The notes below the pieces were generated by a model. The model worked only from the letters and a program-made list of their open reading frames with translations, ran no database searches and was not told where the DNA came from. The position numbers and the translations under genes were made by a program. A DNA stretch of 63,317 nucleotides, the filler included, from Rhabdomonas costata (Eukaryota), in NCBI GenBank assembly GCA_019059605.1. It is 29 parts of 29 records of this genome, joined end to end, with 100 filler letters (N's around TTAATTAATTAA, not from the genome) between each part and the next. Parts side by side here need not be neighbours in the genome. Positions count along the whole stretch, not along the records: positions 4,379 to 6,467 come from JAHMHO010005746.1; positions 6,568 to 8,656 come from JAHMHO010005747.1; 27 more parts are not named here. The stretch is one strand, 5' to 3'. Shown here one piece after another: positions 1 to 63,317 of the stretch (positions are counted from its first letter, which is position 1; each line of letters begins with the position of its first letter).

Positions 1-467
1 TGCATCTGCGAAAATGCAAGACCAGAATTTTGTGGGGATGAACATTAACAGGCACGAGGGGAGGTGTTTGAAACAAAGGTGATCCTATTAAACCAAACCA
101 CCAAGCGAAGTTGAGCCTTGTGCATCCTCGTGTGTAAGCTACAGTCTGACTTGTGTCTGCAAAAAGTTCTGGGTCTTAGTAGATATTGGCAATCAACACT
201 TGCTGTAACTCCGCTCCTCAAGTAATAATACGAAAAGACATTCATCAGTCGGCTACCAAACGCATGCACTTCTCAAAATCAGCGGCAGCGGCAGCAGCTG
301 CAACTGTAGCGACCAGTGCTGAGGCACCATGGAGATCAGCAGATCAGGATGCGGCATGCCCGTCGGCAGTGAGTCACGCGCCAAAGCGCCAATAAAGTGC
401 AAACCGTAAATCCGAGCTCCACCAACTGGACTGGCGACGAAAGTATGCAGCCGATGCCCGATGCGAG

Positions 468-1354
468 CTAATCAAGGTGGGCCATGATCGCCTGGCAGCA
501 GGCCTTGAACTTTCGCTGCGAGCCGCATGGGCATGGGTCATTGCGACCGCACTGGCGGGCGCGGGTGAGAAACTCTTCCTGCATCTCGAGCTCCTGGCCC
601 AGCGCTGCCGCTGTTTTTTTTTTTTTTGCAAAATGCAGTGTCACAGAAGAAGATGACTGTGTTGTGTTGTCCTAAAGGAAGCAAAGGTATACATTCGTAC
701 CAACAAAACACCGGCCAGACTTTCAAGTTCTGGCTTCATCTGAACATCAATATTGCTCGCAATAATCAAAACGACAGGCCCCTTTGCGCCATTGCAAAAA
801 AAAAAAGATTGAGACCACCTTTTCTAGTGAGAAAAGAACGCGAAAAAAACCACAACCACACCTGCTGGAAACTGGTTGGGAAAGTCGTCGGTTCCCGCAG
901 AGGCATTACTGTGAACGGGGGCACGCAAAGGCATCGATTTTCCTACAGACGACACACTAAAGAAAAAAGCACAATTCTTCGGGTATCGAACAATCAGAAT
1001 GGCGACCAGAATGTTAGCATCGAGACCGAGGCAAACCAAAGAGTTGTCGGCAGCAGGCAGCAAAACCAGAATTTCAACTACTACGCATCTTGTCTCGCTG
1101 GCTGCACCATACCCTCGAAGCTGACCATCGATCTGGGCGGCTGTGAGGGTTCCCGGCAGCGTCTCAAAGTTCGGGTTGAACACGGACCACGGGCTCAGTG
1201 TCCCCTCCGCTCGCTTACCGTAGCTCAGGTTCGCCGCAATCCCCACAAACCCGGCCAGGATGGCCACAAGCTGGCCCTGACCATACCACCGCTGCGCTGC
1301 CCAAACGGCGACCGCCCACCCCAGAGCCAGCAAAGCCACCTTGAGAAGGCCCAT
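468..1354 (-). CDS. SAYSvFN-domain (SAYSD1-like) membrane protein with C-terminal SEC-C motif; 3 exons (1354-1113, 956-862, 610-468)
   Basis: Hydrophobic segment followed by LSPWSVFNPNFETLPGTLTAAQID (SAYSvFN signature). The last exon reads ...CGRNDPCPCGSQRKFKACCQAIMAHLD*. GT-AG junctions are phase-compatible. The start at ATG 1354 is inferred. Confidence 0.8.
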
Positions 1355-2089
1355 CCACGTGACAAATAATGGCCAAATAAATCCCTGGCAAACACGCGCT
1401 GATGGTGAGGTTGGTGGAGGGGAGGGGCATGGCCCAGTTCGAACCCTTGTGGGGTTCGAGGCAGCTTGAACCTCTTTCAGCTTAAACAAAAACATGCGTT
1501 TTTCAGTCTGTTGCGTTTCCACGGGTTACCATCGCCACAGGAGCAGTTGCGTATACTAAGGTAGAAACCACGTCATGGACTTTGTCCTTTCAGCGGGGCT
1601 GAGGGAAAGACCACCCCACCCCAATGATGCGGAAAGCCCTTCTCCTCGAAGTGCTACAAGTGCATCAGCATGTCTGTGTATCCATGTGACACGTGGATAC
1701 CCACCGCACCCCACCAACTAAAGTGTATCCACCAATGAGCGTGCACTTAGCTAACGCCAGCAGACTGCTTTCGGAGAGTGGCCGGGAGGGAGCGAAGCGC
1801 TACGGCATGTCGGCGGATTGCAACGAACTGACTCTGACTCTGACTCTTGAGTCAGTGGATCAAAGACTGAGGCGAGATCCGCGCGAATACTTCAGGACCG
1901 CCCAAAACAAAGAAATTGCTGGAACCCCACGGGTAAGCACTGAACAGAGAGTATAAGACACAAAATTCAGTATCATCTCTTCACAGCTGTCTGGCCACAC
2001 AACTCTCACGTGCATTAACGACTGTGCACAGAAACACAGGCGAAAAAGCAAGCAAAGTGCAAACGAGAGGCTACCCCCCCCCCAAGGCA

Positions 2090-2189
2090 NNNNNNNNNNN
2101 NNNNNNNNNNNNNNNNNNNNNNNNNNNNNNNNNTTAATTAATTAANNNNNNNNNNNNNNNNNNNNNNNNNNNNNNNNNNNNNNNNNNNN
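2090..2189. other. Artificial contig spacer (first of 28): N44-TTAATTAATTAA-N44
   Basis: The same 100-nt linker with stops in all six frames recurs about every 2.19 kb. Contig lengths fall from about 2089 to 2084 nt, indicating size-sorted concatenation. Confidence 0.98.
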
Positions 2190-2983
2190 GGTGTTGGATC
2201 TAAGCAATTCCGCGCAGCAGCCAACTCCTTCACCTTCCGCATTCAAAGAGAGGCCCCGCGTTCTCATGCCTGGTCAGCTTTCCCGCAAACCAGACAAGCG
2301 GTTGACGAGTTAAGCAGCGTCTGGCACTTGCACCCCGACCTCTATGGGGAGAAGATAGCTCGAGGCCACCGGAAGCACCCTCTCCAGCACGCACTTTGAC
2401 GCTGCTATCCAAAGTACGTCGCCAACAGCAAAGGGCTGCACGCTCTTTTTCTTTTTTTGGAAGGGGAACACCTCGAACAGCATTAAGCAACCTCCTCACC
2501 TCAGGCGAGAAGCCACTATTGGCAAAGAGTAAGCAGAAGGCAAACAATGGTTCCAAAAAAAGCGTCACCGTCGCTTGATTTCGCCAGCTGCTGCAGATGG
2601 ACGGCACAGAGACCGTAGGGTCAAGGTCCAGAGGTGGGATCGAACGAGCGCAACGCGCTGCCTATTTCCTGAACATCAAAGTCGAAGGTATCCCTGCAGT
2701 CTTCCTCTCTGCACGGTAATGCTCCCTCAGGGTACACATCTCGCAGCTTTTGTTCAGCGCCTGTCACTGGGGAGCCTAACTAGAAGCTTGCAAGGTTTTC
2801 CCAGCGAGCCCTCTTTCACAGCGCTCAACTTCGCTGAGACCGTCTGTTGCAGCCTGCGGAAGTTTTTCTAGGACCTCGCACCTTCTGGTTTTCAGGGAGA
2901 GGGGAATGCCTTCCATAAAAGAGCACCTCCCCTCCACGATAAATGAGCAAGCAAGTTAGACTGACAGGCTAGGACGAGCTAAC

Positions 2984-4140
2984 CTGTCCTGGTTGTGCAG
3001 CCCAAACACGCTCTGCATCAGCTGGGACAGCGGGTGGTTACCGAAGTCCGATGAGATGTAGCCCACTCGCAGCCGCTCCTGCTCAGCACACCATTGCGAG
3101 TGCTGCACTTTTCTGGTGTAATCCAGCGCGGCGGCCTGCAGGACATGACGACGGCAGGACACATGGCCAGCACAACATCCGAAAATCTGATCCAACTTCA
3201 TTAACTACTCACAAGGCCAATGAATGTCCTCCACACATGGAACCGCCGCACAAAAGAAAGATGAGGCAGGCAGAAAAAAAGGGTGGGAAAGGGTGGATGC
3301 CCACGTGCAGACATAGCATTGGGAAGAGGAGATCGGCAGGGGCGGGCGAGGTTAGTGTGGTACAGGAGCTGAGAGGTGGACCAGCCGCAAATTGAGCAAG
3401 ACACACTTCGGAATCGAGGAGAAAGGCAAAATATCATTCAAGTGCAATTCCACTACAAGCCACTAATACTCACACACAGAAAGGCTCTTTCACTTATACT
3501 CTTCTGGCACAGCAAACAAGAATAAAAGTGGGCTACTCAAACTGATCTGCGATGAACCATTGCAAACAAGAGGCAACTCAAAACTGGGCTACCTGTTTCT
3601 CGACGCTGTGTGCATGCGCCTGAGCCAGCTGCACAATGACCTCGGCAGGGAGGTTGTACACCAAACTGTGATGGGGCTGCATCGAGGGCATCTGCCCCTT
3701 CCGAATCTGATGCTGCAATGCAGAGGAAGTTTTTCGCGAGTTATATTAATCGACTTGTGAATGGGAACACCACACAGGGGATTGGGTGCCAAAACACAGA
3801 CATCTTGAATATTCAATCTTGAATTATCAATGAGTCATTATGTCCTTGCCAAATGGATCTCTTTTCAATGGATGCGAAGACCATGCGGCGTTGTGGAAGA
3901 TGGAGCTATGAGGTTTCAAAGAAGACTGCACTCCCAATCTTGATGTCAAAATAACACAACCCCTGCATGATTAAGTATAGCTTCGATCCTCCATACTCCG
4001 GTCTCCCAGCAGAAGACAGAGGGATGATCAATACCATCACAGAAACGAACAGCTTGGGCATCATCTCGTCCCTTGCCTTCCAGTCACAGATGATGTGCAG
4101 GCAGTGAACAAGGTTGGCTTGGGCGATCGGAAAACTCGGC
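2984..4140 (-). CDS. OGT: O-GlcNAc transferase (GT41, OGT/SEC type), internal exons 4140-4051, 3817-3802 (putative), 3712-3593, 3135-2984
   Basis: [23 protein letters not shown] and [27 protein letters not shown] match OGT motifs in the correct order. GT-AG borders. Confidence 0.92.
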
Positions 4141-4378
4141 CTGCGCGGAAAAACGGAAACCTGGTAGAGTGAGTCGGGTGACAAAACTCACCATGCCACC
4201 TTGGGCTCAATGAAGACGCCTCTTGTAGATGACTCTACCTCAATAGACCGGGATGGCGGGGACTGATACACAAACACCNNNNNNNNNNNNNNNNNNNNNN
4301 NNNNNNNNNNNNNNNNNNNNNNTTAATTAATTAANNNNNNNNNNNNNNNNNNNNNNNNNNNNNNNNNNNNNNNNNNNN

Positions 4379-5922
4379 TCGTTATATATATTAGGTCTAT
4401 CAATAACACTTTGAGGTGTAATAATTTTATCGCAAGTATCCTTGTTTCCATCACAGAATGTAGAATTGTATGTGTCTGCTTTGTTCAAAATATTAATACA
4501 TTGCTCAGCACTGGATGCAGGGCAGTTCTTAAGGAAATTCTCTTTAAATGGCGAACAATTCTCTTCTGTTATAACTTGTGGTAAAACTTCTTGATATACT
4601 TTAGGTCTTTCAATAACACTATTAGGTGTAATAATTTCATCACAAATATCTTTGTGACCATCACAGAAGGTAGAATTGAACTGTTTATCATTATTTAATA
4701 TTTGTATGCATTCTTCGTCACTTGATGTTGGGCAGCTCTTAAGGAAATCCTCTTTAAATGGTGAACAATTTTCTTCTGTTATAATTTCTTGATATACTTT
4801 AGGTCTTTCAATTACACTTTTAGGTGTAATAATTTCATCACAAACACCTTTGTGATCATCACAGAATTTAGAATTAAATTGATTATCTTCACTTAATATA
4901 TGCAGACATTGTTCATCACTTGTTTTTGGGCAGTCGTTAAGAATTTCTTGATATACTTTAGATCTATCAATAACATTCTGACGTGTAATAAGTCCGTTAC
5001 ACATTGTCTTATTGTCAGTATTCTTTTTATCACAGAACGTTGGAGTAATGATTTCTTCTAAAACAGCAGTTCTGTTACTTGAATTTTTATTTATAATCTT
5101 ACTACATATTGCGGTATTGGAATTTGGATCATCACAGAAAGATGATGCAATAATTTTTTCACAAATTGATTCATATTTTGTACAAAAATTAGAATCAAAT
5201 ACACCTTTGTTATCAAGTAATTTTACCATTCCCTCTTCTTTTAATTTAGTAAAACAAGAATCGCCATTAATATATGAATCACAGGCTGATCCATTTGTTT
5301 CTGCAAGTACTTCAGTTGTAATAGTAGTACCAAAATTTGACTTACATAAATCTTTATTAGTGGATACAATTTGTTTAATAACATTTGGATGTGATTTGTT
5401 AAATGTTGATTTACCAAATGCACTAACACCATTTTTACGTTCATATTCAGTAAGAAATGAATCTAAATCAACTCGACTGACACAATTTGGAGCAATTACT
5501 AAATCTTTTAAGATTTTATCAGCACCACACGAATCCTCAGACGTCGTAATAAAACCATCGCCAAATTTTGACTTACATAATTCTCTATTGTTATATACAA
5601 TTGAATTAACAACATTTGGATGTGAATTTCTAAATAAATCTGTACCGAAACCAGTAACACCTTTTTGTTTTTCATATTCAGAAATAAATGAATCTAAACC
5701 AACTCGACCGACACAAGTTGGAGCAATTACTAAATCGTTTAACATCTTGTCAGAGCCACATGAATCTGGGGATGTATTAATAATATCTGCAGCACTAGGT
5801 GGAACAGGTATAACTGCACTTCTTATTGCATTTATTTTTTGTACTAATTCCTCTGCAATAACATTTCGTTGTTGTAATTGATTCCTAAACGTTGCATACG
5901 TTGATGAGGGATCACTTGCCAT
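4379..5922 (-). CDS. Cys-rich repeat protein of unknown function (>510 aa, 3'-truncated), probably viral
   Basis: Long intronless ORF. Two ~75-aa repeats (DSCGxDKxLxDLVIAPxCV...LCKSxFG) are followed by repeats of CPxxSxExC...FNSxFCDxHKxxCDEIITPxSVIxRPKVYQE. Confidence 0.9.
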
Positions 5923-6064
5923 TAATATATATTATATATATGTTAAATTTGATATGGGGTGTAATTAAAAACTGACACTTATTTACATTTATATATTCTT
6001 AAATAAATATTTAATTATTTTTTTATTACATTTAAAGAAATTAAAAAATAAAATTATAAAAAAA

Positions 6065-6104
6065 TTATAAATAAGATTATATGTAAATATAATCTTATTT
6101 ATAA
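6065..6104 (-). terminator. Mimivirus-type 3'-end/polyadenylation hairpin
   Basis: Perfect 18-bp stem TTATAAATAAGATTATAT / ATATAATCTTATTTATAA with a 4-nt loop, about 30 nt downstream of the Rpb6 stop. Confidence 0.8.
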
Positions 6105-6133
6105 ATTTTGTATGAAAAAATTTATAAAATTAA

Positions 6134-6400
6134 TTATTCAAAATATAATTCGCTTAATTTCCAATATTCTACTTTTTTATTTGGTAAAATACGTTCGATA
6201 ATATATGGTAATACTCTATGTTTTAATTCTTGTATTGCTATTTCTTCAGCTGTTAATCCATGTGTATTTTTAATTTTAGGTTCTGCACCACGAACCAATT
6301 GTTGTATACGTGTCGGTAAAATTCTATTTCTTTCAAAATTTGTTAATCTCGGTAATGAAATACGTTGATCATTTGGTACGATAACAATTGGTTTATCATG
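6134..6400 (-). CDS. RPB6: DNA-directed RNA polymerase subunit Rpb6, giant-virus type (5' end lost to a fold-back artefact; not in the ORF track)
   Basis: Manual translation HDKPIVIVPNDQRISLPRLTNFERNRILPTRIQQLVRGAEPKIKNTHGLTAEEIAIQELKHRVLPYIIERILPNKKVEYWKLSELYFE* fits the Rpb6 pattern (LTxYERxRILxxR.Q...GA.P...IA..EL....P..I.R.LP....E.W...EL). Confidence 0.9.
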   Translation of the reverse strand, partial: HDKPIVIVPNDQRISLPRLTNFERNRILPTRIQQLVRGAEPKIKNTHGLTAEEIAIQELKHRVLPYIIERILPNKKVEYWKLSELYFE

Positions 6401-6739
6401 TATTTCATTACCGAGATTAACAAATTTTGAAAGAAATAGAATTTTACCGACACGTATACAACACCACNNNNNNNNNNNNNNNNNNNNNNNNNNNNNNNNN
6501 NNNNNNNNNNNTTAATTAATTAANNNNNNNNNNNNNNNNNNNNNNNNNNNNNNNNNNNNNNNNNNNNGGTGTTGTGGGCCTCCTGAAACGCTGCGGCCGT
6601 GGCCGGTCCTTGCACCCTCAGTCCGGTACCGAGCATAGCAACCAACAAAGATTTGCATAATTTCCGCAAATTTGGCGCACACCCTTTGGAATGCCTCTGG
6701 GTGCTTCCCTCACCCAACCTCCAGCCCCACGAAAGGGCA

Positions 6740-8555
6740 ACGCGCCTGTACGCGGGCTCGCTCCAGAAGGCCTCGGCGTACTCGAAGTCGTAGTCTGCGA
6801 ACCCCCGCCCGCCCAGGCAGTCGTAGCCCGAGGGCTGCGAGCCCAGCGCGAACTGCCGCAGCTGGGAGTATGCCAGCTTGCCCGGCATCGGGTGGTCAAA
6901 GGAGTTGTTCCAGAATCTGTGCCCAACCAACGGTCACTGTCCATCACACACTTCACCACAAACACCATAAGGCAGAGGCAGTCCAACTTCTTGTCAATAA
7001 AACCTCACTTTCAACAACAACAATTGCTCATTAGGTCGCTTTGGCTGGCCGAAGGAACGGGAAGGCAGATGCCAAGTTCTTAACTTTCACAACAGAACCA
7101 TGGCAGCTGTCTTGAAGAGCCGCACTCTTCAGGAAACGAAAGATAAATGGGGGAGGGGAAGCGGTAGGTGACACCTGCACCCGAAAAGACCCCCGTAGAG
7201 CGAGACATAGGAGGTGACGTAGCCATGGGCCCGGGCGTCGTCCCATAGCCACGTCGCACCCGGGGGAAGCTCTCCTGCGGCAGCCCAAAGACAGAGTAAC
7301 GCCATATGTGAATTGTTGGTGAGCAAAATCTCGAATTGACGCAATCGGTTCTCCAGCATCCAGTACAGCATCCCATCGGGGGTACATTCAAAAGCCTGCT
7401 TCCTTTCAGGCCCAGAAATATCGAAGGTAGGGACATGCCGTGCCAACCAGCAAGGGATCATCAAAGTCCTTGGGTAGAAAGCTCTTCGAGGAAGAAAGAA
7501 TCTCCAGGAGCTAACCAGCGATTCCACTCCGGAGCGTCCCCCCTTCGGAAGAAGCATGGTGGGGCAATTGTATTGGAGTGGGGTGCGGGCCGTTAAACGT
7601 TTGGGTCAGAACGCAAGGGCGATGAACGGTTCCCAGGAGATTACATTACAATTTGATTAGTTCAGGTGCGATGGCCGGAGCGGCCGGAGCGGGCGGATGG
7701 GTTGGGACGTTTCATGGGGTGGGCGACGCTCCGTTTAGCGGTGCTAAATGTCGGGATCACTCATTTTTGGATGGCATTTTGATTTAAGCAGCAAAATGGG
7801 GTTAAGTACACTGGTTTTCTTCCCCCCAGACAGACACATTTTTATTATGGGTAGGGGGGTTAGGAAATTTATGACCGTTTAGCAGTGCTCTTTTCGCTTG
7901 TGCTCAGGGGAACGATTCGAGTGCATCACATGCGTCTCCACGTGACGCCCCATCCTCTGAGATTTCTGAGCAGCGATGCAGTGCAGACCGATTGACATCG
8001 TCTTCAGCCTACGCTTCTCCTGGGCAGCGGTGAAGAACTGCCCCGCGAACAGCGGGTAGGTATTCCACGCCGTGGACCTCAGAGCGCAAAAAGGAGCTCA
8101 ACCACACAACGCGCGCCACCGACTACCCGTATAAACAGATCAGGACATCGAAGTGTGACCCAAGTCGAATTCGGCAAAACGAGAGCCAACACAGCAGTCG
8201 GTTTCCCCATCGAATAAGTTAGCAACAGCTGCGGTCAATCCATCTGTCATTGTGTAAAGGTCTGTCCACCACACAGGCAGAAACGCTACGAAGAGAGAAA
8301 GAGAGAGAGAGAGAGAGGTGCCCATCATCAGTGGTTGACAAATTGCATTGCAGCAAGATATACAAGGCGCCACGTGACGCCTGCAGCTGGAGGGCTATGC
8401 CATTGCCTAACCAATTCACTTTCGCGAAAAGCATCGGAAATATACAGGCCCAAGCACATTCCCTCCCTTTTTCATAGCATACGAGCCCAAAGCGAGTGCC
8501 CGCTCGAAGACAAAGGTGTTGTACCCCATGGAAGAAGAGCTGCGAAGCAGATCCT
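6740..8555 (-). CDS. Multi-exon protein fragment, weakly resembling the STT3 oligosaccharyltransferase C-terminal domain
   Basis: GC-rich exons including STAWNTYPLFAGQFF and KLAYSQLRQFALGSQPSGYD...EYAEAFWSE (compare STT3 KMCYYRFGQ...PPGFD...LEEAYTTE). Borders are approximate. Confidence 0.3.
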
Positions 8556-8774
8556 GTCGGCGAGATGGAAACCAATCACAGAAGCCCACACCGCAAGCCT
8601 CTGCAGCAGAAAACCATAAAAGCAAATTTTAACGGACAACCATTTACACACAACAANNNNNNNNNNNNNNNNNNNNNNNNNNNNNNNNNNNNNNNNNNNN
8701 TTAATTAATTAANNNNNNNNNNNNNNNNNNNNNNNNNNNNNNNNNNNNNNNNNNNNTGTGTTTGTTTGCTTCAG

Positions 8775-10442
8775 ATCGTGGACTTCGGGATGGCGAAGTT
8801 CATTGGGGACCCCCGCCTCGGAGAAGGCCCCAGCTGCCCGTACACCCCAAGCAGCGCAGGGGACCACTGGACTGTTCAGGGAGGGTGTGGTGTCACTCCG
8901 CCCACCACTTGTCTCTGTACGCCCCTTCTCTCTTCCCTCTCATCTCGCTCAGCCCTTCCTCAGGGTATTCGCATTTCTTTCTCAGTCCTCCCCCCTTTCC
9001 TTGCGGCCTGCACGCAGGATTTCTTCTCCCTTCTCAAGGCTTCATGCCACGATGGTTCGAGAACAAGACATGAACTTTTCCCGTACACCCCCCTGTGCAT
9101 CAGTGGTGGCCCGCTGTAAAGCAAGACCGCCTTTCCGGCATTTTGTTTTGTTCCCCAGTACTCCTGAGACCGCGTTGGTTGCGGACACCCCTGTGGGCAC
9201 GGTGCGTTTCTGCGACCTGCAGCCTCTGCAGCCGCTGAGCCCTCTGAAGACCCGTCTCACCACCCGAGCAGACATCCGCAAGGCACCCTCTCTTTTCCTG
9301 CCATCAGCTCCTTTCTAGAGGGCACAGGCTTCTCAATTGATGAAGCCAATATGCAGGAAGTCAGTTGCGTTTCTGAAATGCCATGAGAGGTTTTAGTTCT
9401 GCCATAGTTTCTCAGCCTTTCGAAACTTCCGGGGTGCACGTTAGTTTGGAGGGATCTCGGGAGGCATCTTGCTCTGGCCAGCCAACAATGGTCCCTGCGG
9501 AGACGCGGGCTGCGATTTTTTTGGGGGGGTTAACTGTCAGCTGCCATTGATATGCGACGTAAGTCGTTCACCCCTTTATCACTTTAAGAACAAAACGGTA
9601 AAGTAATGGTGGTTGTGCGGAAAAATAGATGATCCCTACCCTTACATGCAGTCCCGCCGCCATTTTTGTAAGCCCTGTGGTGTGATCGCATGTTGTCATA
9701 ATCGTCCTCGCCCGGTTTCGAGAAAGGCTGCAAGTGGCACAACGGATATTGTCCATAAGGGTACATTTACCATCAGTAACTCTTTTGTATGCGTGCCCCA
9801 TGCAATAAAGGTTTTCCCAAAGGCCAAGGAGAGTTTCCGACCCAGTCGTCGGCTCCAGCCGTGTGGATTCTGGGCTTCGTCCTAACTGATGTAACTAATG
9901 TTACTACACTGGTCTGCCTTGATTCCAGTGCAGGGTTTGTGCTGCTAGCTAAATACTCATGGAGCGAGCGCTGACACATTTGCCCCAACCAACTTCAAGG
10001 TAGAATAGAACTTTTCTGTCAGTGGTTACCCCCCCCCTCCCCGTGCCCAATGTCACTTGGGTCTCGGCAGTCTTTAGTTGGTCACAAAAATGTGATTATG
10101 GTTGTGTGTTTCACCCTGCCCCCCTCCCCTCCCTTCACACACACACTGACGTCCCAGATTGACGTCTTCTCGGTTGGGGTAATCCTGTACATCATGCTGT
10201 CGGGATGCTTCCCGTTCTCCTCTGACGACCCCCGGGCACTGTCGGAGCAGATCCTGGCCGGGGTGCGGTTTCCCAGCCCCCAATTTGACCGGATTAGCCC
10301 CTTGGCCAAGGACTTTGTGGGGTTGCTGCTGCACCCCGAGAGGGCCCGCCGGCCTCTGGCCGAGGAATGCCTGGGCTCGTTGTGGTTGCGGAGCGCGGCG
10401 CCAAGCGAGGAGTATTCCTTCCGGGTGCAGAGCAACTTGCAG
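8775..10442 (+). CDS. Ser/Thr protein kinase (CAMK group), C-lobe exons
   Basis: IVDFGMAKF (from 8775), TPVGT (~9187-9201), and IDVFSVGVILYIMLSGCFPF...ISPLAKDFVGLLLHPERARRPLAEECL (10158-10442). Confidence 0.9.
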
Positions 10443-11372
10443 GTACTCCTCCTCCTGCCTGCAACGCGGTCCCTTGAACGGTCGAACGGTTGCGGCAATT
10501 TTTTTCGCCCCGGTTGCAATAAGAAAACTGCTGCGGGGAGGCCACCGTGTTGCCTATCACTTGCTACTCCCTGGTGGAACCCGTCGCGTTGAATGTGTAA
10601 ACATATTTGCGCGGATGGATGTGTGGAAACTCGAAAGCAATCACACCATTCAGAATGTGTAAGCATATCCGTGGACGGCCGAGCGTTTCTTTTAGAAGGG
10701 TACAGCGAAAGAGGAAGGGAGGACAGGACTGAAACAACGGCCAGGTCTTCTTTAGGTTAAGTCTTCTTTGAGCGTTCCCGGAGCTCATCCATCTTTGCAT
10801 TTTCGCATTCTGAATGGTGTGATTGCTTTCGAGTTCCCACACACCNNNNNNNNNNNNNNNNNNNNNNNNNNNNNNNNNNNNNNNNNNNNTTAATTAATTA
10901 ANNNNNNNNNNNNNNNNNNNNNNNNNNNNNNNNNNNNNNNNNNNNTGTGTGGCAACCCATCAATGTTGATCTTGTGTGGTTGCATGGTTGACCCAACCCC
11001 TTGCGGAGCTCCTATCGGTGTGCGAGCGAGGGCGTGAGCGTGAGGGTGCGCGTATGTGCTTGTTTAGGCACGACTGGTGGGTGCTGATCTGTGAAGAGAA
11101 ACTGACGCAAGGGGTTGGGTCAACCATGCAACCACACAAGATCAACATTGATGGGTTGCCATTCGCTACCGAATATACAGCATCAAGCCGTTACCGAAGA
11201 CCATGCTTGCGGGCGCTTGCGAAAAGCAACCGCTCACAAACGGTAACAGCAATTTCGGCTTCCAAAAAGAAAGGCTTTCAGATGCAAATCACAACCCCGC
11301 TCATCCCGCTTCTATATCCTCCCTCCTCCCCCAAAAAAGAAGAGCCTGCCTCGCCAATACCGGAGGGCACAC

Positions 11373-12846
11373 GGAGTACAGCGTCTGAGGCTCCGCGATG
11401 CCCTTGAAGGTGAAGTTTCCGGCCTCCGCCATCACCAGCTCGTACTTCTGCCCCGGCCCCAGCCGCTGCATTACGGCCTTGCTCAGCAGGGTCTGCCCGC
11501 CCAGCGCCTTCGACTCCACCCGCGCCGCGTAGTTCACCGTGGGCCCGAAGTAGTCCGCCTGTGCAAGAAGCAGTAAAAGAGACGTAAAAAGGGGTCGAGA
11601 TGCCGGTGGTGACGCACATGTCCAGGCAGAGTCCATGTATCGGGGTTGTGGTTAGGCTCTCACGGAGAATAAAAGCAGGCATGGCAGCAGGCACACAACA
11701 CGGCGGCCCTGGGTGGCAGAGGGGTGCACCCACCCCTCGGTGCGAAAAGCCTCAAAAAAGTAGCGAAAAAAAAACCAATACCAAATCTGCAGCTTAAACC
11801 AAAGGGGTGGTGCGGGAGGAGGGGGAAAGGAGGACACAAGCTGAGCGCAAACGACAGCAGACATACCCGAAGGGTTTGAGTTTCGATCTCGATCTGGTGT
11901 TGGTCCCCTGTGTGCACGCCAATCCTCACCCGCAGCCCACACCACAGAGGGGTGAGGTGGCCGTCGTCGTACTCCAGGGCGCAGTCGGGAAGTCCCAGCA
12001 GCGAGCTCGGCCACTCCGCCTGAGGCCATCCACCGCACAAATCTCGTTGCATAACTTGTCTTTTTTGCATTTTCAGCGATCTTTTCTGGGAGCCCATATT
12101 TCAAAGTTTTTTTTTGTAAAGCAGTTTTCTCATCATCAGGAAACGTTGGTACATTTCTGGACAACTACAAAACAGGTTCAAGAGCAGACTCAGGCAATGC
12201 AACATGAAGCGCAGGGCGAAAAGGCAAGGAAGCGGACTTCTGGGAAGACCTCATCACATACAATGTAACAGCTCCATAAGAAAGCAACCACAGCCCAAGG
12301 TCCCAAACGGAGGCCTTCATGTGGAAGCCAGCACACAGATTTGGATGTCAGGGGAACAGACTGGGGCGAATGCTGTGCTCGGGGGATCACTGAAACCACT
12401 GTCCAAGTAAAGCACACCACGCGTTTGGTTTGATAGTGAGATATTACAGCACACAACCGAGGTCCGTTGCGGCCCCTACAATCCCTAACAGGTCTTCCCT
12501 AGCGGCCCCTACAATCCCTAACAGGTCTTCCCTTAGAAGCAAAGTGCATCCACAAGAGCCCGTGAATCTCGAGCTGGATTTTCGGCTCCAATTCGAAGAA
12601 TGCGGCTAACGACCAAAGAGTTAAGAACAGATACACACACCACTGCTAAAACTGTCCCATTCCCTACGGCTGCCCGGAACTATAAACAAGCTGACCAGCT
12701 GACCCACATTTGGCAGCGACACAGGCAGCATCACACGCATACCACAAGCATCGCTTGCTGCACCATCACCGCGAATCGCACCGCCTTCGAGGGGTCCGAA
12801 AAGGCGACAAAGAAGCTGTCCCCGATCGTCTTCACCTCGTACCCAT
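11373..12846 (-). CDS. Class III adenylyl cyclase catalytic domain, euglenozoan receptor-AC type; exons 12846-12743, 12019-11867, 11558-11373
   Basis: GYEVKTIGDSFFVAF, LWCGLRVRIGVHTG and DYFGPTVNYAARVESKALGGQ...FKGI. GT-AG borders. Confidence 0.93.
12469..12533. repeat. Tandem duplication, 33-bp unit x2 (intronic)
   Basis: GCGGCCCCTACAATCCCTAACAGGTCTTCCCT repeated head-to-tail. Confidence 0.9.
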
Positions 12847-13134
12847 CTGCAGCACAGGAAAGGGGAACAAACCTTGATACTTGCTGCCACCACACCAAAC
12901 AACGCTACACTTCACGCGCCATCGCAAAACGGTACCCCGTTGTTATACCGTTTACCAGCATGGGCACGCCCCCTCCCAGTATAAAAGTGCATCACTCTGA
13001 CACAGAAACAAAGATATTCACAGTCACAAACCCCNNNNNNNNNNNNNNNNNNNNNNNNNNNNNNNNNNNNNNNNNNNNTTAATTAATTAANNNNNNNNNN
13101 NNNNNNNNNNNNNNNNNNNNNNNNNNNNNNNNNN

Positions 13135-14600
13135 GGCGGGGTTGGTGTATGAGGTCCACGCGAACACCAGCGGCCCCGCGGAGGGGCCGCGGTTGTGGGG
13201 CAGCGGGGGCTGGTAGGTGCCGTCGAAGGTGCACGGCTTCACCGGGCACGGCACTTGTACAGGGAACAGCACCGAGGCGATCGTCGACAGGCAGGCCTCG
13301 GCGTCCGCTGGGAGGAAATATGAAGCGATGCTAATCTTGGGCTACCCATCGAAAGGGTGTATTGTGCTGGGTTTTCACCCAAGAAGGGGCGGGAGATGCG
13401 ATGGAGAGAAAATGGCGAGAACAGGAGGGGAAGGAATGAGTGAGAGAATGCGGCTCGGGAAGGAGAGAAGGGAGAAAGGGGAGGCTGTGACGAAGGAAAG
13501 GAAAGTGAAAAGATCCCCCCCAAGGACAAAAGTTTCCCCCAAGTTAAAAAAATTACCCCCAACCAAGCAAGAAAGCTTCAAAACCTCACAAGAGCAGGAA
13601 GCCAGGATATGCGAAAACCCTTAGGATGTCATTTAGGATATTTAGGATGCCCAAGACGTCCTGCACCGCCGTCTAACTCCCTGTAAACCTTCTATTGCAA
13701 TCCCAGCGAGAACGTGCATCCCCAGCTATCCCCATGCAATTCATATTCTTCATTGCTTGACGGTATTTTTTTTTGGAAAAAGGGAAAGAAGGGCAACCGA
13801 GATGGGATGCGGTGTCGGGTGGGAGATGGCAAATGGGAAGCGTACATTGCACGCAAAAAAAGCACATGAGAGACCGAACAGGACCTCTACCGGGTTCCGT
13901 TTCAGAATCACCCCACAAAGGGGTGCTGCATATCAGAGCAGCAGCGACCCGGGGATGATGCGTGACGGGAAAGGGGGGGAGGGTGGCGCGTTCTCAGGAG
14001 GCACCTGTGCCCAGCATCTGCCGAGCAGTGCCCTCCACTACCACATCCACCGCCGGGCCGATGGGCAGACACGGGTTCACTGCATCAGCAAAAGGCGCGA
14101 ACCGTGACCGAGGGGTACTGCGTGTCTGTGTTGTTTTGTGTGTCTTAAGTGTTTGCACAATTGAAGGAGAACTTTGCACTCATGCTGCAGGTTGTCAACC
14201 TGTTGATGTTGTGCTGCTGCTATGTCTTTTGGCGAAATGCTTCCCACTATCAGCCCCAAAAGCCAGTGTGTGTGCGGGTGACATTCATCGAGAAAAAGCA
14301 CAAAGTACAAAAAGCAGAGATGCAAATTGAGAATGGCCCTTGGCATACAATGTCACACAATTGTTACTCCACGCTGCTTTCATATCACACGGGACTACCC
14401 CCACTCCACCTTCTTGATTCCCGGCACAAACCGCTGCGGTTCTTGGCGACCGGAAGGGCGGCGACAAACATGTCCCAGGCGTCGTGGAGGCCAAAGTGGG
14501 GGTAGCTATGGCTGTACAGCATGTAAGTCTCGTTGCTGAGCTTCAGCTTGACATCGTCCCATAGCGGGGGCGCGGTGGGCTCAAACACGACGTGAGAGCA
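13135..14600 (-). CDS. GDA1/CD39 family NTPDase (apyrase), three internal exons
   Basis: YMLYSHSYPHFGLHDA, NPCLPIG...LGT and CPVKPCTFDGTYQPP in family order. Confidence 0.88.
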
Positions 14601-14802
14601 ATACCCTACAACACCGCACAAACACACAACAAACTTGAGCAAGACTGCCTTTTTTGCGGAGACAAAAAACGCAAACACCTTCAAGAGGCAAATTTGCATA
14701 AAGCAGCCAGCACAGCAGAAACACCATGTTCGGGGTTGTGGACAGTAGTCAGCTAAAGGATAGTCAAAGAAAGGAGGTATGACATACACACATCCTCGCA
14801 AG

Positions 14803-14944
14803 CACACACACACACACACACACTTGGTGCACTTGGCAAGGAGGGAGGACTCGAGGTCCACTTTCCCCCTGGGCTCCCACCATTCGATGGGGCATGGGCC
14901 CATCGGGCCTCACACTCTTGTCACACACACATACACACACACAC
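14803..14944 (-). repeat. Short interspersed repeat flanked by (CA)n on both sides, copy 1
   Basis: The reverse complement shares TGTGAGGCCCGATGGGCCCATG...GGACCTCGAGTCCTCCC...GTGCAC.AAGTG-(TG)n with 25950-26059. Confidence 0.8.
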
Positions 14945-15394
14945 TGAGCTGGATGTGAAGGGAGAACACTGGCACGCATACTGTCAGGCACCGAGGTCGG
15001 CTCGAATCCATATCACGGTCTAACACGCTAATCTCGATTAGGCGTTAGGATGAAGGCAATTCAGGCCCCACCCTAAACAAGACTTCCCCTGTGGAACAAG
15101 GGGGCCAGCAGGTGCCTGGTTGAGGACATAAGTTGCCTGGAGATGACGCAGTTTCGAGCAGTCGCGAGACTTAAGACTTAAGATGATGACTGAGAAAGGT
15201 CTATCTCTCTCACCACCCCACCNNNNNNNNNNNNNNNNNNNNNNNNNNNNNNNNNNNNNNNNNNNNTTAATTAATTAANNNNNNNNNNNNNNNNNNNNNN
15301 NNNNNNNNNNNNNNNNNNNNNNGGTGGGGGTGATGGCTCCTTTTTCAATCTCCCTTTGTTCAATCGTTCATTCGTTCGTGTGCTTTCGCTTCAG

Positions 15395-17095
15395 AGGGGC
15401 TTTCAGTGTTGTGAAGTTGGGCGTGAATTTGAAGACGAAGGAGCACGTCGCCATAAAAATTATCAGCAAGAACGACATTGATGTCAGGCTGAGCAACCTG
15501 AAAACCGAGGTGGACATCCTGATGCAGGTTGCCCATCCCAACATTGTCAATCTGCGAGAGGTTTTCGAGGATGAAAACAACGTGTACCTCATCATGGACC
15601 TGTATGTCCACGCTGCTATACTTTTTCGTTCCAGCTCCCCGTTTCCATTCATGCCCTGCCCCTGCTTCTACTTTCTGACACAGGATGATGGGTGTTGAGC
15701 TTTTTGACAGGATATGCACCGATTATCCGATGGGTTACTCCGAAAAGGTACCCTGCTGGAATCGTCACCCACTTCACAGGAGCCCTCCTGTTCTTCTCTT
15801 GTGCTCTTTTTTCTTCAGACAAGTACCAGATCGTCAAAAAGATTCTGGAGGCTGTGGAGTACCTTCACTCGAAGGGAGTTATCCATCGCGACCTCAAGGT
15901 GTGGCTCTACTCCTGTTGAGCATTTTAGGAAAGCCACTGTAGCAAAACCTGGTTGGTTGTTATTTAATTTTTATTACCATGGCTAAAACCAGTAAACTTA
16001 TAAAAACGGGAGTGGTTTGATTATTGCAGTGGCTGCAGTTGGGGTCCTTCGAACTGCCAAGAAGTTGGAGGTCTCGTTATTGAAGCACCTGTGTCAGCTA
16101 GGGGGTGCGGGCTTGGTTGCAGACGTCCTGCAACGCTTGACGTCTTACGTTCGGTCGGTGTGATGAAGGAACAACTCCTCGTAAAGGAGTTGTCGAAAAT
16201 GCCATTAAACGCCATTTACCGATTACGCCATGCAGCCTCGAGTTTGCCTCCTGTTAACTACCAAGATTATAATGGGCTTCAATGCAACGAAACTCGAAGC
16301 CAATGCTCCAATACACAACCCCATATCCACCCACTCACTGAAAAGTGCTCTACCAAACTTCCGGCGTCGAGCCACCTGGTCGAGGAAAGTTTAGTAGGGT
16401 TCATGCAGCCAGTTGTTGACTTCTGGTCTCCCCGGAAGAGTGCTAAAGGAAGACAAAGAAGAACGATAATTCAAAATAACCGGTTTTTTGCTTTTATGAA
16501 GCAAAACAGGTTTTTTACAGCCCTGCCGTCAGCTTCCTCACTCGGCTTGCTTGCACGTGCCAGTTTGTTATGGAAGGTGTTTGCTTAGGACCGTTGCCCT
16601 TTATAACACGGTTTGTGATGTAGACAAAATGGACCGGGGGCGGAAATTTGGCTTGAAACCTCCCGAGAGAGATGAATGCACTTTTTTGCATATTTTTGTC
16701 TCGCATTTTTGGTCTCGCCCATTTTTTTTTCCATTTTTTGCAATTTTTTTTATCCCAGTCGTGGCTTGCCCCCCCTCCCCCAGTAGAAGTTTGCTTTTCG
16801 GAATTTGCTCTAAATTGGGTTGGTCGCTGGGAGGGTGCCCTGTCGTTGTTTGTGTTTTGGGTTGATGGGGCATCAGTAAACTCTTACGGTTCTAGTCGGC
16901 GCCGCGGACGGCAAGTAGAACGCTGATCTGCTCTGCGCTCTCTTTCTCTCCCTCTTTTCCCATCGCAGCCCGAAAACTTGCTCTACGCGCGGCCCGACGA
17001 TGACTCAGACGTGCGTCTGAGTGACTTTGGGTTGGCGAAGATCTACAAGGGCGACATCGTTGTCAAGACAGCGTGTGGGTCTCCTAACTACGTGG
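15395..17095 (+). CDS. CaMKI-like protein kinase; exons 15395-15601, 15684-15747, ~15819/15824-15898, 16969-17095
   Basis: GAFSVV..VAIK, ELFDRI, IHRDLK|PENLL, DFGLAK and TACGSPNYV. Confidence 0.95.
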
Positions 17096-18578
17096 GTTCG
17101 CCAAACAGTCACACTTCACTTATTCACGCGCGCACTTTCACACGTGCACACTCGCACACAATTGAAGTGGCCGGAAGCAAAAGCGGAACAATGCGGGCGA
17201 GTCTGGGTTCCTTGCATCAGGACGTTGAGACACATCAAGACACTTTCCGCTGGGGTTGGCTGACAGCAACTGCACGGGGTTAGAAAGCGAGGCCCGTGCC
17301 TCTCAGGATTCTTCAGAAAGACTCCCGTTAATCCATCTGAATCTGATTCAATCTCATCCAACTGAGCGGCGTTTTGAGACTCACCAAACGTTTGTTGCCG
17401 GGGAGCTTCNNNNNNNNNNNNNNNNNNNNNNNNNNNNNNNNNNNNNNNNNNNNTTAATTAATTAANNNNNNNNNNNNNNNNNNNNNNNNNNNNNNNNNNN
17501 NNNNNNNNNACTGTTAACCTTTGCCCCCCCCCCCAACGTCAGGAAAATGATAAGAAAATACGGGCATTGATGTTCGAAGGCGTATTTGTCGAATTCCTAC
17601 CCGTCTTTTTTCTCCATTCCTAAAGAAGCATCCAGTACAAAATAAGGTCCAGTACAAAATAAAGGTTTATTTGTTGAAGTTGAAGTTGATTAAATTGCTG
17701 TTCCTGTGTTACTTTGCTTTTGAGTTGAGAAGGGTTTTTTCTTGGCAGAGGGTGGGCCAGTTTTTGATCGTTTGATTTCTCTTCACGGATGTCACCCTTG
17801 ACATTTTCGCAGACCGAGATTCAAGCCGTGTATGTCCGGCTCAGAAATCAGTTCCAGGAGATCCTGCTGAACATGCAACGAGTCAGCAAGGCAAGGTATG
17901 CTTACCTTAGAAGCAAGTTGAGGCGGTATAGAAGGCAACCTGAAGGCAATTGCCCGACCTAATTGCCCAGGGCATTGGCCTGATTTGTCCTTCAATTTCC
18001 TTCAAAAATTGTCAAAATTCAAATTATTACATCTCTTTTTAAAGCCACCAAAGCCAACGGTGTTGTCTGGGCGCAGTTGTTGGCCAGAAATCAGAAATCG
18101 CAGTCAAAAAGCCGCATAAGGAACATGAGGAACGGTTCTGCTAGACTTGTGCGCCACACCAATGCAGTTGGTTCCACCTCACCTTGAGTTCAAAGACAAC
18201 TTTCCCAGTACTCCCAGTCACAGTGATTTCGTTCCACCCATCGTGGCTACTTGTCCACCACATTCCGCTTTTGCTTATGCACTTATGCACTAGACACAAC
18301 ACCCTCCCTGAAACGGCTGCCAAGGCGGCCTTGTTTGTGGGCAGCACACCCCCTATCCACCCACTGACCCGGCACACAACAACACGTTGTAACAACAGGA
18401 CGCAGGGTATGCCCTGTGGGAACTAGGACATTATCACGGTTTTGTGTGTCCCTGCGCCTGCATTGTTGGACGAAAAAAATATCAGATTTTGATTTTCTTT
18501 TTCTTCTGGTTTTTTGAAAGACTCCAAACCTTTTCGCGTTTTTCCGTGTGGTGGTGTCTCCCTAATGACATGTGCCAG

Positions 18579-18692
18579 TGGTGTGTGATTGCGAACGGTG
18601 TGACCGGCAGCGTGGACAAGCAGAAGGAGCTGCTGGCCGAGGGGAGGGCCAGGGAGCAGAAGACCAAGGAGGCCATCGTTGAGGCCACCTCG
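18579..18692 (+). CDS. Isolated coding exon, unknown protein
   Basis: AG/GT-bounded GC-rich open segment reading CVIANGVTGSVDKQKELLAEGRAREQKTKEAIVEATS. Confidence 0.5.
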
Positions 18693-21600
18693 GTGAGGTT
18701 CTGGTGCCTCGCCCCCTCCCCCTCGTCCTACACTTTTTGCGGGATAATTCTGTCTGTAGTGGCTGATGCGTGATGCGAGGGATCGGTGTGGGGGAGGTTT
18801 TCACAACCCTCCCAACAGCCGTAACGTCAGCACCTTCGTTTTTGAGGAATGGGAAATACTGCATCAACAAAATAATCAATAATCGAACAACTTTTACGAT
18901 TGATTGACTGACTGAACCGACGAGGCTGCCATGCTGAATTCTGAATGTGCCCTTGTGCGAATGACCTCATAAACCGCTCAAATCGACGCAAGAGCGCCTT
19001 TTTCTTTGCGTTCAAAGTTGGATCCACTTGCCCGTCAAGGGGAATCGGTTTCTGGCATCGACCCCAACCGAAGACCAGTCATTGGACAGCAAAATCTGCC
19101 TTTCAGTCGAAACAGTTTGCACGGGCCTGCAGAGCTTGCTGTTCGGGAGAGATCACTCTTTCCGACTTTTTTGAACTTGGTGTTGGCTTTGCCACCAGCC
19201 AATTTGCTTGCCGACAGTTCTTTCTCTTATCAAAGTCCAAGCCCGATGTAAAGCCAGTGCAAAAGCAAAAGGTCCTTCCAAGCCTGTGTAAAGGCAGGAA
19301 GGTCCCAAAAACACCCCAAAATGGCCCTTAAATTGTCTCTCGCGTTGCTCTAAACCGAAGCATTCTGGCCCACTCCGGAGCCAGCATGAAGTACTCGTGG
19401 GCTCGGTATGCTAAGCAGGCCCGGCCGAAAGCTAAGACTCAGTATGCAGGCCCGAAAAGGTCCGCACCCCAGGACCGGGAAATTTTTCTAAGTCGAAAAT
19501 GCCCTTAAAAGGGCCATAAGAGGAGTCCAAGAGTCCAAGTCCAGAAGCTCATCTCAGGAGTACTACCATACCACAAAAACCCAACCACACCCAACACNNN
19601 NNNNNNNNNNNNNNNNNNNNNNNNNNNNNNNNNNNNNNNNNTTAATTAATTAANNNNNNNNNNNNNNNNNNNNNNNNNNNNNNNNNNNNNNNNNNNNTGT
19701 TGTGTTGTAATAACCATTTTGACTTTCTCTGTGCTACTGTTTCGTCGACATGGTTATTACAACACACAACGGCACTACCGCCAGCTTCCCCAATTGTACG
19801 GTAACGATGTTCCGCTCCTCCTCTGTGTTTGTTTTTGATGGCGTTTTCGTGCTTTCGATGTTCAAGAAAAACGGTTTGGGTCATCCGATGTTTTGCTTTG
19901 CAGGGGTTGTGTTCAATTGTTCTTCTGCCGGTGGGGATTGTCTTGCCGTTGATTCGGGCTCGCCAACAATTCGCTCACATTTCTCGCGCCGGAAAGTCTT
20001 GCCCGCACCGGTAGGTGGGTCTTGGACTTTTGTCCTATGCTAGAGCACTGAACGTCTTGCCTAACCTTAGCGATTGTCGAGGTTCACGGAATGATGCCAA
20101 ATTCTCATCGAGAGGTAGGGTGGAGGAGGATCAGGAGGTACGAAAGTGGAGGGAAGCTAAGATATCGAATCTGCCCCGGTTCCTCGCTGCCCCAGCCTTT
20201 CCGAGAGCTTGATTTGAACAAAAATAGCACCATGCCTCCCGGGGTTTCCATAATGCGTTTTTTCTTCAGGCTTTTTCTACCTCAAAGATCTAGAATAGAC
20301 CCCGGTATAAAAAGGCCAGCGTCGACTTTGCCCAATTCTGTTCAAAGGGAGCTCACCAATGCATCCCAACTCCCGAGGCCCTTCATTCCCATTGCATTGC
20401 CATGGACGTTTTTAGGTATTTCGGGGCTAATAATTTTTTTACCTCTACCATCGCATGAGTTCACCCCAGTTGCGCTGTATTTCGGCTGAATCTGGGACAC
20501 TGAGAGGAAGCGGGTGTTTTGTCTCCAGGGCAAAGCAAGTGGAGGAAGAGTCTTGCAAGGGAATCACAGTACGGACACGTCTCGGCGGGACAACCTGACG
20601 GGGAACGCAGGCAGCTAACACACCTAAACGCACGATAGAGGGTGGCATGCGCGAATCCTCAGTTAAAGCGCTAGAGCGGGTACTGCAAAGAAAGGTTCGC
20701 GTCTCGTGGCAGTGAGGCGGAAGGGTTGAGGTCCAAATTTTTCGTCAGAAAGGACGGGACCTGGCGGGGGGAGATGGGTTCTCCCCCACTCCCACCCTGC
20801 CTTTCCTCGTGTTTTTTTGCCTTCCACAGGGACACCCCCCATTTTGCTTTATCCTTTTGTTTGTGTTGTTTTTCGTTGTTGGTGTTTTGCTTTTGCAGCA
20901 GCCTGTTCTTCGGAGCAGTCACCACGGATCACACTGGCGAGCCGTGCAGCACCTGTTGTTGTTTTTTGGTTGTGGTTGTTAGATTATGATGCTATGAAGC
21001 TGCTAATACAGACTAATACACATTGTGCGGAGGTGAGTGACCCACTCTCTCTCTCGCAGCGTTCTGTTTTTTTCGCTACTCACGACTCTCCCTTGACTTT
21101 GCACACACTCCTTCGCTTCCGTATCCTGCAGGAAAGCCGCTCGGCACGAGGGCGGAGGACAGGTACTTGTCACCGTCCACACCCCATCGGGACACCTTTT
21201 CTTTCGTGCTTGACATTTCACTCCTTTCTTCAAGTCGTTGCGCTGGGGTGCCGTGGATGCTGATTCACGTGGTGCGGGTTGTGGCCTTTTTGCCGGGGCC
21301 ACGGGCCGCCATGTTGGGGGAAAGTATCATCATGACCTGTAATACATGCAGGAGCTGCTGGGTTGTACCACTGTCTCTCTCTGTTGCTCTGTAATCTGCG
21401 CGCTGTGTCTGCTGTGTGTTCTGCTGGGACTCCTTCGGTTTCCATTGCTTTTCAGGGATTCCGTGTGCGAATTCCTGGGTCCTGCTTTCGGCCAGCTGCG
21501 CTGTCTCAGCAGCTTGAGCAAACCCCACCCGCCTGACTTGCCCATACTTGAGAACACTGCCGCTGCTAGCGAACGAGTAGAATGCCCCCTGAGAAGTTCT

Positions 21601-22137
21601 CTCGCCGACACGGCCACGAACCTCCCCTGTTCCTGGCCGGGACTGCATGGGTTGGGGCGAGGTGTCCAGTAGAGGGTTTGATGGAAAGAAGCGATTCCCC
21701 CGCTATCAGAAATTTCTGGGCAGCCAAACTTCATGCTGCAGCCTGTGGCAATGGCAGCGTCTCCTGGAACAACTGACAGCAGCANNNNNNNNNNNNNNNN
21801 NNNNNNNNNNNNNNNNNNNNNNNNNNNNTTAATTAATTAANNNNNNNNNNNNNNNNNNNNNNNNNNNNNNNNNNNNNNNNNNNNTTTTGGTTTGGATATT
21901 GAGGTAGGTGACCTCCCCTTGGGACTTGGAGGGAGGGGGTTACCTACCGAGATTTGGGAAACAGACGGACAGATGGATGTCGCGGATTGGTCTTAGCAAG
22001 GCTGCCTTTTTTGTGGTTCTCAATGTCCTTGTACCGACTTTCGGGCGGTGTTGTCGGGGCAGAGTTATTCATGTCACGCCTAATATGAACCTGTATCCAT
22101 TTACAATTCATGCAAAAGCACTCTTCCCTGTGGACAG

Positions 22138-22861
22138 GCTGAGCGTGGAGCTGTACCGCCCGGAGTTCGGCCGGGCCTCGGTGGGGCTGACTCTGCAGCG
22201 CCCCATGGCCTACAGTGTAGTGCTGAAGATCGGGGATCACCTCACCCACTGCTGCGCCACCGCGGCCTCCGGGGAGACCCCGTTCCCGCTGTGGGTGAAC
22301 AACCTGACCTTCCCCGCGAACTGTGTGGTCACCCTTCCCCCGGCCCAGGTCCTGAACCACCATGTTAATGTGAGATAATGTTTGAGGCGGGGGGGAATGT
22401 GCACAGATGCCAGTGTATGCTTCTCACTTGGCATCACGCCTCCAAATGACTTTCATGACGTCTTTTGGTGTGACGGCTCACCGCCCGACTTGACTGGAGC
22501 TTTGCTGTCGGACGCTACCAGACCACTCGCCTTTTTCAGCGCGGGGGTGACGTGTCTTGCCTCGCAATCCCTCCTGCACTGCCGGGTTTATGGCTAAAAC
22601 TCTTTCCCCTGCTTTTGCAATTGAATTTATACTGCTCAGGGAGAAGGCCTTGTAGTGTGCGAGGCGCTGACGCTGAGCGTGCTGCTGAAGGACAAGCTGG
22701 GTTACCCCCGGCTGGTGGGCTCCACTTCGGACCTGAAGCAGCTGAAGGTTGTCGTGGAGGACCCCAGGGGGAAGTCCCCTGCAGTGGACATCCAGAACAC
22801 CGGCCCTGGGACTTACTCCGCCCGGTTTGACGGCCGCCTGGCAGGGAAGTACAAGCTAGAG
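22138..22861 (+). CDS. Filamin/ABP280-type Ig repeat protein, two exons
   Basis: LSVLLKDKLG...LKVVVEDPRG...DIQNTGPGTYSARFDGRLAGKYKLEV (22640-22861). An upstream exon starts at 22138. Confidence 0.75.
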
Positions 22862-23398
22862 GTCCGGCCGCAGTGACTCTCACCCCCTCTTCATCCCTTT
22901 TTTGATTGCACGAATCTGCTGAATCACTGAATATCTCATCCCCGAGGTGATCTTTTTGGCATGGTGGTTATGGTTTCTCAGGATGCTGTCCTCAGTCTGG
23001 AAGCTAAGAAGGCAACCTTCGGTGGGAGTGGTAAGCCCCAGCTTTGGTGGAAGCGGCCTCTCTCTCCACACAAGGAACATTTCGGCACCACCTGAGCCCA
23101 CCACACACTACCCAACCAATTGCAGGTCATAACAGGGTTGCTGTTGTTTCCAGTGCTGTGGCTGTCGTGAAACTAGCTTCATCTGTGCTGGTTGTGCCCG
23201 CTCTGCCTATAATTGTGCTCTTACCGTTTTGGTCACAGCATTGGGCTTTCAGGATAGCCAAAAATACTGCCAAAAGTTATGAATTTATGAAACTTCTAGC
23301 AAAAAAGCGCAAAAGACCGTGTAACTGCGCCTAACTATGGAGCATTGCTTCTCCTGTGTTCTGCAATTGCCTTCTGTTTGCTCGGCAGCACCGGCACT

Positions 23399-23757
23399 GG
23401 TGCCGGGTACCACCGGTAACGGGTAACATTGGTGCCGGGTACTCCCCCCCCCACTACTTTACAAGACCCAAAGAGTCGGTGATGGAACGCGAGTATTCTT
23501 GGCAATAGTTTTCTGGTGATTTACTGGGGCGGCTCCTTTTCCTGTTTCCATTTGTGCAACTCCCAGCTCCCATCTGGAATTTGCTTCGGGGTCCACGAAC
23601 GAAGGGTTCGCGCGGCCCAAGGCATCCTGGAATAGTCCACTTTTATTGGAGTTCCAGGGAGCACGGGCAGCGCCTCCTCACCCCCTGTAAAGCTTCTTAG
23701 GGAATCCCAGGGAAATCCAGGTACCAGTGGTATCCTGCACCAGTGGTACCGGGTACC
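23399..23757. mobile_element. Candidate MITE-like element
   Basis: Imperfect 19-bp inverted termini (16/19 match) around ~320 bp of non-coding DNA. No clear target-site duplication. Confidence 0.3.
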
Positions 23758-24862
23758 CCACACACACACACGCACACACTTTACAAGAGACGATTCTTTA
23801 TGTCCCTGTGTCCGTGGTCTCTACCCTGCGCTCCTTTGCACAGCGTCATGACAACAAAATGCCCGAAAAACAAAAAAGGTGCGCTTTGGGGGGTCCCCGG
23901 TGCCGGCTCCAGAGTCCTTCACGCTGCTCCCGGGGCGGGTGCGACCGGAGCGCTGCCTGTGCTCCGGGATTNNNNNNNNNNNNNNNNNNNNNNNNNNNNN
24001 NNNNNNNNNNNNNNNTTAATTAATTAANNNNNNNNNNNNNNNNNNNNNNNNNNNNNNNNNNNNNNNNNNNNGGTTGGGTGGAGGGTAACGGTTGCCACTG
24101 GTAAGAGAAAACGTACAACTTATCTTATCTTATCTTATCTTAGCTTGCAAAAGGTCATGTAGCTGATGCAAGTATTTCTGAAATTGCTTTATTTTACTGT
24201 AAAGGGGTTAGGTGAATTGTCGCTGCGATATGAACGGACGAGAAGGAAAGCAGTAGTTTAGGGGCGAAAGCAAGGGACGTGACTGAAGCGAATCCGCGTC
24301 GCGGGTGGAGCGGGCAGCTGGGCAGGCAACGTGACCAGGCCTTTACCAACTTTTATAATATAGCGGGCTGCACCGCCGTAAAATGAGAGTTTTCACACAC
24401 GAAATACTCAGTTTCGGGGTGCTCTTAGGTTTTCTTCTAGGTTGGCAAATTAATGAAGACCAACGGCCAATGTTATGGCGAGGAACAGTTGCAGTTCAGC
24501 GTGTAAAAGACTGGCCTTTCGTGAATTTTGCTGTGCACCACTCCCAAGCGTCTTTTACTCAGTTTTTTCTTGGGCGAGAAAGGGCGTCCTGGAAACGTCA
24601 GCAGCCTGGTCAACTGGCAGAACTTAACCATCATGGTTCCCAAAACAAGACCCTACAGCATAAAGAGGAACTAAAGCCGGGGTGCATTCTTGTAAAAACC
24701 TCAACAAAAACAAAAAGTCCTGAGAACTCAGCTCAGTGAATGTTGCATCTAGTCAGGGCTAATCTAGGTGTCAGGGATAATCTAGGTGTCAGCAAATATC
24801 TCTCTGGATCTGTTCGACATGAGAGTCTCTGAGATGTTCGGGGGGGGGGGGGGGGTATCAGG

Positions 24863-25577
24863 ATGGAGGGCCCTCCGGCCTGTGGCGCGGTGAACTGCCT
24901 GGCGTTCAGCTCCGCAGGCACCGTGTTGGCCTCGGGTGACGCCGGGCGGTACCTCTGTGTGTGGCGCTGCGGCGGCAGCCCCTCCTCGGGCTCGGGCTTT
25001 GAGGCAACCCCACCCCTCTTCCCTCAACAACCCACTCCTCCTCTTTTCTTGTTCCATCGATATGTGCTTGGTGTCTGTTTGATATCTCAAGTGGATGACT
25101 GGGGTGCTCTACGCATTCCGGCTTGTGCAGCAGGCCGTGCAACAGTTTGCCAAAGTGCAACTTGTGCCGTGGTGTGCCACCCCATATCCAGACGGGCTCT
25201 TTTTTCAAGGATAGATCCACATCAACAATGTCCGATATGAGCAGCACGAAACCACGTGACAAAAGCAAGCGTTTATATGCACTTGGCGAAACCAAAGCAA
25301 AGCCAGACAAATCAAATAGCAAATCACTCAAGGGCGGAACTCCACACAGCCTAAGCCCATGAAGCGAAGGTGCGCCGAATAAGAAGGATTTAAGCCCGTG
25401 CGGCTGCACCCTCTCCCGGTGGGCTGTCCTTGTGCTCAGCTGCAGGGCTCTCCCCTGGCCTTCCACACCAGTGCCGTGCGCGACGTGGCGCTGGCCGAGG
25501 AGGGCAGGCTGCTGGTCAGTGCCTCCGTGGACTGCACCGTTGTGGTGTGGGACTTACAGGCCCAGGCCAAGGCCTCC
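24863..25577 (+). CDS. WD40-repeat protein; exons 24863-25003 and 25440-~25577
   Basis: VNCLAFSSAGTVLASGDAGRYLCVWR and HTSAVRDVALAEEGRLLVSASVDCTVVVWDL. Confidence 0.85.
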
Positions 25578-25949
25578 GCAAGTGTGTGCGCGTCTCAGCC
25601 GTCTTTCGAAGTTTCGCGACTGCTCGAGATTTCGAGGCAGTTTTCATATCCCCAACTTCAGACACCCGCAGGCCCCCATCTTGCACTGGGGAAGACCTGG
25701 TTGGGATGGGGTCAGAGTCGCCTTCACCGTTACGCCTGGATCGAGACCAGCGTGTCAGACGGTTATTTTATATTCGAGCCGATTTCGGTGCCTGACAGTA
25801 TCCGAACAACCAGTGTTTGCCCTTCACACCCAGCTCAGCGCGTTTATGTGCACAAGGTCTGGATTGTATTGCCGAGCCTCGGCATGGTTTTCGAAATGCA
25901 TGGGACTTTCTTCAAGCGGGGGCTGCTTCGCACTCAGACCAGAGTGGTA

Positions 25950-26059
25950 GACAGATTGTGAGGCCCGATGGGCCCATGGCTTGGGAAGCGGACCTCGAGT
26001 CCTCCCCAGAAAAATTCACTCTTTCTAAGGTGCACGAAGTGCTTATGTGTATGTGTGTG
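25950..26059 (+). repeat. Short interspersed repeat with TG-rich tail, copy 2
   Basis: Homologous to 14803-14944 on an unrelated contig. Confidence 0.8.
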
Positions 26060-28871
26060 CCGGCGTGTCAGGGGCGCACAATCGTGGGGTTGGCGCGGTG
26101 GCCTTCGCGGGGCCGGGCCGGGTGGTCTCCGGGGGCGCGGAGACCACCCGGCCCACCCCNNNNNNNNNNNNNNNNNNNNNNNNNNNNNNNNNNNNNNNNN
26201 NNNTTAATTAATTAANNNNNNNNNNNNNNNNNNNNNNNNNNNNNNNNNNNNNNNNNNNNGTGTGAGTGCAGGGGGGGTGACACGAGGGAAGAATCTAGCG
26301 GCATTTAGGGCCGAGGAATCGCGGAGCAGGTCAGAGATTTTTTTTGCCACACTTCTGTATGTCAAGGGTGCACCACATCTTGTGCCTAGAAACTTAGTGG
26401 TAATCAACCCTAAAACGCTGCCGGCCTGGGGTCTTTTGCAAATGCAGCAGGCCTCCCGACAGTTTTTGGATTTCGCCCTCGGCCGGTCGGGGATCCCCCC
26501 TTTGGGACTCTTTTGTATCGCTTCGCGCCGCTTTTTGTCCACGCAGCGGAAGGTTTACGACAGCACTCACAGGGTATTTACCAAAAACCACCCACGCCGA
26601 CCGGGAACAGGAAAAACACAAAACAGACAACTGGCTCTTGGCCGCCTGCAGTTCACTGTATCATTGTTACCCCATTTCACGGTGGTCCACTGGGAATCAG
26701 ATTTTCCAAAAAAAAACTTTCACAACGGGTTGGGTCCTTAGCTCGAAGTGAGTTGGCGCTTAAGCAGCCCTCTTGCCCCCTGAGGTTTACTGAAAGCCAA
26801 CAGCGATGGTGCCTGGTCTTTCGAGTGACGGAACTCAGAGGGGAGAATCGCCTCACATCGGCGATCGCCCACAAGAGCGAGGGTGTTGGTCAGCCGAGCA
26901 CACCGCCGCAGTCCGGCCGCGCTAGGACGCATGGCATCGCCGCCTGCCCCAGCCATGATGGCCTCATCACTGACAACGACGTCGTCCTTGCCCGCGGGGC
27001 TGCGAAGCCCATCCTTGCACATCAGCCTGGAGATCTGGGGTGCAAGGAAGGAAAGAGCTGCGCGTTTCCAGCTCATCCAGCCATCTAACTTAGCAATACA
27101 CCACCAAAAACTCGGAGGGAATTCTTTCAGTAAATTTAATTTAAAGCGATGAACCTGTGCTGGGACAGGGGCACCTCTGTCGCTAAGGCCCTGCGAGAAA
27201 AACTCTCCTCTCCCATCGGACAGGTGCTCACCATTTCAAGGTCCAATAACTAACAATTCTGATGGAAAATATCCTTCACGTTTCGATTTTGTTGTTTGTT
27301 TTGCACAAGACCAGTGTCAGGACAATAGGACAACAACAAGTTCCAACAATTACAGCACCAAAAGAACAAAGGGTCACTGCGGCACTTGTGCAGAGTATTC
27401 TTCTCTACCCACAGATGATATCGTGGTGTGAGTGTGTGTGTGTGGGTGCTCAGATACACCTGACTCTGCAGAGTTGCGTAGGCGACATTTCCAAGCCGAA
27501 TCCGGGGGTCCGTTCCCGAATCTGGTCCCGAGCTGCGCCCCGCCTGTGGGTGGGTCGGTGGGTCTATACAGCACAGAGGTATTCTAAGAACAACCTTGGG
27601 CACGAAATTCTGGTATGCTGAGCAGCGACGGCTGCAAAGAAAACATACCGCAAATGGTGCGCTTTTAAAACTGGAAGCTGCGCGACATACTAGGTCAGCG
27701 GATGGATAAAGGGAAGGAAGACGGTATGTGTGGCTTTACTCGAAAACTAGCACTTGTAACTAACTAGCATGTCATACCCTCATCACCGTGTCTGGAAACT
27801 ATGGTGTTATAATAGTGGAGTTCAATCACTGCAAACTCAGCCTTTTGCCGCTGGGCGCGGGTGGTCGCTTCACTGAAGGATATTCCTCTTTTTTGCTTGC
27901 GTTTCCGGCCTATGGTTGTAAAAGAGGAGTGAATGCTGGTCACAGTAAGGGCACCTTCTGCAGAGGGGGCTGTCATCCACAGGGTGAAGGGTGGGGGGAC
28001 AGTTTTCATCTAACTGCAGGCTTTTCGGTGGTGAACGTTGTTTTTGATCAATGTACTGTCTGAAAGAACGAAGCCTCTACAAAAACTAAACGAAGTCTCT
28101 AAACGAAGTCTCTACATATGCTTCTCCGTGCGCCGAAAAGGGCTTTGAAAAACTGCTCTGGGCATTGCTTTCTCGCTCGGCATTGTTGAGAGAAAAGGGA
28201 AGCAAAATCGTGCACACGGGTGCCGAGCTCCTCCAAGCGGAATCACATGGGAAGCCATGTAACAGCCAAGAGCGGGCGTATGCGGCACTAGTTACCCGGT
28301 CGCGATTGCGGAAATCAAGCACGTCCATTTCGGAAGCAAACCCACANNNNNNNNNNNNNNNNNNNNNNNNNNNNNNNNNNNNNNNNNNNNTTAATTAATT
28401 AANNNNNNNNNNNNNNNNNNNNNNNNNNNNNNNNNNNNNNNNNNNNTGTTGTGGGGGTGATCGGCCTCCAGGAAGCCGTCAGGAAGGAGGACGATTATTA
28501 AAGCCCGATGGATGCATTTCCGGCTCCTCAATGCCCGATTTCTGTTGCGTGCAGTCTGCAGTCTGCCTGCGTACTTGGAAAAGAGGAGTCGCTTTCGTCT
28601 GCTTGGCCGCCATTATTTTCTGTCTCTAATGCAGAAAGGCCTCGATCTCTCCGACAGTTTCGGGACGTCGGGAGGTCTGAACATTAAACCTCCCAGAATC
28701 CCTGAGCAAACACGTCCCGATGTTCGCACAAATGTGCAATTTTTGTCTCTGATAGAGCAGTGTGGCACTTCTATCGTCTGCACAACCGCTACAAATCCAC
28801 ATGGGACAGTGCCGTCGGGTATCCCCTGAGAAGCCAAGTTCCTTGCTCCTACCGCCCCGCTTTGTCTTCAG

Positions 28872-29545
28872 GGCAACAGTCCACCGCAAGCGACAAATTC
28901 TACCTCATCGACAGTGGGACCTGTTCCGTGTTCAAGAAGGGGGAGAAGCCCACCTTCCTCAACCGAGGAGACACCTGCGGAGATGAGGAGCTTCTGTATG
29001 CCCAAACATACGAGGTCACTGTCCGGACCCAAACCCCTGTGCTGGCGTGGACCCTGGACCGCAAGACCTACACCCGCCTGCTCCACGGCACCTTCATCAA
29101 GAAGCGGGCGCTGTACTCGGAGTTCCTGGCGAAGGTGAGTTTCCTGCAGGGGCTGAGCCACGTGGGGCTGATCCAGCTGGCGGACGCGCTGCAGCCGGAG
29201 ACGTTTGTGCAGGGGCAGTACCTGATCCGGTACGGGGAGGAGGGGCAGTGGTTCTACCTCATCCTGGAGGGCACGGTGGAGGTTCTGGGGCGGGACGGCG
29301 CCAACGCGGTGATCCCGGTGTGCGAGTTCAGCCGGGGGGACTGCGTGGGGGTGATGGAGTTCCTGTACGGCCACCGCACCGTGGCGGACGTCCGCGCGAA
29401 GACCCCAGAGGTGCGCGCGGCGAAGCTCAACCGGGCGCACTTCGAGCTGTGCATGGGCCCGATCAAGGAGCTTCTGAAGAGCAGCCGTCAGGCCGACCCC
29501 GTCTTCGATTACTACCGTGCGCGCCGAAGCTTTGACTCTGGATCG
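28872..29545 (+). CDS. PKA regulatory subunit-like protein, CNB-A/CNB-B exon, kinetoplastid nucleoside-binding type
   Basis: FYLIDSG...GDEELLYAQTYEVTV, then IQLADAL...WFYLILEGTVEV...GVMEFLYGHRTVADV...KLNRAHFELCMGP...FDYY. Neither binding cassette has the canonical PRAA. Confidence 0.92.
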
Positions 29546-30160
29546 GTGCGTTTTACTTTTTCCGTGGGTTTTTTCGTTTTCCGATGCAGGCCAGAAATTT
29601 CCGGTTGCTGATTTTTTTGGTCACTTTGATGCGGTTTGTTTTTGGTCTGCTGAGTTACCGCGGGTTGGCATCCCGAATGTGCTGACATCTCTTTTGATGC
29701 TGCTCGAGAAGATGGCCACCCCGCCATTGCCAGGGTCAGTGCAGCTCCTGCTGCCCGTGCTGACTCAGCTTCTTCCTCCACTTCCTTTCTTTTTTGCATC
29801 AAAAATTGACGAAAACATCCATTTTTCGTATCTTTGCTCCGTTAATGTTTTGTGCACCACCTCCACCAATGTGTGGCTGATCAAGGGCCGCCTTCAGGTT
29901 CGGGCAAAGAGGAAAGACGAGAGGGGCACCCGCAAGGCAAGGTTCACCCGGACCCAGCAAAGGAAAAGCTGAAAAAGTTTTCATTGGGAACGCACTGGAT
30001 CTTGGGTGAGTTGGGTAGAACACCTTTGCTTACGCTCTTGTCAGTTTGGTCAGCAAAAGCCCTCCCTCCCACCTAACGAAGCACCATCCGAAATAGAGCG
30101 TGTGCCCCTTTTAGAAAATTCGCCTGTCTTCTTCCGCAATGCCGTTTTCTTTTACTTCAG

Positions 30161-30530
30161 TCCGAGGCCCAGGGGATGGTCAACTTCTGCTTTGGGGTCC
30201 CCGGCTCCCCCCGCGAGGAAACCGACACCGATACCGACGCAGACGCCGACACCGAAGAGGGCGCTGGCGACGCCTGCGAAGACGAGCCCCAGGAGCTCCG
30301 TGGCCGCCTGGAAGGCGGGCGGCGCGTGACGGTCAGCGCGGAGGTATACAACGCGATGAAGGAGTCCGAGACCTGGGTCGCCCCGGTGTCGGCCAAGGAC
30401 CACACCACGGAGGCCTGGATGCTTCGAATGCTGCAGAATCACGTGCTCTTCCGGCACCTGGATGACCGGGAGCTGCGCAGCATTGTGGGGGCCATGTCCA
30501 AGACGGTGCTGCCGGTGGGCACCCACCCCC
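30161..30530 (+). CDS. Second PKA-R module: acidic linker, inhibitor site and start of CNB-A (truncated by contig end)
   Basis: GGRRVTVSAEVY...PVSAKD....LQNHVLFRHLDDRELRSIVGAM is the typical R-subunit N-terminal half. Confidence 0.9.
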
Positions 30531-31869
30531 NNNNNNNNNNNNNNNNNNNNNNNNNNNNNNNNNNNNNNNNNNNNTTAATTAATTAANNNNNNNNNNNNNN
30601 NNNNNNNNNNNNNNNNNNNNNNNNNNNNNNGGGTGGTGTGTAACAAACGTTAACCTGTACCTGTAACCTCTGCATGCCAAATATCGTAATTTTTTTTGGT
30701 GAACTTTTATGTGGTAATTCTTTTTGAAAACGTGAATGCCACGGTCTCATGAATGTCCAGCGTCAAAGGCCCTCCACATGTAACCATGCGGGATTATTCT
30801 GAAGCAACACCAAAGAAAATTGACCCCGAAAATCGGTGAAAAACTCCTTTTTTGGCGTGGAGGCGAACTGAAATGGCCATGACACCGCTGGAGCTCACCG
30901 ACGGCGATGGTAACCATGCAGTGGTTGAAGATACCACTGAAATGACTCGTGCATATTCTTCTGAGTTCAATCATGACAACTGTTTTTCATCCGCTACAGT
31001 TCAGGAAGAGACATGAGTTGAGGAGTTGTATGCCAGGAAGAGTATCTGCAAGGATAGGAAAACCTGAACAAACTCACATGTCCAGAGAAAGGGTTGTGCA
31101 GACGCCCTCTCCTCTTTGGGTAAAGGGTGTGGAAATGGGCAAGAGTGTTAGTGAGGGAAATCCCGCTGGATGATGATACTACCTCGATTGAGGGGAAGAG
31201 AAACGTGACGCGGCTTTGTGCGGCGAGAGGCAGGTTTGCTTCTTTGACTTAAGGAGAGAAGAATGCGGTGACCTCAGTGCTTGTATATTTCTTCTGTGTG
31301 GACCGGAGACAGAAACCACCTTGCGCATGACACTGCCCTGTCTCTGCCCTGTGCAGATTTTTTGTGTTTCGCTGAAGAAGTCCCCTTTTGTTCCATTGTT
31401 TTCGCCTCGCGCGTGCGCTTGAGTGAGAGAGTAGAGCAACCACCACAGCAGAGAGGGTCCCCTTTTCGGAGCAGAAGAGAGGTACCCTTTTTGTCACCTC
31501 CTGTTATGCCGTGCTCATCTGAATTTTCGAGATGACAAAGGACGATTAAAAGGATACAACAATCAATATTGGCCCTCTTGCAGAAGGGGCAGATGAAGGG
31601 AACATCTGCATAAGGAGGGGGACATCTTTGCGGTTGGAAGGGCATTGAAAGCGAATCGATTCAAGGGCAGTACGAGTTCCTTCGGGATCCCAGCAGAGTT
31701 AAAGTTAGGGCTCAGCCGAATAAGGGCTTGGTGAGCAATTCATGCTTGGGGATGAGGTTTTAAAGTGGCTTTATGGAATACATTTGCAAAAGTAACCTGC
31801 TCGGTGTTACAAAGCGGAGCAAACCCCCATACATATCATACTTTTCATCTACCACTGTACCTTCTGCAG

Positions 31870-32059
31870 GTCTTTGGGCGTGTCCACCCCTCTGCCTCCC
31901 ACCATTGTCACGGAAAAGGAATACGGGAAGTACTGTGACAAAAAAAGCACGGACGACGCGGTCAAAGCCGAGCAACCCCCGTCAACCGGTGTCACGCGGC
32001 ACGGGGGCCCCGGAGCCCAGGAAGACGCTCCCCCGGCGGAACCTGAACCCACTTCGGAG
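31870..32059 (+). CDS. Probable coding exon, unknown protein
   Basis: AG/GTGCGC-bounded open segment LGVSTPLPPTIVTEKEYGKYCDKK...PEPTSE. Confidence 0.45.
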
Positions 32060-32376
32060 GTGCGCGTATACGCATAACCAAAACCAAAGAAAGACCCCCC
32101 GAGGCTGCCCCTGTGCCCAAAACGTCAGAGACACACGCAGAAGGGCGCGAAGGGCGGCAAAGAAAGGCAAGGATGAGGAAGAGGGCTTCCCAAGACGGAT
32201 CACTAGATGATCCCATGGGGTCACCCTCCTCGCTGCAGTCCCAAAATTCCTTTCCCTGGTCGCCCTCCATTTCTCGGATCAACCCAAACGTCCGACGACG
32301 CTTGTGTGTGTGTTTTTTGTGTGTGTGGGTCTGGGATGGGAGGAGTGGGTGTGCGAGGACGTGCGTGCACAGGCGC

Positions 32377-32516
32377 TCACTTCACTGTGGTGACGACATC
32401 GTGCATGGCGCTGGCCAGCTGCGGCACAGTGGCCGTGGTCAGGCCGGCCACGGAGATGCGGCCGTTGGTGAGCAGGTAGATGTGGTGCTTCGAGATCAGT
32501 GCCTCACACTGCGCCG
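32377..32516 (-). CDS. Aspartate aminotransferase, last exon (not in the ORF track)
   Basis: AQCEALISKHHIYLLTNGRISVAGLTTATVPQLASAMHDVVTTVK* carries the HIYL..NGRIS.AGL signature. Confidence 0.92.
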
Positions 32517-33493
32517 CTGCACCGCACCCCCAAAACCCCATCCCATTGGCGGGGAAAATGCAAGCCCTTCACATTTCAAGGAAGTCGGCGAGTGCAGCCG
32601 TGCGCTGTGCTCGGTCACCTCGAGATGTGCACTCCGTGGCACAGAGTGGCCAGTTTTAACCATCGGGATGCAAGTACACACGCTGAGTTGGGCAAACACT
32701 GGTACGGATACTGTCAGNNNNNNNNNNNNNNNNNNNNNNNNNNNNNNNNNNNNNNNNNNNNTTAATTAATTAANNNNNNNNNNNNNNNNNNNNNNNNNNN
32801 NNNNNNNNNNNNNNNNNTTTGTGTTGGGCGTTGGGTCTTGTTCCCCCCGTGCTGAGAGTTTCAACTGGACTGCTCTCCTGTATGGTATCCTTCTTCAAAT
32901 GGCTTGGTGTAAATGATCTGAAGAGCTGAGTTTTTTTTGTTTTTGTGCAGGCATTGCTCTGACGGAGGCGCTGCTGCTGTCGAATGTCGTCACAAAGGCC
33001 AAGGGGTTTCCCCAGAGCGGTGTGTAGGCGGCCTTTGCTTGTCTGCTCACACCCGCCCTGTGTTCCCGTGTAGGAGCTAGCAGAACGGAACTGGTGTGAA
33101 GTGCGGCATTTGCTGGCCTCCTCAAGGACTGGCCTTCCAAATCCTGTGAGTGCGCATCGGTTGAGTGTCACCCTCACCGTTCTGGGTGCAGGCTGTTGGA
33201 AATCAAGGTTTGGGGGAAATCTGCCCTCCTGCACGTTTTAGCCCAGCATCATGACAAAACTGTTCCACTTCAACTTTTTGTTCTTCTCCTGTGTTGTGCT
33301 TTTCATTGTGTTGTTGGGTGTAACATTTCCTGGAAAGGAAGGGAGGAGACAGATGTCGCTTTTACGTAACTGCAATTTAGTTTATAGGCATTGTTCCACC
33401 GCGGAGACAGGCACCCAGATACCATAATGGGATGCACCGCGCTGACGCGCGTCGTGCTCGTTGATGTGATGTGGTGGCGGCGGCGTGACCCAG

Positions 33494-34537
33494 CAAAGGA
33501 TGACCTCCTGGTCGCCAGCATCGCCCTGAAGTACACGCAGAGCAACTCCGTGTGCTACGCCCACCGCGGGCAGGTCATTGGGCTCGGCGCGGGGCAGCAG
33601 TCCCGGATCCACTGCACCCGCCTGGCGGGAGAGAAGGCGGATAGCTGGAGGCTTCGCCACCACCCTCGTGTGCTGCAGCTGAAGTGGAAGCCGGTGTGGG
33701 GAGAGACCCGGAACCCCCCCCCTCCTTTTTGGTTTGTCTTGGTGATGTATTGGATCGTATATTTTCAACGTATCCCCCGTAGCACACCAGTATTACTGAA
33801 ATGTCATGATGATCATCTAAATGATGTATACCTATCAGAGACATACATACTCCTTGGGTTGGGATCCATATACCCAAACATATGCCGTTTGCGGTCCCTC
33901 CATAAAAAAGGATGAATTAGATGTGAATGTAGAATTTTCACCGATGTTCGCCTCCTCTGGAGCAATGATCATCCTGAACCACACCCCAGCTTCCCCCCAT
34001 AACACAATTCGTGCTGACTCCCAGGGTATTATATAATATATTATAATATTATATAATAATTAATTATAATAATACATATAGCAGAGACTTCGTCGCTTTG
34101 AAGCAAAAGGAATCTTCGAAAATGGTGGCGTTGCCAGCTGTGTGGTCATGTGACGATTGCCAACAGCTGTGGGTGTTGCTGATTTACATATAACCACTAA
34201 ACGCATATTTCCGGGTTAAAGTGACTATAAAGTTCCCCCACGCACCCTACCACGACCACAGGCAAGACCTTTGTGGTTTGGTAATCAATGGATCCGTTAC
34301 CGTATTCTGTGAGGCCTTTATGTAACCTCTCAGAATGCTGAAGTTAGGACCCCCCCTTGTTCCTCTTAGCGAGTGGTGGTGACCCCTACCCCCCTGTTAC
34401 TTTAGGGTGTGAAGCGCCCCAACAAGTCCAATGCGATTGACCTGCTGGTGTCTGGGGAGATCGCCAACGCCACTCCTGAGGAGAAGGCCGAGTGGGAGGC
34501 CTGCTTTGAGACTGCCCCCGCCCTGTTCACCCGGGAG
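33494..34537 (+). CDS. purH: AICAR transformylase (PurH/ATIC family); exons 33494-33693 and 34406-34537
   Basis: [44 protein letters not shown], then [12 protein letters not shown]. Confidence 0.95.
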
Positions 34538-35004
34538 GTTTTTTGCTGTGTTTCCTCCTCACCCCTCCGACTGCTACATCGTTGTTCACCCTCCCTTGGC
34601 CTCCTTCCAACGAGTGTACCCATTCATGTCTTTTTGGAGAGTTCCACGATCGTGAGCAGCCACGCTTCGGGCGTCTATGGCTACACCAACAGTGTCATTT
34701 CATGACATTTGTATATAGACGCTGAAATCCCCGCACTCGGCCACAGAAGCCTGCACAGGTACCATCGAAGTCACAGTACCAACGCAGCACGTGAAGCCTG
34801 CCAAGCCACTTCTGCAGTCTTCGAGCCAGACGCCGAAAGACGAATGAACAGAACAATTACCAAGCCGCAACACGTCCAAAAAGCCAGCTACCGGTCCAGA
34901 GGCCNNNNNNNNNNNNNNNNNNNNNNNNNNNNNNNNNNNNNNNNNNNNTTAATTAATTAANNNNNNNNNNNNNNNNNNNNNNNNNNNNNNNNNNNNNNNN
35001 NNNN

Positions 35005-36415
35005 TTTGTTTGGGCTCGCACGGGGATTCGATGCTTTGCACCGCGGGGCTTTCTGTGGCTCCCAACGTTTCCAACGCTTCCTCCGTTGATGTACGTCTTG
35101 ATGTCAGTCCTGCGGGTAGTCTGATGGTGTTATCGGCCCTTCGCCTTTCTGCGTATAACTGGTCGTTTACCCTGGTTGCTCAACCTGCCTTTGTTGGCCG
35201 TTCAGGAAGTGTCCGGGCTATGGTTTTGGTTGATGGAATTCTCTACCCTTGGAATGGGAGCTGGCCCACATCTCTGTTCCAGATTAGTCGTCCACCATCT
35301 TGCAATGGAGCCCCAGTTTTGGGCACGGCGTGCTCGGCAAAGCCCAAAGTTTGCGACGACTTTCAGTTCTTAAATGCCAGCATTGGAGAGTGTCAGTGCA
35401 CTCCTGATGCGGGTGTTTGTACGTCGGGGCAATGTCTGATTACCATCACGGGGACGGCATGCGACGTTGCGCACAGAATTCTTTCTGTGGGTGAGATACT
35501 CTGTTCCAAGTCAATGATTCTTCTCAGTTCCACTCCACTTATTACCCTCATGTTTGGCAACGCAACAAATGTGTCCTCTGAGGCCTTCATCCAGGCAGGC
35601 TCTGAGCATGTTGGAATTCAGGTGGTGCAGATTTTAGGCAACCAGGCCCAAAGCGTGATGCTTTCAGCGGGCTGTCGCGAAGGACAATTCGAGGTTTCCA
35701 ACACCGCACGCTTTGTCGTGGAGAGCACCACCTTTGCCGCCTGTGGCATTACCGCAGACACTCAGTCTCCTGTCGAGCTCCGCAACTCTACTCTCATGGA
35801 TTTCATAGTGACTTCTTCCTCACGAGTAATTCTTCGCTCTGTTGTGATGCAGGGCGTGCAGTCCAGTGTAACAGGCTCCTCGGTCACGATAGACTCCGCA
35901 ACCTTCTCCTTAGGCTCGAATGTTGAGGTGCGCAGCTCGAACCAGAGTGTGGTCTCGGGCCAGATTTCTGGAGGGGGCGCCGCGACTTTTGTTGGGCTCG
36001 TGTTTTGCCTCAACCCCAGCAATGACCCCCGAGACTTCAGCATGGTGGGTTCTTCCCAGAGCTTCTCAGTTGCTGGCTTCCGTCCGTCGAAGGGAAGGCC
36101 GATGCAGCTGATTGCGCCCGTGGCCTCTCCGGCAGGAGGGCTGGTAATCTGCGGGCCTGGGCCCTCGGAAGTGGCGGTGCCCTCTGGCGCAGTCCTGAAC
36201 ATTCTTCTGCAGTGCGCCTCGGGGGGTGGGCCATTTCAGCTCCGCTCCGGAAAGGCTGAGCTGACCCTGAAAGAGGGGGCCATTTTGGAGGTCTGGGAGC
36301 TGGACCCCACTCGCGCGAGCAACCCTGCCCAAGCTGTGGTGTGTAACTTGCCGAGCAGCTTCCGTGTGCGGCTGGGCACCTCTCCGGCCACTTCCGGGAT
36401 GATCTATGTCCTGAG
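35005..36415 (+). CDS. Large extracellular-type protein fragment (single exon of about 1.4 kb); Cys-rich segment plus beta-rich region
   Basis: Long open frame with a CQCTPDAGVCTSGQC segment and a Ser/Val/Thr-rich beta-strand pattern. Likely donor GAG|GTGTGA at ~36415. Confidence 0.7.
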
Positions 36416-38817
36416 GTGTGATGCTTCCTCAGCAGTATTTCCTGCGCTGTGCCTTCTATTTGTTGGTTTTCAGGATTGGACAATGCTGCACTCTTTCTCT
36501 TCTGCTTTTTTTGTGAGCAATAGTATAGGGCGTTTGCATGGGGAAACAAAAAGCCCGGAGAATAAGGAAAGAAAGAGGGGAGGTATTTATGAGGGCCACA
36601 ACAGAAAGAATGTACCAATGAGGGCTACAGTAAGGGGCTGTTGCACACTGTGGAAGTGGGCATAACTTGGTATTATGGGGTTTAAGCAGGTGGACCATTC
36701 CGGTTATTGGCAGGGTGAACAGCGTGCTGCTTCACGTTCTATAAGAGTGAATTTGGTGTGATGCCTCGATTCTGGGTATGTTTCTTTTCGTTGTGGTTTC
36801 TGCAGAAAGGCAGTGCCGTTTTCCGCTTGTAACTAATTGGACCGAGGGGCGCATAGACCCCCGAGACTTGTACAGACTGATATTTGCAGACCTGCTAAGT
36901 GTTAACCGTCTTTCACTGAATTTCAGCCCGTGTATTCCGTTCCTTTCGCATCAGATGCGGTTCAGCGAGTGGGCCCAATGAGGAACCCTTCATAATTGTT
37001 GATAACAACCCGAAAAATGACTATTTCTGCACCGCCTCATTCATCAACACAACCCTCGCCCTCAACTGCACCGTGAGCTCCACCACCACCCNNNNNNNNN
37101 NNNNNNNNNNNNNNNNNNNNNNNNNNNNNNNNNNNTTAATTAATTAANNNNNNNNNNNNNNNNNNNNNNNNNNNNNNNNNNNNNNNNNNNNTGTGTGTGG
37201 GCATGCACTTATGCAACAGCATGATACGAGAACCTTGGTAGTCGCAGCGTCGCTGAGAACCGCAGTGCTTCCATAACGGTCGCGGATGGCGTCTGGGTGT
37301 CGGTCTGCTCCATGATGCTGCAAAAAGGAGTGGTGCCGAGCTTTCAGGCTAGTATCATCATTTAGGCTTTCAGGCTAGTATCATAACAACATCATCTCGT
37401 ATAGAAATACTAGGCATCGCATTGGTAGACTTGTTCTGGGGTCCGGATTCGGCTGATGATGGGAGAAATCCTGTTCAAACATCTCGGATTTGCTTTGGTC
37501 GTGGTTGTGCCACGGGTTTTGAGTTGGTGCCAGACGTGTGGAGCTTGGCCTTCCGATTCCTCTGATCTTGATCGATCGGAGCAGTCGATTCGGGCTAGGG
37601 CTTCCTACAGGAAGTACGGCATTCGGCTTGGGCTTCGCGAGCTGGCTGTGAGTCCACGCGTGCGATCGCGTTTCTGGATTGGGTATGAGCGTTCAGGTCT
37701 AACGCTGCTAACTGTTGCTTACTGTTGGCCTATTCGTCATTTTCAGCGCAGTCATGACAGGGTGCTGTTTGTGTAGGTTGCGGGGCTTCGTGCAGGGTTC
37801 GATCTCGCGTAGTCATGGGTTCGGTCCTTCCGAATATCGTACGTGTGTGTGGACGGGTACCGTACGGTAGATCGTGTCGGGTAGTGTTGTGGCACTGCCC
37901 AGTGCGCTGCTCTGCGGTCCATGTTTGATGCTCCTGCTTCTCCCGCAGCTGTAACAACTTGAATGACGTATGACTGCGTGAATGCTGCATTGGCCTTTGC
38001 TTGGGCGCTGTCGTGCGGTCTTGGTGGGTGAGTGCACGTTCTTATGGAGGAGTCCGTGCATTCCCAGAGCGTTTGTTGTTGCTTTGGCAGCACTGCAAGT
38101 TGTGTGTTGACGGTTGGCGATACTTCTCTGCTCGACAGGTTCTTTGGCGTTTGTGGATGTCTTTACTGTGACAACAATCGATCAACTGGCATTGGCCGTT
38201 CGGTTCTAGTACTCTCTCTGACTATGAATACAGCTACTGCTCGAGTGTTGGGTACAGGTGGGGCTTCTCCTGTAACCCTCAAGAACCAGTGGCCCAGCTA
38301 TGGGTGGGACCCCACACACATGCGGGGGTGAGCTGTTCAATGCACTGCTTTCGGGCTGTGAACAAATATGCCAGATGGGGCCACTGTCTCAAGAGCGCGG
38401 TTCCCTCCGAGACTGGATTCCCCTAGGGGCCCGTACGGAAGCTCATGGACGTCCTATTCGATTTGTAGTACCGGTGCATCATTATCATGACAGTTCCTGT
38501 TTTTGTAGTGTTCGTCATTGTGGGACAGGTAGCATTGGAGAATTGGCGGTGAGAGGAGTTGGTTGCAGTTTCAGACTTTTTGTTTCGCTCCTGACCGTCT
38601 CACCATATGATGTCCACGGTACTGTATAACGTACATACATACACGTTGGTATCACGTGGTGTCGTCCCTAGATGGCCCATCCCGGCAGCCCGGGGAAAAG
38701 AGAAAGGAAAAGATGAATGGGTGGTGGTGGTGGCGATGATGGAGCGCAGATTGTTTTTTCGTCGAATAGGCAAATTGGGGGCATAATGCGTCTGAGCGCG
38801 GGTGGAGCTGCCCCAAC

Positions 38818-38927
38818 CTGCTGATCCGCTTGAGCTCCTGCTGGTCTGCGCGCTTCGCGTTCAGAAGGATTTCCCCCTTGATCTTACCCGCCGTGATGCG
38901 GCCCGACAGGAGACGCAGAAGGGTACC
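38818..38927 (-). CDS. ABC transporter G-family nucleotide-binding domain exon
   Basis: TLLRLLSGRITAGKIKGEILLNA...ELKRIS follows the ABCG post-Walker-A pattern. AG/GT-bounded. Confidence 0.8.
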
Positions 38928-39865
38928 CTGAAGAAATCGCACAGAGCAGAGAACCCTCACTCCAAGCAATGACGTGCAAAATCACGAACCGGAAATCTGG
39001 CGGTAACACCGCTTGGCCAGACTGAAAAAAATGTGCGTAGGAACATTGGTCACACAGGCAACCTTATCCACCCGATCCATCAGAACCCATACAGAAGTGC
39101 TGCAGCAAAGTGAGAACCTGCCACAGCAAGCGCCACCATCACATACACAAACAGGCAAGAAGGAATTCACTGAAGGTTGAAGGACACGATTCGGAATGGC
39201 AAACCACTCTGCACATCAAGGAGGATGGAGGATGGAAAAATAGAAAACTGCGGGGACAACGCCAGAGAAACAACAACCNNNNNNNNNNNNNNNNNNNNNN
39301 NNNNNNNNNNNNNNNNNNNNNNTTAATTAATTAANNNNNNNNNNNNNNNNNNNNNNNNNNNNNNNNNNNNNNNNNNNNGTGGTGGGTGTGTGTGGTGTGG
39401 TTGTGGCAAAGATGGCACAAACGTGGGGCAAGGTTGGATGTGGGGTGTGGTTGATATCATGAACCGCGCATGCATGTGCGTCGGGAAACCCCGAGGCACG
39501 CAAAGAACCGCAAAAACCACTACCAAGCAGGCATACACGCACGCCCCACCATGCCGTGTGGGGGTGGGTGCTGTCCTGTGGTGCTCTGACACATCGGTGC
39601 AATAGCGGAGACCGCGCATGAGGCCATTGCAAATACACACATGAAAAACCCATGTCCATGCCAGGCATGCATTCACTGCCGGGACCAGGAATGCTGCAAC
39701 ACCATACAGACACCCCACGCAGACACACCGTTTGCAAAAGACAGGAGTTCGTTTGGAAGAAACGTCTCCAGGCGAGTCCCATCAAATCCCCCGCCTCCTT
39801 AGCAACTGCTGTGAGAACAATGAACATTCCTTCGTACAGACACGCAGAGTAATTAAGAGCATCTC

Positions 39866-41095
39866 TCAGCCGCTTTCGCTCAGCACTGCTGTCATCGACG
39901 AGGTCGGTTGTGCGACTTCAAAAACAGTCCAGCTCGAGACAGAGGCGTTATGCGGCATGCTCGCCACCCGGGCCGTGGAGCGGTGCGTGATACGTGATAG
40001 AACACTTTGTTGCTCCATCTCGCTGTGAACCGCATAGGGGCTCTCCTCCACACCTCGCCTGGACTTCGAATGAGGGGTCACTGACTGACACTGCATCTGC
40101 TGCTGCTTGCTGCAGTGCGCGCAGTTCAGGGGCCGGCTGCAGGAGTCACAGACCTGCCCAAAGTTCAGCTTAAGTCGGGGAACCGGGCTGGGCAAGGAGA
40201 TCGCGATGATCTCCGGGAACGTCCGTGCGGCCAGCGCAGGGGAGCTCACTTGGACCACTTCCTTGGGGTGCACGATCCCCTTCAGCGGGAACAGCCCCAG
40301 GTGGGTGAACACGCACCCCGAGCGCTGCGCTGTGCTGAGCATGGCGTGGGTCTCCGAGGAGATCAGAACCTGCCCTCCAGCGCCCAGGGCCTCGATGCGA
40401 GCCGCGCAGTTAACCTTCCGAGGGAGGGGAAAAGGAACTCAACGCCACTGCACCGCAGGACTGTAGAGTGAAAGCAACATTGACCTGCAGGGTTCTGGAT
40501 ATGTATGTCCACCTGGTCCCTTTCTTGAGGTCCATTATCCAAGAGAAAACGTTGTTCGGGTGGAAGGCGTGCCTTGCGGGGTATGTGCTCTCTCCGTGGT
40601 AGCCCAAATTTCACCCACAAACGCGCAAAGTGAGAGCCGTGTAGCCATTACCATCCTATTTGATACCACCGTTGGGAATTTCGCTCCTTTCCGCTTCAAC
40701 CACCGTTCAGAAGTTTTGGGCCTTGCAAGCCCCTCTTAATACCAAAAATTGGAGGAAAACACGAGAAAAAGCAGAGGGTCCAAACTACTGCCGCATACTG
40801 CGGGACCAAAATAGTCCACTCCGTTGGTGCGAGGGTTGTACTCCAGCTCCGGCGAGCCCGTGTGGATCCCCATCCGAACCCGAAGCCCACGGAACAGGTA
40901 CTTCGCGGAGGCTTTCTTGGCATCCTCCACATGCACTGGCTGCAGAACCTCAGCACAGCTGGTGCTGGCAAGAATATCCTCGGGCCAGTTCAGCCCCAGA
41001 AGGGCTTCCTGGACGTCCAGAGCCCACTGCAGGGCGGCCGGGGCATTGGAGAAAGCCACCATGAAGCTGTCTCCCTGCGTCTTCACTTCGTAGCC
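39866..41095 (-). CDS. Class III adenylyl cyclase, euglenozoan type; exons 41095-40799 and 40414 onward
   Basis: GYEVKTQGDSFMVAF, LFRGLRVRMGIHTG, DYFGPA|VNCAARIEALGAGGQVLIS and LGLFPLKGI. The 3' end is uncertain. Confidence 0.93.
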
Positions 41096-44000
41096 CTGCA
41101 AAGGGTGGAGATCGCCACTGTAGAAACCACGCGAGTGACTTAACAACCCACAAGAACTTGGAAGAAAATGATGCACAATCAGCATCCGCCCGCACTACTG
41201 ATTTCTTCTTATTTCCACTGCCCACGGTGGCTTTGAAGGCATGCCGCACCACTCCATCCCAACGGACCCCTGGTTGTACTGATCAACCTACTTTGCGTAG
41301 CGGTGCTGTTCAAGCGAGTTAGCGTTCGCTACTTAACTACCCACATACAAATGCTTTTCATCACCTTTTCCTTCTACCCTCTCACGAAACCTTTTGTAGG
41401 CGAAACATCCCTCAAATGAGAGCAACTTGGCACAAGTGCATGAAAAAATGTTCCCAGCACCCAGNNNNNNNNNNNNNNNNNNNNNNNNNNNNNNNNNNNN
41501 NNNNNNNNTTAATTAATTAANNNNNNNNNNNNNNNNNNNNNNNNNNNNNNNNNNNNNNNNNNNNGGTTTTTTGGCTGCGGCTTTCATGTCTTGCCCCTGG
41601 AGTGTCAGGGGTCGCTTTCCTGCGGTCGGCCTCTCCTGCTCTGCGTCACTGTTCTCCCTGGATGCTCCATACTTGATCTCCGCCGCCATCTTTCCCCGAC
41701 CCTTCTCTGCTCCTGGCCCTCTCTCACTCACTCTCACGTCCCCTGCCTCTCTCGCTCGCTCCCGTTGCTGTTGCACTCTCTCTGGCGGTGCTTCCTTCGA
41801 ATGACGACTTTGGTTTTGGCGGGTGCTGTCCCCGTTTTCGGCTTTTGGCCTATCCTTATTCTCCCGCGGAGGACCTGGGGTTGGAATTGGTTGCCTCTCC
41901 TTTCTGGTCATCGCTGACCTTTGTGGAGGGCCTCTGGGGTAAACACCCCTCCCACCTTCCTCGCTGCTGCCACATCCCTCAGCCCCGAGAGGCGGTGGGG
42001 CTGATTATCAAGTGTACAGTGCAGTCGCGGTTTTTTTGTCTTTGTTGGGGCGGGCCGTGTTGCCGCGGCTGCGCCGCCTTGACGCCACCTTGGCTCGCTC
42101 GCAGTGATGATGGCATCCGTTTGTGTGTGTGTTTCCTCTGCTAGTAGTGCGTGCCGTGAACTGTTTCTGTTCATCACCAAATCTGATCTCCTTACTTTTC
42201 CTATCCTTTGCTGACTGCTGTGCAGAACCAGCGGTGGTTTCTTCTGCAGGTTGCTTTTTAGCAAACTGCCTGTTGTAGGTGTTTGTATATTAGCATCCAG
42301 TTCACTGTAGCGATATCACTCTCTGTGCGTGTGTTCTTTTGTCAGTGGCCACCGACAGCGATAAGTCGACTGGTCAAGCGCAGAGGTTGGAGCTCCCTAA
42401 ACCCAAGAAGCCCCAGGCAGCGGAAGAGAGTTTGAAAGCCCGCTGGAGACGGAAATAACCTCCACCGAAAATTGCCTTGTGCACATAATGTGTATGTGTC
42501 CTATCCGTCCACACAAATCAGTGTCTGCGCGTGGCCAAACAATCTCCGTCCAGCATTAAGGGGCTATCCAAATCCCACATCCCATCTGTATTAAGGCATC
42601 CAGGATGCAGGATGAGGGAAAACGAGAGAAAACGAGAGGCAAAAAGACGGCCACGGCCAACAAGCATACTTCGTGCATCGGTTGTGTTTGTGTTTGAGTT
42701 CTTCTGTGAAGAGCCTTCGATATTCTGCGGAAGCACCTCAGCCCGGGGCAAAGGGAATACCAGATAAGCCTTTACAAACAACAAAAACATCAGCCTCAAA
42801 GGACATGGAAACCTGTCAATGTTTGAGAGAAGCGATATGAGGCAATATATAAGCACCCTGTGACACCACGAACTCGGTAAAGTGCGGACTTAGCTATTTT
42901 TCCTTTCCGGGGTGTGATCGTTTTTCCATTATGCTTGTTGTCGTGTTATCATTTGCTCTCGCAGGTGTTCAAGGTTCCGACCAAGTTTTTCAAGCACACC
43001 GGTGATGTCTTATCGGTGCGCTTCTTTTTCTGTAAAATACCACCTGCCTCATCCTGCTGTCCCGGGTCGGAAGGCCTAACCATTCATTCCCCCACACTAC
43101 TATCCACCTCATCTCGACCAAGATGTGAAAGGGTAAGACTCAGCCCCAGCTGAAACCAATGTATGCGCGGCAATGAGCCTGTGGACTCCTGTGGAGTTCA
43201 AGGGAAGCTTGCGTAAAAGTCTCATGATGACCCTGACATGATGCGGAATTCATCTCAACGTTCAACGTGACTATGGCTGGGCTCTTTGTATTGTTACTTT
43301 CGACAGTATCCATAGGTGAGCGAGAAAGTTAATCTAACGAACGCATTACTGCCAACTTCCGATTAGGTGCTTTTAAATCGTGCAAACTTGCAGTCATTCT
43401 CAAAAATATGCAAGATGGCGCAACTCTCTTAGCTCCCACTCCCACTCTTTTTTTTTGCGATTCGGTGAACGCTGGAAAGCGTGGAAGAGAGGTGTGGGAG
43501 TTGTCTAGTGTTTTCTGCAACAGCAAGAACTCCTTTATTATTTTTGGACATGGTTGTAGGTCTGGTTTGATGACCAGCCGGACTTCACGGAGGTCACGAT
43601 GATGGTGAAAGTGGCCAGCCGGCTGAAGTCCGGCTGGTCATCACACCAACCNNNNNNNNNNNNNNNNNNNNNNNNNNNNNNNNNNNNNNNNNNNNTTAAT
43701 TAATTAANNNNNNNNNNNNNNNNNNNNNNNNNNNNNNNNNNNNNNNNNNNNGTGTGGGTGTGTTTGGGTTGTGTTGGGAACCGTTACCAGTTTTATTAGG
43801 CTCCATCGTAAACTGAAACTTTTGTCGCAGCATTTAGAGCACACGTTCTAGGGATGAACGGTTCAAAATCAGGGCAGGCAGTGCGACGCCTGATGTTTTG
43901 GGGCTGAAGGTGCACGGCGGGGGAAATTTTGACTCAAGGAGTACAAGAAAATACACATACACTGAAAAAACACACTGAAAAAACTTCAGTCAACATTGAT

Positions 44001-46582
44001 AATGTCTAAAAGATCGAAGACTTTTTGAAATAAGTGTTCGCCGCCTTGCATCCAGCCGATGCCCCATCACGGAAATGTTCCCAAGGTGCGCTCTCCAATG
44101 CGGGCGACAGGTTGGAGCGCAGGAAGGAAGGGACAGCGCCTCATAGTTGCATTTTGCATGGTTCTGCTTCAACCTGACGGCAGCAAAAGGCTGTCTGACT
44201 TCCGCAGCTTGTTGCATTGAACTTTGATTTGAATTATTGAATCAAATATCTCTTTTCGTGTCTAAGGCTTGCGGGGTGCGCCGTCCCCATTGTACTATTG
44301 GCATCCCGTTTGTGTGGCATCCTGTCCCGATTTTCCGTGAGTGAAAATTATTAAATTGAGCTGATTTGAATTAAATTGAATTGAACTTGAGCAGCCCAGC
44401 ATTGATCTTTGAAAGGTCACTTTGAACTCTGAACTCTGAAATTCGACGTTCAATTTTTTTTAACCCAGTTTTCTAGGATTTTTGATGTTTCAGCTGTAGA
44501 TATGACATTGAACTTTGAATTGAATTAAACATTGAGCGTCTCCACATTGAGCTTTGAGGCCGGTGCAACGTGCTCCATTATTTGGGTCAGGTTGGTTGTC
44601 CGCTTTCTCCCCTCCCCAGGGTTGCCTCGTCCACACACACCTCGCGAGCTTCCTTGAATTCGGTCGAGTTTTGAACCTGTACAGACCTCGGGAATACCTG
44701 ACAGGTGACAGGGGTGTGTTTCTCGTTCACCCCCATCTTTGCCAGTCGTGTGTGCCTGGCGTGAGTGTCCCTGAACTTACCTGTACATTGCCCCATTCTC
44801 ACCTTTTGCAGAAGACCATCCGTTATTAATTGACTGTGAGTTTATAAGCAATAACAATTTAGCATAGCCTGCAACGATACCGTTTCGCTTTTTTGCTGCA
44901 GCTACGGTGCAGCAAAAAACAGTGCGAAGACTTTGCACTAAAAACAACTTCAAAAAGAACATTAACTCGTGCTTGCATTCAAGTTCACATACTAAAATGT
45001 GGATTGCGGATTGTGGGATGCGATTCAACCAACAAAAAAAGGGCATTCAACTTGACGCATGATTCAATCTCTTACAAAAAGAGAAGGTGGTCGCGGATCA
45101 GCACACAAACAGACCCCAGCCATTTGTATGAGTATGTGTGCGCAGTCAACCTAAATTCAGTTTTGTTAAATGCCCCTTCTTTATTCATTATCTACGAGCC
45201 AAGGCCATAAAATTGAAAAAAAAAGGTGAAATGCAGTTCAAAAAATAGCAAAAAAAAATTGCTGTGGCATAAAATTTTTATAGCTGATGTAACATATTTT
45301 TTTTGCAGTGTAACATTTTTGCACCGCCTTGAGATTTTAAAAAAATAAATTACTGGCATCAGGGTATCAGTTCTGAAAGGCACAGTGCTGGTGATACACA
45401 CAAATATATGAGAAGCAAAAAAGAATGAGGGGGGAGGGGCAAGCGAATCGATGCTAGCCAGAATCAGGAGTTGAGGGGCAATTGTGCAAGTCATACGGTG
45501 TTTTCCAGGTCAGGTCAAAAAAGCAGAATTGGGTCAATGCAATGATAACCTGGTTAGCCTGGCCTCAGCAAGAAGCTGCCCTTCACCTCTTTTCTGCGCA
45601 GTGTATTCTATTTGTTCTACCGTTTCGATTTTTTGTGTGCGCAGTCAAACAATGCAAAGCCGTCTTGGGGCTTTATCTGGCCGGGCCGGGTGGCTTTTTG
45701 CGCAAAGATTCAGCACAACCAGGGCTGCCAGCTCTGCGGGTTTGATTTTGCTGGAGCGGTAAGTTCATGCCTATGAATCTACCACCTGGTGGAATGAATT
45801 AAACTGACTTTCATGAGAATGATTTGACCCAACCACNNNNNNNNNNNNNNNNNNNNNNNNNNNNNNNNNNNNNNNNNNNNTTAATTAATTAANNNNNNNN
45901 NNNNNNNNNNNNNNNNNNNNNNNNNNNNNNNNNNNNGGTTGTTGTTTAACGATTTCAACCGATTAACGCCGTTAAACGTTTGACATCGTTAAACATCAAA
46001 AGTCACTCAGCACGGGGGTTAGTTTAATGTGCCTATACTCACTAGATGATGTTATTTCAGCGAAAGGTTTACTGTTCTACCGCCCCCTTGATGCCGATTT
46101 ATTAAGTTCCGTAAATTCCGACCGTTTAACGCCCCCCCTCCCCAAACTCATGAAAATAGAACGTTCTGCCACGTGAGCGATGGACGAAAAGAGCGAGAAG
46201 TGAGCCATCTGCATAGTGGACGGCGGGGGGGGGGATCTGTGCAGCTGAAACCTACCCTTTCTAAGCTTTTGGCTGAAAAACCCGCTTTTACTGATGAGAG
46301 TTTTGCAAGAGCTCTTGAAACCACCCAACCCGCAAAACAGCTACAATTTTCATTTTTCAGATTCTGCGGAAATTTTTCATCGTGGACAGATGAGCGTCCA
46401 TACCATGTCCCTTGTGCTCTGGGTTCCAGTGGCGTGTTCTGGTGAGACTGAGAAGCTTCCGATGCGTGCTCCACCCCGCCCAAATCCTCGTCCACCCACG
46501 GCCAAACTCAAAAACAACCGTTTCGTGCAGCAACGAGGCAACTTGAGCACTTAAACGCATGATTGGCAAATACTGCAAGCAC

Positions 46583-47219
46583 CTGAATTCCGCTCAGCTG
46601 ACTTGCTAAGGCCAACATAGAGTACATGGACACCGAATCGCCGTAGAAGTACACGGCCTGCGCAGGTTTCCACACAACTCGGTCAGAGCGATAGAAAGCC
46701 AAGAAGCAGATACTCGTGGCGGGGAAAAAAGTAGTTGTTTGTTGACAAGGTGATGCACGGCGAACTGGGGAGATATTGTCTTCTTGAAAACTTTGCACAG
46801 CAATGGGTAGAGAAGTTCTTATAACCTGGCACTGAGAGTCTGGCGTGGCCGTTCGAAAGTGCAACGGGGTGCCGTACCGTCAATAGCGTCACGAAGAAAT
46901 CATCCACAGTAATTCCATTGCACAAAAAACCCTTAGAAACTCGAAGAATCCCGCCATAAAATATTTCTTCCCCAACCCAGCTGCAGGAAAACACAAACGA
47001 GTCCCCATGGAGTGGGAACTCAGATTTTCCCTAACACTTGTCGACCTTGTTTTCAAAGGCACGGTGGAGGATCCCCGCGGATTCGTTGCTGCACTGGCAC
47101 ACTGAGCACTGACAGGGCCGCGGGACCGGTGGACACTCCGTTCCGGAAGTAGGCGCAGCGGAGCCGCAGCGCGAACCCACGGTCAGGATGATGCATAGCA
47201 GATGCAGCCATGCCCGCAT
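46583..47219 (-). CDS. Secreted protein, possible SGNH/PC-esterase-like (GDS motif), first exons
   Basis: Signal-peptide-like MRAWLHLLCIILTVG, a Cys-rich linker, then exons ..TVDDFFVTLLT|AVYFYGDSVSMY. Confidence 0.5.
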
Positions 47220-49629
47220 TGCAGCTGATCATTCAGAAAGCATTGAAAAAGAGAACCTATCGAAAATACATACAGGCCGCCCGGCAACCAAAGAAACAAT
47301 CTCCGAGAATCGAAAGTTTGCAATGCGCGCTGGCCACCACGTTGTACAGCAGAAAACTTCCGTGGGACTTCTGGGGGCTGTAGGCTAGTGCCAACCCCTT
47401 TATCTTTACTGACAGCCAAACACCCACGATCGCTCGTGATGCACGACGAGCGCGGCCCCCCTGATGGGAATTCCCTAAAAGGGAAAGCAGGTTGTTTGAC
47501 ATTAAGTGACAAATTGTCGCTGCGGTATTCACTGAATGGTTCTCCGGGGGGTTCAAAAACAACACACAGACTGGCTGTATGAAAAATCCAGTGCTGAACT
47601 CACGGGCCAATCCAAAGAGCGGTCGACATCCTTCGTCCTTTTCGCACAGCCATTCCCATCAAAATATGAACGCGACCGTGAACGGACAGGTTTCCTGCCA
47701 ATAAAAGAAATCGTGAGATCAAATTAGGGCATCGAATGAGGGCAACTGCGTCGGCCAGTTAAACGTCCAGGAGGGTTAGCGGCTATACAGGTTTTTTGTA
47801 TGTGAATCGAAGACAAGCCTATTGCCGAGAGATCATCACATAGAAACGACTCGGGAATAAATGCTCATGGTTCCGCACCCCTAAATAATAAATCATCTCC
47901 AAGCAAAAAGCCTCCACCCTTCAGAAAGGTTTCAGGTGCTCAACGTAACACCAACAGCAACCAACACTTCGAATCACAAAAATGGCCCTGAAATGGCCTC
48001 TAGCGTGGCTCTAAACCACACCNNNNNNNNNNNNNNNNNNNNNNNNNNNNNNNNNNNNNNNNNNNNTTAATTAATTAANNNNNNNNNNNNNNNNNNNNNN
48101 NNNNNNNNNNNNNNNNNNNNNNGTGGTGGGTGTGGTTGGGGTTTGGTTGTGGATGCTGATCATTAATTGCCAGCCCACCCATAAAAGGAGACGGATTGCA
48201 AAACGCACGACTTGCCCACAAAACACTCCTTTAGATGTTGTGAGGGAAGGGCAGCAAGAAAGGACGAAAGAAGCAGCTCCAAGCGTTTGTACCACGAAAG
48301 GATTCAAGCCGGGGGTTACATGGAGGGTGGTGCCCTGCCACGACAGGGGCAACGCAGTCAACGATGTGCAGGGACCGACGGGGCCAAGGAGCCCACAGCA
48401 CAGCCGTCACGATCCTCACACAAAGTTTTCAACTTGCCCGCTTTCTGATCTGAATGGCAGAAGGAAAGTGCCCCATGATCTGACCCTACAAAACGCCGGA
48501 ACAAGGCTACCTTCAGGTTCAGGGTAATCGGCTCGCCCATCAGGGAGTATATACGGCGCGGGGGTATCTACAGAGTGCGCGCGAGGATGAGGGGGGGGGG
48601 TACATAAAGAACCCGCAAAAAGCATCTGAATTCCTACAGTCAGGTAAATATATAGTGCCGGTGAACCTCCCAAACAACTCAGCCCGAGAGTGAGCAAAGA
48701 GAACCTCAGTGCGGGGGCCCTTTGGGAACCAGCACACTGTGTGTTGGCAGGTGGCAAGGCAGAGCACACATCACAGCTCAGAGGGCAGTGGGCTCACCCC
48801 TTAACAGATCCATCAGGGTGGACAGGCCTCGCGCTTGGGCCTCAGAGAGAGCTGGAGCGCGGTGGAGTTGGGGCAGAGCACGCAGAAGAGCGGTCAGTGC
48901 GCCAGAGTTGTCGAGGTCAGCGCAGCGGCGGGGAATCGGCCGGCCTTCGATGTATGTTGGATTTGATTTAGAGAGCAGAAGAGGCGTAAAAAGTTGTGAA
49001 AACAAAGCCCCCTGTCGAGAAACAAGTGAAAGCGAACTTACGAGCAGCTAAAAAAACAAGCCAACGAAAGACAAGGGTCAAGACAACCGAATATCAAGCC
49101 GAGCATCAACGTGACCAATACCTGCGATGCAGCTACTGCAAGAATACGTCAAATAGCGTCCGTAACCCTAACATAGAGAACGGCCACTCCGCATTTCCAA
49201 AGGAATGCACCGCACACCACTCTGTGGTCTGGAAAAAGTGACGAAGCCCTCCTCGTAGCAGCCCTTGCAAACCCCGCAGTCGCTCTGCCGGCTGCAGAGC
49301 GCAATGCCTTCCCCGTGACAGGCCATGCAGCGAGTGATTTTATCCTTGTCCTCGCAGTCGGCAGGCACGAAGCCTGCCAGTGTGGCAGCCCCTGAGCGAA
49401 GGCAGATGCATCGATGGAGCAATGCGCTGAGACATTGTTGATACCTTCACACAAACAAAAAGAGAGCAGGCGCTCCAAAAAAAAGCGACATACAAAATAA
49501 GGTTTTGGACCAAAGTAGTGTTTGAAAAGACCCAAAAAGCAGCGGGGCATTGAACAACGGCTTCAAATCAATCGAAAAAAAGACCTTTCGCCTAAAAAAA
49601 AGTGCCCCACAAAAGTACAAACGGAACTA

Positions 49630-50208
49630 GGGTAAAGACCTCGCACGCACTCCAGCAGTGCTTCGCATCCAATCGTGGGAATAGACCCCGCAGGGACCGC
49701 ACCCGCCAGAATAGGCACGAGCTCGAAGTGGCCTACACGGCTGCACGCCACCAAGGGAGTGTCCCCCGCCCTGGAACCTGCCATGGGGTCTGCCTTGGCC
49801 TCCAGCAGCTCCTTGCACAGCTCCTGCAAGCCATTCACAGAGGCCCACACCAGCGCAGGGCAGCCATCCTTGCCCACCACCCCGGGGTCCGCCTTGGCAC
49901 GAACCAGCTCCAAACACACTTCCTCACGAGCTTCCCGTACCGCTGCGAGCAGGGCGGTCTCCCCGTCCTTGTCCACGATTGTAAGGTCGGCCGAGGCTTG
50001 GATGAGCTCCTTGCAGGCCTCCAAATGGCCTCGGCAGGCAGCCCAGTGGAGAGGGGTCAAACCATCATTACCGGAGGCATTGGCGTCCGCCTTGGCCTCC
50101 AGAAGCACTTTGCAGACACTGGCTTTTCCTCTGCAGGCGGCCCACAGCACAGCTGTGCTGCCATCGTTGTCAGCGGCGTTGATTTCCGCTTTAGCTAAAA
50201 ACCACCCC
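49630..50208 (-). CDS. Ankyrin-repeat protein (about 5 repeats, partial)
   Basis: DGLTPLHWAACRGHLEACKELI, DKDGETALLAAV and GDTPLVACSRVGH. Confidence 0.93.
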
Positions 50209-50791
50209 NNNNNNNNNNNNNNNNNNNNNNNNNNNNNNNNNNNNNNNNNNNNTTAATTAATTAANNNNNNNNNNNNNNNNNNNNNNNNNNNNNNNNNNNN
50301 NNNNNNNNCCCCCTGGGCTTGTTTTGCTCTGCAGTGACTCTCGTGCGCGACCTGTTCCGAATTTCGGCTCTTTTCAGCAGCTTTGCGTCTCTGTCCTGTG
50401 TCTAAGGCCAGAAGAATTTTCCCGCCACTCTTCTTTGGTTGGTATTCAACCGCCGTGAGGGTATTAATGATGGATCAGCTGAATAATGGATCATTATTTT
50501 TAAAAGTCCCAAAATCACGGCACTGCACGGCACTGCACGGCACATCATTATTTTCAGTACAAATAATGGAACAATGGATCAATGTCGGTTGATCGCTTGG
50601 TTGATTATCCATTTTTCCCCATCAAAGTTACTTTCATTGGTCTCCTTTAGCCTTTTACCATGATCAGCCCTGTTTCGTCTGAAAAAAACCCCGGAGCTAA
50701 TCCATTTTCCGTCCCGATCCATTATTAATATTTACTGCGTGTGCGCAACTTTTCATGTTTGTTAGGCATTGTCTGTTGTTCATTTGGTCAG

Positions 50792-51464
50792 GATGAGGTT
50801 GATTTGAGCTTGCTGCTCTCCGTGATCTCGCCTCCCGTCACTGACGAGGAGGACGTGGAGTGGGAGCCCGCCCAGCTGTTCTCTCAGCTTGTATGAAGAC
50901 ACCAAGCAGTGAAGAGGGAAGGGGAAAGATGGAGGGATAATCCCCAGATCTTTTTTCACAAACAATTCGTAAGGTTCTTTTCACAAGGTCTTTTCATGAT
51001 CGAGGGAATATGGGAACTTTTACGAAGTAAGCAAACCTCTAAGGCGCTGCGGCACAGGAACATGAGGTAACACTTGTATTTGGTGCGTTTGAACCGTGTC
51101 TCATTGTTGTCGTTATGAAGTTGTGAAGTCATATTTTCAACTCGGTGCCCCCCCGTTTTGCTTGGCTGCGTTGGGTGAGCTTGTTGTGAAGTGGTGCCTC
51201 TTCTTCGCTGACGTTGCTATGCGGTTCTTTTTTGCGGATCGGTTGTGAAAGAGTGAAGCCAAGCCAACTCGGCTCGAGGTGTTGCCCCACGAGCTTTTCT
51301 GCGTGCTTTCTGGGATCTTTTTGGAAGGGTGGAGTTTGGGGGGGGGTTCCCATCAGGCTTCTGAGCTGCAGATGGAGCGGGACTCTGCAACGGTGCCCGA
51401 AGAGAAGCACAGCAGCTCGGGCGGCGCTGCCGCAGGCACCGTGGCCACCCCTTTGGCGGCGTAG
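50792..51464 (+). CDS. IFT43: Intraflagellar transport protein 43-like, last two exons (50792-50890, 51357-51464; first exon not in the ORF track)
   Basis: DEVDLSLLLSVISPPVTDEEDVEWEPAQLFSQL|ASEL resembles the IFT43 C-terminus (EIDLKLLTKVLAP...EDDVGWDWDHLFTEVSSE). Phase-0 GT-AG intron. Confidence 0.75.
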
Positions 51465-53529
51465 GCCGTAGATGTGTCTGTGCTGTACCCTGCTGTACTG
51501 TAGCGCGTACTGACTGTGTGTGTTTTTGTTTTGCACGTGATTTGTATGTTTGTTGTAAATCTCTGAAGAAATTCCACTGGTGCAGTGAAGGGTGGGTACA
51601 TCAGCATCACCATCACCCCACGAACCAGAAAGAACCACAGCGAATACCCATTTCGCGGCTGCGGGTTGCTCGTGGGCAGGGACAATTGTGGGTACGGGGG
51701 TGGAGCGTTAACCGTTTAGTAGTACTGGTGACTGGTTAGTGCATTTTAGCTTTTGTAAATAATTGGAATGGGTTACCACCACACCCCTTTTATGTTTCTG
51801 TCCTTCCTTCCAGTCGGTGCAACAATTCGCCATCAAGAGGCAAGGTGCAAATCTTTAAAAAGAAAACGACGCACATGCATACCCTGTACATGTGTGCGAG
51901 TGTTTGTAAATCTTTTTGCACGAAAGAAAAAGACGGAGGAGTGGGGAGAAATGGGGTCCTGCACACTGCACTGTTAGTGCCAGTCACCACTTAACAGGCC
52001 CCGTGGGCAGCAGGCTTGAGGGAAAACTCACATACAATCCTCTCTGCTCGCTCCCCTCCATGACGTCCAACACTGAGCTCACTGGGGCGCGACATTAAAG
52101 CGAAAGTGGAAAGCTGTACGCCGCCCTGAAGCTCTTACTTCCAAATCGGAAGTCAAATCACCAAACCACTTCACCAAGCCCCATGAAGTCACCATCCCTC
52201 CTCCTTATCCACCAGACTCGCACTGCAGACTTTGGAAAGTTACTTCGCCCCCTTCCCCCCCGCCTCCCCTAACTACATCGCAATGGCTGTTGTGGTTCCC
52301 CTTCGAGTCGTGGTCGTCTCGCTGTGCGTGCTCTCCGCTGGGCTTTGTTGGGGCCTCTGCTGGGCTGCACTGACCTGCGGAGGCCCCAAAACCNNNNNNN
52401 NNNNNNNNNNNNNNNNNNNNNNNNNNNNNNNNNNNNNTTAATTAATTAANNNNNNNNNNNNNNNNNNNNNNNNNNNNNNNNNNNNNNNNNNNNGGTGTGG
52501 GCGAGGATGCATTTGCGGTGGGGTGGATGTTATGCACGATGGGTGTGTCCGATGGGAAACCCGAGAGGCACTTGAAATGCCGGGAGAGGTGCGGCCTGTG
52601 TTTGGCTACGAAGGGGTTTCACGCTGGCGGGGGTGTTCCAGATCTGTTGCAGACGTGGAACGCCACCTCACCTGGGGCTCGCGCAAAAAAGGAGAGGGTG
52701 CGGTGATCCCGAGCGAGTCGGACAACGGACATACGCGCGAGCGCACACACGCAAACCAGAGGAACCAGAAGGAGAGAGTGCGTGGACATGATGGTGAAAG
52801 GGGTTCTGAACTGAGCAGTACGCTGACTCATGCGCTGCTGGAGTTACTGATTTTTCGACCGGAGGGTTGGGTCATAGAAAGGCACCACCTGCGCCTGCCC
52901 TTGGACGCGCTTCTGTGGGTTCTTTGCAACTGTGGGGTTGAGGTTGGCGAGGGGGGGGGGCTGGAAGAAAGGCAGGAAGTGAGGGAGAGAGCGAGAGAAG
53001 GAGAGGAGACAGCTGTACTTCTCAGGCTGTAAATGCGGGCTGATGCTGAGGGCGTGCGAGCGTTCTTCAAGGAATTGGTAATTCAACTACTGTGGTTTGA
53101 GTATGCGGGATGAGTGGCAATACTCTCCAGTTGAAGTGAATATTGGTCCACGGCATTATATAACGGACGATGCAACAAGGTGCCAAAATCGTTCAAACGG
53201 CGGTAACGGTACGCCGGTGCCCCCATCACCAAAGACGGGAGTGGGTGAGTGAGTGAGGGAGAGATAGAAAGGATAGAGGACATTAGGGGCAGTCAAAAAA
53301 CCATTAAATGTTGACGGCATGACAGCATCGATGAAATGATACTGAAAATTATCGGACGCGAAAAAATGGAGGAGAATGAAAATATCACTGAAATGGGTGC
53401 ATCTGAGTTCCCAGTTTGCTTCGTCGCTTTGCTGTTCCACGTGCTTGTTGACTGGATATAATGAAAGTCTCCCTTTTAACGTTAAGCGGGCCACACTAAT
53501 AAGTCGAACGCTAAGCGCCGAAGAGAAGC

Positions 53530-53703
53530 GAGAGAGCAGTTTAGCACGCGCCTGAATGGCGAGGATCTCGGTTGCCCACTCCGTGCACTGCTGCGGGGTG
53601 TCCGCGCGAAGGTGCACCGTGCGGCCCGTCTGCGGGCACTGCAGAGCCAGGCGGTTGGGGGAGGGCTGCAGCAGAACCATGCCGCGCACCTGAATAAGCT
53701 CCG
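53530..53703 (-). CDS. PH-domain C-terminal exon
   Basis: RLALQCPQTGRTVHLRADTPQQCTEWATEI fits the PH beta7-alpha pattern. Confidence 0.7.
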
Positions 53704-56370
53704 CTGCAAAAGAAAAGGAGAACAAGGGTAACCCAAAACGGTGATTCTCCCTCTCTGGTGGTTGTGCGCGTTTGGGCTTCTGTATTAGTGGTTTATTAGT
53801 GGTTTATTAGTGTATTAGTGGTTGTATTAGTGGCATCAGTGGAGTCCCTCGCTGGTTTTAGACCCTCCAACTTTTGCGGGGACACACAAGGTTTTTTGTC
53901 TGCTTTTGGAGGGCAGCGAGCGGATGGAACGAATGGGGTCGCAGGAGTGAAATGCAGATGTGCCGCGGTCCCGACTTGCTCAATCTGGTAAGATGATTTT
54001 GTTGCGTCGGTGTTCGCTTTAAGTTCGCTTTGCTTGAGGAAGGGTGAGTGGTACACCTCCATGCCAAATACAATGAAAGCAGGTCAAAACCACCCCACAA
54101 AACGCTCAAATCGGCGGATAATCGCCTGCAAAAACATGAAGTTTGGTCGATTTCAGGAAAGTCTTTTTTCCTCCTTGATCACACCATTTTGGACCCATTT
54201 CAGCGTATCCCACCAGTTTCGTCCCAAAATTGCCCAATGAAGGGTCAAAATGGTCGAGTGGAAGCTGCAAACCCCGCTTTTTGCGCTCTTCGACCCCAAA
54301 AATGGGGTGATAGGTCATCTTTTCCCGCTTAGACTACACGTCTTCTTTTTTATGTTTATACCCCCCAAAAAGAGGGTTTGAGGAAAAATCGCTAGTTGAC
54401 GAAAGGGGCCTGGCCAAATTGAGTGAGTACTGCCACCGAGCCTTCGAGTCGTCGGTCCGCTTACATTGGATAGCCCATAACCTGGGGAAGGCCATAACGG
54501 AGATTCGAAACGCTAAAGTTTGCCCATAGAAAGCATAGAAAGCACCTAAAGTCGGAAAACACAGAAAGACACCCAACANNNNNNNNNNNNNNNNNNNNNN
54601 NNNNNNNNNNNNNNNNNNNNNNTTAATTAATTAANNNNNNNNNNNNNNNNNNNNNNNNNNNNNNNNNNNNNNNNNNNNGGTTGGGGGGGGGATGAATCAA
54701 TTTCTACAACCCTTTTTGGCGACCCCGCTCATGGGCTCCTCATGGAACCTGAATTTGGGTTAGGCTGACCAGCTTGGGCTTTGTGGTGCATGTATACTTT
54801 ACTGTAATACCCTATTCCATGCGAATATACAGGATGATTCTCCGGGTATACTTCTAACATATGCCGTGTGGGGTGATGTCACAAGTTCTTACTTGTTTCG
54901 GACCTTTTGAGGGCCTGCATACTGAGCTTTCTGCCGGGCCTGCGTGGCATGCCCAAGACGGAAGCCCAGGAGCGCTTCATGCTTTTTCGTCTAACGTCAT
55001 GCACCGAAGTGTACAGGAATGCTTCCGTTTCTAGCGGTCTCAAAAGCCTCATATTGGCCCTTGTGGGGCTTTTCAGATATTTCGAGTTTTGCTGTCCTGC
55101 CAAGAATAGAACTGCGTGTTGGTTGGCCTACCCCTAACTTTTCACTTTTGAGCCCACTTCCTCACTTTTCGCCATGACTGTAATTAACCCTAAAACCAAA
55201 CATTGTTTCGCATAAGTTTGTGCTGTTGTCGCAACACTGCCGTGTTGGGAGTCACTTGCGCGGGTAGACAGATTGCTTTCCAGCGAACCGTCCTTCTTCT
55301 CGCTTTCGCCTTTTTTTTTTACTACTTTCTTTGCCTGCTCCTCCAATGGAAGCTGGCGGGATGCGGGATGCGGGATTTCGCTTGATGAGCGGCGGCTTCT
55401 TGCTTCTTCGCGGCTTCGCACAGGTCGATCCCTTGGCGCGCCCCTTAGCCTTCTCTCCGATTGCACGACCAAACTGATTGTCGTGCAATCGAGCAAGAGT
55501 AGAAAGCTCGTGTTATTCAATGACTGTGTCACACAAAGTGGGGCCGCGAGTATGCGTGTGTGTTGTGCTTCCATTTCTGCTTCCGAATTAGGCGCGTGGA
55601 GACAACGCAGGTTGGCGAGTCAGGCGCAAGAAGCTGTGTGCTGGCCATGACCATTGTGGGCCTAGGTCTTGCAACACCTATTTTGCTCGAGCTGGGAAGC
55701 GGGATTTTGCACCAATAGCTGTCCAACTTTTATGTTTGTTGTGAACACGGGAAAAACGTGAAAGCGAACTCTGCTTTTTCCTGTTTATGCCATTTGCAGA
55801 GGAACTCCGAGTTCGGACGCACATGCATTTTGCATTTTTCGCCAGTTGGTGGGATCGGGGGAAAAATTACATTTGAACAAACCCTAAGATGTCCTGCGAT
55901 GCTCCCTTACGGGTAACAGCGCAACACTCCTGGTGGCTCCGTAGTTCTTTATAACACCCCGCCGACTTCAGAGTTTCTCTGCAGTTCTGGTTTTTGGAAC
56001 ATGTTGATTCTGCCATGGTATTTGGTTTGGGTGGCAGGGACAGTGTCGATTTTGTATATGTTTGTGCGCGAAAGAAAATGTCATGGTTGGGTTGGTGTCC
56101 GTTTTCGCTGTTTTCTCGTAGTGCTGACAAGGACACCTGCACGTGCACCGGCATTTTTTTGCAGCGATTTTTCGGCTTTTCACCCCACCACCACCACCGA
56201 TGTCGAGATGCAGCCTCACAAGACGGTTAAGACAAGATCTGCGTTTTGACGTGAATCTCTTACAACTGCGCAATCACTGCAATGCAGAACACACATCACA
56301 AGCCCATTCCGGGAAGAAAAGCACAGAGAAACCCAAGTGCACACACCAATGAAGGCATTCATGCTGCGCC

Positions 56371-56626
56371 CTATCGTTTCAGGGCAGCGCACTCCTCCTT
56401 GCGGCACCCGAACCCGCAGTCGTTGCACAGAAAGGCCGGGCTCTTGCAGCTCCCCGTCCACTTCCCACATCGGCAGCAGTCGTCGCGGCGGCTTCCAAAC
56501 GAGCAGTCTCCGCAGAGCAGGGCTGGGGTCTTGCTACAGCCCATCCACCGCCCGCACACGCAGCAATCGTCTTTGCGTGAACCGAAGCTGCAGTCCGAGC
56601 ACAAATACGCGGGATCCCGGGCAAAG
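56371..56626 (-). CDS. PHF5A/Rds3-like zinc-binding protein with three closely similar 29-aa repeats (last exon)
   Basis: PAYLCSDCSFGSRKDDCCVCG / PALLCGDCSFGSRRDDCCRCG / PAFLCNDCGFGCRKEEC, compared with PHF5A RICDECNYGSYQGRCVICG. Confidence 0.7.
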
Positions 56627-59308
56627 CTGCGGCTGCATCTCGACATCGGTGGTGGTGGTGGGGTGAAAAGCCGAAAAATCGCTGCAAAAAAATGCCGGTG
56701 CACGTGCAGGTGTCCTTGTCAGCACTATGAGAAAACAGCGATTTTTCGGCTTTACACCCCCCCNNNNNNNNNNNNNNNNNNNNNNNNNNNNNNNNNNNNN
56801 NNNNNNNTTAATTAATTAANNNNNNNNNNNNNNNNNNNNNNNNNNNNNNNNNNNNNNNNNNNNTTTTCTTCCGGGAATCAACTTTTTGTTCTCTCCTTCC
56901 CGCCTTTTCTGCCTGCATCTGCACATTTGCTACGGTGGCCTGCAGAGGTGGGGTTCTGGTTTTGTCCGAATGTCCATAGGTGTCGGAAAACTCCTGGGAT
57001 GTGCGTTTCGTGGCCACCGATGAAGCCACGTCATGGTGTAAACACCCCGAAAACATGAGCAGCACTGCCTCTCTCTACTCGCCAGCGAGCATTTTTCTAC
57101 ACGACACCTTTATGCGTACGTAGCCCCTCGTGCACATAAAAAATGCTTGCCCAGTGTCTCCTTGGTGCTCCCAGGATACTTTTTTTTGCTTCTCAGTATC
57201 TCATGGTGTGTGTTTTGATTCTGCCCGTGGAAGGAATATAATGACAAAGTGTGGGGAATGGAATAAGGAGTGCAGGTCTGATCCATTTCCGCAGCGTGTC
57301 AATTCCAGTTCCTTGTCGGAGCCTCGCCCACTCAAGAGCGGCGTGGCCTGTCCCACTTGTGTCGCTATGTGTTTCGCCATCCCGCACCCACTTCCCTGCG
57401 TACTCCCTACCCTCCTTTCCGCTCCCTCTACTTACGCCGTTGCTCTACCTTTTTTCATGGGTGTGGGTTCAACTTCTTTCGTGGTTTCTCGCCTTCCTGA
57501 ACTTTTCAAAGAATAGCGAGAGTGTGTTTGAGAGAGGGATTTTGCTTTACTCCACCATCCGTCCCTCATTGTGCATACGTTCTGTTGGATTTTTATGCTC
57601 GCCCAGCTCCTCTACCTTTTTTGTGGCTCTTTGGCGGGGAATGAGTGACAGCCCATGCCGTCTGGCGGTTATATTGGAATGCACTGCTTTGACAGCTGCT
57701 GTTGCCATACCTGTTGCCTTTCCAACCCCACCTCATCTCACCTTACCTGCGCCCAATCCCCATTTCCGTCCTTAGGGCCCCTCAGGAACGAAGAAGTAAG
57801 ATGCGGTGCTTCTTCTATGTATGTGTTCTGATTCGTTGTACATTTGTTTGTCACTGGCCTCTCATTACCCCAAGACAGCCTTTTCCTGGGTTGTGTTTCC
57901 TCACCCCGATCTGGACGTAGAAGTTCTCTCTACTTCCATACTCGCAAGAACTCTACTTCTGACGACCGGGGAAATCACCTCTCTCCTTGTTCGTTTTGTC
58001 TCTGGCTGACTGGCTCCCGTAGTGAAGTGCTGTACGTGCAACGAGCTGGCGTCTTGCCGCGAGGTGATCTCCGTGGAAACCACGTAGAAAGCGTTAGTTC
58101 ACTGACAGTGACCGTTATCTGCGACACAACGCACCACAAGGCAAGTTGTCTCTTTCGGTTGTCCTGCGTTTAAGCAAAGCCTTTGCATGAGGTGGCCGTG
58201 AAAATTTTTAAGCAAATCTTGGCGAGCAGCATTCCCGATTTATCGATGTGGTTGAAGAACAATCTGGTAGTTCTTAACAAGACACGAGACAAGCACGCCG
58301 CAGCAGAATGACTGAGGATGCTCTACGGATTGTGAAGCAGCACGTTGGTGAGGCACATCCTCACATGATGGCCAGTCTAAGCAATCTTAAAGTCACGCCG
58401 CTGCGTAACCACTCAATGAGGAGGTCGTGAGGATTCGGAGCATGTTGATAAAGGCCGTCCAGACGTGGCTGCCAGTCTTGGAGATCTCGCATGTTTGTGG
58501 AGCAGATAGTCTCTCTCTCAAGTGTTGAGGATTTAACGGCTGCAGCATCGTGAGGACGACACCAACGTGACGGTCTGCCTCTGACCCTCTCGCAGATATC
58601 TCATTGTCCAAGGCTGTATTGCAATTGAGGTCTCTTATGTAGCAAAAAGTATGGGGGGAAATCTCATGCATGAGGCTGTCGTCCTTAATAAACTCGTGGG
58701 CCTGCACCTCGCTCAACCAACGCACCAATGCCACTGCATATGGAGGCCTTGGGGATTGCGAGCAGCCAGCTAGGTGGTGCCCCTCCTTCGTGCCCAATCG
58801 CATAATGCTATGTGACAACAGATACTCACTGCCGTGAACTTTGTGGTTGCCACCTTGTGGTCGCAATGCCGCGCCAACAGACCACCAAAACTTGCGCCAA
58901 TGCTGGACTGATGGGCAGAAAAACCCGCAAGAAAGAAGGAAACCAGGTNNNNNNNNNNNNNNNNNNNNNNNNNNNNNNNNNNNNNNNNNNNNTTAATTAA
59001 TTAANNNNNNNNNNNNNNNNNNNNNNNNNNNNNNNNNNNNNNNNNNNNTGTTGGTTGGGTTATGAGATGCTAAATAAAAACCGCATATCCCAATATTTGT
59101 CATAGCGACCACCAAGCTTTCCAGCGACCGCAACAAATCTCTGAAGTCGGGGGAGGGGGGCGCAGATGGGAGATAAGGCATAATTATAGCCCTCCTCAGA
59201 ACGCCTTTGCCTGTTGCGAGGAGGAAGGGTCGGTGACCAGCGCGATGTGCAATTCGTCTCTCTCATGCTTTGAAGTGTGTGTCTTTGAAGGGCGGATTTG
59301 CACGTCAT

Positions 59309-60730
59309 GGGGTGGGCGACAGGAAGCAGCATGCCCCAAGGCGAAGCTGCCGTGGCACTTGCATCCCGATGCTTCGCAAGTACCGTGGGGGCCGCAGGGA
59401 ACCCCCCCCACGATGGGGCAGTTGCAGATATCCCCCGTCCACCCGCTTGCGCAGGTCTTGCACGGCGGGACAGACGCTGCGCTCCAGTGCCTGCGGAGTT
59501 AGCAAGGGACAGAGGGTTCCCATCTAAAAAGCACGGCCTGTGATTCGTTATCGATCAGAAGGGAAACCACGTGAGAGTGGTTCGGGTTGGAGGATTGCAT
59601 CAAGACTGTGCGTGAAGCTTCAGGCAAAGAATATGAAACAGGTTGTGGAATAAGGGCGAAGCCGAAGCAGACCCGGGGTCTTTTGTACTTTTGTATGTAC
59701 AATGGGCCCCCCAAAACGCTGCGTAGGCCGGTCCTCAGGCCGGTACCCTCCCGTGGCCCTTGACGGCTCTTTCCTTAATTTTATTGAATCTTGTGCCGCT
59801 TTTTCCCCAGCGCAGGAGGATTTTCGACATTACCCACAACGTATGTGCAAAAAACCCATCTGCCTCTCGCGAAAGGGGGCCCAGGCAAATGACTCTACGC
59901 CGCCTGTTGCCCATCAAAATCACTCAGTCGATGCTGGCCGGTGCCAGGTCCACGACGTTTATGGAAAGAATTATTCACCTAAAGCTACTGGCCTGTGCTG
60001 AGACTGACCCTTCACTGCAGAATGGCGCCTGGGTCCAAGCATGAAGCGTTCCTGAATGAAGTTCTGCAGCTGTAATCTGTCTCTGCCCACATCTATCTCA
60101 CATCTCCTTTCCTGTTCCCTTTCATTCCTGACCGATATTCTTGATATGGAGGTTTCTTTAGCAATTCGCCTGTAGATGTGATAGTGTTTTTTCTCTAAGC
60201 CAGGCAGTCTGGCTCCAGTTGTGCCTGTGCACGTATTTATGCGTGCGGCAACTGAGGTGTTGGTAATTACGAATATATGAACCTGAACACAATCAAGGCT
60301 ACTTTTCAGTATACACGCCAATCTGCCCTCAAATGATTCCTGAACATCCATTGCTCAGCAATTATTGCTCGTGTGGACGTTGTACCAGACAGAGAGAGAA
60401 ACAGGGCACCCGCTCGCGAGGTCGGCCTTGCACTCGCACGCCCCGGAGGTGGCGCCGCAGGTCCCATGCCCACTGCATGGGATCTCTCCCCCCGTCTCCA
60501 CAGAGATCTCACACAGGCAGCCCAGGGCGGGGCTCACGAAGGACACCGTGGTGTTGGACAAGCACTTGTCGCAGATCGTGGTGGGGGTGGTTCCCGAGCT
60601 CGCCCAGAAGCCCCGGGTGAAGTCGGAGTAGCATACGCACCCGGAGGCCTGGCAGGTGCCGTGGGCCCCGCACTCCACTCCGTTGGTAACAGGGCAGTTG
60701 CACTTGGCCCCCTTCCACCCCGAGGCGCAG
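59309..60730 (-). CDS. EGF-like repeat extracellular protein, at least two exons
   Basis: CASGWKGAKCNCP..ECGAHGTCQASGCVC, CSGHGTCGATSGACEC and PCGPHGTCEASGCKC. Confidence 0.85.
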
Positions 60731-61233
60731 CTGATGGCAAGGGTGAGACAGGAAAAGAGATGTGCACCCCTCCGAACCGCAGCATATCCCCATTGCATAT
60801 GACAGAAACGCAACGAGAACTACCCACCAGGGCTTTCTCCCCGTGTCCAAGCAACCCCAAACCAAAATCTTCGCACGCTCAGAGTCTTCAGTGTTGATCG
60901 CAAGGGTATAGTGTTCCACCTCGATGGAGGACCGGAAACCGAAATCTCACAAAGGATGCGCAGTACCAGAGAGAAAAGTTGTTCCTGTGTGTGTTTTGCA
61001 AATGCAGAATTACATCAACAAGGTTACCCTACTACTTCTTGTTCAAAACTAGTTCAAACCCGCGACGCAATGTAGCGGCATCTCGACACAAGCATAGGGG
61101 AAGAAAAGCCGAGACAACGACGCACCCCACAAANNNNNNNNNNNNNNNNNNNNNNNNNNNNNNNNNNNNNNNNNNNNTTAATTAATTAANNNNNNNNNNN
61201 NNNNNNNNNNNNNNNNNNNNNNNNNNNNNNNNN

Positions 61234-62938
61234 TGTTTGTGGTGCAGTGGCTGATCCACCTGAGGCACGTGCACTACACAGACGAGGACAAAGCTGCGAG
61301 AGCGGGACTGCCCGTGCTGAAGGAGTTTGAGGACACCCTGCGGCATGCTTTGGACACCGATGTGACAGGTTGCTCTCCCCCTTCTCCTCCTCCTCCTCCC
61401 CACCACCACCACGGACTACATGGACGTATCAGCACCGCAGGCCAGCACCAGAGCATTACGAAGTTGTCAGGAAAAGTTGTCAGGAAGAGAGAAAGGTGCC
61501 CATTGTACAGCGGAAATTTATCGAGCCCACGAAGATGAGGCACAAGCGCACGTCGGTTGAAATGGTGGGTGGTACCTCCCTTCCATTCTGGGCGGCGGGG
61601 TCAGAACACGCACAAGCAACATAGCATAACACAAGCAACATAGCAGCAGGAGAAGATAAGAAAATGGCACACTTCGGCAGCTTTCTTCGTTGTTACTCTT
61701 GAAAGTGTATGTGAAGCTGCAGAGGCAAATGGATACCCATGCGCTTGCGCGTGTGCAGAGGAGGAGCAAAGGCGAAACCCACCGGCTCTCTCCAAGTCCG
61801 TGGTCAGCATGCTGGGACACTTCTTTGGACGGCTTTATCACTTCAATGACAATCTCCGGCAGGTCGTGCGGGGCTATCTCTCCCTTGCCCTTTGGTCGGG
61901 AAGGAGATGCGAGTATATATTCGTTTTCCTCTTCCTTTTCCAATGGCAATGTTGCCATGGATGTGCAGTCTGGAGCATTCAATCTTGCTCATTAAGCCAT
62001 ACTTTTTCTTGCTGGTTTGTAGGTGTGGTGCTCTTGTCTATCACTGAGCTTTTTCTTCATCTTCCAGACTGCAAAACAAAACATTCCAGTCGGATCATAT
62101 TAACCTTTCTGGCGAAATGCTGTCCAAACTTTTTCGAAATTTCCTGCCTTGCGCATTACTCGCTCGCAGCTTGCAAACACCGCAAATTAGTCCTGCTCTG
62201 CATTAAGTTGCCCTGCCACCTCCCTTGCATTTGTGGGGCTATGCTTTGTCCCCCCCCCCTCTTGCCCTCACCACAGTACTTCTCTGCCAACGAGGGAAGC
62301 TACGAGGGCTTTCGGAGGCGATGGGTGAACGGGAGGTTGAAAGCCTTCGCCTTTCCTGAGGGTAGCCCACGTGACCAGCCTCATCCCCCCCCCCCCCACA
62401 CACACACGCACACACTCTCTCTTTGGCTGCTGTCTCTCAAGTCTCGCCGACTCTGCTGTTCTTTTTCTTAAGAACTGGAACCGCTTTTTGGTGTATTTCG
62501 GTTTACCTGAAGCGCTGCTGCATTTGTTTGTCACTTTTAACTTTATACCAATGCGGATGCAAACCCTCAAATCATTCATTCGCTCACTCATACTGCTTTT
62601 ACCCGCTTCCCTAAAAAAAATTTCCAAAGCAGCTGTCGGAATAAGCCGGTGAAGAGTTGTGGTGGGGATGGCTATCAGGGGCGGACAACCTGCTGGCCTA
62701 CCACGAGGACGTGAAGAAGAAGTGGGCTCGCAAACGGCAGGAAATTGAGCTGGCCCGCCGCCGGAAGGCTGAGCTGAGCTGCGTCTTCAGCGACGGGGAC
62801 GACACCGCGGCCGCTGACGACGCCGCCAGCACCGGACCCACCTCCCCGCACGCCCTGCACCCCTCGCAGTCCATTCGATCGTTCCGAGGCAGGAAGGCCA
62901 AGCGGGGCTCGCTGAGCGTGTCCCCCAACCAGAGCTTC
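61234..62938 (+). CDS. Unknown protein, three probable exons (~61234-61368, 62277-62360, 62678-62938)
   Basis: GC-rich, AG/GT-bounded open segments. No family recognised. Confidence 0.5.
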
Positions 62939-63317
62939 GTAATATCGGCACGGGCCCCCTTCCCAGCTTGTTGCCCTGTCTTCATTTTTGAATCTGAACA
63001 AATCATTCCTCTCCTTCGGAACTGCACAGCTTTGCACTGAACATGTGCAACCCATTAAACAACCTCGACCTTTTATTCTACCTGATCCCGTGCGAAAGCT
63101 ACGACATGAAAGGATATTCAACTCGCCTGTGAACAAGAAGGCAAGAACACGCAGACCAAGTTTGTTGAGAGTGCTTGAAGGTAAGCGTAGTAGTTTGGCA
63201 TCTTCGCCATGCATTACCACCATACTCAAGCTTACATCAGGATAGAGGGATTATTCTTTGACTTTGGGACTGTTGTGAATGCTTTATGTGATGAATGGAC
63301 GGAATGGAAACACACAC

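What the first reader, a model, noticed from the sequence alone, without database searches (positions are those of the whole stretch)
4379..6467. Giant-virus fragment recovered together with a probable euglenozoan host
Seen: the only AT-rich, intronless contig encodes a divergent Rpb6, a post-stop hairpin and a repeat protein. Known: Nucleocytoviricota encode their own Rpb6, and AT-rich Mimiviridae such as Bodo saltans virus infect euglenozoans (a kinetoplastid in that case). Inference: an infecting, ingested or endogenised Mimiviridae-like virus of a euglenid- or diplonemid-like cell, possibly a new virus-host pairing. Intact ORFs argue against an old decayed insertion.
Basis: partly seen in the sequence, partly recalled or inferred. 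Interest (0 to 1): 0.8.

Follow-up and report, generated by a model that had tools for sequence, protein, structure and literature searches.

The report
Giant-virus fragment among eukaryote contigs
One short AT-rich contig in a very fragmented eukaryote assembly is a piece of a mimivirus-like giant virus genome, but nothing available here shows whether the virus infects, contaminates or is integrated into the organism, or what that organism is.

Summary
The window is 29 contigs of about 2.09 kb. Contig 4379-6467 has 28.1% GC, against 44-58% for the other 28. Its minus strand carries:
- the C-terminal 88 codons of an Rpb6/RPABC2 RNA-polymerase subunit;
- an 18-bp perfect hairpin starting 29 nt after the stop (z -4.7, 0 of 200 shuffles);
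- a 514-codon, 28-cysteine tandem-repeat ORF with no detectable relative.

The Rpb6 is truncated by a 64-nt fold-back. Six of the 29 contigs carry the same kind of terminal artefact.

Its best relatives (50-60% identity) are metagenomic proteins. 42 AT-rich IMG/VR loci (20-36% GC), 21 of them named as giant-virus MAGs, encode relatives (33-58%). The two source records I could search carry NCLDV capsid genes. The closest named viral proteins are all Imitervirales. Cellular Rpb6 reaches 31-39% identity and asfarvirus-type 25-31%.

So a giant-virus, Mimiviridae-like origin is well supported, although I could not build a tree that includes cellular sequences. The euglenozoan host and any virus-host link could not be tested: no genome and no reads were available. 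Giant endogenous viral elements are already published for Euglena gracilis, and they keep full-length genes at low GC. Intact ORFs therefore do not argue against integration. This is a new member of a known kind, of modest interest.

The parts
4379..6467 (.). AT-rich contig (2089 bp, GC 0.281), the whole unit described here
   Evidence: It is the only one of the 29 contigs with GC below 0.44.
6134..6399 (-). 3' part of an Rpb6/RPABC2-type RNA-polymerase subunit gene: 88 codons plus the TAA stop at 6134-6136. The 5' end is missing.
   Evidence: Translation. PDB phmmer E 2.6e-10 to yeast RPABC2. AF2 pLDDT 92. Foldseek TMq 0.84-0.90 to Rpb6 proteins.
6400..6463 (.). Fold-back arm: a perfect inverted copy of 6300-6363. 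It is an assembly or library artefact that replaces the true 5' part of the Rpb6 gene.
   Evidence: pair I1: 64 nt, 100% complementary, 36 nt between the arms. The same kind of terminal inverted repeat occurs in 6 of 29 contigs.
6065..6104 (-). Post-stop palindromic hairpin (18-bp perfect A/T-rich stem, 4-nt loop). It is the inferred site of 3'-end formation and polyadenylation for the Rpb6 transcript.
   Evidence: z -4.70, 0 of 200 shuffles fold as well; 18-bp stem beginning 29 nt after the stop. The function is inferred from the Mimiviridae hairpin rule (abstract, passages).
5923..6133 (-). 211-nt AT-rich intergenic region between the Rpb6 stop and the next ATG. It holds the hairpin and presumably the promoter of the downstream gene.
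   Evidence: Sequence read. The recalled mimivirus early-promoter octamer is absent from this contig.
4380..5922 (-). Orphan gene for a cysteine-rich tandem-repeat protein (514 codons seen, 28 Cys). It has an ATG start, and its 3' end is cut by the contig end.
   Evidence: Translation; Cys positions and repeat units. No relative found. dN/dS between repeat units is 0.26-0.85.
4379..4996 (-). Three tandem DNA copies (about 210, 210 and 198 nt spacing) encoding the C-terminal repeat units of 65-70 residues, each unit starting from the same conserved cysteine
   Evidence: family D1: 78% and 62% identity to the reference copy. Protein segments.
5330..5783 (-). Two tandem DNA copies (231-nt spacing) encoding the N-proximal 77-residue repeat units
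   Evidence: family D2: 78% identity., A1 against A2: 57% amino-acid identity.

Best explanation
The contig is a 2.1-kb fragment of the genome of a Nucleocytoviricota virus of the Imitervirales (Mimiviridae in the broad sense) type, with no close sequenced relative.

It carries the 3' end of the virus's own Rpb6 subunit gene. In solved Pol I/II/III and ASFV polymerase structures, Rpb6 is a small subunit of the multi-subunit polymerase. A virus that transcribes in the cytoplasm needs its own copy.

The transcript most likely ends at the 18-bp palindromic hairpin 29 nt after the stop. There it would be cleaved and polyadenylated, as in mimiviruses. This step is inferred, not shown.

A second gene in the same orientation follows 211 nt downstream. 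It encodes a lineage-specific, cysteine-rich tandem-repeat protein of unknown role. My guess is a disulfide-bonded virion or surface-interaction protein.

The contig says nothing about the physical state of the virus. It could be free or infecting, co-sampled, or integrated as a giant endogenous viral element.
For: Composition: GC is 0.281, against 0.441-0.582 for the other 28 contigs.

Rpb6 identity.

Viral affinity:
- The exhaustive phmmer search gives 2060 hits at E<=1e-3, the best at 83.8 bits and 54-60% identity.
- 149 of the 150 best were aligned; P0006 was left out. 114 of the 149 share all three of G38, K44 and N45 with the query (141, 138 and 125 individually). The aligned fly and yeast Rpb6 have other residues at those positions (alignments).
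- 42 IMG/VR loci encode relatives at 33-58% identity, with GC 0.20-0.36.
- The records behind L003 and L008 carry 7 and 3 Capsid_NCLDV matches above cut-off, and L003's record carries VLTF3.
- A named Cafeteria roenbergensis virus Rpb6 (P0251) is among the profile hits. It falls in the same 35-row group as the query in the tree (SH-aLRT 90).
- The top seven BFVD matches are all Imitervirales names, at 26-49% identity.
- By the same method, cellular Rpb6 reaches 31-37% and ASFV 30-31%.

Hairpin. Perfect stems of 10 bp or more follow the Rpb6 stop in 11 of 42 relatives, and 13 of 42 have z < -2.

Gene density: there are two uninterrupted same-strand ORFs, and the longer one is open for 514 codons.
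Against: - No tree with cellular eukaryotic Rpb6 could be built, because no cellular sequence could be obtained.
- A profile of the viral clade scores the query at 98.1 bits but solved cellular Rpb6 at 84-94 bits. The profile alone therefore does not separate viral from cellular.
- The query scores only 47.3 bits against CroV, against 43.5 for yeast.
- The query sits on a long branch (1.17 against a median of 0.41) and no starred clade holds it.
- No other viral hallmark gene is on the contig or in the window. In a blastx against 909 ORFs from the 42 viral loci, only this contig hit, and only through Rpb6.
- The recalled mimivirus early-promoter octamer is not on the contig.
- The repeat protein has no viral relative.
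Confidence: 0.85

Rival explanations
1. The fragment is part of a giant endogenous viral element (GEVE) integrated in the nuclear genome of the organism that supplies the other contigs. It is not an infecting virus.
For: - GEVEs with 25-37% GC, more than 90% coding density, gene lengths comparable to functional homologs and about 50% orphan proteins are documented in Euglena gracilis, whose genome is about 51% GC (PMC12455990, section 4).
- The other contigs in this window average about 52% GC.
- The viral contig carries the same terminal fold-back artefact as five host-type contigs. It therefore went through the same library and assembly.
Against: - There is no host-like flank or junction on the contig. 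One end lies inside the repeat gene and the other in the fold-back.
- The published Euglena GEVEs are Asfuvirales. This Rpb6 is closest to Imitervirales names and only 25-31% identical to asfarvirus-type Rpb6.
- The host's identity is unproven.
Confidence: 0.45
2. The fragment comes from exogenous virus DNA sequenced together with the cell. Possible sources are an active or persistent infection, ingested particles, or a virus of another organism in a non-axenic sample.
For: - The ORFs are intact and the GC is not ameliorated.
- Only 1 of 29 contigs in this size class is viral-type.
- Relatives at 50% identity or below are widespread in environmental metagenomes.
Against: - The same features are kept by GEVEs, so they do not discriminate.
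- No coverage data could be obtained.
- No close relative (more than 60% identity) exists in any collection searched, so the virus cannot be tied to any environment or host.
Confidence: 0.4
3. The contig belongs to an AT-rich cellular contaminant or symbiont (another protist, or a nucleomorph-like genome) whose divergent cellular Rpb6 merely resembles the viral ones.
For: - Pfam scores the fragment below its threshold.
- Identity to yeast Rpb6 is about 39% by my count of the alignment.
- The viral-clade profile scores cellular Rpb6 almost as high as the query.
- No cellular sequences were in the tree.
Against: - All 150 best hits among 1.84 billion representatives outscore the best solved cellular Rpb6 by 20-40 bits.
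- 114 of the 149 aligned hits share all three clade-typical residues G38, K44 and N45 with the query.
- Relatives sit on contigs that carry NCLDV capsid genes.
- The contig has a perfect 18-bp post-stop palindrome, no introns and a short AT-rich spacer.
Confidence: 0.07
4. The fragment belongs to the already published Asfuvirales-type GEVE lineage of Euglena gracilis.
For: - The GC (28%) lies within the published GEVE range of 25-37%.
- One published GEVE (25.4% GC) is described there as possibly from a distinct lineage.
Against: - Rpb6 identity to Abalone asfa-like virus is 25% (rank 15) and to ASFV 30-31%. The seven top-ranked Imitervirales names give 26-49% (only Bodo saltans virus, at 26%, falls below 37%), and metagenomic giant-virus relatives 50-60%.
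- phmmer gives ASFV C147L 33 bits, against 84 bits for the best giant-virus relative.
- The paper's supplements, which list the GEVE proteins, could not be opened.
Confidence: 0.06

Closest known systems
Rpb6 homologues of Imitervirales / Mimiviridae s.l. (Mimivirus LCMiAC01, Hyperionvirus, Terrestrivirus, Tupanvirus, Cafeteria roenbergensis virus)
   Same: Same fold (TMq 0.86-0.90). Same clade-typical residues in the central loop. The AT-rich genome context is also shared.
   Different: Identity to any named virus is only 37-49%, and at most 60% to any metagenomic protein. The sequence sits on a long branch. The N-terminal acidic tail present in relatives cannot be assessed because the gene is truncated.
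Bodo saltans virus (klosneuvirus infecting a kinetoplastid)
   Same: AT-rich genome (25.3% GC) against a host of about 50% GC. ORFs are followed by palindromes that suggest hairpin-based termination (PMC5871332 passages). It encodes an Rpb6 (rank 6).
   Different: Only 26% identity in the structural alignment, so this is not a close relative. BsV's host link is experimental; here there is none.
Giant endogenous viral elements of Euglena gracilis (PMC12455990)
   Same: Low-GC, gene-dense giant-virus DNA rich in orphan genes, inside a eukaryote assembly of about 51% GC.
   Different: Those elements are Asfuvirales. This Rpb6 is nearest to Imitervirales. Integration is shown there and is untestable here. 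The host here is unidentified.
Cellular RPABC2/Rpb6 (Pfam PF01192)
   Same: Homologous over the whole conserved domain without indels: residues 8-86 align to yeast 74-152. Same fold.
   Different: Identity is 31-39%. The fragment is below the Pfam gathering score. It has the viral-type central loop rather than the cellular one.
Mimivirus 'hairpin rule' for transcript 3' ends
   Same: A strong A/T palindrome shortly after the stop codon. Polyadenylation at hairpin-forming palindromes is described for Mimiviridae (PMC4402537 abstract).
   Different: Only one gene end is available. No transcript data exist. Only 11 of 42 relatives show a perfect stem of 10 bp or more after their Rpb6.

Membership tests
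Rpb6 / RPABC2 (PF01192) | Score at or above the Pfam gathering threshold | tested here: not met
   14.3 bits against a cut-off of 26, E 0.043. The query is an 88-residue fragment.
Rpb6 / RPABC2 (PF01192) | Significant full-domain sequence similarity to solved Rpb6 subunits | tested here: met
   E 2.6e-10 to yeast RPABC2 over residues 8-86. 27 of the 31 listed PDB sequences are Rpb6, Rpo6/RpoK or ASFV C147L chains.
Rpb6 / RPABC2 (PF01192) | Rpb6 fold | tested here: met
   AF2 pLDDT 92. TMq 0.84-0.87, rmsd 1.3-1.7 A to Pol II chain F.
Rpb6 / RPABC2 (PF01192) | Complete gene with a start codon | tested here: not met
   The reading frame runs into the fold-back arm with no ATG. The 5' end was lost to an assembly artefact.
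Nucleocytoviricota | Hallmark genes (MCP, PolB, A32, VLTF3) in the same genome | not testable with these tools
   No genome is held for the window. Within the window, only this contig matched ORFs of the 42 viral loci, and only through Rpb6.
Nucleocytoviricota | Nearest relatives of its genes lie on bona fide NCLDV genomes | tested here: met
   42 IMG/VR loci. Capsid_NCLDV gives 7 and 3 matches and VLTF3 one match in the two records that could be searched; three of the five handles asked for in that call were not held. A named CroV protein is among the hits.
Nucleocytoviricota | Rpb6 branches with viral rather than cellular sequences in a phylogeny | not tested
   No cellular eukaryotic Rpb6 could be obtained as a stored sequence. 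The tree holds only viral-type rows.
Imitervirales / Mimiviridae s.l. | Closest named homologues are from this order | tested here: met
   BFVD ranks 1-7 are all Imitervirales names. Marseillevirus-type is at rank 8, asfa-like at rank 15 and pox at rank 27 or lower.
Imitervirales / Mimiviridae s.l. | Palindromic hairpin after the stop codon | tested here: met
   18-bp stem, z -4.70. Only one gene end is available.
Imitervirales / Mimiviridae s.l. | Conserved early-promoter octamer upstream of genes | tested here: inconclusive
   The octamer (recalled) does not occur on this contig. Only one 211-nt intergenic region exists, and late genes lack the motif.
Imitervirales / Mimiviridae s.l. | Order-specific markers such as MutS7 in relatives' genomes | tested here: inconclusive
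   MutS_V was not found in the two searchable relatives' records. These are estimated at 16% and 28% complete.
Giant endogenous viral element | Covalent junction with host DNA | not testable with these tools
   Neither contig end reaches host-type sequence.
Asfuvirales-type Euglena GEVE lineage | Genes closest to asfarvirus homologues | tested here: not met
   Abalone asfa-like virus 25%. ASFV 30-31% and 33 bits. Best giant-virus relatives reach 50-60% and 84 bits.

The most novel reading that the evidence does not exclude
The fragment comes from an unsampled Imitervirales lineage (at most 60% Rpb6 identity to anything in 1.84 billion cluster representatives). That lineage infects, or has recently endogenised in, a euglenid- or diplonemid-like cell. 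If so, it would be the first Mimiviridae-type virus tied to a non-kinetoplastid euglenozoan. It would also be a second giant-virus lineage in that group, distinct from the Asfuvirales GEVEs of Euglena gracilis.
Probability: 0.25. Interest if true: 0.55.

Novelty: new member of a known kind. Interest (0 to 1): 0.3.

Why it matters
Hosts are known for very few giant viruses. In Euglenozoa, a 2021 review names Bodo saltans virus as the only documented DNA virus (PMC8061765 passages). A 2025 paper added Asfuvirales-type endogenous elements in Euglena gracilis (PMC12455990).

A Mimiviridae-type sequence physically tied to a euglenid or diplonemid would add a host lineage for the most abundant aquatic giant viruses.

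As it stands, the evidence is one 2-kb contig with one conserved gene fragment. It flags the assembly as worth screening, but it establishes no pairing.

Tried and rejected
Whole genome and reads
- The whole genome of the window is not held. No binning, coverage or junction test was therefore possible.

Searches for relatives of the Rpb6 fragment
- The word-indexed homology search found nothing: 1 candidate, none scored.
- Single-protein scans of IMG/VR found no close relative.
- The metagenome scan found only two loci, at 49% identity.

Cellular Rpb6 for a tree
- The profile search of the 5.8-billion-cluster collection listed only its best 120 of 550 hits, and no cellular sequence could be picked out of that listing.
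- PDB sequences are not stored proteins and were not typed in. The viral-versus-cellular phylogeny was therefore not done.

Profile discrimination
- The viral-clade HMM scores the query at 98 bits and solved cellular Rpb6 at 84-94 bits. I rejected it as a discriminator.

Repeat protein
- No relative turned up in any search: Pfam, IMG/VR, protein atlas, the cluster collection at near length only, with longer and shorter lengths not searched, tblastn on the 42 viral loci with best E 0.22, PDB and metagenome contigs.
- The single-sequence AlphaFold model has pLDDT 40 and is unusable, so no fold search was run.

Lineage markers in relatives
- MutS_V is absent from the two searchable, very incomplete records. 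In all, six of the eight handles I asked for across searches were not held.

Host identity
- There were no Rfam families and no tRNAs. A recalled 24-nt euglenid spliced-leader motif had no match at up to 3 mismatches.
- Pfam on 20 host-contig ORFs gave only generic eukaryotic domains, in 5 of the 20.

Other
- Earlier-findings look-ups returned nothing.
- The idea that the terminal inverted repeat is a viral hairpin telomere was rejected. It lies inside the Rpb6 coding sequence, and five host-type contigs carry the same artefact.
Full report
**What the window is.** The 63,317-base window is not one locus. It is 29 contigs of 2084-2089 bp, joined by spacers of 44 N, a 12-nt all-frame stop linker and 44 N. 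The finding's coordinates, 4379-6467, are exactly contig 3. Its GC is 0.281. The other 28 contigs have GC 0.441-0.582. Everything below therefore rests on this one contig, its 28 neighbours and public collections.

**Anatomy of the contig.** All features lie on the minus strand.
- From the high-coordinate end, 6400-6463 is a perfect 64-nt inverted copy of 6300-6363, with 36 nt between the arms.
- Below it the frame reads as 88 residues ending in TAA at 6134-6136.
- A perfect 18-bp stem with a 4-nt loop lies at 6065-6104 and starts 29 nt after the stop. Its MFE is -18.6 kcal/mol, against -7.8 +/- 2.3 for 200 dinucleotide shuffles (z -4.70), and none of the shuffles folds as well.
- An ATG at 5922, 211 nt after the stop, opens a frame that stays open for 514 codons until the contig ends at 4379.
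- That ORF holds two 77-residue units and at least three units of 65-70 residues. It has 28 cysteines, conserved between units.
- dN/dS between units is 0.85, 0.54 and 0.26. This is weak evidence that the minus-strand frame has been under constraint.
- A 299-codon frame on the opposite strand is shorter, and I take it to be an antisense by-product.

**The fold-back is an artefact.** The inverted repeat lies inside the Rpb6 coding sequence. It supplies no start codon and ends 4 nt from the contig end. Six of the 29 contigs (3, 5, 6, 12, 20, 26) carry an inverted repeat ending 2-5 nt from a contig end. It is therefore a property of the library or assembler, not of the virus. The consequence is that the N-terminal part of Rpb6 is lost.

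**Is it Rpb6?** Pfam PF01192 gives only 14.3 bits, below its cut-off of 26, so 'divergent' is a fair description. Other tests are clear:
- phmmer against PDB sequences gives yeast RPABC2 at E 2.6e-10 over residues 8-86 without indels. Human, plant, ASFV C147L and archaeal Rpo6 chains follow.
- An AlphaFold model built on a 42-sequence alignment has pLDDT 92.
- The model superposes on Pol II chain F at TMq 0.84-0.87.

**Viral or cellular?**
- An exhaustive phmmer search of 1.84 billion cluster representatives found 2060 proteins at E<=1e-3. The 150 best score 63.8-83.8 bits and reach up to 60% identity. The best solved cellular Rpb6 scores 43.5 bits, at about 39% identity by my count of the printed alignment.
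- I aligned 149 of those 150, leaving out P0006, a 760-residue protein with 12 matched stretches. G38, K44 and N45 of the query are shared by 141, 138 and 125 rows, and 114 rows have all three. The fly and yeast sequences printed have different residues there.
- A pattern scan of IMG/VR with an alignment of these hits returned 42 loci at 33-58% identity. 21 of them carry GVMAG names, on contigs up to 1.15 Mb. All are AT-rich, at GC 0.20-0.36.
- Only two of the eight source records I asked for were held. They carry 7 and 3 Capsid_NCLDV matches above cut-off, and one carries VLTF3.
- A profile search also returned a protein that NCBI names as Cafeteria roenbergensis virus Rpb6.

**Which viral order?** Foldseek of the model against BFVD gives named references.
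- Ranks 1-7 are Mimivirus LCMiAC01 (49% identity), Hyperionvirus (43%), Faunusvirus (38%), Yasminevirus (38%), Tupanvirus (37%), Bodo saltans virus (26%) and Terrestrivirus (42%).
- Marseillevirus-type sequences start at rank 8. Abalone asfa-like virus is rank 15 at 25%. Poxviruses are at rank 27 or lower.
- The same method against PDB gives 31-37% for cellular Rpb6 and 30-31% for ASFV.
- In a quick ML tree of 88 viral-type rows, the query sits on a long branch (1.17 against a median of 0.41). It falls in a 35-row group that also holds CroV (SH-aLRT 90, not starred).

Together these results favour an Imitervirales-type virus without a close sequenced relative.

**Results that cut the other way.**
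- A profile of the viral clade built without the query scores the query at 98.1 bits, but it scores solved cellular Rpb6 at 84-94 bits. The query is thus no closer to the clade consensus than cellular proteins are.
- The query scores 47.3 bits against CroV, barely above yeast.
- I could not bring any cellular eukaryotic Rpb6 into the session as a stored sequence.
- The viral assignment rests on best hits, clade-typical residues, genome context of relatives, composition and the hairpin.

**The hairpin.** Polyadenylation at hairpin-forming palindromes that terminate transcripts is described for Mimiviridae (PMC4402537, abstract seen in the listing). The BsV paper reports ORFs followed by palindromes and a 25.3% GC genome against a host of about 50% GC (PMC5871332, passages). 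Among the 42 relatives, 11 have a perfect stem of 10 bp or more within 100 nt after the Rpb6 stop, and 13 have z < -2. The feature is therefore shared by part of the clade. My rough estimate of the chance expectation for such stems in 25% GC sequence is well under one in 42. That this hairpin directs 3'-end processing here is inference. The recalled mimivirus early-promoter octamer does not occur on the contig, but there is only one intergenic region to look in.

**The repeat protein.** It is an orphan. No relative was found in Pfam, IMG/VR, the protein atlas, the 5.8-billion-cluster collection at near length, the 42 viral loci, PDB or metagenome contigs. The single-sequence structure model is unusable at pLDDT 40. 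Its cysteine pattern and repeat structure suggest a disulfide-bonded structural or surface protein. That is a guess.

**Host and virus-host link.**
- The other contigs carry short, exon-like matches to cNMP_binding, Pkinase, AICARFT/IMPCHase, Guanylate_cyc and ankyrin repeats. These matches occur in 5 of the 20 ORFs scanned. This fits a eukaryotic nuclear genome with interrupted genes.
- Nothing in the window identifies the lineage. There are no Rfam families, no tRNAs and no match to a recalled euglenid spliced-leader motif.
- Their GC of about 52% is compatible with the roughly 51% reported for Euglena gracilis, but that is not diagnostic.
- No other contig in the window matched any of 909 ORFs from the viral loci.
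- The contig has no host-type flank.

The euglenozoan host, and any physical or biological link, therefore remain untested.

**Literature context.**
- A 2021 review states that Bodo saltans virus is the only documented DNA virus of Euglenozoa, and that infection of euglenids and diplonemids had not been verified (PMC8061765, passages).
- A 2025 paper reports eight GEVEs in E. gracilis. They are 86-311 kb, 25-37% GC and more than 90% coding. Their duplicated marker genes have lengths comparable to functional homologs, about half their proteins are orphans, and they are assigned to Asfuvirales (PMC12455990: abstract and section 4 parts 1-2 read; its supplements were closed).
- Two consequences follow. 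Intact ORFs and unameliorated GC do not argue against integration. A giant-virus trace in a euglenid would no longer be new in kind, although an Imitervirales-type one would be.
- Full-text searches for Euglena with Imitervirales (6 papers) and for diplonemid with Nucleocytoviricota (4 papers) turned up no report of such a pairing in the titles and abstracts listed.

**Verdict.** The giant-virus, Mimiviridae-like reading is well supported (confidence about 0.85). The host identity and the pairing cannot be judged. This is a new, fairly divergent member of a known kind, seen through a 2-kb keyhole. Its main value is as a flag to screen the full assembly.

Noticed in passing
window contigs 3, 5, 6, 12, 20, 26 (e.g. 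6300-6463, 10620-10843, 10950-11161, 26115-26154, 43563-43648, 56660-56760): Six of 29 contigs end in an inverted repeat that stops 2-5 nt from a contig end (arms of 25-64 nt in the terminal cases). This looks like a systematic fold-back artefact of the library or assembler. It could create false ORF extensions elsewhere in this assembly.
   Followed up: partly
P0006 (protein): A 760-residue protein in the representative library matches the C-terminal half of the Rpb6 fragment in 12 separate stretches. It looks like a tandem array of Rpb6-like modules.
   Followed up: no
BFVD hits, ranks 18, 21 and 24: Rpb6-like domains appear inside much longer viral proteins: a 619-residue Sylvanvirus protein named as an mRNA capping enzyme domain protein, and Pithovirus proteins of 651 and 1472 residues. 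This suggests Rpb6 fusions in some giant viruses.
   Followed up: no
window 35007-36662 (+): A 552-codon open frame on a 53.6% GC host-type contig has no Pfam match. It is rich in Ser, Val, Gly and Cys and looks like a surface or secreted repeat protein.
   Followed up: partly
window 4982-5878 (+): A 299-codon open frame runs antisense to the cysteine-rich repeat gene. It is probably a by-product of the repeats and the AT-rich codon usage, not a gene.
   Followed up: partly
whole window: Host-type contigs show strong AT skew whose sign changes from contig to contig (about -0.28 to +0.30 per kb). This suggests marked strand asymmetry of the host's transcribed regions.
   Followed up: no
window 33388-33912 (+): A 48-residue exon-like match covers the C-terminal end of AICARFT/IMPCHase (purine synthesis) on a host-type contig. 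The organism therefore appears to encode de novo purine synthesis.
   Followed up: no

Follow-up and report, generated by a model that had tools for sequence, protein, structure and literature searches.

The standard regulatory (R) chain of PKA has a single inhibitor site and a pair of CNB domains. A contig of Rhabdomonas costata carries two exons of this family one after the other, and the question is whether they belong to two neighboring genes or to a single, longer chain in which the whole regulatory module is repeated. The window analyzed here (63,317 nucleotides) consists of 29 separate contigs of about 2 kb, with linkers of the form N-TTAATTAATTAA-N between them, and each contig is its own context. 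Both exons lie on one 2084-nt contig (G000:C5757, window positions 28447–30530) of the source assembly G000, which holds 97 Mb in 104,289 contigs.

Results

Organization and identity of the two exons

The first-pass annotation had described a CNB-A/CNB-B exon (exon A), a 615-nt GT..AG gap and an exon opening a second module (exon B), joinable in phase 0, and all of these coordinates hold (Table 1). Exon A starts in phase 1 and is open up to its last base, where it meets a phase-0 donor (GTGCGT at 29546); the phase-1 intron position of its acceptor is also found in L002, in L033 and, on the donor side, in L024. The gap ends in TTTTACTTCAG at 30160 and has its best pyrimidine tract (13 of 15) at this 3′ end, and its length falls inside the range of eight closed gaps in other PKAR-like loci of the assembly (~166–661 nt, with approximate bounds). 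The first helices of the module 1 CNB-A are in an off-contig exon, as is the module 1 inhibitor site, and the first helices alone of the module 2 CNB-A are visible on the contig. Exon B contains an in-frame ATG at 30176; its final few bases, at the contig end, are probably unreliable.

Table 1 Features of the contig, in window coordinates.
Feature	Position	Strand	Basis
3′ part of a phase-1 intron within the module 1 CNB-A	28447..28871	+	Contig start 28447; acceptor AG 28870-28871
Exon A: CNB-A beta-barrel, B/C helix, CNB-B, alphaD-like lid, 10-residue module 1 tail	28872..29545	+	PF00027, PDB match, codon score
Site-A ribose-binding-cassette equivalent GDEELLYAQTYEV	28979..29017	+	Glu at T. 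brucei E311 position; phosphate-position Arg absent; E309 to Asp
Site-B cassette GVMEFLYGHRTVA	29348..29386	+	E435, H440, V443 equivalents retained; E433 equivalent is Val
alphaD lid: Pro hinge, aromatic cap, Tyr-Tyr as in trypanosomatid PKAR	29498..29515	+	Alignment; passages of PMC10959531
Putative 615-nt phase-0 cis-intron between modules	29546..30160	+	GTGCGT ... pyrimidine tract CAG
Read-through frame to a stop, required by a two-gene reading	29546..29611	+	TGA at 29609-29611; scores non-coding
Possible alternative last exon (weak candidate): 24 phase-0 codons closed by TGA	29898..29972	+	AG 29896-29897; stop 29970-29972
Exon B: leader, inhibitor site, first CNB-A helices of module 2	30161..30530	+	Phase 0, open to contig end
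FCFG (F-x-F-G motif), ahead of the acidic linker in most family modules	30185..30196	+	23/40 inter-module linkers of relatives
Acidic linker	30209..30286	+	Sequence; similar ones in L002, L033, P0002, P0003
Second inhibitor site RRVTVSAE (RRxT, phosphorylatable, cf. trypanosomatid PKAR1)	30320..30343	+	Sequence

The product of exon A matched the Pfam family cNMP_binding (PF00027) in two stretches (E 4.8e-25), as expected of a tandem CNB-A and CNB-B. Its best PDB match was the T. cruzi PKAR (6FTF, E 4.9e-61), followed by that of T. brucei (6FLO, 8.3e-58), with alignments spanning residues 4–217; matches to RIalpha (1RGS, E 2.9e-38) and to the cAMP-dependent Euglena gracilis protein (6RSX, E 6e-24) were far weaker than those to trypanosomatid PKAR. 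Exon B alone gave no CNB match in Pfam, but it is 47% identical over 85 aa (E 8e-26) to the same exon in a related contig and 43% identical to a paralogous exon in the same genome. It also carries the basic site of the RRxS/T/A/G type expected ahead of a CNB-A (RRVT at 30320, in module 2). A Pfam "Phosphoprotein" match of exon B (E 0.025, below the cut-off) was set aside as a match to acidic composition.

Ligand pockets of the first module

Passages of Ober et al. 2024 (PMC10959531) describe Glu311 and Glu435 as residues that clash with the cAMP phosphate and bind the nucleoside ribose, and a site B closed by an alphaD lid with Tyr484-Tyr485. Exon A has both ribose-binding Glu equivalents (E311 and E435), and its lid PVFDYY aligns with T. 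brucei PNYEYY. The canonical cAMP cassette (Ala plus Arg, GELAL..PRAA type) is absent, both sites having Glu at the Ala position and Tyr or Thr at the Arg position. The first-cassette Glu (E309, E433) is lost in both cassettes, which lowers the case for a functional nucleoside pocket, not that for descent from a Euglenozoa nucleoside-type PKAR. Further departures are Y370, the capping Tyr of site A, to Val, H430 to Cys and N438 to Tyr. The Val at the E433 equivalent (codon 29351-29353) is shared by 0 of 130 other Euglenozoa-type rows, 7 of which carry another non-Glu residue; its codon is one base away from Glu, the two closest rows retain Glu, and it could be an assembly error.

As judged from the alignment, the exon A pockets belong to the nucleoside type known from trypanosomatids rather than to the cAMP type, and are partly degenerate. 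The retained Glu pair, His440, Val443, Pro hinge and Tyr-Tyr, together with the missing Arg and the departures, make cAMP sensing unlikely and nucleoside sensing plausible, with a weakened pocket possible. If the pockets had decayed altogether, the multi-module chain would be chiefly a scaffold or sink for kinases, insensitive to ligand and without nucleoside control of release. The substitutions at E433, E309, Tyr370, H430 and N438 would suit such a role, and so would the Leishmania PKAR3 of PMC11006142, which, in the passages concerned, bound nucleoside analogues yet stayed with PKAC3; nevertheless, this outcome seems unlikely given the conserved E311, E435, H440, V443, Pro hinge and Tyr-Tyr and a Val that may owe its presence to the assembly. 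The pocket type varies among modules of this genome, since Glu and Arg occur together in site A of a paralogous module (G000:C22853).

Evidence for a probable junction between modules

With 1199 codons of other loci in the assembly as its training set, a codon model gave exon A a score of +0.75 and exon B scores of +0.5 to +0.8, while the 10-codon tail before the donor scored -0.27 and the read-through frame -0.64, a value matched or undercut by 0 of 287 same-length exon windows. GC3 was 0.88 in each exon and 0.41 in the read-through, a contrast that points to an exon signal beyond chance. The five codons preceding ATG 30176 scored +0.8, a level reached by 138 of 319 windows in exons but by 34 of 3928 in introns; a possible GC-rich 5′ UTR would weaken this test. 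When the exons are joined, 18 codons separate the lid Tyr-Tyr from FxFG (19, 20 and 20 in the Peranema and Ploeotia proteins; 24, 29 and 74 in three others), and the distance from Tyr-Tyr to the RR of the inhibitor site is 63 codons, against 59, 60 and 63 in Peranema and Ploeotia and an overall range of 18–119.

Related exons are organized in the same way. In C22853, the paralogous exon opens at a phase-0 acceptor and lacks a Met ahead of its inhibitor site, which argues that this exon type is internal; no usable Met is present in the L002 exon. In G000:C73467, a single exon extends beyond the YY lid to take in the first half of a linker of the Peranema/Ploeotia type and then reaches a donor. 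Four related ORFs become Phe/Leu/Tyr-rich at a Val that follows the lid, the pattern expected of a phase-0 GT donor; it was traced at the DNA level in L033. In L033, from a related organism, the order is exon B, phase-1 intron, exon A, a GT..AG gap of ~245 nt and exon B again, in a head-to-tail repeat of 1634 nt whose ends are identical at 319 of 321 positions, with phase-0 GT donors at 1451 and 1457. The near-identical repeat of L033 and the 91% DNA identity between two B exons of G000 would both fit recent duplication.

We conclude that 29545 and 30161 are most probably joined by cis-splicing into one multi-module chain. The earlier proposal of a single chain with at least three, and probably four, CNB domains gains indirect support from spacing, coding scores, exon phases and the multi-module relatives described below. 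Several observations count against the joined chain: no protein spanning the 29545-30161 junction was found in the homolog and representatives searches, the tail before the donor scores negatively, a weak candidate exon lies at 29898-29972, the nearest complete relatives have one module and begin shortly ahead of FxFG, P0007 and P0062 end in other tails, and the A-type exon due after exon B is missing from G000.

Two adjacent single-module paralogues would require gene 1 to end at 29611 or in 29898-29972, and gene 2 to be trans-spliced at 30160, or to have a non-coding first exon up to a donor at 30005, and to start at ATG 30176. Such a start is conceivable because the first FxFG lies at residue 7–17 in all six single-module proteins checked, members of a sister group to exon A (see below), and would lie at residue 4 here. 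Trans-splicing is reported for E. gracilis in passages of PMC6366073, and L033 might be a tandem or collapsed array of separate genes, since its first copy has an open upstream in-frame ATG; the closing of this ATG, the only one, by TAG in the second copy speaks for the joined chain. A donor-like GGTGAGT does occur at 30005; this 7-mer is found 8 times in the window against 7.5 expected, not above chance. We nevertheless regard two genes as rather improbable: the read-through scores beneath all 287 exon windows, the four ORFs change composition at the Val after the lid, no Met of the L002 exon is usable, and the codons ahead of ATG 30176 score as coding. Moreover, less than 600 nt would be left for a 3′ UTR, intergenic DNA and an outron, where the introns of this genome are equally long, and the same passages of PMC6366073 describe the E. 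gracilis genome as sparse and extensive polycistronic transcription as unlikely there.

A single locus with alternative processing would yield the long 29545-30161 form alongside shorter regulators that end in 29898-29972 or begin at a trans-spliced start at 30161. Differential exon inclusion is presented as possible in E. gracilis in passages of PMC6366073, the ATG at 30176 is in frame, and, of 20 open windows that begin after an AG within the gap, the 29886/29898 frame alone scores positively (+0.02 for 29898-29972, +0.29 if it opens after the AG at 29884-29885). Both values fall short of 0.31, the minimum over 36 true exon windows; 0.02 was reached by 2 of 92 intron windows, and 2 of 10 control introns contain a window scoring 0.03-0.05. 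No homolog of the 29898-29972 peptide was seen among the relatives' tails that were read, and we hold this scheme to be quite improbable. We also rejected an internal coding exon spliced at the GGTGAGT donor (29898-30005 or 29886-30005), because its phase-0 frame stops at 29970-29972, and a 44-nt intron ending at AG 29588-29589 is unlikely, with the frame beyond it scoring -0.28 to -0.52.

The last explanation is a mis-assembly or pseudogene, in which the collapse of a repeat brought exon A from one copy together with the intron and exon B from a second. The assembly is fragmented, C22853 ends within a run identical to exon A, and the A-type exon expected after exon B, for module 2, was not found in G000; blastn among 11 loci gave no end overlap linking C5757 to C22853 or C70275. 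Yet such a join would still require an A-then-B neighborhood in at least one copy, L033 independently has the A-then-B order, both exons are free of stops and frameshifts, and the gap is single-copy in G000. An artefact of this kind is extremely improbable.

Multi-module relatives in Euglenozoa

The first-pass annotation had called for a search for proteins with repeated inhibitor and CNB-CNB units, and this search returned eight named, transcript-derived EukProt proteins from seven euglenid or diplonemid taxa, with 2–5 modules each. These are Entosiphon sulcatum P0001 (five modules, 10 CNB stretches), Ploeotia vitrea P0002 (three modules, 6 stretches), Peranema trichophorum P0003 (two modules, 4 stretches) and P0029 (three), Diplonema japonicum P0031 (two), Lacrimia lanifica P0033 (two), Sulcionema specki P0055 (three) and, from a seventh taxon, P0054 (three), with the prefix "Hpha", which we take to stand for Hemistasia. 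Of 99 proteins drawn from roughly 200 homologs, 22 had at least two modules at a fixed score threshold that undercounts P0051 and P0034. P0005, with 8 cluster members, combines an LRR with two modules. A single intron-less genomic ORF of 1121 aa (L035) has three modules, which excludes transcript-assembly chimeras as a general cause.

In a regex scan of 24 proteins (41 rows, one of them a C-terminal tail), 38 of 40 linkers carried a basic inhibitor-like motif and 23 of 40 an FxFG, which indicates that the whole unit is repeated and not the CNB pairs alone. No D/D family was reported in the 14 relatives scanned. Judging by these proteins, the multi-module architecture is not peculiar to this gene and recurs across Euglenozoa. 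Among the transcript-derived rows, the nearest are P0007 and P0062; both appear 5′-truncated and end in non-PKAR tails with no further module. Weaker matches with cAMP-type cassettes also repeat inhibitor-like motifs (7 in P0058, 3 in P0101 and 2 in P0079), and the design may therefore recur outside Euglenozoa.

Phylogenetic position

A quick tree was built from 121 rows (16 of 137 were omitted: near-duplicates plus a single poorly aligned row) and a careful tree from 57. In the careful tree, exon A groups with P0059 and P0006 (99/82) and then with P0007 and P0062 (99/97). The 17-row clade around them (98/91) also contains module 2 of Ploeotia, Peranema and P0005 and seven single-module proteins, complete or near-complete, from Euglena gracilis, E. 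longa and others. The exon A clade is a euglenid one and is separate from the diplonemid and kinetoplastid-like rows with an LRR, though P0005 within it does carry an LRR. The homologs put the source organism among the euglenids.

Multi-module proteins occupy three places in the quick tree. The first is a 42-row group with 3–5 modules (diplonemids, kinetoplastid-like rows, Entosiphon and Peranema P0029) in which modules cluster mostly by position; the second comprises the diplonemid proteins with an LRR plus two modules, and the third is the euglenid group to which this locus belongs. Read from these trees, multi-module PKAR would have arisen at least three times.

Comparison with known regulatory subunits

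Trypanosomatid PKAR1 (6FTF/6HYI/6HYQ, 6FLO; passages of PMC10959531) resembles this locus in the E311/E435 Glu pair, the lack of the phosphate Arg (T318/N442), the alphaD Pro and Tyr-Tyr, and the RRxT site. It has an N-terminal LRR and one module per chain, where at least two modules are likely here and the N-terminus lies off the contig, and it differs in the residues equivalent to E433, E309, Y370 and H430. Leishmania and T. cruzi PKAR3, as presented in parts of PMC11006142 and bioRxiv 10.1101/2023.11.08.566240, has divergent pockets as seen here, and is cAMP-refractory and without D/D, as this chain may be; the FxFG motif is also found in a PKAR3-like row (P0016, a label that is itself inferred); PKAR3 has a single module and sits on a separate branch in both trees.

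A footnote to S1 Table of PMC11006142 mentions a kinetoplastid PKAR with extra CNB pairs, a three-pair protein, which we would guess to be a Bodo saltans entry; the passages and methods of that paper do not mention repeated inhibitor sites, the distribution or the function of this protein. The extra-pair kinetoplastid kind (3–5 modules) falls in another clade than this locus in the quick tree. Our literature search, with most subscription papers, theses and bioRxiv supplements outside its reach, found no paper on multi-module PKA R subunits, and PMC13615690 gave no passage on PKA; a fuller earlier description possibly exists. The component parts and the footnoted three-pair protein are already known, and it is the repeated inhibitor-sensor units that would surprise specialists of PKA and Euglenozoa.

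Canonical R subunits (RIalpha 1RGS; E. gracilis 6RSX) share the inhibitor site and the CNB-A/CNB-B fold but carry Ala and Arg in the cassette that binds the phosphate (six canonical rows). Mammalian R subunits hold two kinases through D/D dimerisation, not tandem repetition. PKG combines a single fused kinase with a single autoinhibitory segment and is not known to have repeated trans-acting inhibitor sites. Apicomplexan PKG (5DYK, 5DZC), with four CNB domains, is alike in having more than two per chain; PKG gave the top Foldseek matches by E-value to a model of the two-module Peranema protein P0003 and was set aside at a TM-score of 0.27-0.28 and an identity of 16-17%.

That AlphaFold model consists of two units predicted with confidence and, between them, a linker of low confidence (243-294), with a pTM of 0.50, and compares with kinase-bound R structures at TM 0.66-0.71 and with ligand-bound ones at about 0.5. 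This predicted fold fits independent beads on a string. Its FxFG has low confidence and no fixed partner.

Discussion

We consider it probable that this contig covers the junction between two modules of one multi-module Euglenozoa gene for a nucleoside-type PKA R, working as follows. Each module would consist of FxFG, an acidic linker, an RRxT/S/A inhibitor site, CNB-A, CNB-B and the alphaD lid, and cis-splicing of 29546-30160 would give at least two modules, that is, four CNB domains and two inhibitor sites when the off-contig exons are included. The modules would fold independently, joined by a flexible linker of ~60 residues. By analogy with PKA biochemistry, each RRxT site would dock one catalytic subunit and each CNB pair would free it on ligand binding, and a monomeric chain without the D/D dimerisation domain would still cluster several kinases. 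Judging by their residues, the pockets would exclude cAMP and answer to purine nucleosides, or to nothing where they are degenerate, and the modules would then release kinase at different thresholds or serve partly as a scaffold.

In this euglenid clade, the module would be a two-exon cassette between phase-0 introns; a cassette so flanked could be duplicated in frame, which would explain the varying module number. Since trypanosomatid PKARs are without the D/D domain, according to parts of bioRxiv 10.1101/2023.11.08.566240 and PMC11006142, tandem repetition is a plausible alternative route to polyvalency.

More tentatively, and as a possibility rather than an expectation, Euglenozoa may have repeatedly built a polyvalent PKA, in which an R chain of 2–5 units replaces D/D by covalent repetition and holds several catalytic subunits, with unit-specific pockets (nucleoside-only, Glu-plus-Arg hybrid or blind) and a stepwise multi-metabolite output. 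The phase-0 two-exon cassette would still be duplicating here, and cAMP-type chains of this design would exist in other eukaryotes.

Chains of several units would set the valency, cooperativity and clustering of the kinase without D/D dimers or AKAPs, and the two-module P0003 of Peranema would be a natural test bed for kinase titration. Modules within one chain or one genome differ at the residues that govern nucleoside or cyclic-nucleotide specificity according to Ober et al., for example in a site-A Glu with or without Arg, and these differences may bear on the evolution and the ligand of the cAMP-independent PKA of trypanosomes and Leishmania.

Module copies in a related organism and in R. 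costata

In a contig from a related organism (L033), the two-exon module recurs with a period of 1634 nt, and the ends of the repeated stretch are identical at 319 of 321 positions. The 10 members of the corresponding protein cluster (P0059) differ mostly in the tail beyond the lid, which suggests several near-identical copies. Fragments of nucleoside-type PKA regulatory subunit (PKAR) genes are numerous in the R. costata assembly (33 matches, loci L002-L032); most of them are broken up into short exons, unlike the undivided 674-nt exon A. One of these loci, L004, has a glutamine run and an RRGS motif downstream of a divergent CNB-B.

Runs rich in C/A or in G/T occur at contig ends, and the end of locus L002 reads C at two positions where its paralogue has G, suggesting that the terminal bases of contigs are of low quality. 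Other contigs of the window carry ORFs or exons with enzyme-like motifs (see table).

Locations of the features discussed
Feature	Sequence	Position	Strand
Recurring two-exon module	L033	1-1955	
Divergent CNB-B, glutamine run, RRGS	L004 (G000:C4111)	past ~1480	
Biased terminal run	L002	1215-1227	
Biased terminal run	window	30520-30530	
F-x-F-G	window	30185-30196	
EF-hand-like region	P0056	residues ~1040-1198	
ORFs, presumed class III adenylate/guanylate cyclase exon look-alikes (by motifs)	window, contig other than that of exons A and B	39866-41194	minus
Exon, presumably AICAR transformylase-like (by motifs)	window, separate contig	33490-33696	plus
Exon, presumably aspartate aminotransferase-like (by motifs)	window, separate contig	32372-32520	minus

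Motif and pocket types

The F-x-F-G motif is also present in P0002 (Ploeotia vitrea), P0003 (Peranema trichophorum), the probably PKAR3-like P0016, P0067 and others. In most Euglenozoa modules, whether alone in a chain or repeated, it precedes the inhibitor site by 30-60 residues. No description of it was found in the literature searched, and no partner for it was seen in the AlphaFold model of P0003.

In P0058, P0079, P0101, P0065 and P0075 the cassettes are of the canonical cAMP type and RRxGVS/RRxAVS motifs recur. These proteins may be multi-module cAMP-type R subunits outside Euglenozoa; P0058, which is 3779 aa long, contains the motif 7 times and matches the cassette 11 times. P0122 is a hybrid, with a canonical cAMP-type cassette at site A (Ala, Pro-Arg) and a nucleoside-type one with Glu at site B.

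Additional domains and termini

A C-terminal PF01918 domain (Alba) is fused to the single-module euglenid R subunits P0067, P0192 and P0193. Judged by eye, the three-module P0056 ends in an EF-hand-like region and the C-terminal tail of P0062 is cupin-like.

The three-module proteins P0027, P0051-P0057, P0060 and P0064 start with MGCG. This start resembles a myristoylation/palmitoylation motif and suggests that these proteins may be anchored to the membrane or flagellum.
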